From an uncultured virus (IMG/VR IMGVR_UViG_2199352004_000009) (taxonomy: Duplodnaviria > Heunggongvirae > Uroviricota > Caudoviricetes): a stretch of DNA of 64,000 nucleotides. The stretch is from the IMG/VR virus record IMGVR_UViG_2199352004_000009. One strand, given 5' to 3'. The number at the start of each line of letters is the position of its first letter. The first letter of the stretch is position 1. The notes beneath the pieces are model-generated. The model had not been told where the DNA came from and did not search any database. It saw only the letters and a list, made by a program, of their open reading frames with translations. Of this stretch, positions 1 through 64,000 are shown piece after piece. Position numbers and translations under genes: made by a program.

Positions 1-629
1 CTGATTTTTATACAAAGTATATAGAAGATAAGTTAGAAGTAAAACAATTTAGTCTTTATAATGGAGACTATTCCTATCTTTTAAAAGACAGTGTATTAGT
101 TAGTGGACATTTAATGGATTCAAATTATGGACCTATTTTATATCCTGCTATTCCAATAGATGTATTGAAACAATCTATACCTGAGTTTTTATCAAAGTTA
201 TCTAATACTTCTATAGAATTGTACAAGAAACTTATTTCTGGGTGTCCTAGAAAAATAGAAAATGTTAAAGACTTATTTTGGTGGTTTGAATATGCTGTAA
301 ATTATCAAAATGAACAACTTTCTATGATATTGGAAACAGAAGATCTAGTTATCGACAAAAACATCTTTTATTTTAGTTGTAGTAAGGACTGGAATGATTA
401 TTCTGTTTCTACACCAATTGAAGAAAAGTGGTTTGGATACGATTATAGAGATTTTAAAATGCCGCTAAAACAGCAACTTTATAAATTCACTAAAGATACA
501 TATTATACAGAAAATAAAATAAAAGTTCCTTCTTGGCGTAGATATAGGACTGGTTTACAAAGAAAAAAAGAACCTGTTTATATAAATACAGACTGGGTTC
601 GCGGATGGGGTGTTAGATCTTTTAAATAA
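1..629 (+). CDS. 5'-truncated ORF, asparagine-synthetase-like / adenine-nucleotide alpha-hydrolase-like phage protein (C-terminal part)
   Basis: The frame is open from position 3 to the stop at 629, so the track's start at 114 is probably internal. VSGHLMDSNYG and the C-terminal KMPLKQQLYKFTKDTYY..NKIKVPS resemble phage Asn-synthase-like proteins (recognition only). Confidence 0.45.
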   Translation, partial: DFYTKYIEDKLEVKQFSLYNGDYSYLLKDSVLVSGHLMDSNYGPILYPAIPIDVLKQSIPEFLSKLSNTSIELYKKLISGCPRKIENVKDLFWWFEYAVNYQNEQLSMILETEDLVIDKNIFYFSCSKDWNDYSVSTPIEEKWFGYDYRDFKMPLKQQLYKFTKDTYYTENKIKVPSWRRYRTGLQRKKEPVYINTDWVRGWGVRSFK

Positions 630-638
630 AAATGAATT

Positions 639-1094
639 ATGGCAAATATACAATTTAAAATAGAACCAGTTTTAAGTGTCAAACCAGAAATGGAAATTTT
701 GTTACTTGATCATTATGAAGAATTAACACTTAACAAGTCTGTAGTAAAACTCAATCCAGACTGGGAAGACTATGATAGACTTGAACTTGCTAAAAAATTT
801 ATACTAATAACTGTTAGATTAGAATCTGCACTTATTGGTTACATTGCGTTTTTTATAAAACCACATATTCATTACAAAGATTTGATTGTTGCTAGTAATG
901 ATGTTTTATACCTAAAAAAAGAATATCGATTAGGTATGACTGGTGTTAGAATGCTAAAATATGCAGAGCAAACTGTAAAAGAACTTGGTGCCGATAAAAT
1001 CACATGGCATGTAAAACATTCATCTGATTTTAGACCAATTCTACATAGAATGGGATATATTGATGAAGATATTATTGTAGGTAAAATACTATGA
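639..1094 (+). CDS. GNAT-family acetyltransferase
   Basis: 151 aa. DVLYLKKEYRLGMTGVRMLKYAE resembles GNAT motif A, and C-terminal ILHRMGY is typical. Confidence 0.75.
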   Translation: MANIQFKIEPVLSVKPEMEILLLDHYEELTLNKSVVKLNPDWEDYDRLELAKKFILITVRLESALIGYIAFFIKPHIHYKDLIVASNDVLYLKKEYRLGMTGVRMLKYAEQTVKELGADKITWHVKHSSDFRPILHRMGYIDEDIIVGKIL

Positions 1095-1714
1095 ATGTTT
1101 CTGATCTATACGCAAAATTGAAATTCACAGATTCTCAGTTACAAGCTATTGTTGGTATATACAATAATCATTTTAAATCAATGATGCCAAACACTTATGC
1201 TGGTAAGGGAATAATTGCCCTTTGGTATAAAGATGCTACATGGGAAACTGGTAAAGGTGCTGATGCTAACCACAACCATGTTGGAATTATTTCTAAAGAA
1301 TGCCAACATGATCCTCTATGGCAGCAATTTGCTGACATACTACCATATATGGGTAAATCCGCAACAATAACTAAAATAAATTCTGGTGCAGTAATGTACC
1401 CTCATGTTGATAGAAAATGGAGACCTGAAGCAATATATTTTCCTATTTCTGGCTGTTCAAAAAAATGCGTTTCTGAATATTATGATTTACCTAAGATCGA
1501 TACTAATAACAGTCAAGGTGTTGGCTTTTTTCCAAAGCCTGTGGCAGAATATTCAGTTTATGAACATGCATATTTGACTAATGTTCATGAATGGCATTCT
1601 GTTAAGAATAAAAGTCAATATGAAAGAGTTGCTCTCGGATGGAACTTTAAGAGTCCAGATATGTCATATAAACAATGTTACTCAATTCTTGAACGATTAG
1701 GATATATTGCATGA
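1091..1714 (+). CDS. 2OG-Fe(II) oxygenase-like (DSBH) protein
   Basis: HxD (PHVD), distal His (WHSV) and a downstream Arg; 4-nt ATGA overlap with the previous gene. Confidence 0.6.
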   Translation: MNVSDLYAKLKFTDSQLQAIVGIYNNHFKSMMPNTYAGKGIIALWYKDATWETGKGADANHNHVGIISKECQHDPLWQQFADILPYMGKSATITKINSGAVMYPHVDRKWRPEAIYFPISGCSKKCVSEYYDLPKIDTNNSQGVGFFPKPVAEYSVYEHAYLTNVHEWHSVKNKSQYERVALGWNFKSPDMSYKQCYSILERLGYIA

Positions 1715-2334
1715 GTCACTTCTCAGAGACACTATATCAACCACTATATCCAGGCTGGTATTATAGTTATGTTGACATCCCAGATTATGAAGATATACAA
1801 AAAGAATTATTATCACTGTTACATTCTGGGATAAAGGGTAAACAAACGAATCCAGATTACTATAATGTTTACAAATATCAAATGATAACAACATGTCCTA
1901 AACTTTTTAAATATCTAAGTGATGTTGGTATTCTTAATAAGTTTCAACGAGTTTTATTTTCAACAAATGTTAAAAGAAGTGACGTTGTTCATGTGGATGG
2001 GTTTCATCCAATAACAAGAAACCACTTTTCATTAAATATTCCATTAATTGATTGCGAAAATTCTTATACTGCTTTTTACAAGTATGATAAACCAAATTTA
2101 ACGTGTCATGCCATAACATATCATCATTTTGCTTACACTACTATGGACACAGTTGAGGAGGTAGCTAGGGTTGAGTGTATTAGACCTGTTCTTGTAAACA
2201 CCACCATTTTACATAGAGGGATATCTGATAAATTATCAAGAACACTTGTTGGATTGCGTTTTCATCCTGCATTGACTGTACAAGAATTAAGAAATCTTGG
2301 TATAAAAAATCCATTGGTTCAAGAAGATGTTTAA
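1711..2334 (+). CDS. 2OG-Fe(II) oxygenase-like protein
   Basis: VHVDG ... SLNIPL ... NTTILHRG ... R pattern; ATGA overlap. Confidence 0.6.
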   Translation: MSHFSETLYQPLYPGWYYSYVDIPDYEDIQKELLSLLHSGIKGKQTNPDYYNVYKYQMITTCPKLFKYLSDVGILNKFQRVLFSTNVKRSDVVHVDGFHPITRNHFSLNIPLIDCENSYTAFYKYDKPNLTCHAITYHHFAYTTMDTVEEVARVECIRPVLVNTTILHRGISDKLSRTLVGLRFHPALTVQELRNLGIKNPLVQEDV

Positions 2335-2824
2335 TAAACTAAATTTAACTTTTCCGATTATTAATTATTCTGGTGGACAACACATAATTACGTATGGTAG
2401 ATCTCCTTCGTTAACATATTATACAGTTTCAGCTAAGTTAGATCTATCAATGTTTAAGTATAAACCAACGATACGGTATTGTGAAATTGTTGGTGGAGGT
2501 TTTTTGCGTCCGCATATAGATCATGCAATAACATGTTGTGTTAATTTTTATATTCAATCTAATAGTTGCACTACTCATTTTTATGAAGCGCAGGCTGGCG
2601 CAAGGAGAGAACGATATAATGGAAAGACTACGTCAAATTTATACGATGTGAATGATCTCAATGAAGTTTCTTCGTTTGTGGCGGCAGATGGTGATTGCTA
2701 TTTGTTAGATGTTAGTCAGATACATTCAGTTAGTATCCCAAAATCTGGTGTTAGAAAGTTTCTTAGCTTTAACTGGTTTGACCACTCATACGAAGAAATC
2801 AAAGAAAGTTTGACTTGCAATTAA
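2327..2824 (+). CDS. 2OG-Fe(II) oxygenase-like protein
   Basis: PHIDH ... DVSQIHSV ... RKFLS pattern. Confidence 0.6.
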   Translation: MFNKLNLTFPIINYSGGQHIITYGRSPSLTYYTVSAKLDLSMFKYKPTIRYCEIVGGGFLRPHIDHAITCCVNFYIQSNSCTTHFYEAQAGARRERYNGKTTSNLYDVNDLNEVSSFVAADGDCYLLDVSQIHSVSIPKSGVRKFLSFNWFDHSYEEIKESLTCN

Positions 2825-2838
2825 ATTTGTAGTATAAT
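2810..2838 (+). promoter_or_regulatory. sigma70-type (early) promoter, probably leaderless transcript
   Basis: TTGACT (2810-2815), 17 nt, TATAAT (2833-2838). The ATG at 2845 follows after 6 nt with no SD. Confidence 0.8.
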
Positions 2839-2844
2839 TACTAC

Positions 2845-3498
2845 ATGAAGACATTTATACACCATGATCTACCCAAGCTCGAACGCACCACTGCTGCCAA
2901 TGGCACACGAGTATATAAAACACCGACGGGTAGAGCCTATCCATCGGTCACAACCGTTACGTCCCTACATTCAGCAAAAGGAATTGCAGAATGGCGGCGC
3001 AGAGTTGGTAATGAAGAAGCGAATAGGGTATCCGCAAGAGCATCTTCCAGAGGAACAAGAGTTCACACCCTCTGTGAACATTATCTGCTAGGTAAGAATC
3101 CTGAACCAGATATTTTTGATGCAGAGATTTTCAATTCAATGAAACTCTGGTTAAATGATATTGATAACATCCACTGTTTAGAAACTCCACTATATTCTGA
3201 CTTCTTGGAAGTGGCGGGAACTGTAGACTGCATTGCTGAATTCCAAGGCAAGCTGTCAGTTATAGATTTTAAAACTGCAAATAAGCCCAAAGACAGGGAA
3301 GATATATATAATTACTTTATGCAAACAGCGGCATACGCAGTTGCATTTGAAGAACGCACAGGCATTCCAATTGGTAGACTAGTGATTATTATGGGTGTGG
3401 AAAACGATGATCCACGACTGTTTATTGAGAAACGTGACAACTGGATCGGAGGATTTAGAAAGTTACGTCTAGAATACAAGAATGCCCACAATATTTGA
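2845..3498 (+). CDS. PD-(D/E)XK exonuclease (Cas4-like fold, common in T4-like phages)
   Basis: YPSVTTV, RGTRVH, AGTVDCIAE, IDFKT and YFMQTAAYA motifs. Confidence 0.85.
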   Translation: MKTFIHHDLPKLERTTAANGTRVYKTPTGRAYPSVTTVTSLHSAKGIAEWRRRVGNEEANRVSARASSRGTRVHTLCEHYLLGKNPEPDIFDAEIFNSMKLWLNDIDNIHCLETPLYSDFLEVAGTVDCIAEFQGKLSVIDFKTANKPKDREDIYNYFMQTAAYAVAFEERTGIPIGRLVIIMGVENDDPRLFIEKRDNWIGGFRKLRLEYKNAHNI

Positions 3499-3523
3499 CT
3501 TGTAAATCATTAAAGGGTATACT
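3495..3523 (+). promoter_or_regulatory. sigma70-type promoter (candidate tmRNA promoter)
   Basis: TTGACT (3495-3500), 17 nt, TATACT (3518-3523). Confidence 0.65.
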
Positions 3524-3524
3524 T

Positions 3525-3734
3525 ATGTTATACATCGATTATAATTTTGATCTTGAAGATGGATATATTTTGTTTGATGAAGAATTGCATCTTGCATCGC
3601 AGGAAAAGAAACCTGATCGAATTTGGGGTTCATTACCTAAAGGATGGAAAGATGGAGACATGTTTAAATTACAGGTCAACGGTAGCGGTAGAGTAATGCT
3701 TGTGAAAGCAACTCAACCCAACGGTGGCTTATAA
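3525..3734 (+). CDS. hypothetical protein (69 aa)
   Basis: ORF from ATG 3525. The track's TTG start at 3495 coincides with the -35 box. Confidence 0.55.
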   Translation: MLYIDYNFDLEDGYILFDEELHLASQEKKPDRIWGSLPKGWKDGDMFKLQVNGSGRVMLVKATQPNGGL

Positions 3735-3812
3735 GGAATTGTTGTAATCCCTTCAAAGCGAAGGACTTCTGGACGCGAGTTCGACTCTCGCCACCTCCAC
3801 CATAAGGATTGT

Positions 3813-3971
3813 ATGGATGAGCAGGATAAATTGAAAGAGTTACAGGAACATCTAGCAAAAGATTTGGTTCATTTGGAAGAAAATGAATCACTATCAGAAC
3901 AGCAGTTAGATAAAATAACTGACACTTATTCAAAAGTCTATGACATCGTTACAAAAATAAAATCTTTATGA
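3813..3971 (+). CDS. 52-aa ORF inside the tmRNA intervening segment (MDEQDKLKELQEHLAKDLVHLEENESLSEQQLDKITDTYSKVYDIVTKIKSL)
   Basis: ATG 3813 to TGA 3969-3971, preceded by TAAGGA (3803-3808, short spacing). Fills 159 of 170 nt of the segment; helical, charged composition. Confidence 0.55.
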   Translation: MDEQDKLKELQEHLAKDLVHLEENESLSEQQLDKITDTYSKVYDIVTKIKSL

Positions 3972-4077
3972 TGGGGGTGCCTTGGTTTCGACAGAGGTAG
4001 ATAGTAGAGACGGCAACACGGGAATGTGAAACCCGTAGGATTGGGGAAACTCGGTCGAAGAAGCAAAAGAAGTAAAT

Positions 4078-4110
4078 GCAAACGACACAGTCTACGCATT
4101 AGCAGCCTAA
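4078..4110 (+). other. tmRNA proteolysis tag reading frame ANDTVYALAA*
   Basis: TAAAT immediately before the resume codon, then GCA AAC GAC ACA GTC TAC GCA TTA GCA GCC TAA. The stop lies in the loop of hairpin AGCAGC/GCTGCT. Matches the E. coli-type ANDENYALAA tag. Confidence 0.92.
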
Positions 4111-4175
4111 ACGCTGCTTAGGGTTTCGGTAGGTTTCCTCGTAACAGAATAACCTACCACTAATAAGGAAACTAG

Positions 4176-4670
4176 ATGTTAGGTATTGTTTTAGGTAATG
4201 GTCCAAGCAAATCTGCATATAATCGTTCTGGTGATATTGTCATTGGCTGTAACTTTCCAGGTGAATTTAGTGTTGATGCTACTGTAGTGTGCGATGAAGA
4301 GATTGTTTTTATATTGAAAAACAATCCAGAGGCTATAACATGCCCCATGATTGTTAGCACTAAAGTTTATTCTAAGATGAAAGAATATAAGATTGAAGAC
4401 AAGTACACCATCTTAGCTGTTTTTAAACCAAGAGATTGGTTTAATGCTGCTCACTATGCAGCAAACTATCTTCTTACTATCGGATGTGCTCAGATAGATA
4501 TATGGGGATGTGATTCTATTTTTGCTGATACTACAGAATCAACCACAGACATTATTATAAGTAAAGAAGACAAGAGTGATATGAGGTTTATAAGAAATTG
4601 GAGAAAAGTTTGGACTGACATTTTTGCCAACAATCCAATGACATTGTTCAAAGTAATAAAATATCAATAG
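4176..4670 (+). CDS. hypothetical protein with N-terminal GNGPS Rossmann-like motif (DUF115/glycosyltransferase-like)
   Basis: VLGNGPS ... IGCN ... IWGCDS; SD AAGGA upstream. Confidence 0.5.
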   Translation: MLGIVLGNGPSKSAYNRSGDIVIGCNFPGEFSVDATVVCDEEIVFILKNNPEAITCPMIVSTKVYSKMKEYKIEDKYTILAVFKPRDWFNAAHYAANYLLTIGCAQIDIWGCDSIFADTTESTTDIIISKEDKSDMRFIRNWRKVWTDIFANNPMTLFKVIKYQ

Positions 4671-4679
4671 GAGATAAAC

Positions 4680-4868
4680 ATGAAATTTTTAATAGCAACA
4701 CTGGCTTTGGTTTTCGCTGGAATAGCATATGCTGCAGAGCCTGCAAAACCTCCAGCAAAAAAAGCACCTGTAGAAAAGAAGTGCGATCCGCTGAAACAAA
4801 AAGACTGCACGAAAGCTGAACCTTCTGCAAATAAGCCAGTGCCAAAAAAGAAGGCAGAGCCTAAATAA
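4680..4868 (+). CDS. small exported Pro/Lys-rich protein
   Basis: SD AGGAG; signal peptide MKFLIATLALVFAGIAYA; CDPLKQKDC. Confidence 0.65.
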   Translation: MKFLIATLALVFAGIAYAAEPAKPPAKKAPVEKKCDPLKQKDCTKAEPSANKPVPKKKAEPK

Positions 4869-5025
4869 TATACAGGCATGGTCGGAGCCTATAATCCGAC
4901 TAGTCACCACCCTGCACACTTTGAGACTCAGTTGAGTCTCATATCTTAAGTTTTAACACCCCAGACTATTGGCAAGTCTATCTGAAGCAGAAGTGGGAAT
5001 AACTCACTTCATAAAGGAGAGATAA

Positions 5026-5595
5026 ATGCAAAAAGAAAAGAAATATCTATTATTTCAAATTTTAGTTGCAGTGTTTAGTATTTGCGTTATGCTTTACACC
5101 GCTAAAACTATTGGTTCTAAGGAACCAAGATTACTTAATGTTGCTTACTCAGAATTAACACCATCTGCCAAGAAACAAATTGATTGTCTTGCGGATAATA
5201 TATATTATGAATCAGCTTATGAACCTGAACGTGGCCAAGTCGCTGTTGCTCTAGTGACCTTAAATAGAGTTAACCATCCAGCATTTCCAAAAGACGTGTG
5301 TGGTGTTGTCAAGCAGAAAACAAACTCTACTTGTCAATTTTCTTGGTTTTGTATGAATGTGCCTCATAAAAACAGCGCAGTATATGAAGAAGTTAGGAGA
5401 GTTGCCCTGCATGTCTACTCAAACTATGAAAACATAGTAGACATAACAAAGGGATCTCTTTATTATCATGCAGATTATGTAAATCCAGGATGGAAACTGC
5501 ATAAGACTGTTGTTATTGGACGTCATATATTTTATAAAGGTAATGACAATGATGCAAAAACTAAACCTCCAACTAAAGGAAGATCAGAATTCTAA
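5026..5595 (+). CDS. SleB-like cell wall hydrolase (Hydrolase_2)
   Basis: CLADNIYYES, VALVTLNRV, CQFSWFC, YYHADYVNPGW and IGRHIFY; N-terminal TM segment; SD AAGGAG. Confidence 0.9.
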   Translation: MQKEKKYLLFQILVAVFSICVMLYTAKTIGSKEPRLLNVAYSELTPSAKKQIDCLADNIYYESAYEPERGQVAVALVTLNRVNHPAFPKDVCGVVKQKTNSTCQFSWFCMNVPHKNSAVYEEVRRVALHVYSNYENIVDITKGSLYYHADYVNPGWKLHKTVVIGRHIFYKGNDNDAKTKPPTKGRSEF

Positions 5596-6109
5596 ACATT
5601 CTTTCTTCTTGTTGATGGAAGATATTACGTTAGAATCTTGTAAGGGTGCGGTTGAGTGGATCTTTGAGTGTAATTTCGGGGAACAACGACCTGATATGCT
5701 TAACTTAGTTATTTGTTCTCCAGGTGGAGATCTTAATGCTGCGTTTGCATTGGTTGATACTATGCGTGGATCTGCTATTCCAATTAGAACTATTGGTCTT
5801 GGACAAATTGCTTCTGCTGGATTAATGATCTTTATTTCTGGTGATAAGGGTCAACGAATTCTTACACCAAATACTTCTATTCTTTCACATCAGTACTCAT
5901 GGGGTGCTTTTGGTAAGGAACATGAATTATTTGCACAGATTAAAGAATTTGATTTAACCACAAAGCGAATGATTGCGCATTATAAAAAGTGTACTGGATT
6001 AACAGATGCTAAAATCAGAGAAGTTCTTTTGCCTCCACAAGATGTTTGGCTAAGCGCTAATGAAGCTAAAAAGTTAGGATTATGCGATGATGTTAAAGAA
6101 TTATCTTAA
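5549..6109 (+). CDS. clpP: ClpP-family serine protease subunit
   Basis: ICSPGGD, GQIASAG (catalytic Ser), LSHQ (His) and DVWLSANEAKKLGLCD. Start chosen at ATG 5549 after AAAGG; overlaps the hydrolase 3' end. Confidence 0.88.
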   Translation: MMQKLNLQLKEDQNSKHSFFLLMEDITLESCKGAVEWIFECNFGEQRPDMLNLVICSPGGDLNAAFALVDTMRGSAIPIRTIGLGQIASAGLMIFISGDKGQRILTPNTSILSHQYSWGAFGKEHELFAQIKEFDLTTKRMIAHYKKCTGLTDAKIREVLLPPQDVWLSANEAKKLGLCDDVKELS

Positions 6110-6269
6110 ACATTCTGGAATGTGGATTGGGTTTGTTGTTAACCCTTTCCATTGGGAAGTTCGTTTTACTACGATACAACCCGATGACCTGAACCCAAAA
6201 GCACATGGGTTCTATTTGTCTCTTGGTCCATTTTGGGCAAGAGTTGTTATTGATGATGGAGAATGGTAA
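6087..6269 (+). CDS. hypothetical protein
   Basis: Short ORF tightly packed in the operon. Confidence 0.55.
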   Translation: MMLKNYLKHSGMWIGFVVNPFHWEVRFTTIQPDDLNPKAHGFYLSLGPFWARVVIDDGEW

Positions 6270-6484
6270 TTATGGAAAAAGATATGATCGCGTTTTGGCT
6301 TTGTTTGTGTTTGACGGTGATGACGTTAATTGGTTGCACTGCCTATTACAATTACAATCAGACGCAAGCAATTAGGGCTAATATTGAGGTTGCTCTCGGG
6401 AAAGGAATTGATCCTCTTTCTGTTCGCTGCGCATACTCGAACAGCCAAGACACTGTTTGCATAGCCTACGCTGCAAGAAAGTAA
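6263..6484 (+). CDS. hypothetical membrane protein
   Basis: N-terminal hydrophobic helix; GIDPLSVRCAY. Confidence 0.6.
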   Translation: MVIMEKDMIAFWLCLCLTVMTLIGCTAYYNYNQTQAIRANIEVALGKGIDPLSVRCAYSNSQDTVCIAYAARK

Positions 6485-6529
6485 TCCTTACGTATACCCC
6501 TACTGATGTAGGGGTCATTAATTTAGATG

Positions 6530-6558
6530 TTGACTTTTATTCCCTTTTAGGGTATAAT
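6530..6558 (+). promoter_or_regulatory. sigma70-type promoter, probably leaderless transcript
   Basis: TTGACT (6530-6535), 17 nt, TATAAT (6553-6558); ATG at 6565. Confidence 0.8.
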
Positions 6559-6564
6559 AAGTTT

Positions 6565-6897
6565 ATGATGATCTTTACTACTCCAGGTAAGTCCAAGAAA
6601 CGTAAACAAACAGCAGCGCAGCGTGAGTTGCAAGCTGAGTGGGATCGTATGCTTGATAAGTATAAACCCAAGAAAGTTGTAGCACCTGCAACTGAGTATA
6701 AACAACCAAAACCTTACATCCGTGAAACAGCTAAGATTCCAAGTCTTAATTCTGTAGGCGGTAGTACTGCTCTAAAACCTTCTCCTGTTTACACTGGAGA
6801 TAAACTCATGGGTATCGGGACTATGCACAAGTCCAATTCTGTACCAATTTTTTCAAACCAAGAAGCTAAGGAAATCGCTACAATGCGAAGAGGATAA
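6565..6897 (+). CDS. basic hypothetical protein of T4-like phages
   Basis: In frame with track ORF 6457; true start placed after the promoter. C-terminal YTGDKLMGIGTMHKSNSVPIF motif. Confidence 0.7.
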   Translation: MMIFTTPGKSKKRKQTAAQRELQAEWDRMLDKYKPKKVVAPATEYKQPKPYIRETAKIPSLNSVGGSTALKPSPVYTGDKLMGIGTMHKSNSVPIFSNQEAKEIATMRRG

Positions 6898-6898
6898 A

Positions 6899-7165
6899 AT
6901 GCACACATCTTATAATGAACTTGTTAATGCATCGACTTATGGTGACACCAATAAACTTGTTAGTTTATATCAGTCACTTGTTGTTGATAAAATGCGGCTT
7001 GATAAATTCTTCAGTATGTTTTTGGATAAGTTTTCCGACAAGATGGATCCAAAGGTCACTAACACCAACATCTGGAAACTTTACAATAAGAAAACCAAAG
7101 AGTATGCTGACTTGGAACAAGTCATTAAGGCAGCTGAGTATTACCTAAAGAAGAATCATGTTTAA
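6899..7165 (+). CDS. hypothetical protein
   Basis: 88-aa ORF in the operon. Confidence 0.6.
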   Translation: MHTSYNELVNASTYGDTNKLVSLYQSLVVDKMRLDKFFSMFLDKFSDKMDPKVTNTNIWKLYNKKTKEYADLEQVIKAAEYYLKKNHV

Positions 7166-7373
7166 AACATCCAACGAATTTTCTTTACACATTGAGCAGC
7201 TAGTTCAAGAACGCAGATTGAATCATATGGATGCTGTGTTGGAATATTGCAAAGATAACTATCTTGAACCTGCTGATGTTTCCAAGTTGATCAATAAGTC
7301 TCTTAAAGATAAGATTGAGATGAATTTTCGAGAAATGAATTACTTACCTAAACAGGCACAACTAGATGTCTAA
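7158..7373 (+). CDS. gp33: late-promoter transcription co-activator gp33
   Basis: FSLHIEQLV..MDAVLEYC..LINKSLKDKIE..NYLP; synteny gp33-gp59-gp32. Confidence 0.85.
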   Translation: MFKTSNEFSLHIEQLVQERRLNHMDAVLEYCKDNYLEPADVSKLINKSLKDKIEMNFREMNYLPKQAQLDV

Positions 7374-7554
7374 GTACTTTTGGTTATTTGCTCCAATTGT
7401 TTTGGGCGTCATTATGTATGGTGCTTTATTCTTCGTTATTATGAGCCAAGAAAATAGAACTGTTCGATATGATTGTTCAATTGCAGAATTTGCTCCTGAT
7501 TTCCCACCACAAGTAAAAGAAGAATGTAGGAAGAAAAGAAGTGGACGGATTTAA
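7366..7554 (+). CDS. small hypothetical membrane protein
   Basis: TM helix followed by YDCSIAEFAPDFP..VKEECR. Confidence 0.6.
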   Translation: MSKYFWLFAPIVLGVIMYGALFFVIMSQENRTVRYDCSIAEFAPDFPPQVKEECRKKRSGRI

Positions 7555-8155
7555 AGCATACAAATATTACATTGCAATTAAGTTGCATTTCTCCAAGGAT
7601 AACTTTGATGTTTTTAAAAATCGTGGGGCTGTTAAAGGTACTCGTGAAGCATTTAATGCTAGGAATGATAGATATATTTTCGAAAAGCTGGCTCGTAAAT
7701 ACCCAGTTGACAAAGACATTATCCAATACTTCGTCGCAAACTTTGCCTACGGTAGTGACTCTGTTGTCTATTCGCAAGATGATGCAGAATCAAACCTTAT
7801 TGAGTGGACACGCAGAAAAGAATCAATCACAAAGATATTCTCTGATGATTGCAGCACTATCCTTATGGATGCTTACAAGAAAAAGCTCAAAGAAAGTTCT
7901 GTGAAAAACTTTACTTTTAATCAATATCCAAGTATACTTACACTGTACCTCGGAAAACAGATATCGTTAGAAACATTGAGAATCATAGATGACTTTGAAC
8001 CTGTTATTGAAACGTGGAAGAGTAATTCTTCTATGATATTGTTATGGGAAAATGAGATCCGCAGAGTTGATAAATCTCGCGGTTTTGTAAAGTATGATTC
8101 GCAAAAAGTGCAATCAATCTATCAATCTTTTAAAGAGGAACTCGCAGAGTTGTAA
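7541..8155 (+). CDS. gp59: helicase loader gp59
   Basis: AYKYYIAIKLHF, FNARNDRYIFEKLA and ISLETL; directly upstream of gp32. Confidence 0.85.
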   Translation: MDGFKAYKYYIAIKLHFSKDNFDVFKNRGAVKGTREAFNARNDRYIFEKLARKYPVDKDIIQYFVANFAYGSDSVVYSQDDAESNLIEWTRRKESITKIFSDDCSTILMDAYKKKLKESSVKNFTFNQYPSILTLYLGKQISLETLRIIDDFEPVIETWKSNSSMILLWENEIRRVDKSRGFVKYDSQKVQSIYQSFKEELAEL

Positions 8156-8158
8156 TAT

Positions 8159-8371
8159 ATGGGCAAGACCTATAAAAAGAATCCGTCAGATGACTATTCT
8201 GGTGGTAATTCAGGAAAACCGAAGAAGCATGTCAGTGGTAAAAAAACTGGTGGTATGCGAACGATAAATAGTTATGTTGAAGAAGATTATGATTTTGATG
8301 ACGATAGCTTCAATGATGAGATCGAGATTCATGATGATATACAAATTCAACATACTAAAAATACACGTTAA
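8159..8371 (+). CDS. hypothetical protein (basic N-half, acidic C-half)
   Basis: 70-aa ORF between gp59 and gp32. Confidence 0.55.
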   Translation: MGKTYKKNPSDDYSGGNSGKPKKHVSGKKTGGMRTINSYVEEDYDFDDDSFNDEIEIHDDIQIQHTKNTR

Positions 8372-8397
8372 TACATTTAATACAAGGAAATACTAAA

Positions 8398-9312
8398 ATG
8401 GATATTCAATCACTACGCAAAATGCGCAATTCTGATTTCGGTGCTATCACTAGCGCATTCGAAAAGGTTGCCAATCCCCAACAAGACTCTAAGTCTTATC
8501 AAGACAATCGTTTCTGGCGTCTCGAAGGCGACAAGGCAGGTAATGGTACCGCAACGATTCGTTTCCTCCCACGAGTAGAAGGCGATGAACTCCCATGGGT
8601 TCGTATCTTTAGCCACGGATTCCAAGGTCCGACTGGCAAGTGGTATCTGGAAAACTCCCTGACCACTCTTGGTGAGAATGATCCAGTTAGCGATCTAAAC
8701 ACCAAACTGTGGAACTCTGGTTCTGAAGCAAACAAAGAAATTGTACGTAAGCAAAAGCGCAAGCTGGGCTTTACTGCAAACATCTTGGTTGTGTCTGATC
8801 CAAAGCATCCAGAGAATGAAGGCAAGGTATTCTTGTTCCGTTTCGGCAAGAAGGTCTTTGATAAGATCATGGATAAGGCTCGTCCTACTTTCGAGGATGA
8901 AAAGCCTCTGAACGTGTTTGATCTTTGGGAAGGTGCGAATTTCAAACTTCGCATGCGTAAGAAAGATGGTTATGCTAACTATGACGAATCAGCATTCATG
9001 GAGCCATCAGTAATTACTGAAAATGAAGATGCTTTGTTGAATATCGTTAACTCTCAGCACAAGTTGTCTGAGTTCCTTGATCGTAAAAACTTCAAGCCTT
9101 ACGACGAACTGAAGAAGAAGTTGGATCAAGTCTTGTCTGGAGATTCGTTCTCTGGAAAGTCTGCTGCAGAAATGGCAGAAGAAGAAGATCGTCCATCTGC
9201 GCCAGCGTTTACACCAAAGGCATCAAAGCCTGCGCCGCAAGCTAAGTCTGCTGATGCAGACGATGATGAAGACGTTATGTCTTACTTTAAGAAAATTGCC
9301 GCTGAGCAATAA
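8398..9312 (+). CDS. gp32: single-stranded DNA-binding protein gp32
   Basis: DKAGNGTATIRFLP, HGFQGPTGKWYLENSLTTLG, FDLWEGANFKL and an acidic C-terminal tail. Confidence 0.95.
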   Translation: MDIQSLRKMRNSDFGAITSAFEKVANPQQDSKSYQDNRFWRLEGDKAGNGTATIRFLPRVEGDELPWVRIFSHGFQGPTGKWYLENSLTTLGENDPVSDLNTKLWNSGSEANKEIVRKQKRKLGFTANILVVSDPKHPENEGKVFLFRFGKKVFDKIMDKARPTFEDEKPLNVFDLWEGANFKLRMRKKDGYANYDESAFMEPSVITENEDALLNIVNSQHKLSEFLDRKNFKPYDELKKKLDQVLSGDSFSGKSAAEMAEEEDRPSAPAFTPKASKPAPQAKSADADDDEDVMSYFKKIAAEQ

Positions 9313-9314
9313 AG

Positions 9315-9340
9315 AAAAGGGAGCTTCGGCTCCCTTTTTT
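9315..9340. terminator. bidirectional Rho-independent terminator
   Basis: AAAAGGGAGC-TTCG-GCTCCCTTTTTT between convergent genes; cUUCGg loop. Confidence 0.9.
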
Positions 9341-9341
9341 A

Positions 9342-11546
9342 TTAAGCGTATCTAGAGTTTATGTAGTTTGCTAAACTAGGATCCGTGTTTCTAGTTGGCA
9401 TTTTAGTTATTTGCGTGGTGTTATTGTTAACGTTTGTAGTTGGTGCAACAACAGTATTAACAGCACCACCTGCAGGTTTCTGAGCAGCTCCAGCATTATC
9501 TGCAGACTTGTTGTATACTGCACCACCAGCTTTTGATGGTTCAACTGCAGCAAGTTCAGTTGCTTTAGCTAAACCAAAGTCTACCTTACGCTTATCTAAG
9601 AATCCAAGTTTCTGATATGCTTCATCTTCTTTAATAATTTCTTTAATCTTATCAGAGCCAGCACCGTCTTTTGCTGCTTTCTTGATATCATTAAATGCAC
9701 CCTTAGTTAATGGTGCGTCATACTTTAAGTTATTTGGGTCATCTTCGTTTGTATAAGATGCCTTTCCAGTTTTAGGATCAAACTCAGCCATAGTAGTGCT
9801 ATATTTTGCACTAACTTTACCATCTTTACCTACAGTTTCTTTAGCTTCTGAATTTAGAACTCTTGTTTTATCATCAGCATAGCTAATACTACCATCTTTA
9901 TTTGTTGTAGCATCTTTACCACTAGTAACTATATTTTGTTTTAAGTTACTGCTATCACCTTCAGCAGAAGAAGACTTAGAAGTTACCTGTGTGTCTGATG
10001 CAACACGATTTGTTCCCTGTTCTGGTCGGAATGGATAGAATGGTCCAATAGAAACCTTCTTGTTTATCACTGGAATAGTGAAACCAATCTCAGGTATACC
10101 AAAGTCTTCTAAGAATCCAAATACTTGTTCTTTGATCTTTGCGAAGAAATCTGCGATTGGTGCAAAGAATTCTTTTACAGGATTGATGATATACTCAGTG
10201 AACAAGTTACCAATATATTCAAATGCACCAAGAATAGGTTCTTTAATATACTTGTTGAATGATTCGCCCAAGAATCCAATGAAGTTCTTTATTGGTTGAA
10301 TTACATACTCATCTACGAATCCACTCACTGCACCAACGATGTTCTTTATAGTATTTGCATCAAATAATCCAAACGATAAGAATTCAAGAACGCCACCAAG
10401 CCCTGCAATGATAACATCAGAGAATGAACCACCTTCTATAAAGGCATTCCATCCATCCATGATACCGTTGATGATACCACCAATCAGCATCGCTGGTGCT
10501 AGGAACTTAGTTAAGAATTTTAGTAGTACTGCTGGATTGAATAGTGCTTTAAATGCAGTCATCAGAGACTTACCAAGCATGCTCATTATTCCACCAAGCA
10601 ACCCACCGCCACCTGAACCTTCTTGCGCTCTTTTTTCCGTGGCTGCCAGGCTTTTGTCACGAGTATTTTCTTCAATACTACGTAACAATTCTGTTTGCTC
10701 ATCCATCATTCGAGCATTTTCGATTTCTTTTTCAGATGTATCAGCTTCGATACCTAGCTTCTTGGTATTGGATTTAGCAGTCGAACCTTCTTTTGCTGCA
10801 GCTTCTTTAGCTGGACGTACACGAGTATCAGAAGCTGCAAGTTTTTCTGCCAATACTCCTTGTTCCTTAAATGCATCTGATCTTTTTATCTGAGTGTCTT
10901 TAAACCCGAGGTCTTGGTAGCCTTTAATAACAGACTCATTCTTTCTAATCTTTCGTTGAGTGTTTTGCTGTTCATCAAACTGTCTGGCATAAGTTTCCTC
11001 ACTACCAAAAGTGCTACCTTGAGTTTCTTTTCTAGATTTAATATATTTCTGTTTTTCTTCACGACGATCTAGCATATCAGAGAATATACCACCAGTGCCT
11101 CTTTTTACGATTCCTGTTTTATCTAAAAAACCACGAGCAGAGAAGAAATCTTTTACTTGATCTTTAACACCTTCAACTCGTTCACCTACTCCACGATAGA
11201 CTTTTCTGCCCATCGCTTGTTCTGTAATAGATTTAATTTGATCAGCATTTAAACCTAGTTGTTTAGGTTTTGTCTTTTCTTGTACTTTTAGTGGAGCTAT
11301 GTTCTTTTTAATATAGTCGGCTAACTTAATGACGTTGCTTGTTAGCTTACCTTTATCACCAAGATTTTCTTTTAGAGTCTTGTTGATATCTTTTAGATTG
11401 TCATTCGTCTCTTGACTGTGTTTGTCTTCATCGATATCAGTTTTACGCTGAATGCTAGTCGATGCTATTTGAATGATTCTGTCTTGTCTGCTCAGCTTTT
11501 CTAATTCTTTTAGATGTTCTGATTGTTTTGCTAGTATATTGTTCAT
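9342..11546 (-). CDS. tape-measure / baseplate hub-like protein (T4 gp29 position)
   Basis: 734 aa: coiled-coil N-half, Gly/hydrophobic amphipathic repeats, C-terminal VVAPTTNVNNNTT; follows the gp26/gp51-like pair. Confidence 0.6.
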   Translation of the reverse strand: MNNILAKQSEHLKELEKLSRQDRIIQIASTSIQRKTDIDEDKHSQETNDNLKDINKTLKENLGDKGKLTSNVIKLADYIKKNIAPLKVQEKTKPKQLGLNADQIKSITEQAMGRKVYRGVGERVEGVKDQVKDFFSARGFLDKTGIVKRGTGGIFSDMLDRREEKQKYIKSRKETQGSTFGSEETYARQFDEQQNTQRKIRKNESVIKGYQDLGFKDTQIKRSDAFKEQGVLAEKLAASDTRVRPAKEAAAKEGSTAKSNTKKLGIEADTSEKEIENARMMDEQTELLRSIEENTRDKSLAATEKRAQEGSGGGGLLGGIMSMLGKSLMTAFKALFNPAVLLKFLTKFLAPAMLIGGIINGIMDGWNAFIEGGSFSDVIIAGLGGVLEFLSFGLFDANTIKNIVGAVSGFVDEYVIQPIKNFIGFLGESFNKYIKEPILGAFEYIGNLFTEYIINPVKEFFAPIADFFAKIKEQVFGFLEDFGIPEIGFTIPVINKKVSIGPFYPFRPEQGTNRVASDTQVTSKSSSAEGDSSNLKQNIVTSGKDATTNKDGSISYADDKTRVLNSEAKETVGKDGKVSAKYSTTMAEFDPKTGKASYTNEDDPNNLKYDAPLTKGAFNDIKKAAKDGAGSDKIKEIIKEDEAYQKLGFLDKRKVDFGLAKATELAAVEPSKAGGAVYNKSADNAGAAQKPAGGAVNTVVAPTTNVNNNTTQITKMPTRNTDPSLANYINSRYA

Positions 11547-11728
11547 TAATTTTTACTCTCTAGTCTTTGCTTTTCTTCTTCTAGGAACTGGATCAACATA
11601 GCAATATAAATCTCGCGCTCGAAAGGAATCATGTCTTCAATGTCACTTAGTGAATACTTATGGTATTGCATCAAAGCAAAGTTAAGTTTATAAAAGTTGT
11701 GAAGACTCTCATGTCCGAGCGTTATTAA
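11546..11728 (-). CDS. gp51: gp51-like baseplate hub assembly protein (60-codon frame; first ATG at 11671 gives only 41 aa)
   Basis: Not in the ORF track. Frame reads LITLGHESLHNFYKLNFALMQYHKYSLSDIEDMIPFEREIYIAMLIQFLEEEKQRLESKN*; its stop overlaps the next ATG (TAATG). Confidence 0.75.
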   Translation of the reverse strand, partial: LITLGHESLHNFYKLNFALMQYHKYSLSDIEDMIPFEREIYIAMLIQFLEEEKQRLESKN

Positions 11729-12456
11729 AAAAAACTTTCTAGTCCTTCTAGTGCGACATCATGATGTTTACCACAGACAGGGCAATTATATTCAACCTTG
11801 TGCGACATCTTTGGTAAAGTTTCAAAGAAAGCCTGGACCAATTTAAACTGGTCTGATGATAGGTTTTCAATAAAGTCTATCAGTTCTTTCTTTGTTTGGT
11901 CTTTTGCATGGTAGACCTCTTCAGCGTCATAGATGTAATCTATACACTCAACCACTATGTTAAATACAGCTTCTACTTCTTGAGAAGCAATGGCATCAAT
12001 AGACTCTAATTTCTTTAAAATGTCGATTGATGGATAACGCATAACTACACCAACATCACCAAATAGTGAAATCTTGTTGGTATGTTTCTCGTCTACAGAT
12101 ACGTTTAGTTTTGTTAAATCGATCTGGATTTTAACCTTTGCTAAGTTATCTTTGTCGCCATGATCTTCGTCGCACGACATGATAACTTCGATAACTTCAC
12201 CTACGGATCTAGCTCTTAACTGGGTAAAGATATACTCTAAGTCGAAGATTGCTAGCTTGTCAATATCAATATTGTCTTTAACGCACGATGCTACAACAGA
12301 CTTTAGCGTGTCAACCATCACCTTAGTATCTTCGCTTTGTTGAGCGATTAACAGTGCTTTTTCTTCTTTAACCACGAATGGTCTGAACTTTACGTTTTGT
12401 TTGGTTGAAGGTATAGTTAAATTATAAATCGGTGATGTGTTTAATGGTAATGCCAT
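11725..12456 (-). CDS. gp26: baseplate hub subunit / assembly chaperone, gp26-like
   Basis: MALP..P.YNLTIPS, FRPFVVKEEKALL, LRARSVGE, CPVCG and C-terminal LEGLESFF. Confidence 0.85.
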   Translation of the reverse strand: MALPLNTSPIYNLTIPSTKQNVKFRPFVVKEEKALLIAQQSEDTKVMVDTLKSVVASCVKDNIDIDKLAIFDLEYIFTQLRARSVGEVIEVIMSCDEDHGDKDNLAKVKIQIDLTKLNVSVDEKHTNKISLFGDVGVVMRYPSIDILKKLESIDAIASQEVEAVFNIVVECIDYIYDAEEVYHAKDQTKKELIDFIENLSSDQFKLVQAFFETLPKMSHKVEYNCPVCGKHHDVALEGLESFF

Positions 12457-12460
12457 AATG

Positions 12461-12874
12461 TTAGTCTCCTTTAGCCATATTCTTGATCATTTTACTCAAT
12501 TCAGATGTGCTACCTACAAAGATAGCGTTATTGTTTGTCACATTTTTTGCTGCTTCTGCTTTCGATGGAGCATCTAGTTTTTGTTTCTGTTGATGTATAT
12601 CCAACAATTGCTGGTTTACATCAGCTAACTGTTTCATCAAATTACCAACAACTTCAAATGCTCTTGGATGCTCGCTTTGTTTAGCTACATCAAGAGCATA
12701 GTTTAGTGCGTCTTGACCTTTCAATAAAAGATCATGTAGATTATTTCTGGATTTATCATAATCAGATTCAATCTTGTCGCTAACTTGCAATGGTGTAACG
12801 GCATCAATAACTAATGGAACTGTTGTTGCAGGTTCCAAATCAAACACCTCAGATAATCTATCATCAATTTTCAT
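12461..12874 (-). CDS. gp16: terminase small subunit gp16
   Basis: DYDKSRNNL, SEHPRAFEV and NNAIFVGSTSELSKM. Confidence 0.85.
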   Translation of the reverse strand: MKIDDRLSEVFDLEPATTVPLVIDAVTPLQVSDKIESDYDKSRNNLHDLLLKGQDALNYALDVAKQSEHPRAFEVVGNLMKQLADVNQQLLDIHQQKQKLDAPSKAEAAKNVTNNNAIFVGSTSELSKMIKNMAKGD

Positions 12875-12875
12875 A

Positions 12876-13319
12876 TCAGTCGTTTCTTGTATTTCTAACT
12901 TGTGGATCTCCAGGATCTAAATCAAAAGTTGTAGTTGTGGTTTGTCTCATCATCGGCATTGGTTTAGGTGCCATTGCAGGAGTATTTAGCCCCATTGGTT
13001 GTGGACTTTGCATCGGCACAGGCATACCTGAACCAGCAGCAGCGCCAGCCATCTTTTCTTGCCCACGAGACCATGCCGCAATACCAAGTACAGCACCCAT
13101 TGCCAAGTGGAATAATCCAGCACCTTGTAAAGTTAGTGGGTTCCATTGACTAGTAACTTGACCAGAACTTAGTGCTTGTAGTAAACTCCATAAAACGGGA
13201 AACACTGCCATGTCTAGAATACAGATAACCATATACGTCCAACCCATAGCTGGACGCCATTTTTTAACCATCCAATCTTCTTGAGCAATTTTTAGTTCTT
13301 CTTGTTTGTTGTTTTCCAT
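12876..13319 (-). CDS. holin-like membrane protein (3TM holin family-like)
   Basis: KWRPAMGWTYMVIC..FPVLW and WNPLTLQGAGLFHLAMGAVLGIAAWSRGQEK; hydrophobic segments. Confidence 0.6.
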   Translation of the reverse strand: MENNKQEELKIAQEDWMVKKWRPAMGWTYMVICILDMAVFPVLWSLLQALSSGQVTSQWNPLTLQGAGLFHLAMGAVLGIAAWSRGQEKMAGAAAGSGMPVPMQSPQPMGLNTPAMAPKPMPMMRQTTTTTFDLDPGDPQVRNTRND

Positions 13320-13329
13320 TTTGTTTACC

Positions 13330-14076
13330 TTAACCGAAAAAGTTTTTTAATGAACCCAAATTAGGATTTACGAAATTACCAAGACCTTGTAAATCTACTA
13401 ACTGTTGGGAAATAAAGTCACCTGGATTCATAAATGTGTCCATATTAAATGGCAGATCTAGCTCACTTGTTAGTTCCGCAAATGGATCTACCAGAGCTTG
13501 TATCTGACCATTGGCATCTCTGTTTGTTACTTCTACTGACGATACCATTTGTGATTGCCAGTATTTGTAGTTCAAGGAGATTTGAAGTTGCATAACTTCT
13601 TTTTGATCATATCCAATAGTTATTGGAGAGATTGTTTTTGGGTATGCTTCAAACAACTTAACGATATAAGTGTCTTTTTCAGCAACGTCTTGAATTCTTA
13701 TTTCAATATCTGTAGTGTATTGATCGTAATACTCAAACGTTCTAGTGGTTGGGTGTTGGATACCCTCAACCCATGTATCAAAGAACTTCTTTATGTACAT
13801 ATCTCTGTCTACATAGAAAGAAAGATTCACATTATCGTATAGCTTATCGTACGGCATTTCTCTAGTTTCACCGAATGTTCTAGATTGAAATGTAGAAATG
13901 TTGATACCTGGTAGCTGCGCTGAATTGCAATATAACAGCAATTTGCGCACCTTTTCGCTAGAGTTTAATGAACTTCTAAAGAATATTTTAGGTGGCGTGA
14001 AGTTTATAGAGTAATGGCTAGTTCTCGCCAGTGCTCCAGTTTTAACTTCTGCTATAAATGATGTTAGTGTTGTCAT
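13330..14076 (-). CDS. gp54: baseplate-tail tube initiator gp54-like
   Basis: C.SAQLPG, MPYDKLY..V.LSFYVD and FEAYPKTI (tail-tube-fold motifs); synteny. Confidence 0.7.
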   Translation of the reverse strand: MTTLTSFIAEVKTGALARTSHYSINFTPPKIFFRSSLNSSEKVRKLLLYCNSAQLPGINISTFQSRTFGETREMPYDKLYDNVNLSFYVDRDMYIKKFFDTWVEGIQHPTTRTFEYYDQYTTDIEIRIQDVAEKDTYIVKLFEAYPKTISPITIGYDQKEVMQLQISLNYKYWQSQMVSSVEVTNRDANGQIQALVDPFAELTSELDLPFNMDTFMNPGDFISQQLVDLQGLGNFVNPNLGSLKNFFG

Positions 14077-14669
14077 ATTTTCCTACGTGAGTCTAACCAT
14101 ACTTGATCTTTTCCAGCTTTAACGAATCTCTCAACAGGCATCATCATAGCGGTGCCCCAATCATTTGCTTCGACTCGAACAAATGGAGATTGTACATGAG
14201 AGTAAAGATATTGCTTTACACAAGGTTTTGCTAAACCAAATTTTGCCATACCATCAATCAGCTGCCAAGAATAACGAAGTTTGGTTGTTTGGTCCATCTT
14301 TTCGTTGTTTCTAAACACCAATAAATTGTCCATTAGCTTTACTCTAAGCTGATATGGAAGGTAATGCATATTCAATCCAATAAACCCATCTTTATTGGCT
14401 TTCCATGGAAATACCATTGGAAACCTATCATAGTATGGTAACGTGTCTTTTGTTTTAGGATCGTAGTAATATAAATATAAGTTACCTGGCATCACTTTTG
14501 TAGCAAGTGAGCTTAAATCGTTTTGTAGAATTTTATTCGGGGTAATACGTTTCCCAGCCATAAGCGCAACTTGCTGGTTGAACCATGCAGAAGACTTACG
14601 GCGCATATTGTCCATGTCGTAATGATGTTTTACGAACAGATCTTGAATTGGTTTATTAGTGCTTGCCAT
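14073..14669 (-). CDS. gp2: DNA end protector gp2
   Basis: YDPKTKDTLPYYDRFP, GLNMHYLP and KPCVKQYL..HV.S. Confidence 0.9.
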   Translation of the reverse strand: MASTNKPIQDLFVKHHYDMDNMRRKSSAWFNQQVALMAGKRITPNKILQNDLSSLATKVMPGNLYLYYYDPKTKDTLPYYDRFPMVFPWKANKDGFIGLNMHYLPYQLRVKLMDNLLVFRNNEKMDQTTKLRYSWQLIDGMAKFGLAKPCVKQYLYSHVQSPFVRVEANDWGTAMMMPVERFVKAGKDQVWLDSRRKI

Positions 14670-14676
14670 TGTCTAT

Positions 14677-15111
14677 TTATTTGATACCTAGATGGTGTTC
14701 TGTTAGAATTATAAACCCATATCCTCTGTCTTTTGCCCAGTTTTTAGCAGCTTCCCATTTAGCTTGGTTCTTTATATAAGTGGCAGTTTCTATTAGATAT
14801 CTTTTGGTCTGTTTACCAGGAACTGGAGGTCGAGTTTGTGCGTCTGGTTTAATTTCTACCAGGTATGTTTTTAATACATCGTTTTTATCTTTTATCTGAA
14901 CTTGAAAGTCTACGAAATAACGATGTATTCTGTTATCTAAAGGGCATCTATATGGAACTATGGTTTCCTCAGATTTCCACTTTATTACACTAGGATTATG
15001 GTCGCACCATGCTGCGAACTTAGTCTCCCAAGACGAACGCATAATTATGTTCGTTGGGTCACCGCTATACTTTTGTGTATTTACAGGGATGTATCTTCTT
15101 TTGTGGAACAT
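14677..15111 (-). CDS. gp4: head completion nuclease gp4
   Basis: KYSGDPTNIIMRSSWE, HRYFVDF, EIKP and NQAKWEAA; start placed at ATG 15111. Confidence 0.9.
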   Translation of the reverse strand: MFHKRRYIPVNTQKYSGDPTNIIMRSSWETKFAAWCDHNPSVIKWKSEETIVPYRCPLDNRIHRYFVDFQVQIKDKNDVLKTYLVEIKPDAQTRPPVPGKQTKRYLIETATYIKNQAKWEAAKNWAKDRGYGFIILTEHHLGIK

Positions 15112-15147
15112 AAATAATAGTGATTGCAATTTACCAATAACTATTTA
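15109..15147. promoter_or_regulatory. pair of oppositely oriented T4-type late promoters between divergent gp4 and gp48
   Basis: TAAATA on + (15111-15116) and on - (15147-15142). T4 late consensus is TATAAATA. Confidence 0.55.
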
Positions 15148-15155
15148 GGGTTAAA

Positions 15156-16319
15156 ATGGATTTATTCTCCAATGCATTTGAATCAATATCACTAGACCAA
15201 TTTGGATCACTTGGTGACCTTTCCTCATCGTCAATGATTGGAGGAACTGCTGCAGGTTCTAATCCCAACCAAAATGACGCCAGATTCTCAAATCCTGTAG
15301 ATAAAAAGTACAGTATTGATCAACTAACATATCCTGAAGATTTGTTTTCATCTCGACAGATATATGGTGGTAACTACGTCGTATTTTATGTGAACGTTCC
15401 TGAGGATTCAAAACTAATCACCGAAGAAAAACAAGAAACTGTAAACATTGGGGACTCTGAGCGTTTTCGAGCTAGAATAAATCAAGAAGGATATGGAACT
15501 GGCGCAGCTATCGCTGGTTCTGCAGCAGTTGGTGCATTAGGTTCTACTATTTTAGGAGCACTTGGTGGTGGTGGAAGCGTAGCATCAAATCCATTAGTTG
15601 GTGGTGCATTAGGTGCAGGTGCTGCTGCGGTTGTCTCTGGTCAAGTCGGTGGTAAGATGAGCAGACAACAAAAACGTTTAAAGACTGCGATTGCTCTTCA
15701 TGTACCAAACCAGTTAACGGCTAACTATAGTATGCAGTGGGATGCTGAAGATACTGGATTGTTTCAAGTTGGCGCTAAATTGGGAGAAGCTGGTATTAAA
15801 GCTGTTACAGACATGTCCCCTAAACAGTTAGAAACTGCTGGTGGTGTAGTGAAAAGTGCAGTAACAGGCTTGGCACTATCAGCACCTGGAGTTGGTGGCG
15901 CACTTTCTGCCATGTCTGGTTTGGCATACAATCCAAAGAAAGAGCAGCTGTTCAAAGGTGTTGATTTTAGAACATTTACATTCGACTACCAATTCGCTCC
16001 ACGTTCGTCATCAGAAGCTGGAAACATTATGCGAATTGTTGAGATGTTTAAGTTGCATATGCATCCAGAATTTAAAGACCAGGATAGCTTTATTTACATT
16101 TATCCTTCTGAGTTTGATATTCATTACTATCATTTGACAAACGAAAATAAAGCTATATTCAAACACACTTCTTGCGTACTAACTAACCTTTCTGTTAATT
16201 ATACACCAAATGCCAACTTTGCTACATTTGCAGACGGTTCGCCTACTCAGATAAACATTCAAATGACCTTCAAGGAACTGGCTATCTTGACTAAGGCTGA
16301 AATCGCTAAGGGATATTAA
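15156..16319 (+). CDS. gp48: baseplate tail-tube cap gp48
   Basis: NPKKEQLFKGVDFRTFTFDYQFAPRS, YPSEFDI and CVLTNLSVNYTP. Confidence 0.88.
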   Translation: MDLFSNAFESISLDQFGSLGDLSSSSMIGGTAAGSNPNQNDARFSNPVDKKYSIDQLTYPEDLFSSRQIYGGNYVVFYVNVPEDSKLITEEKQETVNIGDSERFRARINQEGYGTGAAIAGSAAVGALGSTILGALGGGGSVASNPLVGGALGAGAAAVVSGQVGGKMSRQQKRLKTAIALHVPNQLTANYSMQWDAEDTGLFQVGAKLGEAGIKAVTDMSPKQLETAGGVVKSAVTGLALSAPGVGGALSAMSGLAYNPKKEQLFKGVDFRTFTFDYQFAPRSSSEAGNIMRIVEMFKLHMHPEFKDQDSFIYIYPSEFDIHYYHLTNENKAIFKHTSCVLTNLSVNYTPNANFATFADGSPTQINIQMTFKELAILTKAEIAKGY

Positions 16320-16322
16320 TAT

Positions 16323-17105
16323 ATGTACTTCGAAGAATTTAATAAGATACCATACGATTTTCCAGCTAAAATAGATGGAAGTAATGAGTTTATCTTTGTT
16401 AAAGATATAACAAAGAATGTTCGTTTCAGAAAAGACTTTTTACAGTCGCTATTGTTGTATGAAGACTACCAAATAATTGATGGAGAAACACCAGAAATTA
16501 TATCAGAAAAGCTATACGGAACTCCATACTATCACTGGATTATAATGCTTGCTAATTCAAAGTTCGATTATATCCAAGACTTTCCGCTTTCTGTTAATAA
16601 GTTAGACATAATGATAGAATCTAAGTATGGTGATAGAAAGCATGATATCAGCTACTTTACTGATACGCAAAGAAACAGAATCCAAGGAAATCAGTTTATA
16701 ACTGCTGAAAATGTTTATTTAGATGGTGACGGGCAGTTCTTGATTGATAAGATTAAAGTTGGTACTGTTGTTAGGAAAGAAACAAAGAACGGAATTTATA
16801 ATGGGTTTGTTAAAGCACTGGATAGAGAAAACTTAAGGTTAGATGTTCTTTTATCTACTAGTGGATTTAAATCTGGTGAAACAGTTCAAACATATAATTA
16901 TATTGAAGATGACGACGGTGCTATTATAGAGCAGTATCTTGGAGAGTTTCTGATACAAGATCTACAGTATCCATTGAACGTTTTGTCTGTAACTAATTAC
17001 GAATATGAGATTTTAGAAAATGAAAAGAAACGCAGACTAAAGGTTATACCAAAGATATACTTGGACCAAATCATTAGCGAATACTCAGACATGATGCAAA
17101 TTTAA
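16323..17105 (+). CDS. gp53: baseplate wedge subunit gp53
   Basis: GETPEIISEKLYG..YHWIIML and VTNYEYEILENEKKR. Confidence 0.85.
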   Translation: MYFEEFNKIPYDFPAKIDGSNEFIFVKDITKNVRFRKDFLQSLLLYEDYQIIDGETPEIISEKLYGTPYYHWIIMLANSKFDYIQDFPLSVNKLDIMIESKYGDRKHDISYFTDTQRNRIQGNQFITAENVYLDGDGQFLIDKIKVGTVVRKETKNGIYNGFVKALDRENLRLDVLLSTSGFKSGETVQTYNYIEDDDGAIIEQYLGEFLIQDLQYPLNVLSVTNYEYEILENEKKRRLKVIPKIYLDQIISEYSDMMQI

Positions 17106-17106
17106 T

Positions 17107-18408
17107 ATGGCAGAAAATACACAAACATTAAGTTTTGCAGGTGATGTTACAGTACAAAAGTGTTCTGTTATATCATCTACTGGAGTAGAATTCTCTGTTA
17201 AAGGACAACTAATAGGTCTTCAAATCTTCGAAGATCTATATTCCCCATTTATTAGCGGCACCGTAATTTTCAAAGATTCTTTAGACTTTGTTAATGCTTT
17301 ACCATTTGTAGGACAAGAAACTCTTAGCCTTATTGTTTATACTCCATCATTGGAAAGAAGTGGCGGAAAGATAGAAGGTCAGTTTTATATTCACAAAATG
17401 AAAGATCGTGAATACGATGGTGACCGAAGCGTTGTTTATGAAATGTCTTTTATATCGAAAGAATTCTTAAATGATATAAACGTTAAACTAAGTCGTGGTT
17501 ATCAGGGAAAGGTTTCTGATATTGCACGAGAAGTATTGACCGATAAATCTGCAGCTTTCGACACTGTTAAAAAATTAAATATTGAAGAAACTAAAAATAC
17601 TATAAAGTATGTTTCTAATTACTGGTCACCTATTAGAAATGTAAACTATCTTGCAGATAGAGCATTGAATAAAACAGGCTCGCCGTCATATGTGTTTTTT
17701 GAGAATCGTGATGGGTTTAATTTTGGTTCATTAGATGTATTGATGTCAAGTGATAATAAACCCATTCAGAAATTTAACTATTCGAATTCAACACGTAACA
17801 TCTCTAATTCAGGCTCAGCTAGCAGAGACTTTAATCAAGACTATAAAAAAATATCTACGTTTTCGGTAACTGACGGTTTTAATACCATGGAACGTTTGCG
17901 TAATGGTATGATTGCTTCTAGATTACATTCTTATGATTTAACCAGTAAGCAAATAGATATTAGAAATTTTGATATATTCAGCAACTTCAAGCAAAAGAAA
18001 CACTTGAATGCATTCCCAACGGTTTCTACTAATCTACCTGCATACTACACCTCAAAGATGCTGCTTGTTCCAAAAAGCACTATGCAATTCACAGGTTTTG
18101 ACGACGTATCCAATATAAAGTTTTTACAGAGAAGAATTTCTGAACTAAATCAAGCCAATGATTTTAAGTTAACTGTAACAGTGCCTGGTCGTTTAGATTA
18201 TACTGTTGGTCAAACTGTAGTGATACAATCGTTTCAAGTAGAGCCTATTAAGGGTACTGATACTTTATCAGAAATATCAGATAAGATATTTTCAGGTAGA
18301 TATCTTGTTTCGGCAATCAATCACTTTATCACACAAAAGTCTCATGAATGTACTATTGAGCTTGTGAAAGATTCATATATTAAAGACGTTTTTAAGGGTA
18401 GTAACTAA
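17107..18408 (+). CDS. baseplate hub protein (gp27-like)
   Basis: IFEDLYSPFISG, YVFFENRDGFNF and SGRYLVSAINH; lies between gp53 and gp5. Confidence 0.65.
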   Translation: MAENTQTLSFAGDVTVQKCSVISSTGVEFSVKGQLIGLQIFEDLYSPFISGTVIFKDSLDFVNALPFVGQETLSLIVYTPSLERSGGKIEGQFYIHKMKDREYDGDRSVVYEMSFISKEFLNDINVKLSRGYQGKVSDIAREVLTDKSAAFDTVKKLNIEETKNTIKYVSNYWSPIRNVNYLADRALNKTGSPSYVFFENRDGFNFGSLDVLMSSDNKPIQKFNYSNSTRNISNSGSASRDFNQDYKKISTFSVTDGFNTMERLRNGMIASRLHSYDLTSKQIDIRNFDIFSNFKQKKHLNAFPTVSTNLPAYYTSKMLLVPKSTMQFTGFDDVSNIKFLQRRISELNQANDFKLTVTVPGRLDYTVGQTVVIQSFQVEPIKGTDTLSEISDKIFSGRYLVSAINHFITQKSHECTIELVKDSYIKDVFKGSN

Positions 18409-21400
18409 TGTTATATACTGGTGTTGTTGAAAATAGAAATGATCCACTAAAACTTGGTCGTTGCCAAGTTAGAGTATTGGGTCTTCATACAGATGATAAA
18501 AGTATTCTTCCAACGGAAGATTTACCATGGGCGCATCCACTGCAGCCTATCACTTCTGCTGCCATGAACGGTATTGGTTCTTCTCCACTTGGAGTTGTTC
18601 CTGGTACGTGGGTTGTTGTTATGTTTAGCGATGGAGAAGAACAACAACAACCTATTATCTTAGGCTCTCTTGGTGGGATTTATTTAACCAAAAATGCTAC
18701 CATTGATGGCGGTGGTGGCGACATTGTTGTAGATGAAACTCCAAGCAATGCTGTTAAGGATAGTTCAGGTAATGTAGTTACTGATGGTAGTGGTAATCCT
18801 ATCACAACAGAAGCTAATCCTACACCACCAACTCCAACGAACCAACCAAAACAAGAACCAGTAACTGCACAAAACGTAAACAGTAACGACTCTATTCCCA
18901 CAAAGCCACCTGCAAATTCAGTAGCAAAAGGTTCTGAAGGTAAAGCAGAGCAAGGTATTAAAGCACTAATCGCAGCATGTGATAAAGTAGGGCTATCTAC
19001 CAGATATGCAAAGGCAGCATTACTAGGTATTGCTGGTGGTGAATCTACTTGGATTCCACAAAAGGAAATGTACAACTATTCTCCAGATAGAATGCGACAG
19101 ATCTTTAAGAGTGTTTCAGATGCTGATGTGCAAAAATATAGTTATGCACAACGCAAGGGTATGACCAGAGAAGAATTCTTTAAGTTTTTCTATGGACCAA
19201 CCTTTAGAGGTAAGGGATTTCTTGGTAATTTAACTGACGAAGACGGTGGTAAGTTTTATGGTCGAGGTTTTATTCAGTTAACTGGACGTGGTAATTACGA
19301 GCAATATAAAAAACTAACTGGTATTGATATTGTTGGTAATCCAGAATTACTGGATACCGACTTAGAAGGCAGTGCTATAATTGCAGCTACCTATCTAACA
19401 CGTAGAGTGAACTCTTGGCAAAAATTAATGTACGAAGAAGGCTTCTTTGGTGCTGCTAAGTCTGCCGTTGGATTCAACTCACCAGACATTGCAGCTAAGA
19501 AAAAGGCATACTACGAATACTTCATGAATGGTTTGAAGTCTGTAGATACAACAAATAAAGAAGCATCAGCTGGAGACGAACAGCCATCTCAACAAGCTAT
19601 TGATGCAGCACCACCAGAAAAACGTGCTGCGCTTAAAGAAGATAGATCTCAAAATAAGATTAAAGGGTTTACTGATCCTGATGGAAAATACCCACTCAGA
19701 GACTATGCCAATGAAGCAGATACCAATAGACTATCACGTGGTGTTTTAGAAGGTACATGTTTTGAGTTTAAAGACCAAACTTTGATTAAAGACGTTCAAT
19801 TGGCTAATGGTGGAACTTGGTCACAACCACAATCAGCTTACTCAGCAGTTTATCCATATAACAAAGTTATGGAAACTGAGTCTGGTCATATCATGGAGTT
19901 TGATGATAGCCCAGCAGCTGAGCGAATTCATATGTATCATCGAAAGGGAACATTCTTTGAGATTGATCCAAATGGTTCTCGTGTAACACACATAGTAGGT
20001 GATGATTATCATCTATGTGATCGCAATGGAAACATCTACTTTGGTGGAAACATCAATATAACTGCTGGAACTGGAGCTAAGATTTTAGTTCGTGGTGATG
20101 CAGAGATACAAGTAGAAGGCAAGACCAATGCAGTATTCCAAAATGATGTAACTATTGGTGCAGCTAATGACGTTAAAATTGCAGTGGCAAATGACTTGCA
20201 AATTAAAGTTGGTGGAGAATTTACACTAGATGTTGGAAAGAACACATCTATTTTAACTGCCGCAAATCTAACAATGCAGACTGAAGGTGATGCAAGTATT
20301 GTTACTTCTGGTGATAATTTAATTGCATCTGAAGGCGATACAAACATTGCTGCATCTGGAGATGCTATTATGTTTGCTGACGGAGACACTGGTATTGGTG
20401 CCTCTGGTGATGTAACTATTAAAGCTGGTGGCGATGCTGGATTAGGTGCAGGCGGTAGCGTTGATGTTGCCGCTGGTGGTGTTGCTAGTATTGATGGTTC
20501 AATAGTTGATTTGGGTAATGGAGCATCAGTTGGAGATGTTGAAAAAGCAGAAGCACCAGAAGCAATTGAAGGGCTAGAGTTGACACCACCTGAAAAGGCA
20601 GAACCAGGTGGTAGTGCTATGGAAAACTTAGAGCCGCCTGCTCGTGTTGGTCAGCCTTCCACGAAGTTTGAAACTCCAGATGAGTGGAATAGTGAAGAAG
20701 GTAAATCCCAAGCAGGTGTTATTAGTTCAAACCCACAAGCCGCAAATCCAGCAAATGCACCGTCTTCTAGCGCTAATGCCGAGCTGGCTCAACCAGCTCC
20801 AGGTAATAATGTAACGGGTACAGATGTTAATCGTGAGACCTATAAGAATGCTGATCCAAAGGCATTCACTAGAGATTACAAGCTGTCTAAGAACTTTACA
20901 ATTGGTCACTTAATGAGTGCTCAAACAGTGTTGAGAGATACTGAATTACCTCCAGGTAAAGGCGATTCGTTCTCTGGTTACAAGCTGTTTACTCAAGCAG
21001 ATCTTGTGGCAAACATGGCAGACTTGGCTCAGAATATCTGTGAACCTATTTGGGATATTCTTGGTCCACCAGCTGGTGTGCACAGAGTTTCTAGTAAAAC
21101 TGGGCGCTGGGTTATTACGTCAGGCTTGCGTAATCCAGGCAATGTCAAACAGTCTGGAGATACTTCTGACCACAATAAAGGTCGTGCGTTGGACTTCCAA
21201 CTTTGGCCAGGAGGTCGTTACCTAGAAACATTGGATCTGGCAGCTCAACTAGAAAAGATTTTGCCGTATCATCAAATGATTTTAGAATATAGAGATCCAT
21301 CGGCATCTAAGGGCGCATGGCAAAACTGGATTCATATTGCATATAAACAAGGTGGATTGAAACAAGCATTCACGATGTATAATGATAAGACTGTTAATGC

Positions 21401-21455
21401 TCAAGGTGTTCCTTCTCCAGGAACAAAGGGATTCTTCTTATTTGGTCCTAAGTAA
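18408..21455 (+). CDS. gp5: baseplate hub/spike gp5 with inserted GH19-type lysozyme and C-terminal M15-type peptidase
   Basis: OB-fold start GVVENRNDPLKLGRCQVRVLG; YGRGFIQLTGRGNY; YPYNKVMETESGH followed by beta-helix repeats; SGLR..SDHNKGRALD..WIHIAY. Confidence 0.88.
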   Translation: MLYTGVVENRNDPLKLGRCQVRVLGLHTDDKSILPTEDLPWAHPLQPITSAAMNGIGSSPLGVVPGTWVVVMFSDGEEQQQPIILGSLGGIYLTKNATIDGGGGDIVVDETPSNAVKDSSGNVVTDGSGNPITTEANPTPPTPTNQPKQEPVTAQNVNSNDSIPTKPPANSVAKGSEGKAEQGIKALIAACDKVGLSTRYAKAALLGIAGGESTWIPQKEMYNYSPDRMRQIFKSVSDADVQKYSYAQRKGMTREEFFKFFYGPTFRGKGFLGNLTDEDGGKFYGRGFIQLTGRGNYEQYKKLTGIDIVGNPELLDTDLEGSAIIAATYLTRRVNSWQKLMYEEGFFGAAKSAVGFNSPDIAAKKKAYYEYFMNGLKSVDTTNKEASAGDEQPSQQAIDAAPPEKRAALKEDRSQNKIKGFTDPDGKYPLRDYANEADTNRLSRGVLEGTCFEFKDQTLIKDVQLANGGTWSQPQSAYSAVYPYNKVMETESGHIMEFDDSPAAERIHMYHRKGTFFEIDPNGSRVTHIVGDDYHLCDRNGNIYFGGNINITAGTGAKILVRGDAEIQVEGKTNAVFQNDVTIGAANDVKIAVANDLQIKVGGEFTLDVGKNTSILTAANLTMQTEGDASIVTSGDNLIASEGDTNIAASGDAIMFADGDTGIGASGDVTIKAGGDAGLGAGGSVDVAAGGVASIDGSIVDLGNGASVGDVEKAEAPEAIEGLELTPPEKAEPGGSAMENLEPPARVGQPSTKFETPDEWNSEEGKSQAGVISSNPQAANPANAPSSSANAELAQPAPGNNVTGTDVNRETYKNADPKAFTRDYKLSKNFTIGHLMSAQTVLRDTELPPGKGDSFSGYKLFTQADLVANMADLAQNICEPIWDILGPPAGVHRVSSKTGRWVITSGLRNPGNVKQSGDTSDHNKGRALDFQLWPGGRYLETLDLAAQLEKILPYHQMILEYRDPSASKGAWQNWIHIAYKQGGLKQAFTMYNDKTVNAQGVPSPGTKGFFLFGPK

Positions 21456-22123
21456 TGGCTGAACTTGTATTTAATTCTATAGTTGATGTTATAGATGGCG
21501 ATGATGTCAATCTAATAGTTCCTAACATATCAACTGGCGGACAAGTCACTGTATCTTACTCAGAAGAAGTTGGATTCCCCTCTGGAATTCCAGGCGATAG
21601 ATATCCAACATTTTCAGAGGATGGATTAGCTTTACCATCCAACTTAATAAAATCTGTATATCAGGGGACTACATTTTCTGTTAAATTATCATTTAAGGTA
21701 TTAGATGAATTACTATCAACAGAGGAAGTTCCTGTATATGTTTTTGCCACATCAGTTACATGCACTACAAATACTGTAGCGTTTGGTATTACTGCGGAAA
21801 GCAGTTCAGCTAGTTCTATGATTTTATCTGGAACTGCATTACGTTTGTTTCAAGATGAATTTTATACATACTTATTAAAACCTAACGAAACTGTAACTTT
21901 ATCTGCGATAAATAATACTGAAGTTGATGAATTCTTCTCAGTTGTTAACTATCAAGAACCTGCATCAAAAGAGGTTTCTAGAACTTACAGTTTTAATATT
22001 AATTACACAGATTCTTCTGGAATTCCAAAAACTGCAACTAAAAACATACAGCAATACTTCTACTGGAACTATGCAATATCACTTGCTAGCTTTTCTGTCG
22101 AAGTGGGTAAGGGGATTAAATAA
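21455..22123 (+). CDS. hypothetical virion protein
   Basis: 222 aa; coupled by TAATG overlaps between gp5 and PAAR. Confidence 0.6.
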   Translation: MAELVFNSIVDVIDGDDVNLIVPNISTGGQVTVSYSEEVGFPSGIPGDRYPTFSEDGLALPSNLIKSVYQGTTFSVKLSFKVLDELLSTEEVPVYVFATSVTCTTNTVAFGITAESSSASSMILSGTALRLFQDEFYTYLLKPNETVTLSAINNTEVDEFFSVVNYQEPASKEVSRTYSFNINYTDSSGIPKTATKNIQQYFYWNYAISLASFSVEVGKGIK

Positions 22124-22437
22124 TGCCAGCAATAGCAAGATCATCTGGAACCGACGGTGTTATGTCACCTGATGGCACTGGAAAGAAGTGTAGATTTCCA
22201 GTGAAGACTAGAACTGGAGCACCAGGTCAAAGTAAAGTACGAGCTGAAGGCGTATTTGTCGTTATCGTTGGAGATCCCGTTGCACCGCATTTAAAATCTG
22301 GATGCTCACCAGACACATCTTCACTAGGTGGAGGCTCATCTAAGGTATATGCAGCTGGTAGCCCTGTTGGTAGAATTGGTGATAGTTATGGCGATAATAT
22401 AATAACATCAGGCAGCACTAAAGTAATGGCGGCATAA
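22123..22437 (+). CDS. PAAR-like spike tip protein (gp5.4-like)
   Basis: MPAIAR, GSSKVYAAGSPVGRIGD and SGSTKV; Cys/His residues. Confidence 0.8.
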   Translation: MPAIARSSGTDGVMSPDGTGKKCRFPVKTRTGAPGQSKVRAEGVFVVIVGDPVAPHLKSGCSPDTSSLGGGSSKVYAAGSPVGRIGDSYGDNIITSGSTKVMAA

Positions 22438-22829
22438 TGGCTATAAAGCAAGCAATTTTTTCAGATATAGATTTAAACTTCACGAGACATCCAATAACAG
22501 ATGATATCTCGAGAAAAACCGATGCTGCTGCAGTCAATCAAGCACTAAGAAATCTAATACTAACTGCAAATTACGAACGTCCATTTAATAGTAATCTTGG
22601 TTCTCCTATACGTGGTCTTATGTTTGAGCCATATTCACCTATGCTTAGAATAATGCTTAAGACTGTCGTTGAGCAAACTATTGAAAATTTTGAGCCACGA
22701 ATATCATTGCAGGATGTTATAATAACACCAAACGACTCTAATAATTCTTTAGAGATAAGTATCTATTACTACATACTAAACTCTACGGCTCTACAGTCAT
22801 TCCAGATGACACTAGAAAGAACACGATAA
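22437..22829 (+). CDS. gp25: baseplate wedge subunit gp25
   Basis: FSDIDLNF..HP, NLILT..YERPF and IENFEPR. Confidence 0.92.
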   Translation: MAIKQAIFSDIDLNFTRHPITDDISRKTDAAAVNQALRNLILTANYERPFNSNLGSPIRGLMFEPYSPMLRIMLKTVVEQTIENFEPRISLQDVIITPNDSNNSLEISIYYYILNSTALQSFQMTLERTR

Positions 22830-24661
22830 TGGCAGAAACAAATAAAAAAATTAAGGTAGATGAATTAAGCTACGAAGGTATAAGAACTAACCTTAAGAGT
22901 TTTTTGAGTGGGCAAGATACATTCAAAGACTACAATTTTGAAGGTTCTGGTCTTTCTGTTTTGGTGGATTTATTAGCATATAATACTCACTATAATGCGT
23001 TGTATACCAACATGGCATTGAATGAGATGTTCTTAGATTCTGCAAGCAAACGAGAAAGTATTCTATCAATAGCTAAAATGCTAGGATATACGCCACGTTC
23101 TGCACGCAGTTCAAAAGCCAACGTTACATTGATAGTTTCTGGTTTAGTTTTAGACCCGCAGTTAGCAACATTACCAGCAAGAACAGTATTTACAGCAAGC
23201 GCAACCGATGGTAGTAGTTATTACTTTTCAAATAAAGATGAAATGACTGTGTCATTGTCAGATGGGGTTTATACATTTGATAGCTTTGATATTATGGAAG
23301 GCATTTATCACACAGAACAGTATGTATACCAAATTGGTACTAAGTTTATATTGAACAACTCACCATGTGATACTTCTTCACTAGAAGTTTATGTTCACCC
23401 ATCAATAGCTTCAGCTGAATCGACTTTATATTCTTTGTCGGACGATGTTATTGCATTAACACCTGAAAGTAATGTATATTACCTAAAGGAAATCGAAAAC
23501 GGAAATTATCAAATTGAATTTGGTGATGGTGTTATTGGTAAGGCATTAAGTGTTGGTAATTATATACGTATTATTTACAGAACATCCTCTGGTACTGATT
23601 CTAATGGTTCTAAAACATTTAAGTTAGATGGCTCTGTATTTTCTAATGGTACAATAACACTAACCACTAACAGTATGGCTATGGGTGGAGAAAATGCAGA
23701 AGAATTACCTAGTATTAAATTTAATGCGCCACGTCATTTTTCTACCCAAAATAGAGCAGTTACAGAAAGCGATTATAAGAATCTTATCTTTAAGAACTTT
23801 AGTAACGTTAAATCTATCCAAGTCTGGGGTGGAGAAGATAATGTACCGCAGCAGTTTGGTAAAGTTTTTATTTCAATCCAACCAAAGACTAAAGATTACT
23901 TAAACGACAATGAAAAAGATTTCATTAAGAATGTTATACTAAAGCCAAAGTCTATAGTTACAACAGTTGCTGAGATTGTAGATCCAATATATTTGAACAT
24001 CATACTAGAATCGACTGTTTATTATAATCCAAAATCTACGTCTAGATCAGCATCGTCTATAAGTGGTTATGTGGCAGAAGTTCTTAATAACTACAGTGAA
24101 ACTGAACTAATGAAGTTTGATAGTGTTTTCAGACACTCAAAGGTTGTTCGCTTAATAGATGCTGCAGATCAGTCTATACAAAACAACGTGACTAATGTTT
24201 CATTATCTAGAGAGCTTTACCCCAAATTTAATATAACAGCGCAATATAAAGTAGATATTGGCAATCCTATTTACTTTACTGGTGCAAAAGAATCAGCGTT
24301 TGTTTCTACTGGATTTTATATACAAAATAGTGACTTAGTCTACTATCTAAAAGATAATGGAGCAGGCACTGTTTACATGTATTATATTAGTTCTGGAGAA
24401 GAAATTATTATAAACGCAGCAATAGGCACAATAGACTATAGTAAAGGTATTGTTTCTATTGAAGGGCTAAATATAATAGCACTTGCTTCAGATAATTTTA
24501 TGTTTTACTTTAAACCATCTTCTTATGATGTTGTCGCACTAAGAGATCAAGTTATTCGAATTCAACAAAGCGAGATGAAAATCATAACTGTTATTGATCC
24601 TATCTCTTCAGGTAGTGCTCGTGGTGGTTCTGCATATGTATTTACTCCAAATAGAAAATGA
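22829..24661 (+). CDS. gp6: baseplate wedge subunit gp6
   Basis: DYNFEGSGLSVLVDLLAYNTHY, QNRAVTESDY and WGGED. Confidence 0.93.
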   Translation: MAETNKKIKVDELSYEGIRTNLKSFLSGQDTFKDYNFEGSGLSVLVDLLAYNTHYNALYTNMALNEMFLDSASKRESILSIAKMLGYTPRSARSSKANVTLIVSGLVLDPQLATLPARTVFTASATDGSSYYFSNKDEMTVSLSDGVYTFDSFDIMEGIYHTEQYVYQIGTKFILNNSPCDTSSLEVYVHPSIASAESTLYSLSDDVIALTPESNVYYLKEIENGNYQIEFGDGVIGKALSVGNYIRIIYRTSSGTDSNGSKTFKLDGSVFSNGTITLTTNSMAMGGENAEELPSIKFNAPRHFSTQNRAVTESDYKNLIFKNFSNVKSIQVWGGEDNVPQQFGKVFISIQPKTKDYLNDNEKDFIKNVILKPKSIVTTVAEIVDPIYLNIILESTVYYNPKSTSRSASSISGYVAEVLNNYSETELMKFDSVFRHSKVVRLIDAADQSIQNNVTNVSLSRELYPKFNITAQYKVDIGNPIYFTGAKESAFVSTGFYIQNSDLVYYLKDNGAGTVYMYYISSGEEIIINAAIGTIDYSKGIVSIEGLNIIALASDNFMFYFKPSSYDVVALRDQVIRIQQSEMKIITVIDPISSGSARGGSAYVFTPNRK

Positions 24662-27381
24662 TAAAAAATAAATTATCAGATCTTATCTCTATACAACTCC
24701 CTGATCATATCAGGGAGAGTTATCCAACATTTGTAGAATTTCTTCAAGCATACTACAAATTTTTAGAAACTCAAAATGTTTATAGAAATTTAGAAACGAT
24801 TAGAGATGTTGACGAAACAATAGACATTTTTATAGATCAATTAAAGAAAGAGTTTGCTGTAGATTTCCCGCAGTTTGCTAGAGATCGTCAATTTCTTAAA
24901 AATACTCCACATATTGCAGTTTCGCATGGAAGTGAAGAATCTTATAAATTTCTTTTTAGAAAGATGTTCCAAAAAGAAGTTGATATTCGTTATCCTAGAG
25001 AACAATTATTAACTATCTCAGACTCTAAATGGGTTCAAGATTTTTCTATTTTCGTTAAGTTAACTTCTGGTGATATTCTATCATTACAGAACAACGTAGT
25101 GTTTTTAAACACTATAGTTAACGGAATTTCAACTAAAAATAGAATCTATGTTAAACGTGTAGAGAGTGTTTTAACATCAGAGTCTATCTATGAATTGTTT
25201 ATCAATAAAGACGTTTATGGTAAAGTATTATTTGGCGATACCATAAACCAAGATGGCGTGGTTGCAAGTGTAGTAAATACCACAACTTCTATAAAAATTA
25301 AAAAAGCAGGGTTTGGTTTTAAAGTTGGCCAAGTTTTTAATATAGAATCAGATGTTGGTTCTGGATTAACGTTCAAAGTGATTGAAGTTACTGCTCTTGG
25401 TGGTATAAAAAGTACACAGATTATAAATTATGGTATAAATTATAAGTCTTCGTTTTCCTTTGATTTACCATCTACATTTTTAATAGGTGATGTAGTAGAA
25501 ACTACATTAGGCACACCTATTAAAATATCAGCATTCTCTTCGATACAACGTTACATAGATTCTGGTATAATATCGAAACAAAATTATTATACTAGCGATT
25601 ACAGTACTGATTATGTTGGTGAAGTTATGACTTCCTTCAATTCAGTTACTGTAGCCGAAGAAATAACAGCAAACTCTGCAGAGTTAGAAGTTGTGTTAGG
25701 TACTTTAGCAAAATACCAAGGATACTACGAAAATTCAACAGGCTTAGTATCATCACCAGATAGCGTTATTCAAGATAATAATTACTATCAAAAATACTCA
25801 TATGTACTGCGTATAGATGAAGCATTATCATCATACAAAGAAACAGTGATGTCTTTGTTGCATCCTATTGGTAGAAAGTTATTTGCTGAGTATGTAGTAG
25901 ACAACATATTTGAATTAAACTATGAAGTCGTAGAACCAGTATTTAGAATCTTGCTGCCATTATTTGCAGGTATTCCTACTGTTGTTAATGCCTTGTCTGA
26001 GTTTAATTTGTTATTCGACAAACCAGTAACTTCAGTTCAGCTAACATCAGATGATGATTTCTACTTATTTGAACAGTCTACAACTACATTGTTAACTTCT
26101 TTTGATGATCCTACTTTACTGGATTCAGTATCTGGAAGAGTAAAGGGTTCATTTAAAACGTACTTGTTTGAATCTATAAAGGCATCAACTTTAGACCCTC
26201 AAGAATTTGATAGACGATACTTATTTGAACAACCTCTGGGATCACCAAATGCGTTAAATGAACCGAACGTATCAAAGGTAATTCCTATCACACAATTAGT
26301 AGAACTGGTTGTTGAAAAAGATGTACAGACACCGATGATAGGTGTAGAATCTGCTAACCGCTATTTGTTTGAGAAGGAAGATTCTCCTACATTGTTAACT
26401 TCTTTTGATGATCCTACTTTACTGGATTCAGTATCTGGAAGAGTAAAGGGTTCATTTAAAACGTACTTGTTTGATATAGAACTGAAAGATTCTAGAGCAT
26501 CTACTATATCTTTTGGTGACCCAATTTTTGTATCAGAAATCAATTTAAACGCATTCCCAGCTACTAATCCTAATCCCGCATTCACAAGTATTTTACAAGC
26601 GGAACTATTTGTACATGAATTGCCTAAAGTAATCGTTTTAAACGAATTCCCAGCTACAGATCCTAATCCCGCATTCACTACTGTTTTACCACAACAAACA
26701 TTTTCTGCCGCTCGTGATATCGTTTTAAACGAATTCCCAGCTACAGATCCCAATCCCGCATTTACAAGTATTTTACAAGCAGGACTATTCCTTCATTCAG
26801 TAAATATAGAGCAATTCTATCAGCTTCTAAGTTCATTCTCTCCTAGTAGTAGTCCATCGCTAGATTATGTACAAGCGCCATTCAGTTCGCCACCAGTAAC
26901 AGCAACAGATACTGTTCCACTATTGATTGATAAATTATTCAGTCGTGTGGTACCACCTACTATCGAAAACGTTTTAGCTAATGTACAAGTAACAGGAACT
27001 GCAGGAACATTTACTTGTAATCAGATTTACTTTGGTCAAAATGTCTTTACTATATCAGTTACTGGAACAAATACAGGTACTGGTAGTATCTCTGGATACA
27101 TTCCTGGTGTTATTAATTTATATGAGTTACTCGCTACAAATGGTAGTGTTACCCCCAATACATTTACGTTAGCTGAATATGGAACAAACGTACCTATTGC
27201 AACAACTGCAGGCACTCTAACTGGATTAACATTCACCAGAAACAACTCAAGTTTAAACTTAACCCCATCCCAATCTTTCGTAATAAATAGTGATAGCGGG
27301 AATGTGTTTTTCAACCAATACAATGATGATTTTAGCTATTTTGCTGATGAAACATACCTTGCAAGAACAAGAACTTTTTAA
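24658..27381 (+). CDS. baseplate wedge protein gp7-like with repeat-expanded C-terminus
   Basis: Follows gp6; FVEFLQAYY.FLE, IQDNNYYQKYSYV and LHPIG. Confidence 0.7.
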   Translation: MIKNKLSDLISIQLPDHIRESYPTFVEFLQAYYKFLETQNVYRNLETIRDVDETIDIFIDQLKKEFAVDFPQFARDRQFLKNTPHIAVSHGSEESYKFLFRKMFQKEVDIRYPREQLLTISDSKWVQDFSIFVKLTSGDILSLQNNVVFLNTIVNGISTKNRIYVKRVESVLTSESIYELFINKDVYGKVLFGDTINQDGVVASVVNTTTSIKIKKAGFGFKVGQVFNIESDVGSGLTFKVIEVTALGGIKSTQIINYGINYKSSFSFDLPSTFLIGDVVETTLGTPIKISAFSSIQRYIDSGIISKQNYYTSDYSTDYVGEVMTSFNSVTVAEEITANSAELEVVLGTLAKYQGYYENSTGLVSSPDSVIQDNNYYQKYSYVLRIDEALSSYKETVMSLLHPIGRKLFAEYVVDNIFELNYEVVEPVFRILLPLFAGIPTVVNALSEFNLLFDKPVTSVQLTSDDDFYLFEQSTTTLLTSFDDPTLLDSVSGRVKGSFKTYLFESIKASTLDPQEFDRRYLFEQPLGSPNALNEPNVSKVIPITQLVELVVEKDVQTPMIGVESANRYLFEKEDSPTLLTSFDDPTLLDSVSGRVKGSFKTYLFDIELKDSRASTISFGDPIFVSEINLNAFPATNPNPAFTSILQAELFVHELPKVIVLNEFPATDPNPAFTTVLPQQTFSAARDIVLNEFPATDPNPAFTSILQAGLFLHSVNIEQFYQLLSSFSPSSSPSLDYVQAPFSSPPVTATDTVPLLIDKLFSRVVPPTIENVLANVQVTGTAGTFTCNQIYFGQNVFTISVTGTNTGTGSISGYIPGVINLYELLATNGSVTPNTFTLAEYGTNVPIATTAGTLTGLTFTRNNSSLNLTPSQSFVINSDSGNVFFNQYNDDFSYFADETYLARTRTF
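26084..26474 (+). repeat. exact 88-bp direct repeat (26084-26171 and 26387-26474)
   Basis: CTACATTGTTAACTTCTTTTGATGATCC...AAAACGTACTTGTTTGA appears twice in frame. Confidence 0.9.
26544..26780 (+). repeat. three imperfect tandem units encoding LN(A/E)FPAT(N/D)PNPAFT
   Basis: Units begin at ~26544, 26637 and 26724. Confidence 0.85.
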
Positions 27382-27390
27382 GGAATTAAT

Positions 27391-27867
27391 ATGACCCAAA
27401 ATGAAAACAAAAATGATGTTGAAGATCTACTGAGTCCAGTAGGTTACTTGACAATCGAAAAATTTAATGCCGACGGTAAATTAGTCGATGTTCGTAAAGT
27501 TAAGAATACAGTTGTTGCCACTGGCAAGACTTTTATTGCTGGCTCTATGATTAAGACTACTACCAACACACCAACTGCCATGACTCACATGGGTATCGGT
27601 ACTGGTGTTGTTGCCGTTAACGCTGGCACCGACACGACACTAGGAACTGCTAACGGCGCACGTGTTACATTTACAGAAGTTAGTTCTACTGGTAACCAAG
27701 TTACCTATAAAGCAACTTTTGCTGGTGCTTATTCTGGTGCTATTACAGAAGCTGGTATTTTTAATGCATTGACTAGTGGTACAATGTTATGTCGTACCGT
27801 ATTCGGTGTAGTTACAAAAACCACTTCTGATACTATCACTATCACTTGGACAATCACTGTAAGCTAA
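27391..27867 (+). CDS. hypothetical baseplate/tail structural protein
   Basis: Thr/Gly-rich beta protein; NTVVATG..ITEAGIFNA..TITWTIT. Confidence 0.6.
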   Translation: MTQNENKNDVEDLLSPVGYLTIEKFNADGKLVDVRKVKNTVVATGKTFIAGSMIKTTTNTPTAMTHMGIGTGVVAVNAGTDTTLGTANGARVTFTEVSSTGNQVTYKATFAGAYSGAITEAGIFNALTSGTMLCRTVFGVVTKTTSDTITITWTITVS

Positions 27868-27874
27868 TATTCAA

Positions 27875-30800
27875 ATGGCAACTTCAATTCTAAAGAATGC
27901 GATACATTCTTCTTTAGCTAAGACTCTTTTAGATGAGATTCTTAGCAAGAAGAACAAGTATTACTATACGTTCGGTAAAACAGATCCATGGGATCTTGCG
28001 GAGACTCCACAATCGGCTATTGATACTTTAGAATATGAATATACTACCAGAAGTAATATAGTTACATGTCAAGAGATTTTATCAAATGATGTATGTTTAG
28101 TTATTGATCGTATCAACTGGGTCTTGGGCGCAGTATACGATCAATACGATAACTACAGCGAAACTAATGTGGCTTTTTCTGGAGCTACTTCACTAGATAC
28201 ATCAAATTTTTATATCTTAACAGATGAATTTAATGTATATAAATGTATCTCAAATAACAGAAACAGTTCGTCGGCTGTAAAGCCTACAGGTCAGTCCACA
28301 GGTTTTATTAATATCGTAGAAGATGGTTATGTGTGGAAATTCATGTATAACATTCCATTATATCTTCGAAACAAATTTTTAAACTCATCACAGATGCCAG
28401 TTGTAAATGCTTTACAAACTGGATACTACAGTGATGGTAGATTATCTCAGGTTGTCTTTAATCTTAAAGGAACCAAGTATCATGAAAACACAAGTCTTGG
28501 AAGTATAGCAACTAAGACTGTTAGTGGTGTAACCAACTTAAGAAAGTTGTATGGTACAAATTCTGCAATCCTTTCTCTAGTTGCTACAGACAGAGTTGAA
28601 GTCAATGGTGAAGTTAGATCAGTAGCATCTGTAGCTACTGAAGTTGTAGAAAGTGTTACATATTATGTAATAACAATTGCAAACAATGAACCTCTATTGA
28701 GAGTAACATCTTTATCTCCAGCGAAAAAATTAAACACCGAACTAGAAATTATTGGTGATGGTTACAGACAAGCAAACCCTTATGTAATGACAGGGATTTC
28801 GGTAGTTGATGGTGGATCTGGGTACACTAGCAACGAAGGATTGGTAGTTAATTTCCCAGCACCATATCAAACTGGTAGCGTTGCATCAGGAACTGTTGTG
28901 GTGAACGTTAACGTTCTTGATATTGCATTATCTAGCGCAGGTTCTGGATACACTCAAGTTCCTACAGTATCAATAACTTCTGGAGGTGGTACAGGCGCAA
29001 CAGCGTCTGCCACATTGGGATTTCCAATAAGCTCAATAATTAGTATTCCTGTTATTGGTTCTGGGTATAGCTTACCACCGACCATATCATTTAATGGTGG
29101 TAATGGAACAGGTGCTGCAGCTACAGCTAGATTATCTGGTACTATTGAATCAATAGACTTTACTTCTGGCACTACAGGTGAAGGATATGATACTGCTCCT
29201 ACAATCACAATTGGAGTGCAGTGGGCACAAACTACTGCTTTAACAGTGGATCAACAAATAGCACGTGATGGTAGATTGTATACAGTTACTGGCGCTGGAA
29301 CTACAGGGACAGTTGCACCAACTCATACCAGCGGTTCTGCCACCAATGGAACTGCAACACTAGCATATGCTGGAGTAGCAGCTTCTGGTATAGTAACTAT
29401 ATTCAACGGTTTGGTTCAAAGTGTTTCTCTTATTGGAGGTTCTGGATACTTGTATGCTCCATCAGTTGCATTTAGTGGTGGTACACCAGACACACCAGCA
29501 TCTGGTACTGCAGTACTTAATGCTTCTGTAGCTTCTATTGTTGTTACTAATCAAGGTACTGGTTATACAACAGTACCATTAGTTGTAATAACTCCATATG
29601 GATTAGACGCCAGTGCAACTATTGTTCCCGCAGAAGCAATTGCTTCTCTATCTCCAACTAATGGATCTGTCAAAAGTATAACATTATTGACTGCTGGACA
29701 AAATTATACAACAGCACCAACTGTTACTGTCATACCTCCAACTATTACATTTAATGGTTCCACTGCAGTAAGTGTTGCCAATGATACAATAACTTACAAT
29801 AATCATGGTTTTCAAACAGGTGCTGCTGTAGTTTATTCTAACGGTACTGGAACTGCTATAGCAGGATTGACTAATGGAACTACATATTACGCAAACGTAG
29901 TATCTGCTAATGTCGTTAAGTTATATAATAATCAAACAAATGCACTCGCTGGCGGTGCAACTGGTTTAATTGACATAACAGCTGCTGGTGTTGGTTCGAA
30001 TCATACTCTAACCAACACGACAGTTGGATTTCAGGCTACTGCAAATAGTGTAGTATCTTCAGGATATATAAAGAGTGCTGTATTGACTGACCCTGGTTAT
30101 GGCTATAACGTTATTCCTACCCCATTTTTATCATTCACTAATGGATGGGTGGCTGGTGCTGTTGTTACATTGAATCAAGAAATCACACACCAAAATAGAA
30201 TTTACAAAGTAACTGCGGTAACAAACCCTTATAATTTAGGCACTTCTGCACCATCACATACAACTGGCGCAGTAGCCAACGGAGATGCTACACTTACATA
30301 TTTGTCTACTGCATCTATTCCAACATTACAATCTGTTGCAGAAAAGTCAAAGGCATATATCGAACCTATTGTAGATGTAACTAACGGTGAGATTCATGGT
30401 GCTATTATTATTGATGGTGGAACTGGGTATACGTATGCAGCATGCGAGGTCAAAAGAAATAAACCACCAACATCTGGAACAGGATTTGATGCTCAATTAA
30501 CAATTGATACGTCTATTGGTGCTGTTAACTCGGTTCAAGCGCAGGTTGAGCTTACTGCAGTCAATGGTTCAATAGACAACTTCCAAATTGTTTCTGGCGG
30601 CATTGGATATGTTCAAGCAAGTACGTCAGTTTCTATAGTTGGTGATGGTACAGGTGCTACTGCTACTGCCACCGTACAGTCTGGTGTAGTTACAAAGATA
30701 AACATTATAACTCGTGGTAAAGATTACACTAATGCTACTGTAACAATTAATGGTGTTGGATCTGGTGCACAAACTAGAGCAATAATTGGACCAATTGGTG

Positions 30801-31330
30801 GTCATGGAAAAAGCAGCGTAGATGAGCTAAACGGTCGCACAGTTATAATGTATAATCGTTTGTCTCAACTTGCGGTAAAGGCAGTTCCACTTGATGCTTT
30901 GACTAGTGTACGTCAAGTTTGTGTATTGAAGTCACCAAACCAATTCAATAGTGTATTTAATTACAATAACTTTACTGGCAGCACCTGCTATAAAATTACT
31001 GTGGCAACTACACCTACTACGGCAGCATTAAATTCTGTAGTTACTGTATACACATCGCAAACGGTAACTTCATCTTCCATTGCGGTTAAATTCAAAGTTA
31101 TTGCAAAAGCTGCAAATTCTTTAATCTTGCAGGCAATAGATAACAATGACGAACTAATAAAATCAGGAAACTTTATGAGAAGCATTACTGGTGTTTTCCA
31201 TGCAATAACGTATGTGGAAAAACCAGATGTCGATAGATTCTCTGGTGACTTAATTTTTATTGACAATAAAACACCATTTGCACCAAGTGATGAGCAGCCA
31301 CTGGTGATAACAACTAGATTCAAGTTATAA
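27875..31330 (+). CDS. gp8: baseplate wedge gp8 with large internal repeat insertion
   Basis: gp8 core FYILTDEFNVYKCISN..DGYVWKFMY and C-terminal SGDLIFIDN; many GxGYT..PTV modules in between. Confidence 0.8.
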   Translation: MATSILKNAIHSSLAKTLLDEILSKKNKYYYTFGKTDPWDLAETPQSAIDTLEYEYTTRSNIVTCQEILSNDVCLVIDRINWVLGAVYDQYDNYSETNVAFSGATSLDTSNFYILTDEFNVYKCISNNRNSSSAVKPTGQSTGFINIVEDGYVWKFMYNIPLYLRNKFLNSSQMPVVNALQTGYYSDGRLSQVVFNLKGTKYHENTSLGSIATKTVSGVTNLRKLYGTNSAILSLVATDRVEVNGEVRSVASVATEVVESVTYYVITIANNEPLLRVTSLSPAKKLNTELEIIGDGYRQANPYVMTGISVVDGGSGYTSNEGLVVNFPAPYQTGSVASGTVVVNVNVLDIALSSAGSGYTQVPTVSITSGGGTGATASATLGFPISSIISIPVIGSGYSLPPTISFNGGNGTGAAATARLSGTIESIDFTSGTTGEGYDTAPTITIGVQWAQTTALTVDQQIARDGRLYTVTGAGTTGTVAPTHTSGSATNGTATLAYAGVAASGIVTIFNGLVQSVSLIGGSGYLYAPSVAFSGGTPDTPASGTAVLNASVASIVVTNQGTGYTTVPLVVITPYGLDASATIVPAEAIASLSPTNGSVKSITLLTAGQNYTTAPTVTVIPPTITFNGSTAVSVANDTITYNNHGFQTGAAVVYSNGTGTAIAGLTNGTTYYANVVSANVVKLYNNQTNALAGGATGLIDITAAGVGSNHTLTNTTVGFQATANSVVSSGYIKSAVLTDPGYGYNVIPTPFLSFTNGWVAGAVVTLNQEITHQNRIYKVTAVTNPYNLGTSAPSHTTGAVANGDATLTYLSTASIPTLQSVAEKSKAYIEPIVDVTNGEIHGAIIIDGGTGYTYAACEVKRNKPPTSGTGFDAQLTIDTSIGAVNSVQAQVELTAVNGSIDNFQIVSGGIGYVQASTSVSIVGDGTGATATATVQSGVVTKINIITRGKDYTNATVTINGVGSGAQTRAIIGPIGGHGKSSVDELNGRTVIMYNRLSQLAVKAVPLDALTSVRQVCVLKSPNQFNSVFNYNNFTGSTCYKITVATTPTTAALNSVVTVYTSQTVTSSSIAVKFKVIAKAANSLILQAIDNNDELIKSGNFMRSITGVFHAITYVEKPDVDRFSGDLIFIDNKTPFAPSDEQPLVITTRFKL

Positions 31331-31333
31331 ATA
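31326..31333 (+). promoter_or_regulatory. T4-type late promoter
   Basis: TATAAATA about 30 nt upstream of ATG 31365. Confidence 0.7.
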
Positions 31334-31364
31334 TAATAGCTAAAGTTATTAAGAAGGCTAAGAA

Positions 31365-34300
31365 ATGACAATCAACTTCAATGCAGAACCATACTATGAT
31401 GATTTTGACGAAAACAAGAAGTTCTTAAAGATATTATTCCGTCCTGGTTACGGTGTACAAGCAAGAGAGCTAAATCAACTTCAAAGTATTCTGCAGTCGC
31501 AAATCTCTAGAGTCGGCGACCACTTATTTAAAGAAGGTTCTGTTATCATTCCAGGTGAAATTGGATTCGATAATGCGCTTTCTTATGTTAAATTAACAGC
31601 AACAGTTGGAACTTCTGGTACGGATGGATTTTTACCAGCGTTAGTCGGTAACATCTTAGTTGGACAGACTACAGGTGTGCGAGCAAAGGTTTTAACATAT
31701 ACAACTAAGACCTCAGCCGATCCGTCAATGGTTTATGTTAAGTATATTAACTCTGGAACTAATGGAACAACTAAAGTGTTTGCTGCTGCAGAAACTTTAG
31801 TGTCTGAAGAAACTGGCGTTAGTGTAACAGTTCAGTCTAGTGCTGCTACTGGTGTTAGTTCTGGAGCTACAATACAGCAGGGTGTATTCTATGTAAAGAA
31901 GAACTTTGTTTTAGTTGACGCCCAAACAATCGTTATCGACAAATACTCAAAAACACCTACTGCAAAGATTTGTCTAGAGATTGTAGAAGATACAGTCACA
32001 CCAGAAGAAGATGAGACTTTATTAGACAATGCTGCTGGGTCATTTAACTATTCTGCTCCTGGCGCTCATCGTTATACTATTTCTTTAAACCTTGTTAAAA
32101 AGTCTTATGATTTCACGATTGGTGAGGGTACTAACTTTATTGAAATTCTTAGAGTCAAAAATGGTAACATAGAGTATTTGGTGAACAAGACTCTTTATAA
32201 TGAATTAGAACACACGCTGGCACGCAGAACATATGATGAGTCTGGAAATTACGTAGTTAAAAATTTCCCAATCAACATTAAAGAGTTCCGCAATAATGAT
32301 CGTGGAACATATGTTGTAAACAAACCATATCTAGCAAATGATATCGTTGCGCACACAACAGCTGGTGGTGTTAAAAATTTCTATCGTGCATTAAATACTG
32401 GATTCTCAGACTCAAACACAACTCCAAGAAGCACTGCTGGTTCTACTGGTATTGTTGTGTGGCAGGAAGTCTCAGTTCCTCCATATAACAATGGTGTCTA
32501 TACTGCATCAACTACATATACAACTACAACCCAACATGAGGCTGACGAGGCTAAATTAGCTGTCGGTCTTGGTGCTGGTAAAGGTTATATTTTTGGATAT
32601 GAAGTAGAAACCAAAGCAACATTCTATACGCCACTATTAAAGGCAAGAGCTACTAGCAATGACCAAGACTTACAGTTTTCTACTGATCTTGGGCAATATA
32701 TTGTTGTTCAAAATCTAAACTCATTCCCAGACGTTTCTACATATCCTGAAGTTCTACTTTATGAAGATCCTACAGTAACATTAGGCGTATCTTCTGGTCT
32801 CAAGCGTGGAACTGCTAGAATCAGAGCCATTGAATATGAATCAGGGGCTATGGGTACTTCACAAGCAAGATACAAAGTGTTCTTGTTTAATGTAGTTATG
32901 GATTTGGTTCCAAGTGGTAATGGTAGAAGATATTCTATCACAAACAGAATTAAACAAATTGTTATCCCTGCGGCTTCTACATCAGCAACATTCACCGCTG
33001 ATCTGGCATTAAATGCAGTTCAAACTTCAGGAACAGTTATAATTAGTGGTAAATCTATATTTGGCACAGGAACATCATTCTTAACAGAATATGAAGCTGG
33101 TGAATATGTTTACATTAATGGTACCTATTCTAGAGTGCAGACTGTAGTTTCAAACACTGCTATGACTCTTAACACGAACGTGGCAGGAACAACATCAATT
33201 GTAATAGATGCTTCCAGTGCAAGCGTGGTTAATACTAGCACTGATGTGATTTCTTCAACTGCTCATGGATTTAGCACTGGCGTTGAAGTTAGCTATGACG
33301 CTGGTACCATCTCAACTTCTTCTGGTGATTCTATTTCTGTAGATACTACAACTGATGTAATTACAGTTCCATCAACTACAGGGTTAAGTGCTGGAAAGGT
33401 TATTAAATTCGGTGCAAATATTGCTGGAATTTCAGCCAATAAATCTTACTATGTGAAAACTGTTCCAAACGGAACAACGTTCACTATCTCTGAAACCCCT
33501 AGTGGCGCAACACTTGATCTAACAGCAGAAGTAACCAAAACTGTAACCAGTATCGTTCCTTCTACAAATACTATTGTTCTTTCTGATGCAACTAACATTG
33601 CTGTTAACGATAAAGTAACTTTTGCAGGCACGACTTTTGGCAGTATTGTAGCAGGTACTAACTACTTCATTAAAACTCTTGCAGCTAATGTTGCTACAAT
33701 TTCTACTTCTAGTGGTGGTACAGAGTTTGATATCACTGCAGTTACTACTACAGCAACTGGTGTAGAAAAGACTACAAACTTTGTAGTTGTTTCTAGTGTT
33801 GCTGGCATGGCAGTGGGTAATACTATTACACTAAGTGGTACAGCTTTTGGTGGGCTGGCAGCTACTACATACTTTATTAGATCTATTGATACTGCTGCGA
33901 AAAAGATTACAATTTCTACTTCTAGTGGTGGTACAGCTGTAGTGTTTGCGAATACTGCATCAGGATCTATGACAGTTACACTTAACACTGTAGTTACTTC
34001 TATGACTATGGCGGATGCTGTAGTTACAAAGACATCATCTCTATCTTTTGATGCTAATGCTATTGGTGGCTTAGTTGACGGTGGATCTTACTTTGTTTAT
34101 GCAGGAACTAGTGCATCACCAACACCAAACTCTTTTGTTCTGTATAATTCTCGTACTGGAGCAGAAACTGGTGGGTCACTTGGTAAAATGGATATAACTG
34201 CAGTAGGCACAGGAACTGCTCACATATTTACAAGAAACACTACATCAGGTGTAAAGATAGAAAAGGCGTACCGTCCTCTTGTCAATGCTGGTGCAACTAG

Positions 34301-37300
34301 CTTGATATTTAAACTTCCATATCCTGTAATCAAGAATGTTTCTGATGTTAGATACACATCAACAAGAACGTATATTGGCACAATAGCTTCTGGCTCTGTT
34401 GCTGTTTCTTGCGATACTCCATACCAATTCGCAAATCCATTAGCTATTGGGTCTTATCAATTAGTAAGCAGAGCAACTGGTCAGAATCTTACATATTCTG
34501 GAGCAACACGTTCTAATAACAATACTACCATAGAATTCACTGGACTAGGTTCTAACAACGGACAACAAGTAGTTATACAAACTACATTAGATGCATCTGT
34601 TACTACTAGCCCTAAGATCAAAACTCTAAAGAGCGTAACGCATACAGTTACTTCTAAATCTATTGGAGAATCTAACGCTATCTACACAGGTAAAGCTGAT
34701 GGTATTCGAATAGTTAGTGTCAATATGGATACTGGATCATGGGGTCAGCCATCTGGACAATATACCACAAATATTACAGATAGATTTAACTTTATAACAA
34801 ACCAAACTGATTCATACTATGGAATTTCTTTCATTCAATTGAAGGATGGTAAGTCAAAACCTACAGCACCTATTAGAATAGTATTTGAGCATTATGAGCA
34901 TAGTGGATCTGGAGACTTTTTCTCAGTTAAATCATATGATGGTATTCCTTACCAGACAATTCCAGTGTACAACGGATTTGCCTTGGCAGACTGTATTGAC
35001 TTTAGACCTAAAGTAACAGATAACTTTACAGGCGCTGTCGTGTTCACAGACGATGAAACATTAATGCCTAAATTTGGCACAGACATGGTTCTTGATCTAG
35101 AATATTATCTTGGCAAGAAGTGTAAAGTCTTTATGGATCGTAACGGTAAAGTTACTATCAGCGAAGGTGTATCTACACTTGTCAATCAACCAGCAGCACC
35201 AGAAATTAGTGACAACGTTTTGTTGTATGATATTCAACTGCAACCATACACGTTCGGCACTTCTTCTACAAATATCTTGATTAAGGGTGTAGATAATAAA
35301 CGTTATACAATGGCTGATATTGGTAAGTTAGAGCAAAGAATTAACAACCTAGAATATTATACATCTCTATCATTACTTGAATCTGAAACTCAGAATTTAA
35401 CGATACGCGATGCTGATGGTCTTGAGAAATTTAAAAATGGTTTTGTTGTAGATAACTTTACTGGTCATGCCATTGGAGATACTACAAATCCAGATTATCT
35501 AAATTCTATTGATTTTGAATCTAGAATGTTACGTCCATTCTTTGTCCAAGACCAAATTCCATTCGTAGAAGTAGCATCATCAACTAACGATAGAACTGCA
35601 CGTAACTATGCTTTGACTGGTAAGTATATTACATTACCATTTACAGAAACCACGTATATTGAACAGGTGAGATCTTCATCTAGTGAAAAAATTAACCCAT
35701 TTGCGTTCTTTACATTCTTGGGTAACATGACTATAACTCCAGCAAGTGACACATGGTTTGAAGTTAAGCGTCGCCCAGATATTATTGTTGAAGAAAAAGA
35801 AGGTAACTATAATACTATTAAGAATCTTGCTGAGAAAGCAGGTGTACTTGGTACTATATGGGGTTCTTGGGAAAAGAATTGGGCAGGTCGTTCAGAAAAG
35901 ACTACAAGTTCACAAACATACGCTGCATACTCGGTAGGTGGTGGTGGGTTTGCTGGTGGATGGGGTGTCAATAGTCAGTCATTTACAGTTTCTACTGTTC
36001 AAGTTTCTGTGCCTAAGTCAAGAAAAGGAACAGAAACTTATGTGAAGACTATCTATGATGAAAGAGTCTTAGAAGATAAGATTTTAAGTACTACTATTCT
36101 TCCATATATGAGATCTCGTCGTTTGACAGTTCAGACAAAGGGTCTAAAGGGTGATACCGTATTCTATCCATTCTTTGATGGAAGAAACATACAAGAGTAT
36201 TGCACTCCTGCAGAAAAGATTATATTTAATGCAAGAACTGGCAAGTCCTCTATTTTTGATACTGTTAGCCGTGCAGGTAATAATTATTCTGAAACTGCAA
36301 GATTATTTGCAGGCGACTCTACAGATTTATCTATCAGCGTTGGTGATGTTCTAATTGAGTATAATTCAGCAGGTACTGTTGCAACTGGTGTTACAGCTAT
36401 AGTTGTTGGATGGGAAAAATATGATGCAGGTCCAGATGCAGGAAAATTTGCTGTATATGTAGTTAATAGAAAATATCCAGTTAATGCTACTACTACTGGT
36501 TTCGTTGCAGGTAATGTTATAAAGGGTACATTGAGCGAAGCTGAAGGTGCTGTTGTTTCTGCAACAACTACTCGTGCAGGTGGTGAATTAAGAACTTCTT
36601 TACAGGGATCTTTAAACTTTATATTCTATGTGCCGAACACGACTGCTGTTAAATTCAACACAGGTTCAAACGAGCTTGCATTACTAGACTTTGAAACATA
36701 TGATAAAAAGTCATCTACGTCATCTGCTACAAAGGCATTTACTGCCAGTGGTATTTACCAAGAAAGACAAAATCAGATTCAACGAATCCGCAATGGTGAG
36801 TTGGCAACAAGACAAGTTAGTGATAGCGACATCGATAAAACAACAGAAACTAGATTCTCAAACTCACCTGGATGGTATGACCCACTAGCTCAGACATTCT
36901 TGGTTCAAGAGACCAATGGTGTATTTGTAACATCTGTAGACTTATACTTCTATAAGAAAGATGTTTCTGCTCCAGTTATGATTGAGATCAGAGAAGTTGT
37001 TAATGGATATCCAGGTAAGACTGTACTAACAACATCTAAAACTCAGATTGCAGCCTCAGAAATTAAAACTTCTGACAATTCTAGCTTGGCGACCAATATC
37101 AAGTTCCCATCACCTACGTATTTAAATGGTAATACTGAATACTGTTTAGTTCTATTGTCTAACTCTGATGTTCCCGAAGTCTTTGTTGCTAAACAAGGCG
37201 AGTTATCTAAAGAGAATGGTGGACAGATCGACAAGCAGCCATATATGGGTGTTTTCTTCAAGTCGCAAAATGCTTCTACTTGGACAGCAGAGCAAATGAC

Positions 37301-39161
37301 AGATATGAAGTTCAAACTAAACAAAGCTGCATTTACAACTAATACTGTAGGTAGCGTAGCGTTTGAAAATGCTAATGTTCCAGATTCTAGTCTACAGAAC
37401 AATCCTTTGCTATTCACAGCAGGTTCTAGAAAGGTTAGAGTTTCGCACGACAACCATGGCATGAATACAGAATCTGTTGTAGCTATTAAAGCACTACCAC
37501 CTGTAGCAATTGGTGAAATTTATAGTGCAAAGAATTCTGCAATCGTTTCAGGTATTGGTACAAAGTTTGCAACTACAAACGCAATTGTTCCAGGCGCTGT
37601 TATCTACAGAGAAGATGGCAAAGTTATCGGCGAAGTTTTATCTGTCGCCAGCGATACTCAGCTTACTCTAAAAAGCACATCAAACTCTAACTATGGTATT
37701 ATATCAAACACTGAGCCATTTAGATTCATGAACCCATTAAATGGTGTTTCTCCTAATGAGATCTTTAAGTTGGATAGCAACGGAAACTATCTAAATCATA
37801 ATATAGATTCTGTTGAGCTTGATAGTTATGTTATCACTATTGGTAGCGAAAATTTACAGACAACTTTAAATACTTCTACCACATCAGTTACACTATCTAC
37901 TGGCGATACTTCTAATATGTTTGTTGGACAACCAGTTATAAAGACAAGCGGCACTGGAGTCTTTGCTGACAGCACTACAGTTGCTTCTATAACAAACTCT
38001 AGTACATTCGTGTTAAGTGCAGCCCCAACTACTAATGGCGCTATTGTGTTCTCTGTTGGTGATATTCCTAACGTAACTGGTGAACGTGGTGGCGATGGTG
38101 TACTAGCATCTAGAGACGTTCCATATGATATGTTTAATCCATCTATAAACATTGAAAATTATACTGGAACTAATAGCATTATTACATATCAGGGTGTTAC
38201 AGGAAAGAGCATGGACGGAGCGCAAACTCCTTACCAAACATTCTTACAGGCTAACCTACCATATACAAACACCTTTAGTATCACTCCTGGTGAGGATAAC
38301 TATACTCCAGTTCCAATGGTTATTGCTTCTAAGGAAAACTCTGTTGCGAAAGATTTGAATTTATCTACATTGACATCTTTAAGAAATACAGCGATTATTA
38401 ATGCAGAACTAATCACATCAAATCCAGATGTGTCACCTATTATTAATATTGAAAACGTGGCTATCACTGCGGTGTCTAATAAGACAAACAACCCATCCAC
38501 CTCTATGAATATCGATCCTATTGATTACATAGAAGTAGTTTCTGCAGATCAAGGAATTGTGTTTGATGGTACTGGTGTTATGGTTGTGCAAGATTCAGCT
38601 TTATATGAAGCTATTTCTGGTATAATTTCTGGACAGTATATTGTAATTTCTGGTTCTGGCGTTACTCAAAATAATGGAACATGGTTTGTGACTGATGTTG
38701 ACCCAGAAGGAAAATCATTAACTATTCAGGGTGTATTGAATGCCAAGGCAGCATCCGAGCCTATTACTATTAAAGCATTGGATCGTTTCTTCTCTGAGCG
38801 AACACCAGTTGGCAGTTCCAGCATTAACAAATATGTTACTCGTAAACTAAAATTTGCAAACCCATGCACATCAGTTAAGATTAAATTTGATGCTGACGTT
38901 CCACCAGCAGCAAATATTGGAGTATACTACAAATTAAATCCATCTGGAACTGAAACAGACTTTAACTTTGTAGAATATGAAAATGCCAGAACAACAGTTC
39001 CTGCAAATCTAAAGAGTAAAGACTCATCATTCTTTGAACACGAGATTGATCTAGATGACTTACCTTCTTTTGATGCCATAACAATTAAACTTGTTATGAC
39101 CTCGACTGATTCTACACAAATACCTAGAATTTCAGATCTGCGAATAATTGCTCTTGCTTAA
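31365..39161 (+). CDS. very large virion structural protein (VrlC/DUF4815-like)
   Basis: PYYDDFD..K.FLKILFRPG..VQARELNQLQ, LARRTYDESGNY, RYTMADIGKLEQRI, FKNGFVVDNF and DPLAQTF. Confidence 0.8.
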   Translation: MTINFNAEPYYDDFDENKKFLKILFRPGYGVQARELNQLQSILQSQISRVGDHLFKEGSVIIPGEIGFDNALSYVKLTATVGTSGTDGFLPALVGNILVGQTTGVRAKVLTYTTKTSADPSMVYVKYINSGTNGTTKVFAAAETLVSEETGVSVTVQSSAATGVSSGATIQQGVFYVKKNFVLVDAQTIVIDKYSKTPTAKICLEIVEDTVTPEEDETLLDNAAGSFNYSAPGAHRYTISLNLVKKSYDFTIGEGTNFIEILRVKNGNIEYLVNKTLYNELEHTLARRTYDESGNYVVKNFPINIKEFRNNDRGTYVVNKPYLANDIVAHTTAGGVKNFYRALNTGFSDSNTTPRSTAGSTGIVVWQEVSVPPYNNGVYTASTTYTTTTQHEADEAKLAVGLGAGKGYIFGYEVETKATFYTPLLKARATSNDQDLQFSTDLGQYIVVQNLNSFPDVSTYPEVLLYEDPTVTLGVSSGLKRGTARIRAIEYESGAMGTSQARYKVFLFNVVMDLVPSGNGRRYSITNRIKQIVIPAASTSATFTADLALNAVQTSGTVIISGKSIFGTGTSFLTEYEAGEYVYINGTYSRVQTVVSNTAMTLNTNVAGTTSIVIDASSASVVNTSTDVISSTAHGFSTGVEVSYDAGTISTSSGDSISVDTTTDVITVPSTTGLSAGKVIKFGANIAGISANKSYYVKTVPNGTTFTISETPSGATLDLTAEVTKTVTSIVPSTNTIVLSDATNIAVNDKVTFAGTTFGSIVAGTNYFIKTLAANVATISTSSGGTEFDITAVTTTATGVEKTTNFVVVSSVAGMAVGNTITLSGTAFGGLAATTYFIRSIDTAAKKITISTSSGGTAVVFANTASGSMTVTLNTVVTSMTMADAVVTKTSSLSFDANAIGGLVDGGSYFVYAGTSASPTPNSFVLYNSRTGAETGGSLGKMDITAVGTGTAHIFTRNTTSGVKIEKAYRPLVNAGATSLIFKLPYPVIKNVSDVRYTSTRTYIGTIASGSVAVSCDTPYQFANPLAIGSYQLVSRATGQNLTYSGATRSNNNTTIEFTGLGSNNGQQVVIQTTLDASVTTSPKIKTLKSVTHTVTSKSIGESNAIYTGKADGIRIVSVNMDTGSWGQPSGQYTTNITDRFNFITNQTDSYYGISFIQLKDGKSKPTAPIRIVFEHYEHSGSGDFFSVKSYDGIPYQTIPVYNGFALADCIDFRPKVTDNFTGAVVFTDDETLMPKFGTDMVLDLEYYLGKKCKVFMDRNGKVTISEGVSTLVNQPAAPEISDNVLLYDIQLQPYTFGTSSTNILIKGVDNKRYTMADIGKLEQRINNLEYYTSLSLLESETQNLTIRDADGLEKFKNGFVVDNFTGHAIGDTTNPDYLNSIDFESRMLRPFFVQDQIPFVEVASSTNDRTARNYALTGKYITLPFTETTYIEQVRSSSSEKINPFAFFTFLGNMTITPASDTWFEVKRRPDIIVEEKEGNYNTIKNLAEKAGVLGTIWGSWEKNWAGRSEKTTSSQTYAAYSVGGGGFAGGWGVNSQSFTVSTVQVSVPKSRKGTETYVKTIYDERVLEDKILSTTILPYMRSRRLTVQTKGLKGDTVFYPFFDGRNIQEYCTPAEKIIFNARTGKSSIFDTVSRAGNNYSETARLFAGDSTDLSISVGDVLIEYNSAGTVATGVTAIVVGWEKYDAGPDAGKFAVYVVNRKYPVNATTTGFVAGNVIKGTLSEAEGAVVSATTTRAGGELRTSLQGSLNFIFYVPNTTAVKFNTGSNELALLDFETYDKKSSTSSATKAFTASGIYQERQNQIQRIRNGELATRQVSDSDIDKTTETRFSNSPGWYDPLAQTFLVQETNGVFVTSVDLYFYKKDVSAPVMIEIREVVNGYPGKTVLTTSKTQIAASEIKTSDNSSLATNIKFPSPTYLNGNTEYCLVLLSNSDVPEVFVAKQGELSKENGGQIDKQPYMGVFFKSQNASTWTAEQMTDMKFKLNKAAFTTNTVGSVAFENANVPDSSLQNNPLLFTAGSRKVRVSHDNHGMNTESVVAIKALPPVAIGEIYSAKNSAIVSGIGTKFATTNAIVPGAVIYREDGKVIGEVLSVASDTQLTLKSTSNSNYGIISNTEPFRFMNPLNGVSPNEIFKLDSNGNYLNHNIDSVELDSYVITIGSENLQTTLNTSTTSVTLSTGDTSNMFVGQPVIKTSGTGVFADSTTVASITNSSTFVLSAAPTTNGAIVFSVGDIPNVTGERGGDGVLASRDVPYDMFNPSINIENYTGTNSIITYQGVTGKSMDGAQTPYQTFLQANLPYTNTFSITPGEDNYTPVPMVIASKENSVAKDLNLSTLTSLRNTAIINAELITSNPDVSPIINIENVAITAVSNKTNNPSTSMNIDPIDYIEVVSADQGIVFDGTGVMVVQDSALYEAISGIISGQYIVISGSGVTQNNGTWFVTDVDPEGKSLTIQGVLNAKAASEPITIKALDRFFSERTPVGSSSINKYVTRKLKFANPCTSVKIKFDADVPPAANIGVYYKLNPSGTETDFNFVEYENARTTVPANLKSKDSSFFEHEIDLDDLPSFDAITIKLVMTSTDSTQIPRISDLRIIALA

Positions 39162-39163
39162 TT

Positions 39164-39388
39164 ATGGAATTGTTAAAGGTTGAAAACCACGAGGGTCTCT
39201 ATAGAGACCCTCTAACTAATGTTATTATAAATAACAATAGCAAAGCATATACAGAATATATTAAAAGAAAACAATTGTTAGAGAAAAAGCAACAAGAGTC
39301 AATTTTTAGAGATCAAGAAATTGAAGGTCTTAAACGTGATATCGCTGAGATAAAAAAGATGCTTTTAGATGCACTCGATAAAAGGTAA
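39164..39388 (+). CDS. small coiled-coil hypothetical protein
   Basis: KVENHEGLYRD...IAEIKKML; directly follows the VrlC-like gene. Confidence 0.65.
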   Translation: MELLKVENHEGLYRDPLTNVIINNNSKAYTEYIKRKQLLEKKQQESIFRDQEIEGLKRDIAEIKKMLLDALDKR

Positions 39389-39391
39389 CAA

Positions 39392-41386
39392 ATGCCATTA
39401 GTATTAAGAACCGCTGTAGGTAGAACTACTCCCTTAACCAACACTGAGTTGGATTCTAACTTCACGTATCTAGAATCGTATACTGCTACAAAAGTTAGTA
39501 TAGTTGACTATAACTATCTTACGATCAGATCAAACCTAAATGCTGCACCAACAAGTGGTGGTAATAGAGGGTTTGAGTCTAACTTAGATGTTAGATACTT
39601 GCAAGGTCACGAGCCAAATAACGTATTACCTAGTACAACAAATAAAAGTTCAGTTGTACTTCGCGATGCCAATGGTGACTTTACTGCTCGTTACATAACT
39701 GCATCTTCTTTTGAAGGTAGATCTACAACATCTGGTGTTGCTGAACAAGCAACAAAATTAGTAACTAAAAGAAAAATCAATGATGTAGACTTTGATGGTA
39801 CTGCAGCAATCACCATTTTTGATAAAACAAAGTTACCCTTAACTACACAGTTTGTAGCTACTGCTGTTACTGTAGGTGTAACATACATTATTGATGATTT
39901 AGGATCAACAAACTGGGTTGCTATGGGAGCATCAGCAAACGCTGTTGGTGTTATTTTCTATTGTAGTGCTGTAGGTACTGGAACAGGTAAATGTTCAACA
40001 GTAATGCTAGACAAACTAAACCTTGCGACATCTACTACTACTAGAGCAAGTGTTAGATTGAATCACGGAACTGCTCCTACTACTCCACTAAATGGAGATA
40101 TCTGGACAACTACTGTCGGGCAGTTTAACTACATAAACGGAAATACAAAAACTGTTGCATATACAGATTCAAGTATAACTGGAACTTCTAGTAATATTAC
40201 TGGCGTTGCAGCAATTGCAAATGGTGGTACTGGAAAAACTACAGTGGCTGAAGGTCGTGCTGCGTTAGATGCAGCTAAACTTGGCGCTAACTCTGATATA
40301 ACATCTATTACAGGATTAACTACTGCACTAGCTACAAGTCAGGGTGGCACTGGAATGGGATCTCCTGGTTCCTCAGGAAACATTCTTATTAGTAATGGTT
40401 CTATTTGGACTACAGCTAAACCTTCTGGAACATGGGATATAAACATCTCTGGAGTTGCAGCAACTACCACTCGATTAGTCTCTACAGATTCAAGAAACGA
40501 TGTAACTACACCAAGTACTTTAGCATCTCCTGGTGTTCTTTTTGACTTTAAAAGAAATGATCTAGCAGGTGGATTGACTGATGGTGGAACATATCACGGT
40601 CTAATGACTTTCCGTAAATATGGTTCAACAACAGATTGGACTGGCGGTAAATCACATCAACTTGGATTCACAGATAACAATAATTTATTCATTAGAAGTG
40701 GCACTTTGGCTGAGTGGGGTGCCTGGCATAAGATTGTTACAAGCAACAACTATAATGATTATGCGCCATCTAAAACTGGTACAGGTGCTAGTGGAACATG
40801 GGGAATTAGTATTAGTGGATCTGCTGCGTCAGCTGGAACTGCCACCTCGGCAGGCAGTGCTACTCTAGCAGCTAGTGCAACAAAACTAGCAACAGCTAGA
40901 ACAATCAATGGTGTATCTTTTGATGGTACTGCAAATATTACAATTGCAGACAGTAATAAATTTGGCACTGGTGGTGGAACTCTTACTGGTAATATTACAA
41001 TTGCTAACGCTAGCCCTACAATATTCTTAGATGATACCACCACCACCACTGGAGCTGGCGCAGCTGGAATAGAATTAGCTATTTCTGTTCAAGGTGAAAA
41101 CTTTATCATTTATGAACCAGATGATGGTGATCGTGAATGGTTTAAGATAACAGATGAGAGTTTTACTGGCGATGCATCTGCATATGTATATGGTAAGAAA
41201 GTTCTAGATGATACAAACTATACTGGTTATGTTCCATCAAAGACAGGTACAGGTGCTTCTGGTACATGGGCTATTAATATTACTGGAGATGCTGCAAATG
41301 CTCCTAAATGGGGTGGATCAAGAAAGTTTGTACAAACTTCAGAACCATCAGGTGCTGTTAATGGTGATATCTGGTTTAAGGTATAA
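39392..41386 (+). CDS. tail fibre-like protein
   Basis: PLTNTELDSNF N-terminus; repeated KLATARTINGVSFDGTANI and TGTGASGTW fibre motifs; C-terminal GDIWF. Confidence 0.7.
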   Translation: MPLVLRTAVGRTTPLTNTELDSNFTYLESYTATKVSIVDYNYLTIRSNLNAAPTSGGNRGFESNLDVRYLQGHEPNNVLPSTTNKSSVVLRDANGDFTARYITASSFEGRSTTSGVAEQATKLVTKRKINDVDFDGTAAITIFDKTKLPLTTQFVATAVTVGVTYIIDDLGSTNWVAMGASANAVGVIFYCSAVGTGTGKCSTVMLDKLNLATSTTTRASVRLNHGTAPTTPLNGDIWTTTVGQFNYINGNTKTVAYTDSSITGTSSNITGVAAIANGGTGKTTVAEGRAALDAAKLGANSDITSITGLTTALATSQGGTGMGSPGSSGNILISNGSIWTTAKPSGTWDINISGVAATTTRLVSTDSRNDVTTPSTLASPGVLFDFKRNDLAGGLTDGGTYHGLMTFRKYGSTTDWTGGKSHQLGFTDNNNLFIRSGTLAEWGAWHKIVTSNNYNDYAPSKTGTGASGTWGISISGSAASAGTATSAGSATLAASATKLATARTINGVSFDGTANITIADSNKFGTGGGTLTGNITIANASPTIFLDDTTTTTGAGAAGIELAISVQGENFIIYEPDDGDREWFKITDESFTGDASAYVYGKKVLDDTNYTGYVPSKTGTGASGTWAINITGDAANAPKWGGSRKFVQTSEPSGAVNGDIWFKV

Positions 41387-41388
41387 CA

Positions 41389-42816
41389 ATGCTACAATTA
41401 GCATATAGTGGTCAAGTTAGACAACTCACAGTTACTGCAGCATCTAGAATATACTATACTCTAGTTGGCGCAGGTGGCGGTGGTGGAGGTTCTGATTCTG
41501 CTGGAGGGACTCGTGGTACTTCTGGGGATAAACTTGGCGGGTTTGTAGACGTAAATGCAAACGAAACTTTATACGTTGCAGTCGGCGGTGGCGGTGGTGC
41601 TGGCGCAAGTGGTGGTTATGCTGCTGGTGGAGCAGGTGGTGCTTCATTAATTGGATTTACAGGCGGTAACGGTGGTAATGCTGGTCCATGGGGTAGTTCA
41701 GGTGGCGGTGGCGGTGGTGGCGCAGCCACGGTACTGTATAAAATAGTTAATGGCCAAAGACAAATAATTGCTGTAGCTTCTGGAGGAGCTGGTGGTGGAG
41801 GCGGCGGAAATCGCGTAGCTGGAGTATTTTCTGGAGACTCATATCTTGAATCTTCTACAGCTAGTATTCCATCTACATATCTAGATGCAGGAAGTAATGG
41901 AGCTTGGAATAGTATTGGTAATGACTACGGTGTTTGGGATTCCACATACTATCAATGGGCATGGGCTAATTTTACATGGGCATTTAATGCACCTTATACT
42001 GGAAATTACACAGTTAGATTAAGTGTTGATAATTATGGTGGTTTTTTTGTGAATGGTACCGCAGTTCTTTACACTCCACAAGATTCTCGCGCATCTAACT
42101 ACAATTCTTATGTAGAAACAACATTTAGTATGAATGCTGGACTGAACATACTAAAATTATCTGGTGCAAATTCTGGTGGTCCAGCATTCCTTGGTGCATT
42201 AGTTTACAATAATTCAGGAACTTTAGTTTGGAGTTCTAAAAGCAATCCCAATATAAGCAGCGCTGGTGGTATGGGTGGTGACGGACAGCAACACAGATAT
42301 GATGGTGGTGGCGCAGGTGGTGGCGGTGGTGGACACATTGGTGGGCGTGGCGGTTATGTTGCAGGTGATCTTAGATATGTCAATAACATATACGGTAGTG
42401 GATATTTTGGTTATGCAGACTGGGGCGCAATGTCTGGCTCTCGCGGAACTAGTATAAATTATGGAATAACAGTTGCAGCAGGTGCTGGTGGCGGATCAAT
42501 GAATAATGATTATGGAACTTTTGGTGCAGCAAGTTCTAATGGCACTAGTGGTTATGCCGCATTTTCTTCTAAAACCACTTCACTTAGTACATATTCTGGT
42601 AATTGGAAAACTATTAATGATGTTTATATTAGACAAAACAACCAATGGATAGAACCTAAAAACGTTTACGTTAGACAAAACGACGAATGGGTTAATATGT
42701 ACAGTAACAACGTACCCGCAGCAACAACAGCAAGCAGTGAACCATTTATAAGATCTTCTTGGAGAGAAGTTCAATTTATTGAGTATCCAGCACCAGCATA
42801 TAACTATGATGCGTAA
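41389..42816 (+). CDS. glycine-rich fibre tip / adhesin-like protein
   Basis: GAGGGGG tracts flanking a beta-sandwich-like segment. Confidence 0.6.
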   Translation: MLQLAYSGQVRQLTVTAASRIYYTLVGAGGGGGGSDSAGGTRGTSGDKLGGFVDVNANETLYVAVGGGGGAGASGGYAAGGAGGASLIGFTGGNGGNAGPWGSSGGGGGGGAATVLYKIVNGQRQIIAVASGGAGGGGGGNRVAGVFSGDSYLESSTASIPSTYLDAGSNGAWNSIGNDYGVWDSTYYQWAWANFTWAFNAPYTGNYTVRLSVDNYGGFFVNGTAVLYTPQDSRASNYNSYVETTFSMNAGLNILKLSGANSGGPAFLGALVYNNSGTLVWSSKSNPNISSAGGMGGDGQQHRYDGGGAGGGGGGHIGGRGGYVAGDLRYVNNIYGSGYFGYADWGAMSGSRGTSINYGITVAAGAGGGSMNNDYGTFGAASSNGTSGYAAFSSKTTSLSTYSGNWKTINDVYIRQNNQWIEPKNVYVRQNDEWVNMYSNNVPAATTASSEPFIRSSWREVQFIEYPAPAYNYDA

Positions 42817-42857
42817 ATCCCAACCTAAATAATTCTAGTATAATTTAAAGAACAAAA

Positions 42858-45041
42858 ATGGCACAGTTAAATCTTAGAACAGCTCTTTCATTTGGTCTGA
42901 CAAACACTCAGATAGACAACAACTTTACGTCGTTGCAAAGAGACACTACACTTGCAGTTTCTAATGCTGTGCCATGGGCTCCAAGTACAGCATACACATT
43001 AGGACAAATATTATATACTCATGAAAATGCGTATCCTGGAGGTGGCGCAGAAAGTCTTGGTTTCTTAAAAGTTGGCGTTAATTATGTTATAACATCTGCC
43101 TTTGCTCAAGCATTAACTAGTGTAGTTATAACTGGTACTGGCGGAACTTTTACATGTGCTTCTGCCTCACTTTCTGTTGGTCAAGCTATTAACATTAGAG
43201 GTTTTAATAATGGTACTGGTTCTATCACAGGATACTCCAATACTGAAATAAACGTTTATTACATCACTGCAACAAACGGAACTACCTCGTTTACTCTTTC
43301 TGCAACTGTTGGCGGTGCAGCAATTACTACTACTGCAGGAACTCCATCTGGGATCTCTGTTTTCAGAACATCTGCTACTACTACTGCTGGAGCACCAAGC
43401 AACTTTGATGGAACTGTATTTACAGCAACATCAGCAGGTTCTGGTATTGGTTCTGGTGTTGTCAAGCGTGTAACTAGATACTATCAGGTGACTACTGCAG
43501 GAACTACTAACACAACAGCACCAAATTGGATAGCACCTACAAGTTCTACTTCTGGCTCAGTTACCTTATTGGGTATAGATCTACCACCAGCTTACTCACC
43601 AGCCGATGTTTTAGAAAAGATTAAATTAGTTGATGGTGCTGGATCTGGTCTAGATGCTGATCTATTAGATGGTCAAAATGGTAGTTACTACTTAGATACC
43701 AGCGCAAGTTCACAAACAAAAACAGGTGACTTGACCATTAATGGAAACTTAACCGTCAATGGAACTACCACAACAATAAATTCTTCTACTGTTGCAGTAG
43801 ATGATAAGAATATTGAACTAGGCTCAGTGACTGCAGTAACAGGGTTGGTTGCAACACTAGCAACTGGAACTGTACTTGTTACACTAACTACAGGAACAAC
43901 TGCAGGATTAATCCCTGGGCAAGCATTAACTAAAACATCTGGCGCTGGTGCATTTGGTGCAAGCCCTGTAATTGCTAGTATTGAAAGTTTAACTCAATTC
44001 ACTGCATCTGTTAATCATGCGACTTTAGGATCGATTACTTTTAATGTTGGTGGTGTCACTGACGCCACTGCCAACAATGGTGGTATTACACTTAAGGGTG
44101 CGACAGATAAGACATTTAGCTGGCTTAGTGCTTCTACTGCATGGACCTCATCAGAAGATCTAAATCTTGTTACTAGTAAAGTTTATAAGATTAATGGAAC
44201 ATCAGTTCTAAGTGCAACCACTCTTGGCTCTGGTGTTACTGGTTCTTCTCTAACTTCGGTTGGAACTATTGGAACAGGCACTTGGCAGGGCACAGTAGTT
44301 GGACCAACATACGGTGGCACTGGTGTTAACAACGGCACTAAGACTATCACTTTAGGTGGTAACTTCACGCACAGTGGTGCACATACACTAAGTCTAACTA
44401 CTACTGGTAATACCGCAGTAACACTACCAACTACAGGTACTCTTGCTACATTAGATGGTAGTGAAACATTCTCTAATAAGGCATTTAGTACAGGGGTGGT
44501 GATAACTACGTCGGGCTACGGTGGAGCACCCTACGTACCTAATGTGTTTTCAGGTGAGATGGCAACATTGGACGTAAATGACAGTGGCATTAATGGTGCT
44601 AATATTAGATTAATTGGTAATGAAGCGGTAGGACCAGGACAGCCTGGTCCTAATAAAACTATAAGAGCGTACCTTAGTACACTGCAGGTTATGAACCATG
44701 CATATAATGCTGCTATTCTGCAATTAACAGATACTGGTGCTCTTACTGTTTCTGGAAACGTTACTGCATTCTCGGATGCTAGACTTAAGAGCAGCTTAAA
44801 CGTTATCACTGATGCATTGGCCAAGGTAGAACAGCTAACTGGATATACCTATACTAGAACTGATAGTGGTGAGCGTCAGACTGGTGTCTTGGCTCAGGAT
44901 GCTATTAAAGTTTTACCAGAAGTTGTAGATGCTACTGGTCCGTACATGTCTGTTGCTTATGGAAACTTTGCTGGATTGATCTTTGAAGCTATTAAAGAAC
45001 TGCATGCAAAAGTTAAAGATCTTGAAAATAAAATAAAATAA
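42858..45041 (+). CDS. tail fibre with C-terminal S74-type intramolecular chaperone
   Basis: DGAGSGLDADLLDG, GNLTVNGTTTTINS and C-terminal TAFSDARLK..GVLAQD..LPEVV..EAIKEL; TAAATA at 42826-42831. Confidence 0.8.
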   Translation: MAQLNLRTALSFGLTNTQIDNNFTSLQRDTTLAVSNAVPWAPSTAYTLGQILYTHENAYPGGGAESLGFLKVGVNYVITSAFAQALTSVVITGTGGTFTCASASLSVGQAINIRGFNNGTGSITGYSNTEINVYYITATNGTTSFTLSATVGGAAITTTAGTPSGISVFRTSATTTAGAPSNFDGTVFTATSAGSGIGSGVVKRVTRYYQVTTAGTTNTTAPNWIAPTSSTSGSVTLLGIDLPPAYSPADVLEKIKLVDGAGSGLDADLLDGQNGSYYLDTSASSQTKTGDLTINGNLTVNGTTTTINSSTVAVDDKNIELGSVTAVTGLVATLATGTVLVTLTTGTTAGLIPGQALTKTSGAGAFGASPVIASIESLTQFTASVNHATLGSITFNVGGVTDATANNGGITLKGATDKTFSWLSASTAWTSSEDLNLVTSKVYKINGTSVLSATTLGSGVTGSSLTSVGTIGTGTWQGTVVGPTYGGTGVNNGTKTITLGGNFTHSGAHTLSLTTTGNTAVTLPTTGTLATLDGSETFSNKAFSTGVVITTSGYGGAPYVPNVFSGEMATLDVNDSGINGANIRLIGNEAVGPGQPGPNKTIRAYLSTLQVMNHAYNAAILQLTDTGALTVSGNVTAFSDARLKSSLNVITDALAKVEQLTGYTYTRTDSGERQTGVLAQDAIKVLPEVVDATGPYMSVAYGNFAGLIFEAIKELHAKVKDLENKIK

Positions 45042-45053
45042 ATAGAAGGTAAC

Positions 45054-45395
45054 ATGGCAACGATTTCTAATCTCTATATTGATCAGGGCTCAGAATTTAT
45101 ATCTGTTTTAGACCTTGAAAATAATGATGGTACACCTATGAATCTCACGGGATTTAGTGCATATTCTCAATTTAGAAAAAGTTATGGATCTGCCACTGCG
45201 TTTACCTTTGAAACTTTGATACTCATACCAAACACTAGTGGTAAATTACAATTGAAACTTACTGGCGCAAATTCATCTTTGATAAGACCAGGAAGATACC
45301 TATACGATGTTGAAATCGTTTCATCGACTAACGTAAAAACACGAGTTGTTGAAGGTATATTAACTATTAACCCAGAAATCACGAAGATACCATGA
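45054..45395 (+). CDS. small virion structural/adaptor protein
   Basis: NLYIDQGS..GRYLYDVEI..RVVEGI; TAAATA at 45039-45044. Confidence 0.65.
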   Translation: MATISNLYIDQGSEFISVLDLENNDGTPMNLTGFSAYSQFRKSYGSATAFTFETLILIPNTSGKLQLKLTGANSSLIRPGRYLYDVEIVSSTNVKTRVVEGILTINPEITKIP

Positions 45396-45604
45396 AAGTA
45401 AAAGTTAATACAACAGGCACTAGCCAAGTTATTGGCATTGGTATACAAGGTCCAGCTGGACCAAATGCTACACTTGCAACGCTACCAGACATAAACGTAA
45501 CTAATCTACAAAATGGTTCTGTATTAGTATATTCTACACTAACGCAAAAGTGGGTTTCTACAACAACACTTGAGTCCCAAACCATGGAAGGTGGATTCTT
45601 TTAA
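45392..45604 (+). CDS. small fibre-associated protein
   Basis: GIQGPAG..L.D..V..LQNGSVLVY....KW..EGGFF. Confidence 0.6.
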   Translation: MKVKVNTTGTSQVIGIGIQGPAGPNATLATLPDINVTNLQNGSVLVYSTLTQKWVSTTTLESQTMEGGFF

Positions 45605-45625
45605 CGGATCAACGGAGAAAAATAA

Positions 45626-47728
45626 ATGGCATCAATAATTAGAATTAAAAGATCACCAAACACTGGCGCACCAAGTGGATTATCCAACGGTGAATTAGGA
45701 TATACATACGGTACAGGTACAGTTAATAATGGAGGCGACAGACTATACATTGGACATGGAAACGAAACCAGTGGAATTGCTGCAAACATATCAGTTATTG
45801 GTGGTAAGTACTTTACTGATTTATTAGATCACACACCAGGCACTCTAACTGCTACCTCTGCTTTATTGGTAGATTCTAATAAGAAGATTGATGATTTATT
45901 AGTTGACGATCTACAACTTAATGGTAGTACACTAAGTACCACAAATACTAATGGTGATCTGGCAATCACTCCAAATGGTACTGGTAAGACTGTTATTACT
46001 AATTTGCACATTAACGATGCAAATACTAGCATTGCGGAATTTATTTATGACACAGTTGGTGGAGCAGTTACTGGTGGCACTGGTATCACTATCACTAACA
46101 ATGATGGCACTAATACCTCTACAGTTTCTATAACTAATACTACAGTTACTGGTGCAGGAACTGCTGTTGGTTCTTCTACGGCTATTCCAGTTATTACCTT
46201 TAATGCACAAGGTCAATTAACTGCTGTAACAACAGCATCAATTACTACTACTCTTGGTATTGCTTCTGATTCTGGTACAGACTCTATTGCTCTTGCAACA
46301 GATACACTGTCATTCATTGGTGGTGAAGGTATTGATACTAGTATCAATGCAGGTACAAATACTATCACTATTGCAGCAGAAGATGCTACTACTACTAATA
46401 AAGGTGTTGCTTCGTTTGACACCAATAACTTTACAGTTACTAGTGGTGCAGTTTCTACTAAGACTATTACATTAGGTTCTTCAACACTAACCAATGGTTC
46501 CACTACCACTGCTATTGCTGGTATTACTGAATTAGCAGTTGATAATTTAAACTTTAATGGTAATACAATTACATCTACAGATAACAATGGTGATATTATT
46601 TTATCCCCAAATGGTACTGGTAGAGTTGATGTTGCTGGTTCTATTATTACTGGTATTGCTGAGCCTGTAAATGCATCTGATGCGGCAACAAAGAGTTATG
46701 TTGATACTGTTGCTGAAGGTTTACATATACATGAAGCTGCACATTGTGCAACTACTGATACTCTTGCTGTTCTTTCTGGTGGTACAGTAACATATGCTAA
46801 TGGAACTGCAGGTGTTGGTGCTACTCTTACTCTTTCTGCTGGTATAGCAGCGATTGATGGACACACATTAACTGATGGTGATCGAATCCTTGTTAAAAAT
46901 CAAGCAAATCAAGCACACAACGGTATGTATGTTCGCACTAGTGCGACAGTTCTTACTCGTTCTGATGACTTTAATGCTGCTGCCGAAATGGCTGGTGGTG
47001 ACTTTACTTTCGTAGAAAATGGTACTCTTTACGGAAATACTGGTTGGGTACAAACAGAAGAAGTACTAACTGTTGGTGTAGATATTGTCATCTGGCAACA
47101 GTTCTCTGGTACTGGAACATTTACTGCTGGTGCTGGTTTAACCATTTCAGGAACAGAGTTTAATGTTAATGGTACAGCAGATCGTATTACTGTTGGTATT
47201 GATAGTGTAGATATTGCATCAACTTACGTTGGTCAAACATCAATCACAACTCTTGGTACTATTGCTACTGGTGTATGGCAGGGTACATTAGTTGGACCAA
47301 CATATGGTGGTACTGGTGTTAATAACGGTAGTAAGACCATAACATTAGGTGGTAATTTCGCTCACATTGGTGCGCATAGTTTATCTCTAACTACTACTGC
47401 CACTACTTCAATAACATTACCAACTACAGGTACTCTTGCTACTTTAGATGGTACAGAGACCTTTACGAACAAAACTCTTACTTCTCCTACAGTTAATGGT
47501 GGAAGTATTAATAATGCTACAATTGGTGCCGCTACTGCATCTACTGGTGCATTTACTACACTAACTTCTAATGGTGCTACAACCTTTACGGCAGCTACTG
47601 CTTCTTCAAGTTCTACAACTGGTGCTGTTATTGTAACTGGTGGTGTTGGTGTCGGTGGAAGTATCTACGGCGCTGGCGCAGCTATATCAACATTGGACGG
47701 TTTCAACATTGATGGTGGCACATATTAA
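45626..47728 (+). CDS. tail fibre protein
   Basis: IRIKRS..GELGY N-terminus, IGGKYFTD, DAATKSYVD, DGDRILVKNQ..NGMY and C-terminal IDGGTY. Confidence 0.75.
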   Translation: MASIIRIKRSPNTGAPSGLSNGELGYTYGTGTVNNGGDRLYIGHGNETSGIAANISVIGGKYFTDLLDHTPGTLTATSALLVDSNKKIDDLLVDDLQLNGSTLSTTNTNGDLAITPNGTGKTVITNLHINDANTSIAEFIYDTVGGAVTGGTGITITNNDGTNTSTVSITNTTVTGAGTAVGSSTAIPVITFNAQGQLTAVTTASITTTLGIASDSGTDSIALATDTLSFIGGEGIDTSINAGTNTITIAAEDATTTNKGVASFDTNNFTVTSGAVSTKTITLGSSTLTNGSTTTAIAGITELAVDNLNFNGNTITSTDNNGDIILSPNGTGRVDVAGSIITGIAEPVNASDAATKSYVDTVAEGLHIHEAAHCATTDTLAVLSGGTVTYANGTAGVGATLTLSAGIAAIDGHTLTDGDRILVKNQANQAHNGMYVRTSATVLTRSDDFNAAAEMAGGDFTFVENGTLYGNTGWVQTEEVLTVGVDIVIWQQFSGTGTFTAGAGLTISGTEFNVNGTADRITVGIDSVDIASTYVGQTSITTLGTIATGVWQGTLVGPTYGGTGVNNGSKTITLGGNFAHIGAHSLSLTTTATTSITLPTTGTLATLDGTETFTNKTLTSPTVNGGSINNATIGAATASTGAFTTLTSNGATTFTAATASSSSTTGAVIVTGGVGVGGSIYGAGAAISTLDGFNIDGGTY

Positions 47729-47745
47729 ATTTATTATAAAAGTAG

Positions 47746-47779
47746 TATAAATATAGGGAGAGTCTATACTCTCCCTTTT
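47746..47779 (+). terminator. late promoter immediately followed by Rho-independent terminator
   Basis: TATAAATA at 47746-47753; hairpin GGGAGAGT-CTAT-ACTCTCCC (47756-47775) followed by TTTT. Confidence 0.7.
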
Positions 47780-47802
47780 CTTTCTCCTTTTTAGGACATT
47801 AC

Positions 47803-50800
47803 ATGCCAAATAAAATTATCCTTAAGAAGTCCTCTGTGGCTCTTAAAGTTCCAGTCGCAGGAGATTTGGAATATGGTGAGTTAGCATTAAACTATGTTGA
47901 TGAGAAACTGTATTTTAAAAATACATCGAACGCAATCAAGTCGTTCAATGTAACACAAGCAAATCTAACAATCGGTACTGGCTTATCTGGATCTTTCTAC
48001 AATGGAACTTCTGCAGTCACAGTTGCGATTAACTCATCTGTTGTCACACTCGATGGCACACAAACTCTAACAAACAAAACAATCGCTGCTGGTTCAAACA
48101 CCATCAGCGGTTTAACTAACAGCAACCTTTCTGGTACTGCTGGAATAACCAACGCCAACTTAGCAAACAGTTCCGTTACTGTTGGTTCTACCGCTATCGC
48201 TCTTGGTGCAACCTCCACAACTCTTGCTGGTTTAACTTCTGTAACTTCAACTACGTTTGTTGGAGCATTAACAGGTAATGCAACAAATGTATCTGGAACA
48301 GTTGCTATCGCCAATGGTGGTACTGGTCAGACAACTCGACAGGCTGCTATAGATGCCCTTGCGGGTTCAGTTACTGCTGGTCAATATTTGCGTGGAGATG
48401 GAACAGACGTTGTTATGTCAGCGATTCAAGCTGCAGATGTACCAACGTTAAATCAAAATACATCAGGTACAGCAGCCAATGTATCTGGAACAGTTGCTAT
48501 CGCCAATGGTGGTACTGGTGCGACTTCTGCAGCTGCTGCATTAACGAATTTAGGTGCTTATGCTGCAGCAAATCCTAGCGGTTATACATCTAACACTGGT
48601 ACAGTTACATCAATTGCTACTAATAACGGTATTACTGGTGGTACAATCACAACCACTGGTACATTAGGTTTAACTGGTCAAGCATTAGCGTTGCATAATC
48701 TTGCCACGAATGGTATTATAGCTCGCACAGGCGCAGATACATTTGCTGGTAGAACTCTTACTGCCAGCACTGGAATTACTATTTCAAACGGTGATGGTGT
48801 AAGTGGAAACCCAACTATTACCAATAGTGCACCAGATCAAACAGTTGCTCTAACTGGTGCTGGTGCAACGTCAATTACTGGCACTTATCCAAACTTTACA
48901 ATAACATCTGTTAACACAACATATTCTAAAGCAACTACTACTTCACTAGGATTAGTAGAATTAGGATCAGACACTGTTCAAACTGTTGCAGCTAACTCAG
49001 TTAGTGCAACAGCATCTCGCTCATATGCAGTTCAGCTTAATGCAGCTGATCAAATGGTTGTTAACGTACCTTGGGTTGATACCAATACTACGTATACAGA
49101 TGGTGACGGTATAGCTCTTACAGGCACGGTGTTTAGTGTTGCTGCAGGCAGCGGTTTAGTACAAGAAGCATCTGGTCTTGCCCATGCTGATACGTCTTCA
49201 CAGGCTTCTGTAGATAATGCAAACGGTAACGTTATACAGGATATCACTCTTGATACGTTTGGGCACATTACTGCAATTACGTCACTTGATCTTGACGGTA
49301 GATACTATACTGAGACAGAAGCAGATTCAAGATTCGTGAACACTGCTGGTGATACCATGACAGGGTTCTTAACCTTGCATGCAGACCCAACAAGTTCGCT
49401 ACATGCTGTAACAAAACAATACGTAGATAGTATCGCCCAAGGTTTGCATGTACATGCACCAAGTCTTGTAGCCACTCCTGGAACGCTAACTTCTATTACT
49501 GGCGGAACAATAACATATGCCAATGGAACAAGTGGAGTTGGTGCAACTCTCACAGTATCAGGTGGAACATATGGTGTTATCGATGGCGTTAATATCGCAA
49601 CAGTAGGAACTCGAATCCTTGTTCGTGCTGAAGCCAATACTGCGCACAATGGTATTTACACTTACACAAGCAGCACTGTATTAACAAGAGCTGAAGATTT
49701 CAATACATCTGCCGAAATGGGCGGCGGTGATTTTACATTCGTTCAACAAGGTACACTGTATAACGACACTGGTTGGGTTCTGCCTGACCCTGTTACTACG
49801 GTTGGCACAACTGGAGTAGTATTCTCCCAATTCTCTGGTGCTGGAACATACACTGCTGGTTCTGGATTAACTTTAAACGGTACACAGTTTAGTCATACTG
49901 ATACTTCGAGTGCTGCAACTTTAACAGCTTCTGGAAGAACTTATGTAACTGGTTTAACATTCGATACATTCGGTCACGTCACTGCATATACTACTGGTAC
50001 TGAAACCGTAGTTGACACAAACACTACATATAGTGCCGCAACTTCTACAACTCTTGGTCTAGTAGAATTGTTTAGTGACACAGCTCAAACAGTTGCAGCT
50101 AACGCAGTATCAGCAACAGCTTCTAGAACATATGGGCTTCAACTAAATGCGGCTAGCCAAGGTGTAATAAATGTACCTTGGACTGATACTGTTTATACTT
50201 TACCAACAGCTACGTCAACTGCTTTAGGTGGAGTAGAACTATTCAGCGATACAGTGCAGACCGTTGCTGCCAATGCGGTCTCAGCAACAGCTTCTAGAAC
50301 ATATGGCGTTCAGTTCAATTCTGCAAATCAGATGGTTGTTAACGTACCTTGGACTGATACCGACACCGACACGAACACGGTTACTCGTTTAAGAGGAACT
50401 GCATCAGGCACTTATAACTCAGGTGATCTTACTTTACTTGCTGGTTCAAACGTAACAATAACTCAAAGTGGTACTGACTACACAATTGCAGCATCTCAAC
50501 CTACGGTTGGTGATGGTACTCTTTCTGTTACCACTAAGACTGCTGGCGCAACTAATACTGACGTCACTCTTGAATTGAGTGGTGCGTATAGTGCAAACAC
50601 TTCTACCAATAGAACTATTAAAGCAGTTGTAGGTCCAGCACTTACAAACCTTGCCACACTAATGGCTACTGCTGGTGCGGGATTCATTAGACGAACAGCA
50701 ACGGCAGACACTTATTCTATTGATACTAGCACATATTTAACTGGTACTAAAGTAGATTCTATTTCAGCTACGTCACCAATAGTGGCAAGTGCATCTACTG

Positions 50801-53361
50801 GTGCAGTGACGTTGAGCCACGCTACATCTGGTGTAACAGCTGGAACTTACAATAACGTCACAGTTAATGCTACAGGTCACGTAACTAGTGGATCAAATGT
50901 AAGTTATCTAACTTCGTATTCTGAAACAGACACGCTGTCAAGTGTAACTGGTCGTGGTGCTACTACTAGTACATATTCAACATTCTCTGGTGGATTATCT
51001 GTTGGTACAGCCAGTACACGAGATAAATTAAGAGTTTGGGATAGCAATTTATATTCAATTGGCATGCAGGCAGATGTTCAATATGGTGGTCTTAGCGATT
51101 ATGCTATGACTTTCCAGTTTAACGATGAAGACGATCGTGGCTTTTGGTGGGGCGATTCTAATCACAACACATCCCAAGGCGCAATGGCGCTTACTACAAA
51201 TGGTTACTTAACTGTTGCTAGACGCATTCGTGTTGGTGGTGGAGAAACAGATACATCAATTCCACAATTACCATTTGAAGTTGTTGGTACCAGTGGTCAG
51301 CTGTTCTCTGTAACAGATTCAATGACTGGTACTATCTTTAGTGCCAACGATGTTTCGGGTATACCTAGCATTGAAGTTCTTGACACAGGTCTTGTTAAAA
51401 TCGCTCAGTATTCTGGTAACTTAGTATTGGGTAGTGGAATAGATAATGGCACTGATAAGCTACAGGTTAACGGTTCAATCTTAGGTACTTCTATTAAAGG
51501 TAGTACTCTTGTTTCTACTGTTGCAACTGGAACTGCTCCGTTAACGGTATCATCAATAACTGTAGTTCCAAACCTTAACGCAGACTTGTGGGACGGTTAT
51601 CAATTTGCTAGTTATTTAAATCAAGCAGTTAGAACTAGCGATAGTCCGTCATTTAACCAAGTATATGCTAATAATTGGTTTAGAAACAATGCCAATAATA
51701 CTGGCTTATACAATGAAAACACAACACAACATTGGTCTTCTCAAACTAATGGTTATTGGGATGCGTCTAGCACAACTACCTTTAGTGGCATAAGACTTTA
51801 TACTGGAAGCCATCTAGGCGCTTTGCGTGGATATGTATATGCTAATACTAGTAATGAAATTGGCTTTTTAGATCAAGCTGGTAATTGGACTTTACGTATG
51901 GCAGCTGGTGTTGCTTATGCAACTACGTTTAGTGGCGCATTATCAGGCACAGCAAGTACTGTTACTTCTAGAACATTAACAATTGGTAATACTGGAAAGG
52001 CAGTTGACCACAGCGCTGATGTCTCTTGGACACTAGCTGAGATTGGTGCCTATGCTGCAACAAACCCTAGTGGTTACACAACCAACACAGGTACTGTAAC
52101 TAGCGTAGGTGGCACAGGAACAGTTAGCGGTTTAACACTAACTGGTACGGTCACTGGATCAGGCAACCTTACCTTAGGTGGCACACTCACTCTGACATCT
52201 GGTCAAGTAACAACTGCTCTTGGATTTACACCAGCTGCATCTACTGGTACAGATGCCACTGGTGATGCTGGTGCTATTTCTTTTAGAGGCGGTAATAGTT
52301 CTTCTAGCGGCTTTGGCGGTGCTGTAACAGTTACTGGAGGAACTTCAGCTTCTACAACAGCTGGCAAGAATGGTGGTGCTGTAACAATCTCTGGTGGTAA
52401 TAATACTTCTGCATCAGGTGGTTTTGGTGCTAGTTTGTCACTACCAGGAGGCACTGCTGCTTTTGGTGATGGTGGTCAAGCTAGACTTTATAGTGGCGAT
52501 TCAAAGGGCACTAACATAGCTGGTGCCGATTTAATGCTTTTTGCTGGTCGAGGTACTGGCACTGGTGTTGGCGGCACAATGAGATTCTATACATCTGGTG
52601 TAACAACCTCAGGGGCTGGATTACAGACGCACACATCTAGGCTTGAAATAGATAGTCTTGGTCAAGTATTTGCTCGTGCAAACATCACATCCACCAGCAC
52701 CACAACAGGAACTTTAAGAGTAACTGGTGGTGTTGGTGTCAGCGGCACAGTATTTGCTGCTGGTTTTAATGGACCACTAACAGGCAACGTAACAGGCAAC
52801 GTAAGTGGATCTTCTGCTACCGCTGGTACCGCCACCAACGCCACCACCGCCAGCACCGCCGTCAACGCAATCAACGTAGGGTTAACAGACAATACTACAA
52901 GCACTTCAACGCATTATATTTCGATGCATGATGCTACTTCTGGTAATGATGGTACTATAATATCTACTACAAAAATATCATTCCAACCAAGCACAGGTAA
53001 CCTCACTGCTGCGGGTAACGTCACAGCTTTCTCAGACGAAAGATTAAAAACTGATTGGAATACATTACCAGAAACTTTTGTTGAAGATTTAGCTAACGTT
53101 AAATCTGGTACTTATACTCGTATAGATACTAATGTTCGACAAGCTGGTGCGAGTGCGCAAGATTGGCAAAAACTACTTCCAGAAGTTGTTGTCACTAGCG
53201 ATAACGCTGACGGTACTCTAGCTTTAGCTTATGGTAATGCTGCTTTAGTTTCTGCCATTGAATTGGCTAAGAGAGTAGTGAGTCAAGATGCTAAGATCGC
53301 TTCATTGGAAGAACGCATAGCAAACCTTGAGAGTGTTTTAAATAAATTATTGGAGAAATGA
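47803..53361 (+). CDS. long tail fibre with internal repeats and C-terminal S74-type chaperone
   Basis: 1852 aa Thr/Gly-rich; GELALNY N-terminus; repeated VAIANGGTG; TAFSDERLK..AQDWQKLLPEVV. Confidence 0.8.
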   Translation: MPNKIILKKSSVALKVPVAGDLEYGELALNYVDEKLYFKNTSNAIKSFNVTQANLTIGTGLSGSFYNGTSAVTVAINSSVVTLDGTQTLTNKTIAAGSNTISGLTNSNLSGTAGITNANLANSSVTVGSTAIALGATSTTLAGLTSVTSTTFVGALTGNATNVSGTVAIANGGTGQTTRQAAIDALAGSVTAGQYLRGDGTDVVMSAIQAADVPTLNQNTSGTAANVSGTVAIANGGTGATSAAAALTNLGAYAAANPSGYTSNTGTVTSIATNNGITGGTITTTGTLGLTGQALALHNLATNGIIARTGADTFAGRTLTASTGITISNGDGVSGNPTITNSAPDQTVALTGAGATSITGTYPNFTITSVNTTYSKATTTSLGLVELGSDTVQTVAANSVSATASRSYAVQLNAADQMVVNVPWVDTNTTYTDGDGIALTGTVFSVAAGSGLVQEASGLAHADTSSQASVDNANGNVIQDITLDTFGHITAITSLDLDGRYYTETEADSRFVNTAGDTMTGFLTLHADPTSSLHAVTKQYVDSIAQGLHVHAPSLVATPGTLTSITGGTITYANGTSGVGATLTVSGGTYGVIDGVNIATVGTRILVRAEANTAHNGIYTYTSSTVLTRAEDFNTSAEMGGGDFTFVQQGTLYNDTGWVLPDPVTTVGTTGVVFSQFSGAGTYTAGSGLTLNGTQFSHTDTSSAATLTASGRTYVTGLTFDTFGHVTAYTTGTETVVDTNTTYSAATSTTLGLVELFSDTAQTVAANAVSATASRTYGLQLNAASQGVINVPWTDTVYTLPTATSTALGGVELFSDTVQTVAANAVSATASRTYGVQFNSANQMVVNVPWTDTDTDTNTVTRLRGTASGTYNSGDLTLLAGSNVTITQSGTDYTIAASQPTVGDGTLSVTTKTAGATNTDVTLELSGAYSANTSTNRTIKAVVGPALTNLATLMATAGAGFIRRTATADTYSIDTSTYLTGTKVDSISATSPIVASASTGAVTLSHATSGVTAGTYNNVTVNATGHVTSGSNVSYLTSYSETDTLSSVTGRGATTSTYSTFSGGLSVGTASTRDKLRVWDSNLYSIGMQADVQYGGLSDYAMTFQFNDEDDRGFWWGDSNHNTSQGAMALTTNGYLTVARRIRVGGGETDTSIPQLPFEVVGTSGQLFSVTDSMTGTIFSANDVSGIPSIEVLDTGLVKIAQYSGNLVLGSGIDNGTDKLQVNGSILGTSIKGSTLVSTVATGTAPLTVSSITVVPNLNADLWDGYQFASYLNQAVRTSDSPSFNQVYANNWFRNNANNTGLYNENTTQHWSSQTNGYWDASSTTTFSGIRLYTGSHLGALRGYVYANTSNEIGFLDQAGNWTLRMAAGVAYATTFSGALSGTASTVTSRTLTIGNTGKAVDHSADVSWTLAEIGAYAATNPSGYTTNTGTVTSVGGTGTVSGLTLTGTVTGSGNLTLGGTLTLTSGQVTTALGFTPAASTGTDATGDAGAISFRGGNSSSSGFGGAVTVTGGTSASTTAGKNGGAVTISGGNNTSASGGFGASLSLPGGTAAFGDGGQARLYSGDSKGTNIAGADLMLFAGRGTGTGVGGTMRFYTSGVTTSGAGLQTHTSRLEIDSLGQVFARANITSTSTTTGTLRVTGGVGVSGTVFAAGFNGPLTGNVTGNVSGSSATAGTATNATTASTAVNAINVGLTDNTTSTSTHYISMHDATSGNDGTIISTTKISFQPSTGNLTAAGNVTAFSDERLKTDWNTLPETFVEDLANVKSGTYTRIDTNVRQAGASAQDWQKLLPEVVVTSDNADGTLALAYGNAALVSAIELAKRVVSQDAKIASLEERIANLESVLNKLLEK

Positions 53362-54074
53362 TGGCAGTTAATTATAGTCCTGGAATTGTTACTAATGGAC
53401 TTACGGTATTATTAGATTCGATGAATTCTAAAAGTTATCCAGGAACTGGAAATACTTGGTTTGATATAAGCGGAAATAATAATCATGGTACTATGAGCAA
53501 TTTTACAGGTCCTTCAGCAGGATCTGTAAGTGGATATGACACAAACACAAAATGGATGATGTTTGATAGACATTTAGGAGGATCTGATGGAGCATCAAAC
53601 AATGTTGTTAATATAGCAAACAGTGCTACTTTAAAAGATTGTTTATGTCAAAACGGTATGACTATGTCAATGTGGTTAAGAATAAGCAGCGCTGTGTGTA
53701 CTGCAATGACAAAATGGGATGGTTCTTGGGAAATTTATTACTGTTCTCCATTAGTGTTTAGGACACAAGGAACAGGCGGTAGTGATGGTACGTCTTCATA
53801 TAGTAGTACATCATACGTAAATGCTTGGTCTAATATAGTCGCTACGCACAATGGAGACACTAGAAAATTATACTTTAATGGTGTTGAAATATTGAGTGAC
53901 AATAATTTTATTGCAGGACAAAATACAACCAATGGAGTTAGTGTAGGAGGATATTCTAATGGCAATTACGCCTTTGTTGGAGCTATGCCGTGCTATAGTT
54001 TATATAATAGAGTCTTATCAAGTTCTGAGATCTTACAAAATTTTAATGCAGTGCGTGGAAGATTTAGTATATGA
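53358..54074 (+). CDS. LamG/concanavalin A-like lectin-domain protein
   Basis: IVTNGL..LD...KSYPGTGNTWFDISGNNNHGT and YNRVLSSSEILQNFNAVRGRF. Confidence 0.8.
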   Translation: MMAVNYSPGIVTNGLTVLLDSMNSKSYPGTGNTWFDISGNNNHGTMSNFTGPSAGSVSGYDTNTKWMMFDRHLGGSDGASNNVVNIANSATLKDCLCQNGMTMSMWLRISSAVCTAMTKWDGSWEIYYCSPLVFRTQGTGGSDGTSSYSSTSYVNAWSNIVATHNGDTRKLYFNGVEILSDNNFIAGQNTTNGVSVGGYSNGNYAFVGAMPCYSLYNRVLSSSEILQNFNAVRGRFSI

Positions 54075-54096
54075 CAGGTCCTAAGGAACTTTGGTA

Positions 54097-55236
54097 ATGA
54101 GTTTAATTCATTCACCCTCAGTAGTCACTAATGGTCTAGTGCTATACACAGACATGTCCAATACACAGAAGTCTTGGAAAGGTCAACCTACCACGAATTA
54201 CGTCGCAAACGCAGACACGATGGCTGGTTGGAATAACTATTCTAATACTGCTAATGGAACACCAGCACAATTCGTAACTCAGTTTGGTACTACTGGTTAT
54301 CGTATGGATAATGTGGGATCTTGGAACGGAGTGTACAAATCAGTTACGGTTCCATCTACTGGCACTTATACATTCTCTGCATGGATTAAATGGATTGGTG
54401 GTTCTAGTAATGTAACTGGTGGTGCTGTTTATATCTCAGGATGGGGTGGAGGAGATAGTGCAAGTGCTACTAATAGAACACTACCTGGACAATGGCAGCG
54501 CATTAGTATTACTCTAAATTGCACTACAACGTCAATGACATTTTATTTAATATGTTGGGGTGGTACAAATAATGCTGATAATTCTAGTTGGGAAGTTACA
54601 ATGCCACAAATTGAAGCAAGTAGTTATGTAACTCCATTCGTCAATGGATCTAGAAGTAACACCCAAGCAATCAGAGACCTCACGAACAACAACACAATCA
54701 CAGCAACCAGTTTAACATACGCAATTGATGGTACGTTTAGTTTTAATGGTAGTTCTAATTATCTCTCTATACCAAACACTACATTAGGGAATGGAAACGT
54801 TGAATGGACAGTTAGTTGTTGGATGAAAACTACAACTACCACAAATGATTTAGGTGGTGGTTCAATACTTTCAAATATTAGTGGTGGTCCAGTTTACTCG
54901 ATGTTAGGTGTTAATAGTGGAAAAATTGTTTATTGGACTTATCAAGGTGGATGGGTCCAAAAACTTGGAGTAAGAACAGTAAATGATAACAATTGGCACA
55001 TGTTAACTTGGGTGAATTACAGTAACAACACCATGGACATGTATGTTGATGGTATACTGGACGTCAATGTTGCAAACTCAACTTCTGGCAATAATAATCC
55101 TGTTGATGTTATTGGTAGATCATGGGCAGGATATTTTCCTGGTTCTATTGCAACAGTGTCGAGATATACTAGATCTCTATCAGCAGCAGAAGTCCAGCAA
55201 AACTTTCAAGCATTAAGAGGAAGGTACGGAATATAA
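54097..55236 (+). CDS. LamG-domain protein with carbohydrate-binding-like N-terminal insert
   Basis: VVTNGLVLY, TYTFSAWIK, VNDNNWHML and QQNFQALRGRYGI; ATG 54097 fits SD AAGGA. Confidence 0.75.
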   Translation: MSLIHSPSVVTNGLVLYTDMSNTQKSWKGQPTTNYVANADTMAGWNNYSNTANGTPAQFVTQFGTTGYRMDNVGSWNGVYKSVTVPSTGTYTFSAWIKWIGGSSNVTGGAVYISGWGGGDSASATNRTLPGQWQRISITLNCTTTSMTFYLICWGGTNNADNSSWEVTMPQIEASSYVTPFVNGSRSNTQAIRDLTNNNTITATSLTYAIDGTFSFNGSSNYLSIPNTTLGNGNVEWTVSCWMKTTTTTNDLGGGSILSNISGGPVYSMLGVNSGKIVYWTYQGGWVQKLGVRTVNDNNWHMLTWVNYSNNTMDMYVDGILDVNVANSTSGNNNPVDVIGRSWAGYFPGSIATVSRYTRSLSAAEVQQNFQALRGRYGI

Positions 55237-55237
55237 T

Positions 55238-55624
55238 ATGGCACATTACGCAAAAATAGAAAATAACATAGTCACAAATGTGATTGTAGCAGAACAAGAT
55301 TTTATCGAATCTGGTGCAGCTGGAGACCCAACAACGTGGGTGCAAACTTCTTATAACTCAACCATTCGTGAAAATTACGCTGGTATTGGATATGTGTATT
55401 TTCCAGATCTTGATATGTTTGTACCACCAAAAACTTTTGAGTCATGGATCTTAGATGAAGTCAATGGTAAATGGGATGCACCTACACAAAAACCAGATGG
55501 TGATAAAAATTACATTTGGAACGAGGAATCTCTATCTTGGATTGAATCTGCATCAGTGCTTCCTTCTGGTGAGGACTCGATATCTGTGATTCAATCTTCA
55601 TCAGTTCTTCCTTCTGGAGAATAA
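55238..55624 (+). CDS. hypothetical fibre-associated protein
   Basis: MAHYAKI..VTNVIVAEQDFI..WVQTSYN..RENYAGIGY..WNEE..SW. Confidence 0.65.
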   Translation: MAHYAKIENNIVTNVIVAEQDFIESGAAGDPTTWVQTSYNSTIRENYAGIGYVYFPDLDMFVPPKTFESWILDEVNGKWDAPTQKPDGDKNYIWNEESLSWIESASVLPSGEDSISVIQSSSVLPSGE

Positions 55625-55626
55625 CA

Positions 55627-58053
55627 ATGGGTGTTTCATCAGGACCAAGCAGTGTTAATAGTGCTCTCTATAACTATCATGTTTGCACTACTTCTGGCAC
55701 ATTCGTTCCTAACTTTAATGGTAACGTTGATTATCTTGTAGTCGCTGGAGGCGGTGGTGGTGGTATGGATATGGGTGGAGGAGGAGGAGGCGGTGGTGTT
55801 TTATCTGGAGTACTAGCTGTTACTGCAGGAGCATCATATACAGTATTGGTAGGCGCAGGAGGAAATGGTGCACCTGAAGGTGGTACTCAGGGGCAAGCTG
55901 ACGCACATCAATTTGGTGTGAATGCTACTCAAGGTGGAAATTCTGTATTTGGATCCATAACTGCCACAGGTGGTGGTTTTGGAGGTAGTAGTTATTATGG
56001 TTATACTCTAACTGGCGTTGGTGGTAATGGTGGTAGTGGAGGAGGTGCAACAGGATATACTGCAGGCGCCACAGTTTCTGGTGGAACTGGTATTTCAGGA
56101 CAGGGTAACCGTGGTGGAAATAGCGGAGGTGGATCATATTACTCTGGTGGTGGCGGTGGTGCTGGAGGAGCTGGTGGTGATGGACCTAATGAACCAAACG
56201 GTGGTGCTGGTGTATTAAATAGTATACTGGGCGTGAACTACTATTGGGGTGGAGGCGGTGGTGGATCTGGTTATTCAGATCGAGGTGGAGATGGCGGAAT
56301 CGGTGGTGGAGGTGGTGGTGCAATAGGGTATCAACCAGGCGGTGGATCTGCTCTTAACTCTGGTGAACCAGGTGGCGGTGGGCTACCAGGTACATGGGCT
56401 CAATGCGAAGGTGGTCATGGTGGTGCTAACACTGGTGGTGGTGGAGGCGGTGGTTCTCACTACATGAGAAATAATCGTGGTGGTAATGGTGGTTCAGGGC
56501 TTGTTGTTATTCGTTACTTAAAAACACAAGGGTTGTCTACATTTAACAATACTGGTGTAACACCGTTAAGTTCTCTAATTCTTTCAATAGACGCTGGTAA
56601 CCCAAAGTCTAGTTCGGTTGAGGTTTTAGTAGTCGCTGGTGGCGCTGGGGGTGGTATGGACATGGGTGGTGGCGGTGGTGCAGGAGGAGTAATCTATAAG
56701 AAGAATTATTCTGCTCCAATCAATGTGCCTATTGTAGTTACAGTTGGTGCTGGAGGTGCTGGATCACTTGGACCATATGGTGGTGGTCAGGCAGCTGGAT
56801 CATCTGGTGCTGATAGTATTTTTGGCAATCTTAGAGCAGTTGGTGGTGGAGGCGGTGGTAGTGGACATTATTTTACAGTATTAGGTGGTCAAGGTCAATC
56901 AGGTGGATCTGGTGGTGGAGATGCTACACAACATGGATATGGAAGACGAGGCGGTGGTGGATCTGGTATAGCTGGTCAAGGTTATAAAGGTGGTGGTCAA
57001 AGTTGGTTTGGTCAATATTCAGCTGGAGGCGGTGGCGGTGCTGGTCAACGAGGTGGAGGCGGTAGCGATAGCTATGGTGGTAAGGGTGGTCAAGGTTTCT
57101 TATCTGATATAAACGGTACATCTCTTTACTGGGGTGGAGGCGGTGGCGGTGGTGGTCACACTATTAGAGGTGGTGATGGAGGCTTGGGTGGTGGCGGTGG
57201 TGGTTCTGCATATGGCGGTTACACGCCTGGATCTGGTGGAGGAAGTGCACTCAATGCTGGTGCCAATGGAGTTGGTCAAAATAACGGGACTGGTGGTAAT
57301 GCTGGCGCAAACACTGGCGGTGGAGGTGGTGGCGGATCGCATTGGGATAGTGATGGAGGAAATGGAGGATCTGGTATCGTTATAGTTAGATACTACGGTT
57401 CACAAAGAGCAACTGGTGGAACTATAACATCTTCTGGTGGATATACAATTCATACGTTTACTAGCTCTGGAACTTTCACACCAACAGGGTTTTTAAATTG
57501 GGGCGACACTGCTAGCAATGATATAACTGGTATACCGTTTGGGGCAGTATATAATTCAAGTGATAGTGGATCTTTTTCTTTTGATAATGTAGATGATTAT
57601 ATTGATGTTATACCTTTTAATGCAACAACAATCACTAATTGTACTATTGAAGCATGGGTCTTTGACTCAAGTTCTGATACTAACTATAGATCGATAGTAC
57701 AAAATAATGTGGCTGGAGATGATGCATTATATGTTAATCCATCTAATTATCTTCAATGGTGGCCATCGACACAATCGACATTAACTGTTCCACGCAATCA
57801 GTGGGTTTATGTTGCAGCATCTCATACATATGGATCAGGAATATTATATCAAGTTAACGGAGATCAACAATTTATTGGTGGCACATTTGAAGATCCAACA
57901 GATTGGGATTTTATGAGAATTGGTGGACATAGTTCTGGTGACGGTGAACGATGGGGTGGAAGAATATCTGTAGTACGAGTACACAATCAAGCACTTAGTG
58001 CAAGTGATCTTACAAGAAACTTTCAATCATTAAGAAGTCGATATGGCATATAA
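55627..58053 (+). CDS. glycine-rich protein (two Gly-rich domains) with C-terminal LamG domain
   Basis: Duplicated VVAGGGGGGMDMGGGGG...GGSGIVIVRY units; ends NFQSLRSRYGI. Confidence 0.75.
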   Translation: MGVSSGPSSVNSALYNYHVCTTSGTFVPNFNGNVDYLVVAGGGGGGMDMGGGGGGGGVLSGVLAVTAGASYTVLVGAGGNGAPEGGTQGQADAHQFGVNATQGGNSVFGSITATGGGFGGSSYYGYTLTGVGGNGGSGGGATGYTAGATVSGGTGISGQGNRGGNSGGGSYYSGGGGGAGGAGGDGPNEPNGGAGVLNSILGVNYYWGGGGGGSGYSDRGGDGGIGGGGGGAIGYQPGGGSALNSGEPGGGGLPGTWAQCEGGHGGANTGGGGGGGSHYMRNNRGGNGGSGLVVIRYLKTQGLSTFNNTGVTPLSSLILSIDAGNPKSSSVEVLVVAGGAGGGMDMGGGGGAGGVIYKKNYSAPINVPIVVTVGAGGAGSLGPYGGGQAAGSSGADSIFGNLRAVGGGGGGSGHYFTVLGGQGQSGGSGGGDATQHGYGRRGGGGSGIAGQGYKGGGQSWFGQYSAGGGGGAGQRGGGGSDSYGGKGGQGFLSDINGTSLYWGGGGGGGGHTIRGGDGGLGGGGGGSAYGGYTPGSGGGSALNAGANGVGQNNGTGGNAGANTGGGGGGGSHWDSDGGNGGSGIVIVRYYGSQRATGGTITSSGGYTIHTFTSSGTFTPTGFLNWGDTASNDITGIPFGAVYNSSDSGSFSFDNVDDYIDVIPFNATTITNCTIEAWVFDSSSDTNYRSIVQNNVAGDDALYVNPSNYLQWWPSTQSTLTVPRNQWVYVAASHTYGSGILYQVNGDQQFIGGTFEDPTDWDFMRIGGHSSGDGERWGGRISVVRVHNQALSASDLTRNFQSLRSRYGI

Positions 58054-58060
58054 TAGAAAC

Positions 58061-58068
58061 TATAAATA
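58061..58068 (+). promoter_or_regulatory. T4-type late promoter
   Basis: TATAAATA upstream of gp13. Confidence 0.7.
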
Positions 58069-58095
58069 TAACAAAGAATCTACCTAAGGTAAATA

Positions 58096-58833
58096 ATGCC
58101 AGTTACCACTAAAGAACAACTAAAAGAATATTGCCTGCGTGCATTGGGTGCACCTGTGCTTGAAATTAACGTAGATGACGAACAACTAGAAGATCGCATC
58201 GAAGAAGCATTAGAATATTGGAGACAATATCACCCAGATGGTGTTGAGAAAGTTTATTTAAAACACCAAGTTACTGCGCAAAATATAACAAATAAGTACA
58301 TAGAATTCCCAGATCTAGTGTATGGTATCATTCGTGTGATTCCATACAATCAAGGATCCTCATCTAAGAATCTATTTGATCTGCAATATCAACTTAGACT
58401 AAACGACTTATATGATCTAACATCAACTTCACTAATCTATTACAAAACTGTAATGAGTCACTTGGCTCTACTAGATTTAGAGTTGAACGGGGCGACTATG
58501 TTTAGATTCAACCGTAGACAGAATAGGTTATACTTAGATATCAACTGGGAAAGTGATATCATTGTAAATGAATTCGTAGTAGTAGAAGCATATCGTGCTC
58601 TTGATCCAGCTGAATATAGCAAAGTTTGGAATGAATCCTGGCTAAAGCACTATGTGACAGCACTATTTAAAAAGCAGTGGGCTGTAAACCTTAAAAAGTT
58701 TCAAGGTCTACAGTTGCCAGGTGGTGTTACACTGGATGGTAATGGTTTGTATGACGAAGCCACTAAAGAAATTGATGACTTAGAGAATGACTTAATGACT
58801 AAGTCTGCACCTTTGGATTTCTTCCTAGGATAA
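58096..58833 (+). CDS. gp13: neck protein gp13
   Basis: LKEYCLRALGAPVLEINVDDEQ and KQWAVNLKKFQGLQLPGGVTLDG. Confidence 0.93.
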   Translation: MPVTTKEQLKEYCLRALGAPVLEINVDDEQLEDRIEEALEYWRQYHPDGVEKVYLKHQVTAQNITNKYIEFPDLVYGIIRVIPYNQGSSSKNLFDLQYQLRLNDLYDLTSTSLIYYKTVMSHLALLDLELNGATMFRFNRRQNRLYLDINWESDIIVNEFVVVEAYRALDPAEYSKVWNESWLKHYVTALFKKQWAVNLKKFQGLQLPGGVTLDGNGLYDEATKEIDDLENDLMTKSAPLDFFLG

Positions 58834-58834
58834 T

Positions 58835-59833
58835 ATGGCAAGAAATGTCTACTTCTCTCATGGAACTAAAAACGAACAGTTCCTTATAGAGGATATTATC
58901 GTTGAATCACTTGCCATTTATGGGCAAGACTTTTACTACATTCCAAGAACACTTGTTTCTAAAGATAACATTCTTGGAGAAGATCGCTTAAGTGAATTTA
59001 AGACAGCGTATCCAATTGAAATGTATTTAGAAAATTCTGATGGATTCGAGGGTCAAGGTGCATTTATGCAAAAGTTCGGCTTAATGGTTGAACAGACAGC
59101 AACACTAACAATGGCTAGACGTCGTTGGGAACAGTTAGTTGGACGTTGGGGTCAAACGATTTTACCAAACCGTCCATGCGAAGGGGACTTGCTATACTTT
59201 CCACTCTCAAAAGGATTGTTTGAGATTAAGTTTGTTCAGCATCAAGATCCATTCTATCAGCTAGGCAAGCTGTATGTATATAAGTTGCAAGTTGAATTGT
59301 TCCAATACTCTTCAGAACGTATCGATACTGGCGTAGAAGAAATTGATGCGTTTGAGACTTTGAAGACTTTTACAACAGATACTACACGATCTCAATATGG
59401 TGAAGTTCTTTCTATAAATGTAACATCTCGTGGAAGTGATTATACAACAACTCCAACAGTTACAATTTCTGGAGGTGGTGGAACAGGTGCTACTGCACAG
59501 GCAGTTCTTGGAACTGGCGTCAATGCAAATAAGGTAGTTTCTGTTGTTGTAACAAATGGCGGTGCTGGTTATGAAACTTTACCAACTGTTACTATTGCAG
59601 GTAATGCAAAAGCAGTTGCAGTTGTAGGTACTATTATTGATAACGTAGACTCGTTTGGTGATAATAACTCATTCAAGCAAGAAGGCTCTAACTATATTTT
59701 GAATGAGTCAAACCCATTTGGTGATGTTTCAAATTATATCATGCCGAGTGTCACACCAGCCCCAGTATACTTAACAACTGCAGATTCAATAGCATATACT
59801 GCAGATCGATCAATAACAGCAGATGCAGGATAA
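58835..59833 (+). CDS. gp14: neck protein gp14
   Basis: EQFLIEDIIVESL.IYG, RPCEGDLLYFP and PFYQLGK. Confidence 0.92.
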   Translation: MARNVYFSHGTKNEQFLIEDIIVESLAIYGQDFYYIPRTLVSKDNILGEDRLSEFKTAYPIEMYLENSDGFEGQGAFMQKFGLMVEQTATLTMARRRWEQLVGRWGQTILPNRPCEGDLLYFPLSKGLFEIKFVQHQDPFYQLGKLYVYKLQVELFQYSSERIDTGVEEIDAFETLKTFTTDTTRSQYGEVLSINVTSRGSDYTTTPTVTISGGGGTGATAQAVLGTGVNANKVVSVVVTNGGAGYETLPTVTIAGNAKAVAVVGTIIDNVDSFGDNNSFKQEGSNYILNESNPFGDVSNYIMPSVTPAPVYLTTADSIAYTADRSITADAG

Positions 59834-59842
59834 GGATAAAAA

Positions 59843-60229
59843 ATGCCTAAACAAGTAATAGGAATTGGTTTAGCAGTTAATGATGGAACTGGTGATCCAC
59901 TAAGAACAGCGTTTACTAAGACTAATGCAAACTTTACAGAGTTGTATGATTCTGTTGCAACGAAACAAGCTGCGGATGCCGACTTAACTGCAATCGCTGC
60001 ACTAGCTGGTACTACTGGTTTCCTAAAGAAATCAGCAGCAAATACATGGGCACTTGATACTAGCACTTATTTGACTGGTATAACTTCAGGTAATGTCACT
60101 ACTGCATTAGGATTCACTCCATATAATGCAACTAACCCAAGTGGTTATATAAGTCTGTCATCATTAAAAACTGTTGTTGCTGCTTCAACCGATTTTGCTA
60201 ATTTTAAAACTAGAATTGCTGCTCTATAA
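59843..60229 (+). CDS. small structural protein with gp9/gp10-like N-terminal motif
   Basis: IGIG..VNDGTGDPLRTAFTKTNANFTELY. Confidence 0.6.
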   Translation: MPKQVIGIGLAVNDGTGDPLRTAFTKTNANFTELYDSVATKQAADADLTAIAALAGTTGFLKKSAANTWALDTSTYLTGITSGNVTTALGFTPYNATNPSGYISLSSLKTVVAASTDFANFKTRIAAL

Positions 60230-60975
60230 TGCTAAACAATAACGTATTCTATCACGGAATAATTCGAAAAACTATTGTAGTTTTCGGATCTCTATTCAGT
60301 TCGATTTATATTGATCGAAAAGAAGGCGACTCTGTGGCAGGAACTACTGTTCAGCGATTACAAGTGCCGCTGGCTTATGCTCCCAAAGAAAAGTGGCTGA
60401 TTCGTTTAGAACAAGATCCAGATCTATCTGGTAATGTGTATGCATCTTTACCAAGAATGTCCTTTGAAATTCTTGGCTATACATATGACGCATCCCGCAA
60501 AACAAACAGAATGCAAAAGATAGTTTGTGGTAATGGCGTAGACAGTATGAATTTTGTATATTCTCCATCACCATATAATATTGAAATATCCTTGTATATT
60601 CTAACAAAGACTCAAGAAGATGGCTTACAAATCATCGAGCAAATACTTCCAACCTTTACTCCAGAATACACTCTTTCTGTAAAAGTGTTACCTGAAATGA
60701 ACATCATTCAAGATGTTCCTGTTATATTAAATTCAGTTAGTGTTCAAGATGATTATGATGGTGATTTTCAAACTCGTAGATTCGTTACACATACTTTGAA
60801 CTTTACACTGAAGACTAATCTGTATGGTGCTGTTGAAAATAATAAAGTTATTGCAGAAGCAGGAGTCAATTTGTCAGAAAATCCAGATGGGTCTTCGCCT
60901 TATAAAACATATAATGCAACTGGTAACTCTAGCACATCTACAGTTACGAATGAAAGCTGGATTGATAATTTCTAA
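60229..60975 (+). CDS. gp15: tail sheath stabilizer / terminator gp15
   Basis: FYHGIIRKTIVVFGSLF, VPLAYAPKEKW, LPRMSFE and QIIEQILPTF.P. Confidence 0.93.
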   Translation: MLNNNVFYHGIIRKTIVVFGSLFSSIYIDRKEGDSVAGTTVQRLQVPLAYAPKEKWLIRLEQDPDLSGNVYASLPRMSFEILGYTYDASRKTNRMQKIVCGNGVDSMNFVYSPSPYNIEISLYILTKTQEDGLQIIEQILPTFTPEYTLSVKVLPEMNIIQDVPVILNSVSVQDDYDGDFQTRRFVTHTLNFTLKTNLYGAVENNKVIAEAGVNLSENPDGSSPYKTYNATGNSSTSTVTNESWIDNF

Positions 60976-62555
60976 TGGCTGAAACTGGCTATAACGCTAA
61001 TCCCAATTTAAAACCCATCGGTGTATCGATACAGTTCGATGAGGAACAGGTACAAGAATACTATAAGTGTTCTCAAGATCCTGTATATTTTATTGATAAC
61101 TACTGCTACATCGTAACGATTGACCACGGTCTTCAACCATTCAAGCTATACGACTGTCAGAAAGAAAAGGTTGAGTTTATACACTCCAACCGTAAGACTA
61201 TTCTTATGGAGGGTCGTCAGCAAGGCAAAACTACTACATCTGCTGCATATATTCTTTGGTATACGATCTTTAATGAATCAAAGAACGTAGCGATTCTGGC
61301 AAACAAAGCATCAACTTCTCGTGAAATTCTTTCACGTTACCAGCTTATGTATGAGAATCTACCAATCTGGATGCAGCAAGGTATCAAGACATGGAACAAA
61401 GGTGACATTGAACTAGAAAATGGATCTAAAGTATTTACTGCTGCTACAACTGCAGCTGGTATTCGTTCTAAGTCTGTTAACTTACTATACATCGACGAAG
61501 CTGCGATCATTCCAAACACAGTGGCTGAGCAATTCTTTACATCTGTTTACCCTACTATTTCTGCGGGTACTACTTCTAAGATTCTTATCACTTCTACTCC
61601 ACTTGGTTATAACCACTTTTGGAAGTTCTGGAACGATGCTGAGAATGGTCGAAATGACTTTAAGTCTATGTTTATTCCCTATTGGAAAATTCCTGGGCGT
61701 GACGAAAAGTGGGCACTTGAACAGAAACGTCAGCTTGGTGATCTCAAGTATAATCAAGAGGTTCTATGTAAGTTCCTTGGTTCTGCACTAACTCTAATTA
61801 ACGCAGACGTTATTGCACGACTGTCTTACAATAACGCAATCTTTAGTAATGAAGGTTTGGACGTTTATAAGAAACCAACCAGAGATCATACATATGTGAT
61901 TGTGGCAGACGTAGCAAAGGGTGTAGGTGGCGACTATTCAGCATTCTGTGTAGTTGATATTACTGCAGCACCCTATGAAGTTATAGCTAAATATAGAAAC
62001 AATAACATCAGTCCATTGTTGTACCCTAACGTAATCTACAAAGTTGCAAAAGAATATAACAACGCTTATGTTTTACTAGAAACCAATATATCTGAACAAG
62101 TGGCACACATCCTCTATCAAGAATTAGAGTATGAAAACATGCTGTTTGTTTCTAGAGCAGGTGGATCCCAGCATGTATCTGGTGGATTCGCTGGCTCTAC
62201 TTTACAATATGGAGTTGTGACTGACAAAAAGGTTAAACGAGTTGGATGTCATAACTTTAAGTCTCTTGTAGAAGAGAATAAACTACTTATTATGGATGCT
62301 GATATCATCTCTGAGATATCGACATTTATCGAGACGAAGAATAGCTACGAAGCGGATGACGGATACCACGATGACTTAGTCATGTGTTTAGTTTTATTCA
62401 GCTGGTTAACTTCGAATGCGTATTTTAAAGACCTAAATAATATTAATCTAAGGCAATTAATGTACGATGAGAAAATTAAAGCTATAGAAGAACAGTTGAC
62501 GCCGTTTGGATTTTATAACGACGGCAATGATACAGAAACTCTCTACAATTTTTAA
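60975..62555 (+). CDS. gp17: terminase large subunit gp17
   Basis: Walker A RQQGKTT, Walker B LLYIDEAA, TSTPLG, nuclease DVAKG..DYS and HDDLVM. Confidence 0.96.
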   Translation: MAETGYNANPNLKPIGVSIQFDEEQVQEYYKCSQDPVYFIDNYCYIVTIDHGLQPFKLYDCQKEKVEFIHSNRKTILMEGRQQGKTTTSAAYILWYTIFNESKNVAILANKASTSREILSRYQLMYENLPIWMQQGIKTWNKGDIELENGSKVFTAATTAAGIRSKSVNLLYIDEAAIIPNTVAEQFFTSVYPTISAGTTSKILITSTPLGYNHFWKFWNDAENGRNDFKSMFIPYWKIPGRDEKWALEQKRQLGDLKYNQEVLCKFLGSALTLINADVIARLSYNNAIFSNEGLDVYKKPTRDHTYVIVADVAKGVGGDYSAFCVVDITAAPYEVIAKYRNNNISPLLYPNVIYKVAKEYNNAYVLLETNISEQVAHILYQELEYENMLFVSRAGGSQHVSGGFAGSTLQYGVVTDKKVKRVGCHNFKSLVEENKLLIMDADIISEISTFIETKNSYEADDGYHDDLVMCLVLFSWLTSNAYFKDLNNINLRQLMYDEKIKAIEEQLTPFGFYNDGNDTETLYNF

Positions 62556-62567
62556 AATCTGAAAATA

Positions 62568-62575
62568 GATAAATA
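62568..62575 (+). promoter_or_regulatory. T4-type late promoter (variant)
   Basis: GATAAATA upstream of gp18. Confidence 0.55.
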
Positions 62576-62632
62576 AGTTGTAGGCTGGCGCCTAAAAGCG
62601 CATAATGATAAAACAAGGCAAGGAGAAAATAC

Positions 62633-64000
62633 ATGGCTAATTTATTAAGTCCAGGCGTGCAAGTAATAGAGAAGGATCTAACTCAGATCGTTCCTAAAGT
62701 TTCTACTTCACGTGGAGCATACTCTGGAAGATTTAACTGGGGACCAGTACTGGATCCACAGTTGGTGTCTAATGAACCTGAGTTGGTAACCGTATTCGGT
62801 AAACCAAACAATGACACATACGAGTCTTTCTTTACCGCAGCAAACTTTCTGCAATACTCTAATAGTATGTACGTTAACCGTGCAGACTCTGCTAACCTAA
62901 AGAATGCAGTTGCAAAACCATCATCTAGTGTTGAGAGTATCACTCTTGTAACTGCTGGTGCTGGTTATACTAGCAATCCAACAGTACAGATAAGCGCACC
63001 AGATACATTTGACGGACAACAAGCAATTGCAGTTGCAGTGCGTCAAGGTGCTGGCGTTCTGGTCGAAGCCGCTGGCGGTTCAAACTATTTACCAGTCAGC
63101 TTAATCACTGCTGCTGGTACTGGTTTCACTGTTGGTATGAAGGTTTTGTTCAGCGCACCACAGCAAACCATAGACGTTACTGATGATAACGGTGTTGTTA
63201 CACAACAAGTAATTACAGCTCTAGGTGAAGTTGCAGAACTTACCGTTGGTACTGGTATTGCAAAAATTAAAATTACCAACATTGGTGCTGGTTATACAGC
63301 TCCAGCTACTGTAATTGGTATTACCAATCCAGACGGATCTACTGTTAATATTAACACATTCACGCACGACCCAATTCCAGTTGGAACATCTGTTCTAAAA
63401 TCAATCAACGTAACTGTTGAAGGTTCTGGTTACACTAGCGTTCCAACTGTTACTATTACTGGTGGCGGTGGTTCTACGCAAGCAACAGGTACAGCTGTTA
63501 TTTTACCAGTTGGTATTAAGATTCGTAACAAGAATCACTATGAGCAAACCTATATTGACGGACAAGGTAACTTTGGTCCAGTAGCGGCAAAGTATGCAGG
63601 TTCATTGGGTAACTCATTGCTGTTTGCAATGGCAGATAGTGCCACTTATGACACTACTGTTGATGGTCGTTTCTTTGCAAGAACTCGTGTTGAGCGTTTT
63701 GAATCTAATACAGAAATCTCTAGAGTACGTAGAGTGATCACAGCGGCATTCCCTGGTTCTTCAGCAACATCTACGTTCACTGCAGCTTCTTCTACCTTTG
63801 TTGGTAAAGTTGTAAGAACTTCTGCTTCTAACACAAGAGAATCTGGTGCCGCTGGTGGTAATCAATCTTATGCTAACATTGAGTTAGGATTAGTTCGTTC
63901 AGTAGAAGCTGGTACTTTTATTAAAGTTACATTAGCTAAAGTTAATCCATACTTAAAGGGTGTTCCAAACACTCCATTCGTTACTCCTGTACTGGCAAAT
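62633..64000 (+). CDS. gp18: tail sheath protein gp18 (3'-truncated by window end)
   Basis: Not in the track because there is no stop in the window. SD AAGGAG; MANLLSPGVQVIEKDLT..GRFNWGPV..FGKP..FFTAANFLQYS; AKYAGSLGNSL. Confidence 0.93.
   Translation, partial: MANLLSPGVQVIEKDLTQIVPKVSTSRGAYSGRFNWGPVLDPQLVSNEPELVTVFGKPNNDTYESFFTAANFLQYSNSMYVNRADSANLKNAVAKPSSSVESITLVTAGAGYTSNPTVQISAPDTFDGQQAIAVAVRQGAGVLVEAAGGSNYLPVSLITAAGTGFTVGMKVLFSAPQQTIDVTDDNGVVTQQVITALGEVAELTVGTGIAKIKITNIGAGYTAPATVIGITNPDGSTVNINTFTHDPIPVGTSVLKSINVTVEGSGYTSVPTVTITGGGGSTQATGTAVILPVGIKIRNKNHYEQTYIDGQGNFGPVAAKYAGSLGNSLLFAMADSATYDTTVDGRFFARTRVERFESNTEISRVRRVITAAFPGSSATSTFTAASSTFVGKVVRTSASNTRESGAAGGNQSYANIELGLVRSVEAGTFIKVTLAKVNPYLKGVPNTPFVTPVLAN

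Follow-up and report, generated by a model that had tools for sequence, protein, structure and literature searches.

Two-piece tmRNA genes occur in Alpha- and Betaproteobacteria, in cyanobacteria and in some phages (Keiler, 2000; Sharkady & Williams, 2004; both as cited in the accessible sections of PMC3985003), phage Melnitz among them (PMC9004378), and the same sections of PMC3985003 describe processing of these tmRNAs by RNase P and 3' trimming. The intervening segment (IVS) between the two pieces accepts functional DNA, as the accessible part of PMC11915505 reports an intact tRNA-Ala gene in one permuted tmRNA and a repetitive element in the longest IVS, but these insertions were each seen once in that part of the source, whereas the protein ORFs described herein recur with a common translational frame. 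Protein genes within a removed part of a tmRNA gene are also known in the form of LAGLIDADG homing-endonuclease genes, which according to the accessible part of the same paper are present in 36 of 883 group I introns in the tmRNA T-loop. They differ from the present case both in position (the T-loop rather than between the CCA and the 5' end) and in nature (a selfish homing gene rather than diverse cargo). This 2025 tmRNA database paper has homing-endonuclease genes only in group I introns, and the terms 'ORF' and 'open reading' are absent from its main text (PMC11915505).

The nearest known analogue of a coding tmRNA spacer is the ORF-bearing IVS of 23S rRNA (the S23p system). In Coxiella burnetii, RNase III cuts this IVS out, and the accessible sections of PMC4990558 describe its ORF as decaying and not synthesised in vivo. 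As far as these sections go, the 23S rRNA IVS resembles the element described here in being a stem-closed segment of a stable-RNA gene that contains an ORF and is cut out without religation, which leaves the mature RNA in pieces, but it holds one ORF family where the tmRNA slot holds many unrelated families under purifying selection, and here the host gene is a tmRNA with tRNA-type ends (CCA and, by homology, an RNase P site) and a stem that supplies the Shine-Dalgarno (SD) sequence and the stop codon. While a protein gene in an excised stable-RNA segment is known, a processing helix that also provides exchangeable cargo with its ribosome-binding site and stop codon is apparently undescribed. 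The accessible main texts of PMC9004378, PMC11915505, PMC3985003, PMC3978253, PMC4383926 and PMC10117765 contain no description of coding tmRNA spacers, so that the first-pass annotation of this DNA, which knew of no account of the arrangement, agrees with the open-access main texts searched.

The DNA analyzed here is a 64-kb stretch (hereafter the window) of a complete 168,097-bp T4-like phage record with terminal repeats. ARAGORN finds a single gene in it, a permuted tmRNA at 3710-4201 with the tag ANDTVYALAA, and the assignment is matched by the Rfam models tmRNA_permuted (RF04321; 123.4 bits against a gathering score of 47, 3740-4110, with model positions 1-213 complete) and beta_tmRNA (RF01850; 102.1 bits against a gathering score of 84, 3699-4163). 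The order is that of a permuted tmRNA, in which the T-arm, the acceptor 3' strand and the CCA precede the acceptor 5' strand and the tag-coding part. The 7-bp acceptor stem formed by GGGGGUG (3973-3979) and CACCUCC (3792-3798) has G.U as its third pair and so carries the G3.U70 alanine identity pair, and the tag frame has a resume codon and ends in a hydrophobic ALAA-type tail followed by a stop. All sequence features tested place the tmRNA of the window in the permuted class, with which it shares the order acceptor piece, CCA, IVS and coding piece; the difference lies in what the spacer contains. The Rfam consensus IVS is a few tens of nucleotides long with no modelled content, whereas that of the window is 170 nt with an ORF under selection, and relatives have spacers of 82-382 nt with other ORFs. 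The features are listed in Table 1. By homology to other two-piece tmRNAs, we infer that the precursor is cleaved into two base-paired pieces and that the IVS would be missing from the mature molecule.

Table 1. Position and basis of the features of the permuted tmRNA gene and its spacer, numbered from the first nucleotide of the window.
Feature	Position	Strand	Basis or content
Acceptor (3') piece of permuted tmRNA	3740..3802	+	RF04321 alignment, ARAGORN
T-arm	3775-3791	+	Rfam alignment and sequence
Acceptor 3' strand CACCUCC	3792-3798	+	Rfam alignment and sequence
Discriminator A, then encoded CCA	3799, 3800-3802	+	Rfam alignment and sequence
Closing helix, 5' arm	3799..3810	+	A3799, C3800 mismatch, C3801-U3810; complementarity, MFE and centroid folds
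Intervening segment (IVS), 170 nt	3803..3972	+	Insertion between CCA and 5' strand in both Rfam models; junction finder gives same boundaries
UAAGGA, SD-like hexamer abutting CCA	3803..3808	+	Sequence; 5' strand of closing helix
ORF, 52 codons and TGA	3813..3971	+	ATG 3813, TGA 3969-3971; acidic protein, predicted two-helix hairpin, phage-only family
Closing helix, 3' arm	3961..3972	+	Encodes last codons K-S-L, TGA stop and -1 U
Coding (5') piece	3973..4165	+	Opens with GGGGGUG 3973-3979, closes with terminal hairpin; RF01850, RF04321 (to 4110), ARAGORN
Tag reading frame GCA...TAA	4078..4110	+	ANDTVYALAA and stop; ARAGORN, coding part 369-401 of gene starting at 3710

The phage encodes a T4 gp32-type single-strand DNA-binding protein (phrog_224, E = 1e-105) and a helicase loader (phrog_269), with a PD-(D/E)XK exonuclease gene directly upstream of the tmRNA (Pfam, PHROGs) and a ClpP-family protease gene 1.3 kb downstream in the window (PF00574, 98.6 bits). 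No match to SmpB (PF01668) was found in the complete 168,097-bp record, the controls being positive in 10 of 14 genomes, and the phage presumably relies on the SmpB of its host. There was no Rfam match to a group I intron in the window, where the two tmRNA models alone gave hits, and the T-loop is uninterrupted in the alignment. A scan of 2700-4800 gave five promoter-like sites, where 7.2 are expected, and found no terminator on the plus strand. The RNA runs that were found contain 7-10% of the sampled words, and contigs assembled from four of them derive from relatives and extend over both tmRNA pieces; none of these metatranscriptome contigs covers 3818-3964, contigs of this kind being unable to show absence or RNA ends.

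We propose that the IVS is a genuine protein-coding and exchangeable gene slot that is expressed from the tmRNA precursor, and that the processing helix gives the enclosed gene its ribosome-binding site and stop codon, a reading to which we assign a probability of roughly 80%. The first-pass annotation had placed a 52-codon ORF in the 170-nt segment, and all of its coordinates hold, including that of the TGA, which stops 1 nt short of the mature 5' G (G3973). Its caveat that only 4 nt separate UAAGGA from the AUG also stands, the gap in other spacers being 3-8 nt. Considered as a single sequence, the ORF is only suggestive because 204 of 5000 dinucleotide shuffles of the spacer interior (4%) contain one of equal coverage, and the comparative data are decisive. 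That figure of 4% is one of the points in favor of a chance or decaying frame in a non-coding spacer, in which apparent conservation would reflect constraints on the RNA. Two others are a spurious 85-aa ORF on the opposite strand across the T-arm and the Coxiella IVS ORF, reported as decaying in the accessible part of PMC4990558. The minus-strand ORF itself (3676-3933) was rejected as a gene, since it runs through the T-arm in a frame that shows no selection.

The 52-aa product had been expected to be a small helical protein, and a two-helix hairpin is indeed predicted for it (pLDDT 87). Searches of Pfam and PHROGs gave sub-threshold coiled-coil-like matches only (best E = 0.007), with no endonuclease domain by Pfam, while Foldseek found nothing in the PDB at E <= 0.001 and the ESM Atlas has one unnamed 58-member cluster at 0.78. 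There is no Pfam match between the 52-aa protein and the S23p (23S-IVS) family at E <= 1, and the PDB entry titled S23 ribosomal protein family gives a non-significant Foldseek E of 6.3.

Homologues of the 52-aa protein were found in six viral loci by single-sequence search and in 54 by alignment, amounting to 55 distinct loci. All 50 candidates taken from a set of 5.8 billion proteins match it at E <= 0.01 and nearly all are 51-57 aa in length, with no informative names, and by profile search 75 representative protein clusters match the family at E <= 1e-3. There was no tblastn match to the protein among 50,697 deposited phage records. A bacterial origin was rejected after 185,579 species genomes gave two Streptomyces matches of 15-18 residues that were judged spurious, as was the idea of a universal tmRNA cofactor, the family being present in only four of the 94 tmRNA loci of a sample that was not selected on the spacer, many of these with flanks of only 300 nt.

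A codon alignment of 31 unique family sequences, 12 from inside spacers and 19 from outside, shows that the gene is under purifying selection in its own frame. The dN/dS value of all 31 copies is 0.11 in the true frame compared to 0.74 and 3.09 upon shifts of +1 and +2, respectively. For the 12 copies inside spacers the corresponding values are 0.19, 0.87 and 3.06, and for the 19 copies outside they are 0.09, 0.75 and 2.75. Insertions and deletions in the family alignment come in multiples of three and comprise whole codons; one member (L057) is frameshifted near codon 37. The suggestion that the spacer is protein-coding is hence borne out across the 55 loci, and frame-specific selection, whole-codon indels and the existence of 75 protein clusters all speak against a chance frame.

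The same applies to the genomic settings in which the gene is retained. Contexts were assigned to the 55 loci by Rfam together with a junction finder that needs a T-arm, 7 nt plus ACCA, a complementary GGG... strand and a UCGA motif, and a permuted tmRNA was found at most 1.5 kb away in 52 of them. The 52-aa gene is inside an intact spacer in 20 of the 55 loci and immediately upstream of the acceptor piece in 21. In nine more it is located 200-560 nt upstream and in two (L046, L045) it adjoins the coding piece, with the upstream side cut or rearranged; L045 is the rearranged one and has lost the upstream acceptor piece. In the remaining three (L025, L027, L054) there is no tmRNA within 1.5 kb. 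As the gene is outside the spacer in 33 of 55 loci, the spacer is not needed for its function. Degenerate tmRNA remains, in which the T-arm is deleted and the acceptor pairing is broken, surround the ORF in L002 and L003, and downstream of them comes an intact permuted tmRNA with a non-coding 119-nt spacer. The upstream copies in L005, L009, L010 and L014 keep a relic of the helix 3' strand (...AAAAUCUU.. UGA U) at their ends. The L002 and L003 remnants and the relics of the upstream copies indicate that the 52-aa gene outlives the decay or replacement of the tmRNA around it, and comparison of close relatives (L017 with L014, and L001 with L002) reveals more than one move of the gene between the spacer and the slot just upstream. 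Retention of the protein in three genomic contexts, including beside degenerate tmRNA remnants, is not what a frame maintained by RNA constraints would give.

The two ends of the excised segment form a closing stem of about 14 pairs with covariation. In the window CATAAGGATT (3801-3810) is complementary to AATCTTTATG (3961-3970) with one G.U, A3799 pairs with U3972, and C3800 and A3971 are mismatched, all as described in the first-pass annotation and present in both the MFE and centroid folds of the precursor (3735-4170; z = -4.0), in which the closing helix extends the acceptor stem. The excised 170-nt piece folded by itself retains the terminal helix (z = -3.4), as that annotation had cautioned it might. 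In these folds the UAAGGA of the precursor and that of the excised piece alike are buried in a stable helix, which, together with the short SD-AUG gap and the reported lack of synthesis of the Coxiella IVS ORF, weighs against the gene-slot reading. Burial of the SD-like motif and the last codons was likewise correctly anticipated. Statistics were taken from 92 unique spacers, in some of which positions +1 to +6 are constrained by the search pattern. A73 is paired with U-1 in 96% of them, C75 with G-3 in 97% and A76 with U-4 in 100%, C74 and A-2 are never paired, and pairing of +1 to +11 with -5 to -15 ranges from 80 to 100%. The covariation of the closing helix is clear at the unconstrained position +7 (A-U 38, U-A 20, G-C 17, C-G 6), and +8 and +11 covary in the same way. 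Sliding the register by 1-3 nt lowers pairing over +1 to +14 from 0.83 to 0.41-0.55, and when tails were dealt to other heads the observed pairing was reached in none of 2000 shuffles.

Such a helix might be a regulatory switch by which spacer ORF translation and tmRNA maturation depend on each other, either because RNase P and 3' processing have to wait for ribosomes to open the helix or because processing must free the spacer before the buried SD becomes usable, and the amount of peptide would then report or set that of tmRNA. We consider such coupling unlikely, even though the SD, the last codons, the stop, the CCA and the -1 to -4 leader are all gathered in one helix stacked on the acceptor stem, the helix is maintained by covariation across unrelated cargos, and a ribosome halted at the UGA would be expected to hold the entire acceptor 5' strand in its mRNA channel. 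Against it, short spacers with neither ORF nor SD retain the closing helix with other sequences (e.g., UAAAGUAUA.../...ACUUUAUAAU), hence the helix is an RNA feature in its own right and is needed for the RNA alone, and the 52-aa gene does equally well outside the spacer, as seen in the 33 loci and their dN/dS. Compared to the short non-coding spacers, coding spacers use a version of the helix whose 5' strand can be read as an SD.

In terms of a gene slot expressed from the precursor, the arrangement would work as follows. The tmRNA precursor is probably transcribed as a single RNA, because the spacer ends covary as a helix and there would otherwise be no selection for them to pair. The helix, as an extension of the acceptor stem, would keep the two tmRNA halves in register for tRNA-type processing enzymes, presumably RNase P and the 3' trimming that also acts on other two-piece tmRNAs, and RNase III excision is also conceivable since the acceptor stem and closing helix together are predicted to stack about 22 pairs. 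The 5' strand of the helix that follows the CCA would, with UAAGGA, serve as the ribosome-binding site of the enclosed cargo, and the 3' strand (..UCUUUA UGA U, preceding the mature G) would provide its last codons and its stop 1 nt before that G. The cargo itself is interchangeable, being the 52-residue acidic helical-hairpin protein in the window and any of about 50 unrelated small proteins in related phages. From these features we infer that the spacer ORF is translated, from the precursor, from the released piece or from both. Our analysis demonstrates coding selection, conserved framing of SD, start and stop relative to the processing sites, helix covariation and diversity of cargo.

The diversity of cargo was first evident in loci with an upstream copy of the 52-aa gene, as their tmRNA spacers often contain another ORF with the same framing. 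Examples are ORFs of 123 aa in L026 and L055, 54 aa in L053 and 32 aa in L024, and there are two tiny hydrophobic ORFs in the tmRNA spacers of L038 and L047. Further spacers were collected by two scans. A scan with GGUCCACCA+UAAGGA (a 15-mer) gave 80 loci with DNA, and the junction could be found in 55; 18 of 20 tested loci without a findable 5' strand have no tmRNA by Rfam, and these loci were excluded as chance matches. The sample not selected on the spacer was scanned by T-arm, acceptor strand and CCA only, and comprises 120 loci (94 with a junction, eight incomplete and 18 without) and 88 unique spacers, reduced to 87 upon removal of the 673-nt L216 as a false junction. Of these 87, 39 have an ORF that is 20 aa or longer and spans 80% or more of the spacer, compared to 9.8 +/- 2.4 in shuffles (maximum 18). 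By length, such ORFs occur in one of 28 spacers of 30-80 nt (1.0 expected), in 20 of 41 of 81-120 nt (7.8 expected) and in all 18 of 121-400 nt (1.0 expected). They are also associated with an SD-like motif in the first 12 nt (both 27, ORF only 12, SD only 7, neither 41; Fisher p = 2e-7).

The pooled sets, with the UAAGGA-selected one included, contain 161 unique spacers, 104 of them with an ORF, and these ORFs fall into 54 blastp clusters. Their usual framing is a UAAGGA directly after the CCA, a start codon 3-8 nt later and a UGA that ends 1 nt short of the mature 5' G. Among the C-termini of the 71 ORFs whose stop lies exactly 1 nt ahead of G1, -SL (40), -FL (11) and -LL (9) predominate, and unrelated ORFs share these ends because the 3' strand of the helix dictates them. 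Spacer ORF families with several variants have dN/dS values of 0.08-0.24, so that values well below unity, which the first-pass annotation had put forward as a check, characterize these families as well as the 12 spacer copies of the 52-aa gene. Pfam recognizes three of 25 spacer ORFs above cut-off, namely a thioredoxin (L119, 75.4 bits), a DUF2061 protein (L084, 72.6 bits) and a PGDYG protein (L082, 27.8 against 27), and the L119 thioredoxin has ordinary phage relatives, such as a Limnohabitans phage gene at 46% identity. By Rfam, one full-length permuted tmRNA spans the ORF-bearing spacer in 18 of 20 loci tested. The two misses have insertions of 342-382 nt (L136, L065); L136 is the same contig and spacer as L029, in which the tmRNA scores 97.6 bits with laxer filters, and L065 gave only partial Rfam matches, to the coding piece. 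The window ORF is, by these comparisons, one of about 50 unrelated and interchangeable cargo ORFs in the slot. That Pfam-recognized proteins occupy the same slot is a further point against a chance frame. This reading is now scarcely credible, and in view of the frame-specific selection, the Pfam domains in the slot and the excess over shuffles we judge it refuted.

While 71 of the 104 pooled ORFs stop 1 nt before G1 and 14 do so 9-13 nt before it, the other 19 have no in-frame stop inside the spacer and continue for 13-81 nt in the mature 5' piece, their tails differing in length, hence the rule of a UGA at -4 is not universal. Judging from their frames, these read-through ORFs would reach a stop only on the uncut precursor and would become non-stop messages once it is cut. 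Some of them are conserved, as one family of 29 aa has a dN/dS of 0.11, and in another of 30 aa the body is conserved with a tail of either 8 or 22 residues.

These ends are relevant to the possibility that the spacer is a built-in substrate for trans-translation. Cleavage by RNase P would leave an excised mRNA with its stop 1 nt from the 3' end, or with none, and on a ribosome whose mRNA channel is nearly empty a release factor would be set against SmpB-tmRNA, such that the peptide is partly or wholly tagged by the phage tmRNA. The high proportion of stops 1 nt before G1, the 19 stopless ORFs, the 30-aa family whose tail varies beside a conserved body as if cleavage sets its end, the selection on the 29-aa read-through family and the nearby ClpP-family protease gene are all in keeping with this. 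Nevertheless, we think it improbable, as the UGA-U tail is also found in non-coding spacers and may be an RNA feature that ORFs have exploited, translation may use the uncut precursor, on which read-through ORFs do meet a stop, and in short spacers chance probably accounts for some of the 19 read-through ORFs. In its strongest form the spacer would be a purpose-built messenger, each round of maturation freeing an mRNA at the edge of a non-stop complex, and whether the peptide is released or instead tagged and degraded would reflect how release factor balances against the tmRNA-SmpB-Clp capacity of the phage itself. This would constitute a self-monitoring loop for trans-translation during infection if true, but we see only an outside chance that it is.

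The comparison also covers cultured phages. Phage Melnitz (MZ577097), with OM43 strain H5P1 as its host, has the same gene order as the window, with a PDDEXK nuclease, small ORFs, the tmRNA and the helicase loader. Its annotated tmRNA has the ARAGORN tag ANDNYVPVDYALAA, a 142-nt spacer and an 11-bp closing helix, and the spacer contains an unannotated ORF in which GGAG is followed after 6 nt by an ATG at locus position 1498 and which crosses the junction and extends to 1662. The Melnitz paper reports the two-piece tmRNA, and the words 'intervening' and 'spacer' have no occurrences in it (PMC9004378). The gene just upstream of the Melnitz tmRNA has 59% identity (E = 6e-30) to the spacer-internal ORF of L064, which argues that a second family alternates between the spacer and upstream slots. 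In Pseudomonas phage SM1 there is an unannotated permuted tmRNA with a non-coding spacer.

Our findings overturn the assumption that the segment removed from a two-piece tmRNA is a non-coding spacer, as nearly half of the spacers in this phage clade, and all of the long ones, encode proteins. The proposed design is a compact one, in which a single RNA helix is processing signal, ribosome-binding site and stop codon. Since they reside inside an RNA gene, spacer genes are easily missed by annotation, as is illustrated by the Melnitz spacer ORF, and masking tmRNA genes before gene calling loses the spacer proteins. A coding spacer is also a possible selective reason for phages to keep their tmRNA permuted, and it offers a natural system for how translation and stable-RNA maturation share one transcript. 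In T4-like phages of freshwater and marine environments, the tmRNA spacer is a hot spot of gene turnover.

The 52-aa family, encoded in the tmRNA spacer of the window and found at 55 viral loci, is also represented by copies that lie outside a spacer, and in two of these loci (L002 and L003) the 52-aa gene is bordered on both sides by decayed tmRNA fragments, in which the T-arm is deleted and the acceptor pairing is broken, while an intact permuted tmRNA lies directly downstream. This arrangement resembles a gene displacement caught in progress. A single decayed family member was found among the 55 loci, a frameshifted copy in L057, and a relic of the 3' strand of the spacer-closing helix persists downstream of it. 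In five further loci (L009-L013), the sequence upstream of position 1501 contains a promoter-like site close to consensus (TTGACT, 17 nt, TATAAT); the site ends one base 5' of the ATG of the displaced gene, and hence there is no space for a leader or SD sequence.

Features of the window and of the viral loci compared with it
Feature	Locus	Coordinates	Strand	Remarks
69-aa ORF	window	3525-3734	+	ends ~5 nt before acceptor piece
ClpP-family protease gene	window	5510-6106	+	PF00574, 98.6 bits; phrog_1827
52-aa gene with flanking decayed tmRNA fragments	L002	1461-1700
Porin-like ORF	L002	2248-3132		next after tmRNA region
One-piece standard tmRNA	L008	701-1232		RF00023, 73.7 bits; 96-kb viral contig
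Frameshifted 52-aa gene copy	L057	1501-1660
Permuted tmRNA, Pseudomonas phage SM1 (NC_041877)	L298	1205-1504		unannotated; RF04321, 118.6 bits; ARAGORN tag ANDTSFDVRLAA
tmRNA spacer ORF, cultured phage Melnitz (MZ577097, host OM43)	L299	1479-1662		unannotated; GGAG SD, ATG at 1498

The slot just upstream of the acceptor piece, which the 52-aa family occupies elsewhere, is filled in the window by a 69-aa ORF that matches nothing in Pfam or PHROGs and in phage Melnitz by gene 85, which lies 3 nt upstream of the tmRNA and shares 59% identity with the spacer ORF of another locus (L064). The frame of the Melnitz spacer ORF itself reads on past the spacer, covering 42 nt of the mature 5' piece. The spacer of SM1 (~110 nt) is non-coding and helix-closed, and its acceptor piece is matched at 82-84% identity in five further Pseudomonas phage genomes (UF_RH6, PaMx31, vB_PaeS_FBPa45, PA_L9, and a second SM1 record), giving six records. 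The spacer ORFs of five other loci (L065, L077, L089, L131, and L136) encode 101- to 123-aa products that form separate clusters by blastp and have an N-terminal MRIxELTES-like motif in common, and they may represent a divergent superfamily.

The one-piece tmRNA of L008 and the permuted gene of the window are identical over 32 nt (T-arm, acceptor strand, and CCA), which hints that the one-piece and two-piece phage forms are close kin. No SmpB gene is present in the phage of the window. Downstream of the tmRNA, at a distance of 1.3 kb, lies the ClpP-family gene, and thus the phage carries an RNA for degradation tagging as well as a subunit of the Clp protease.
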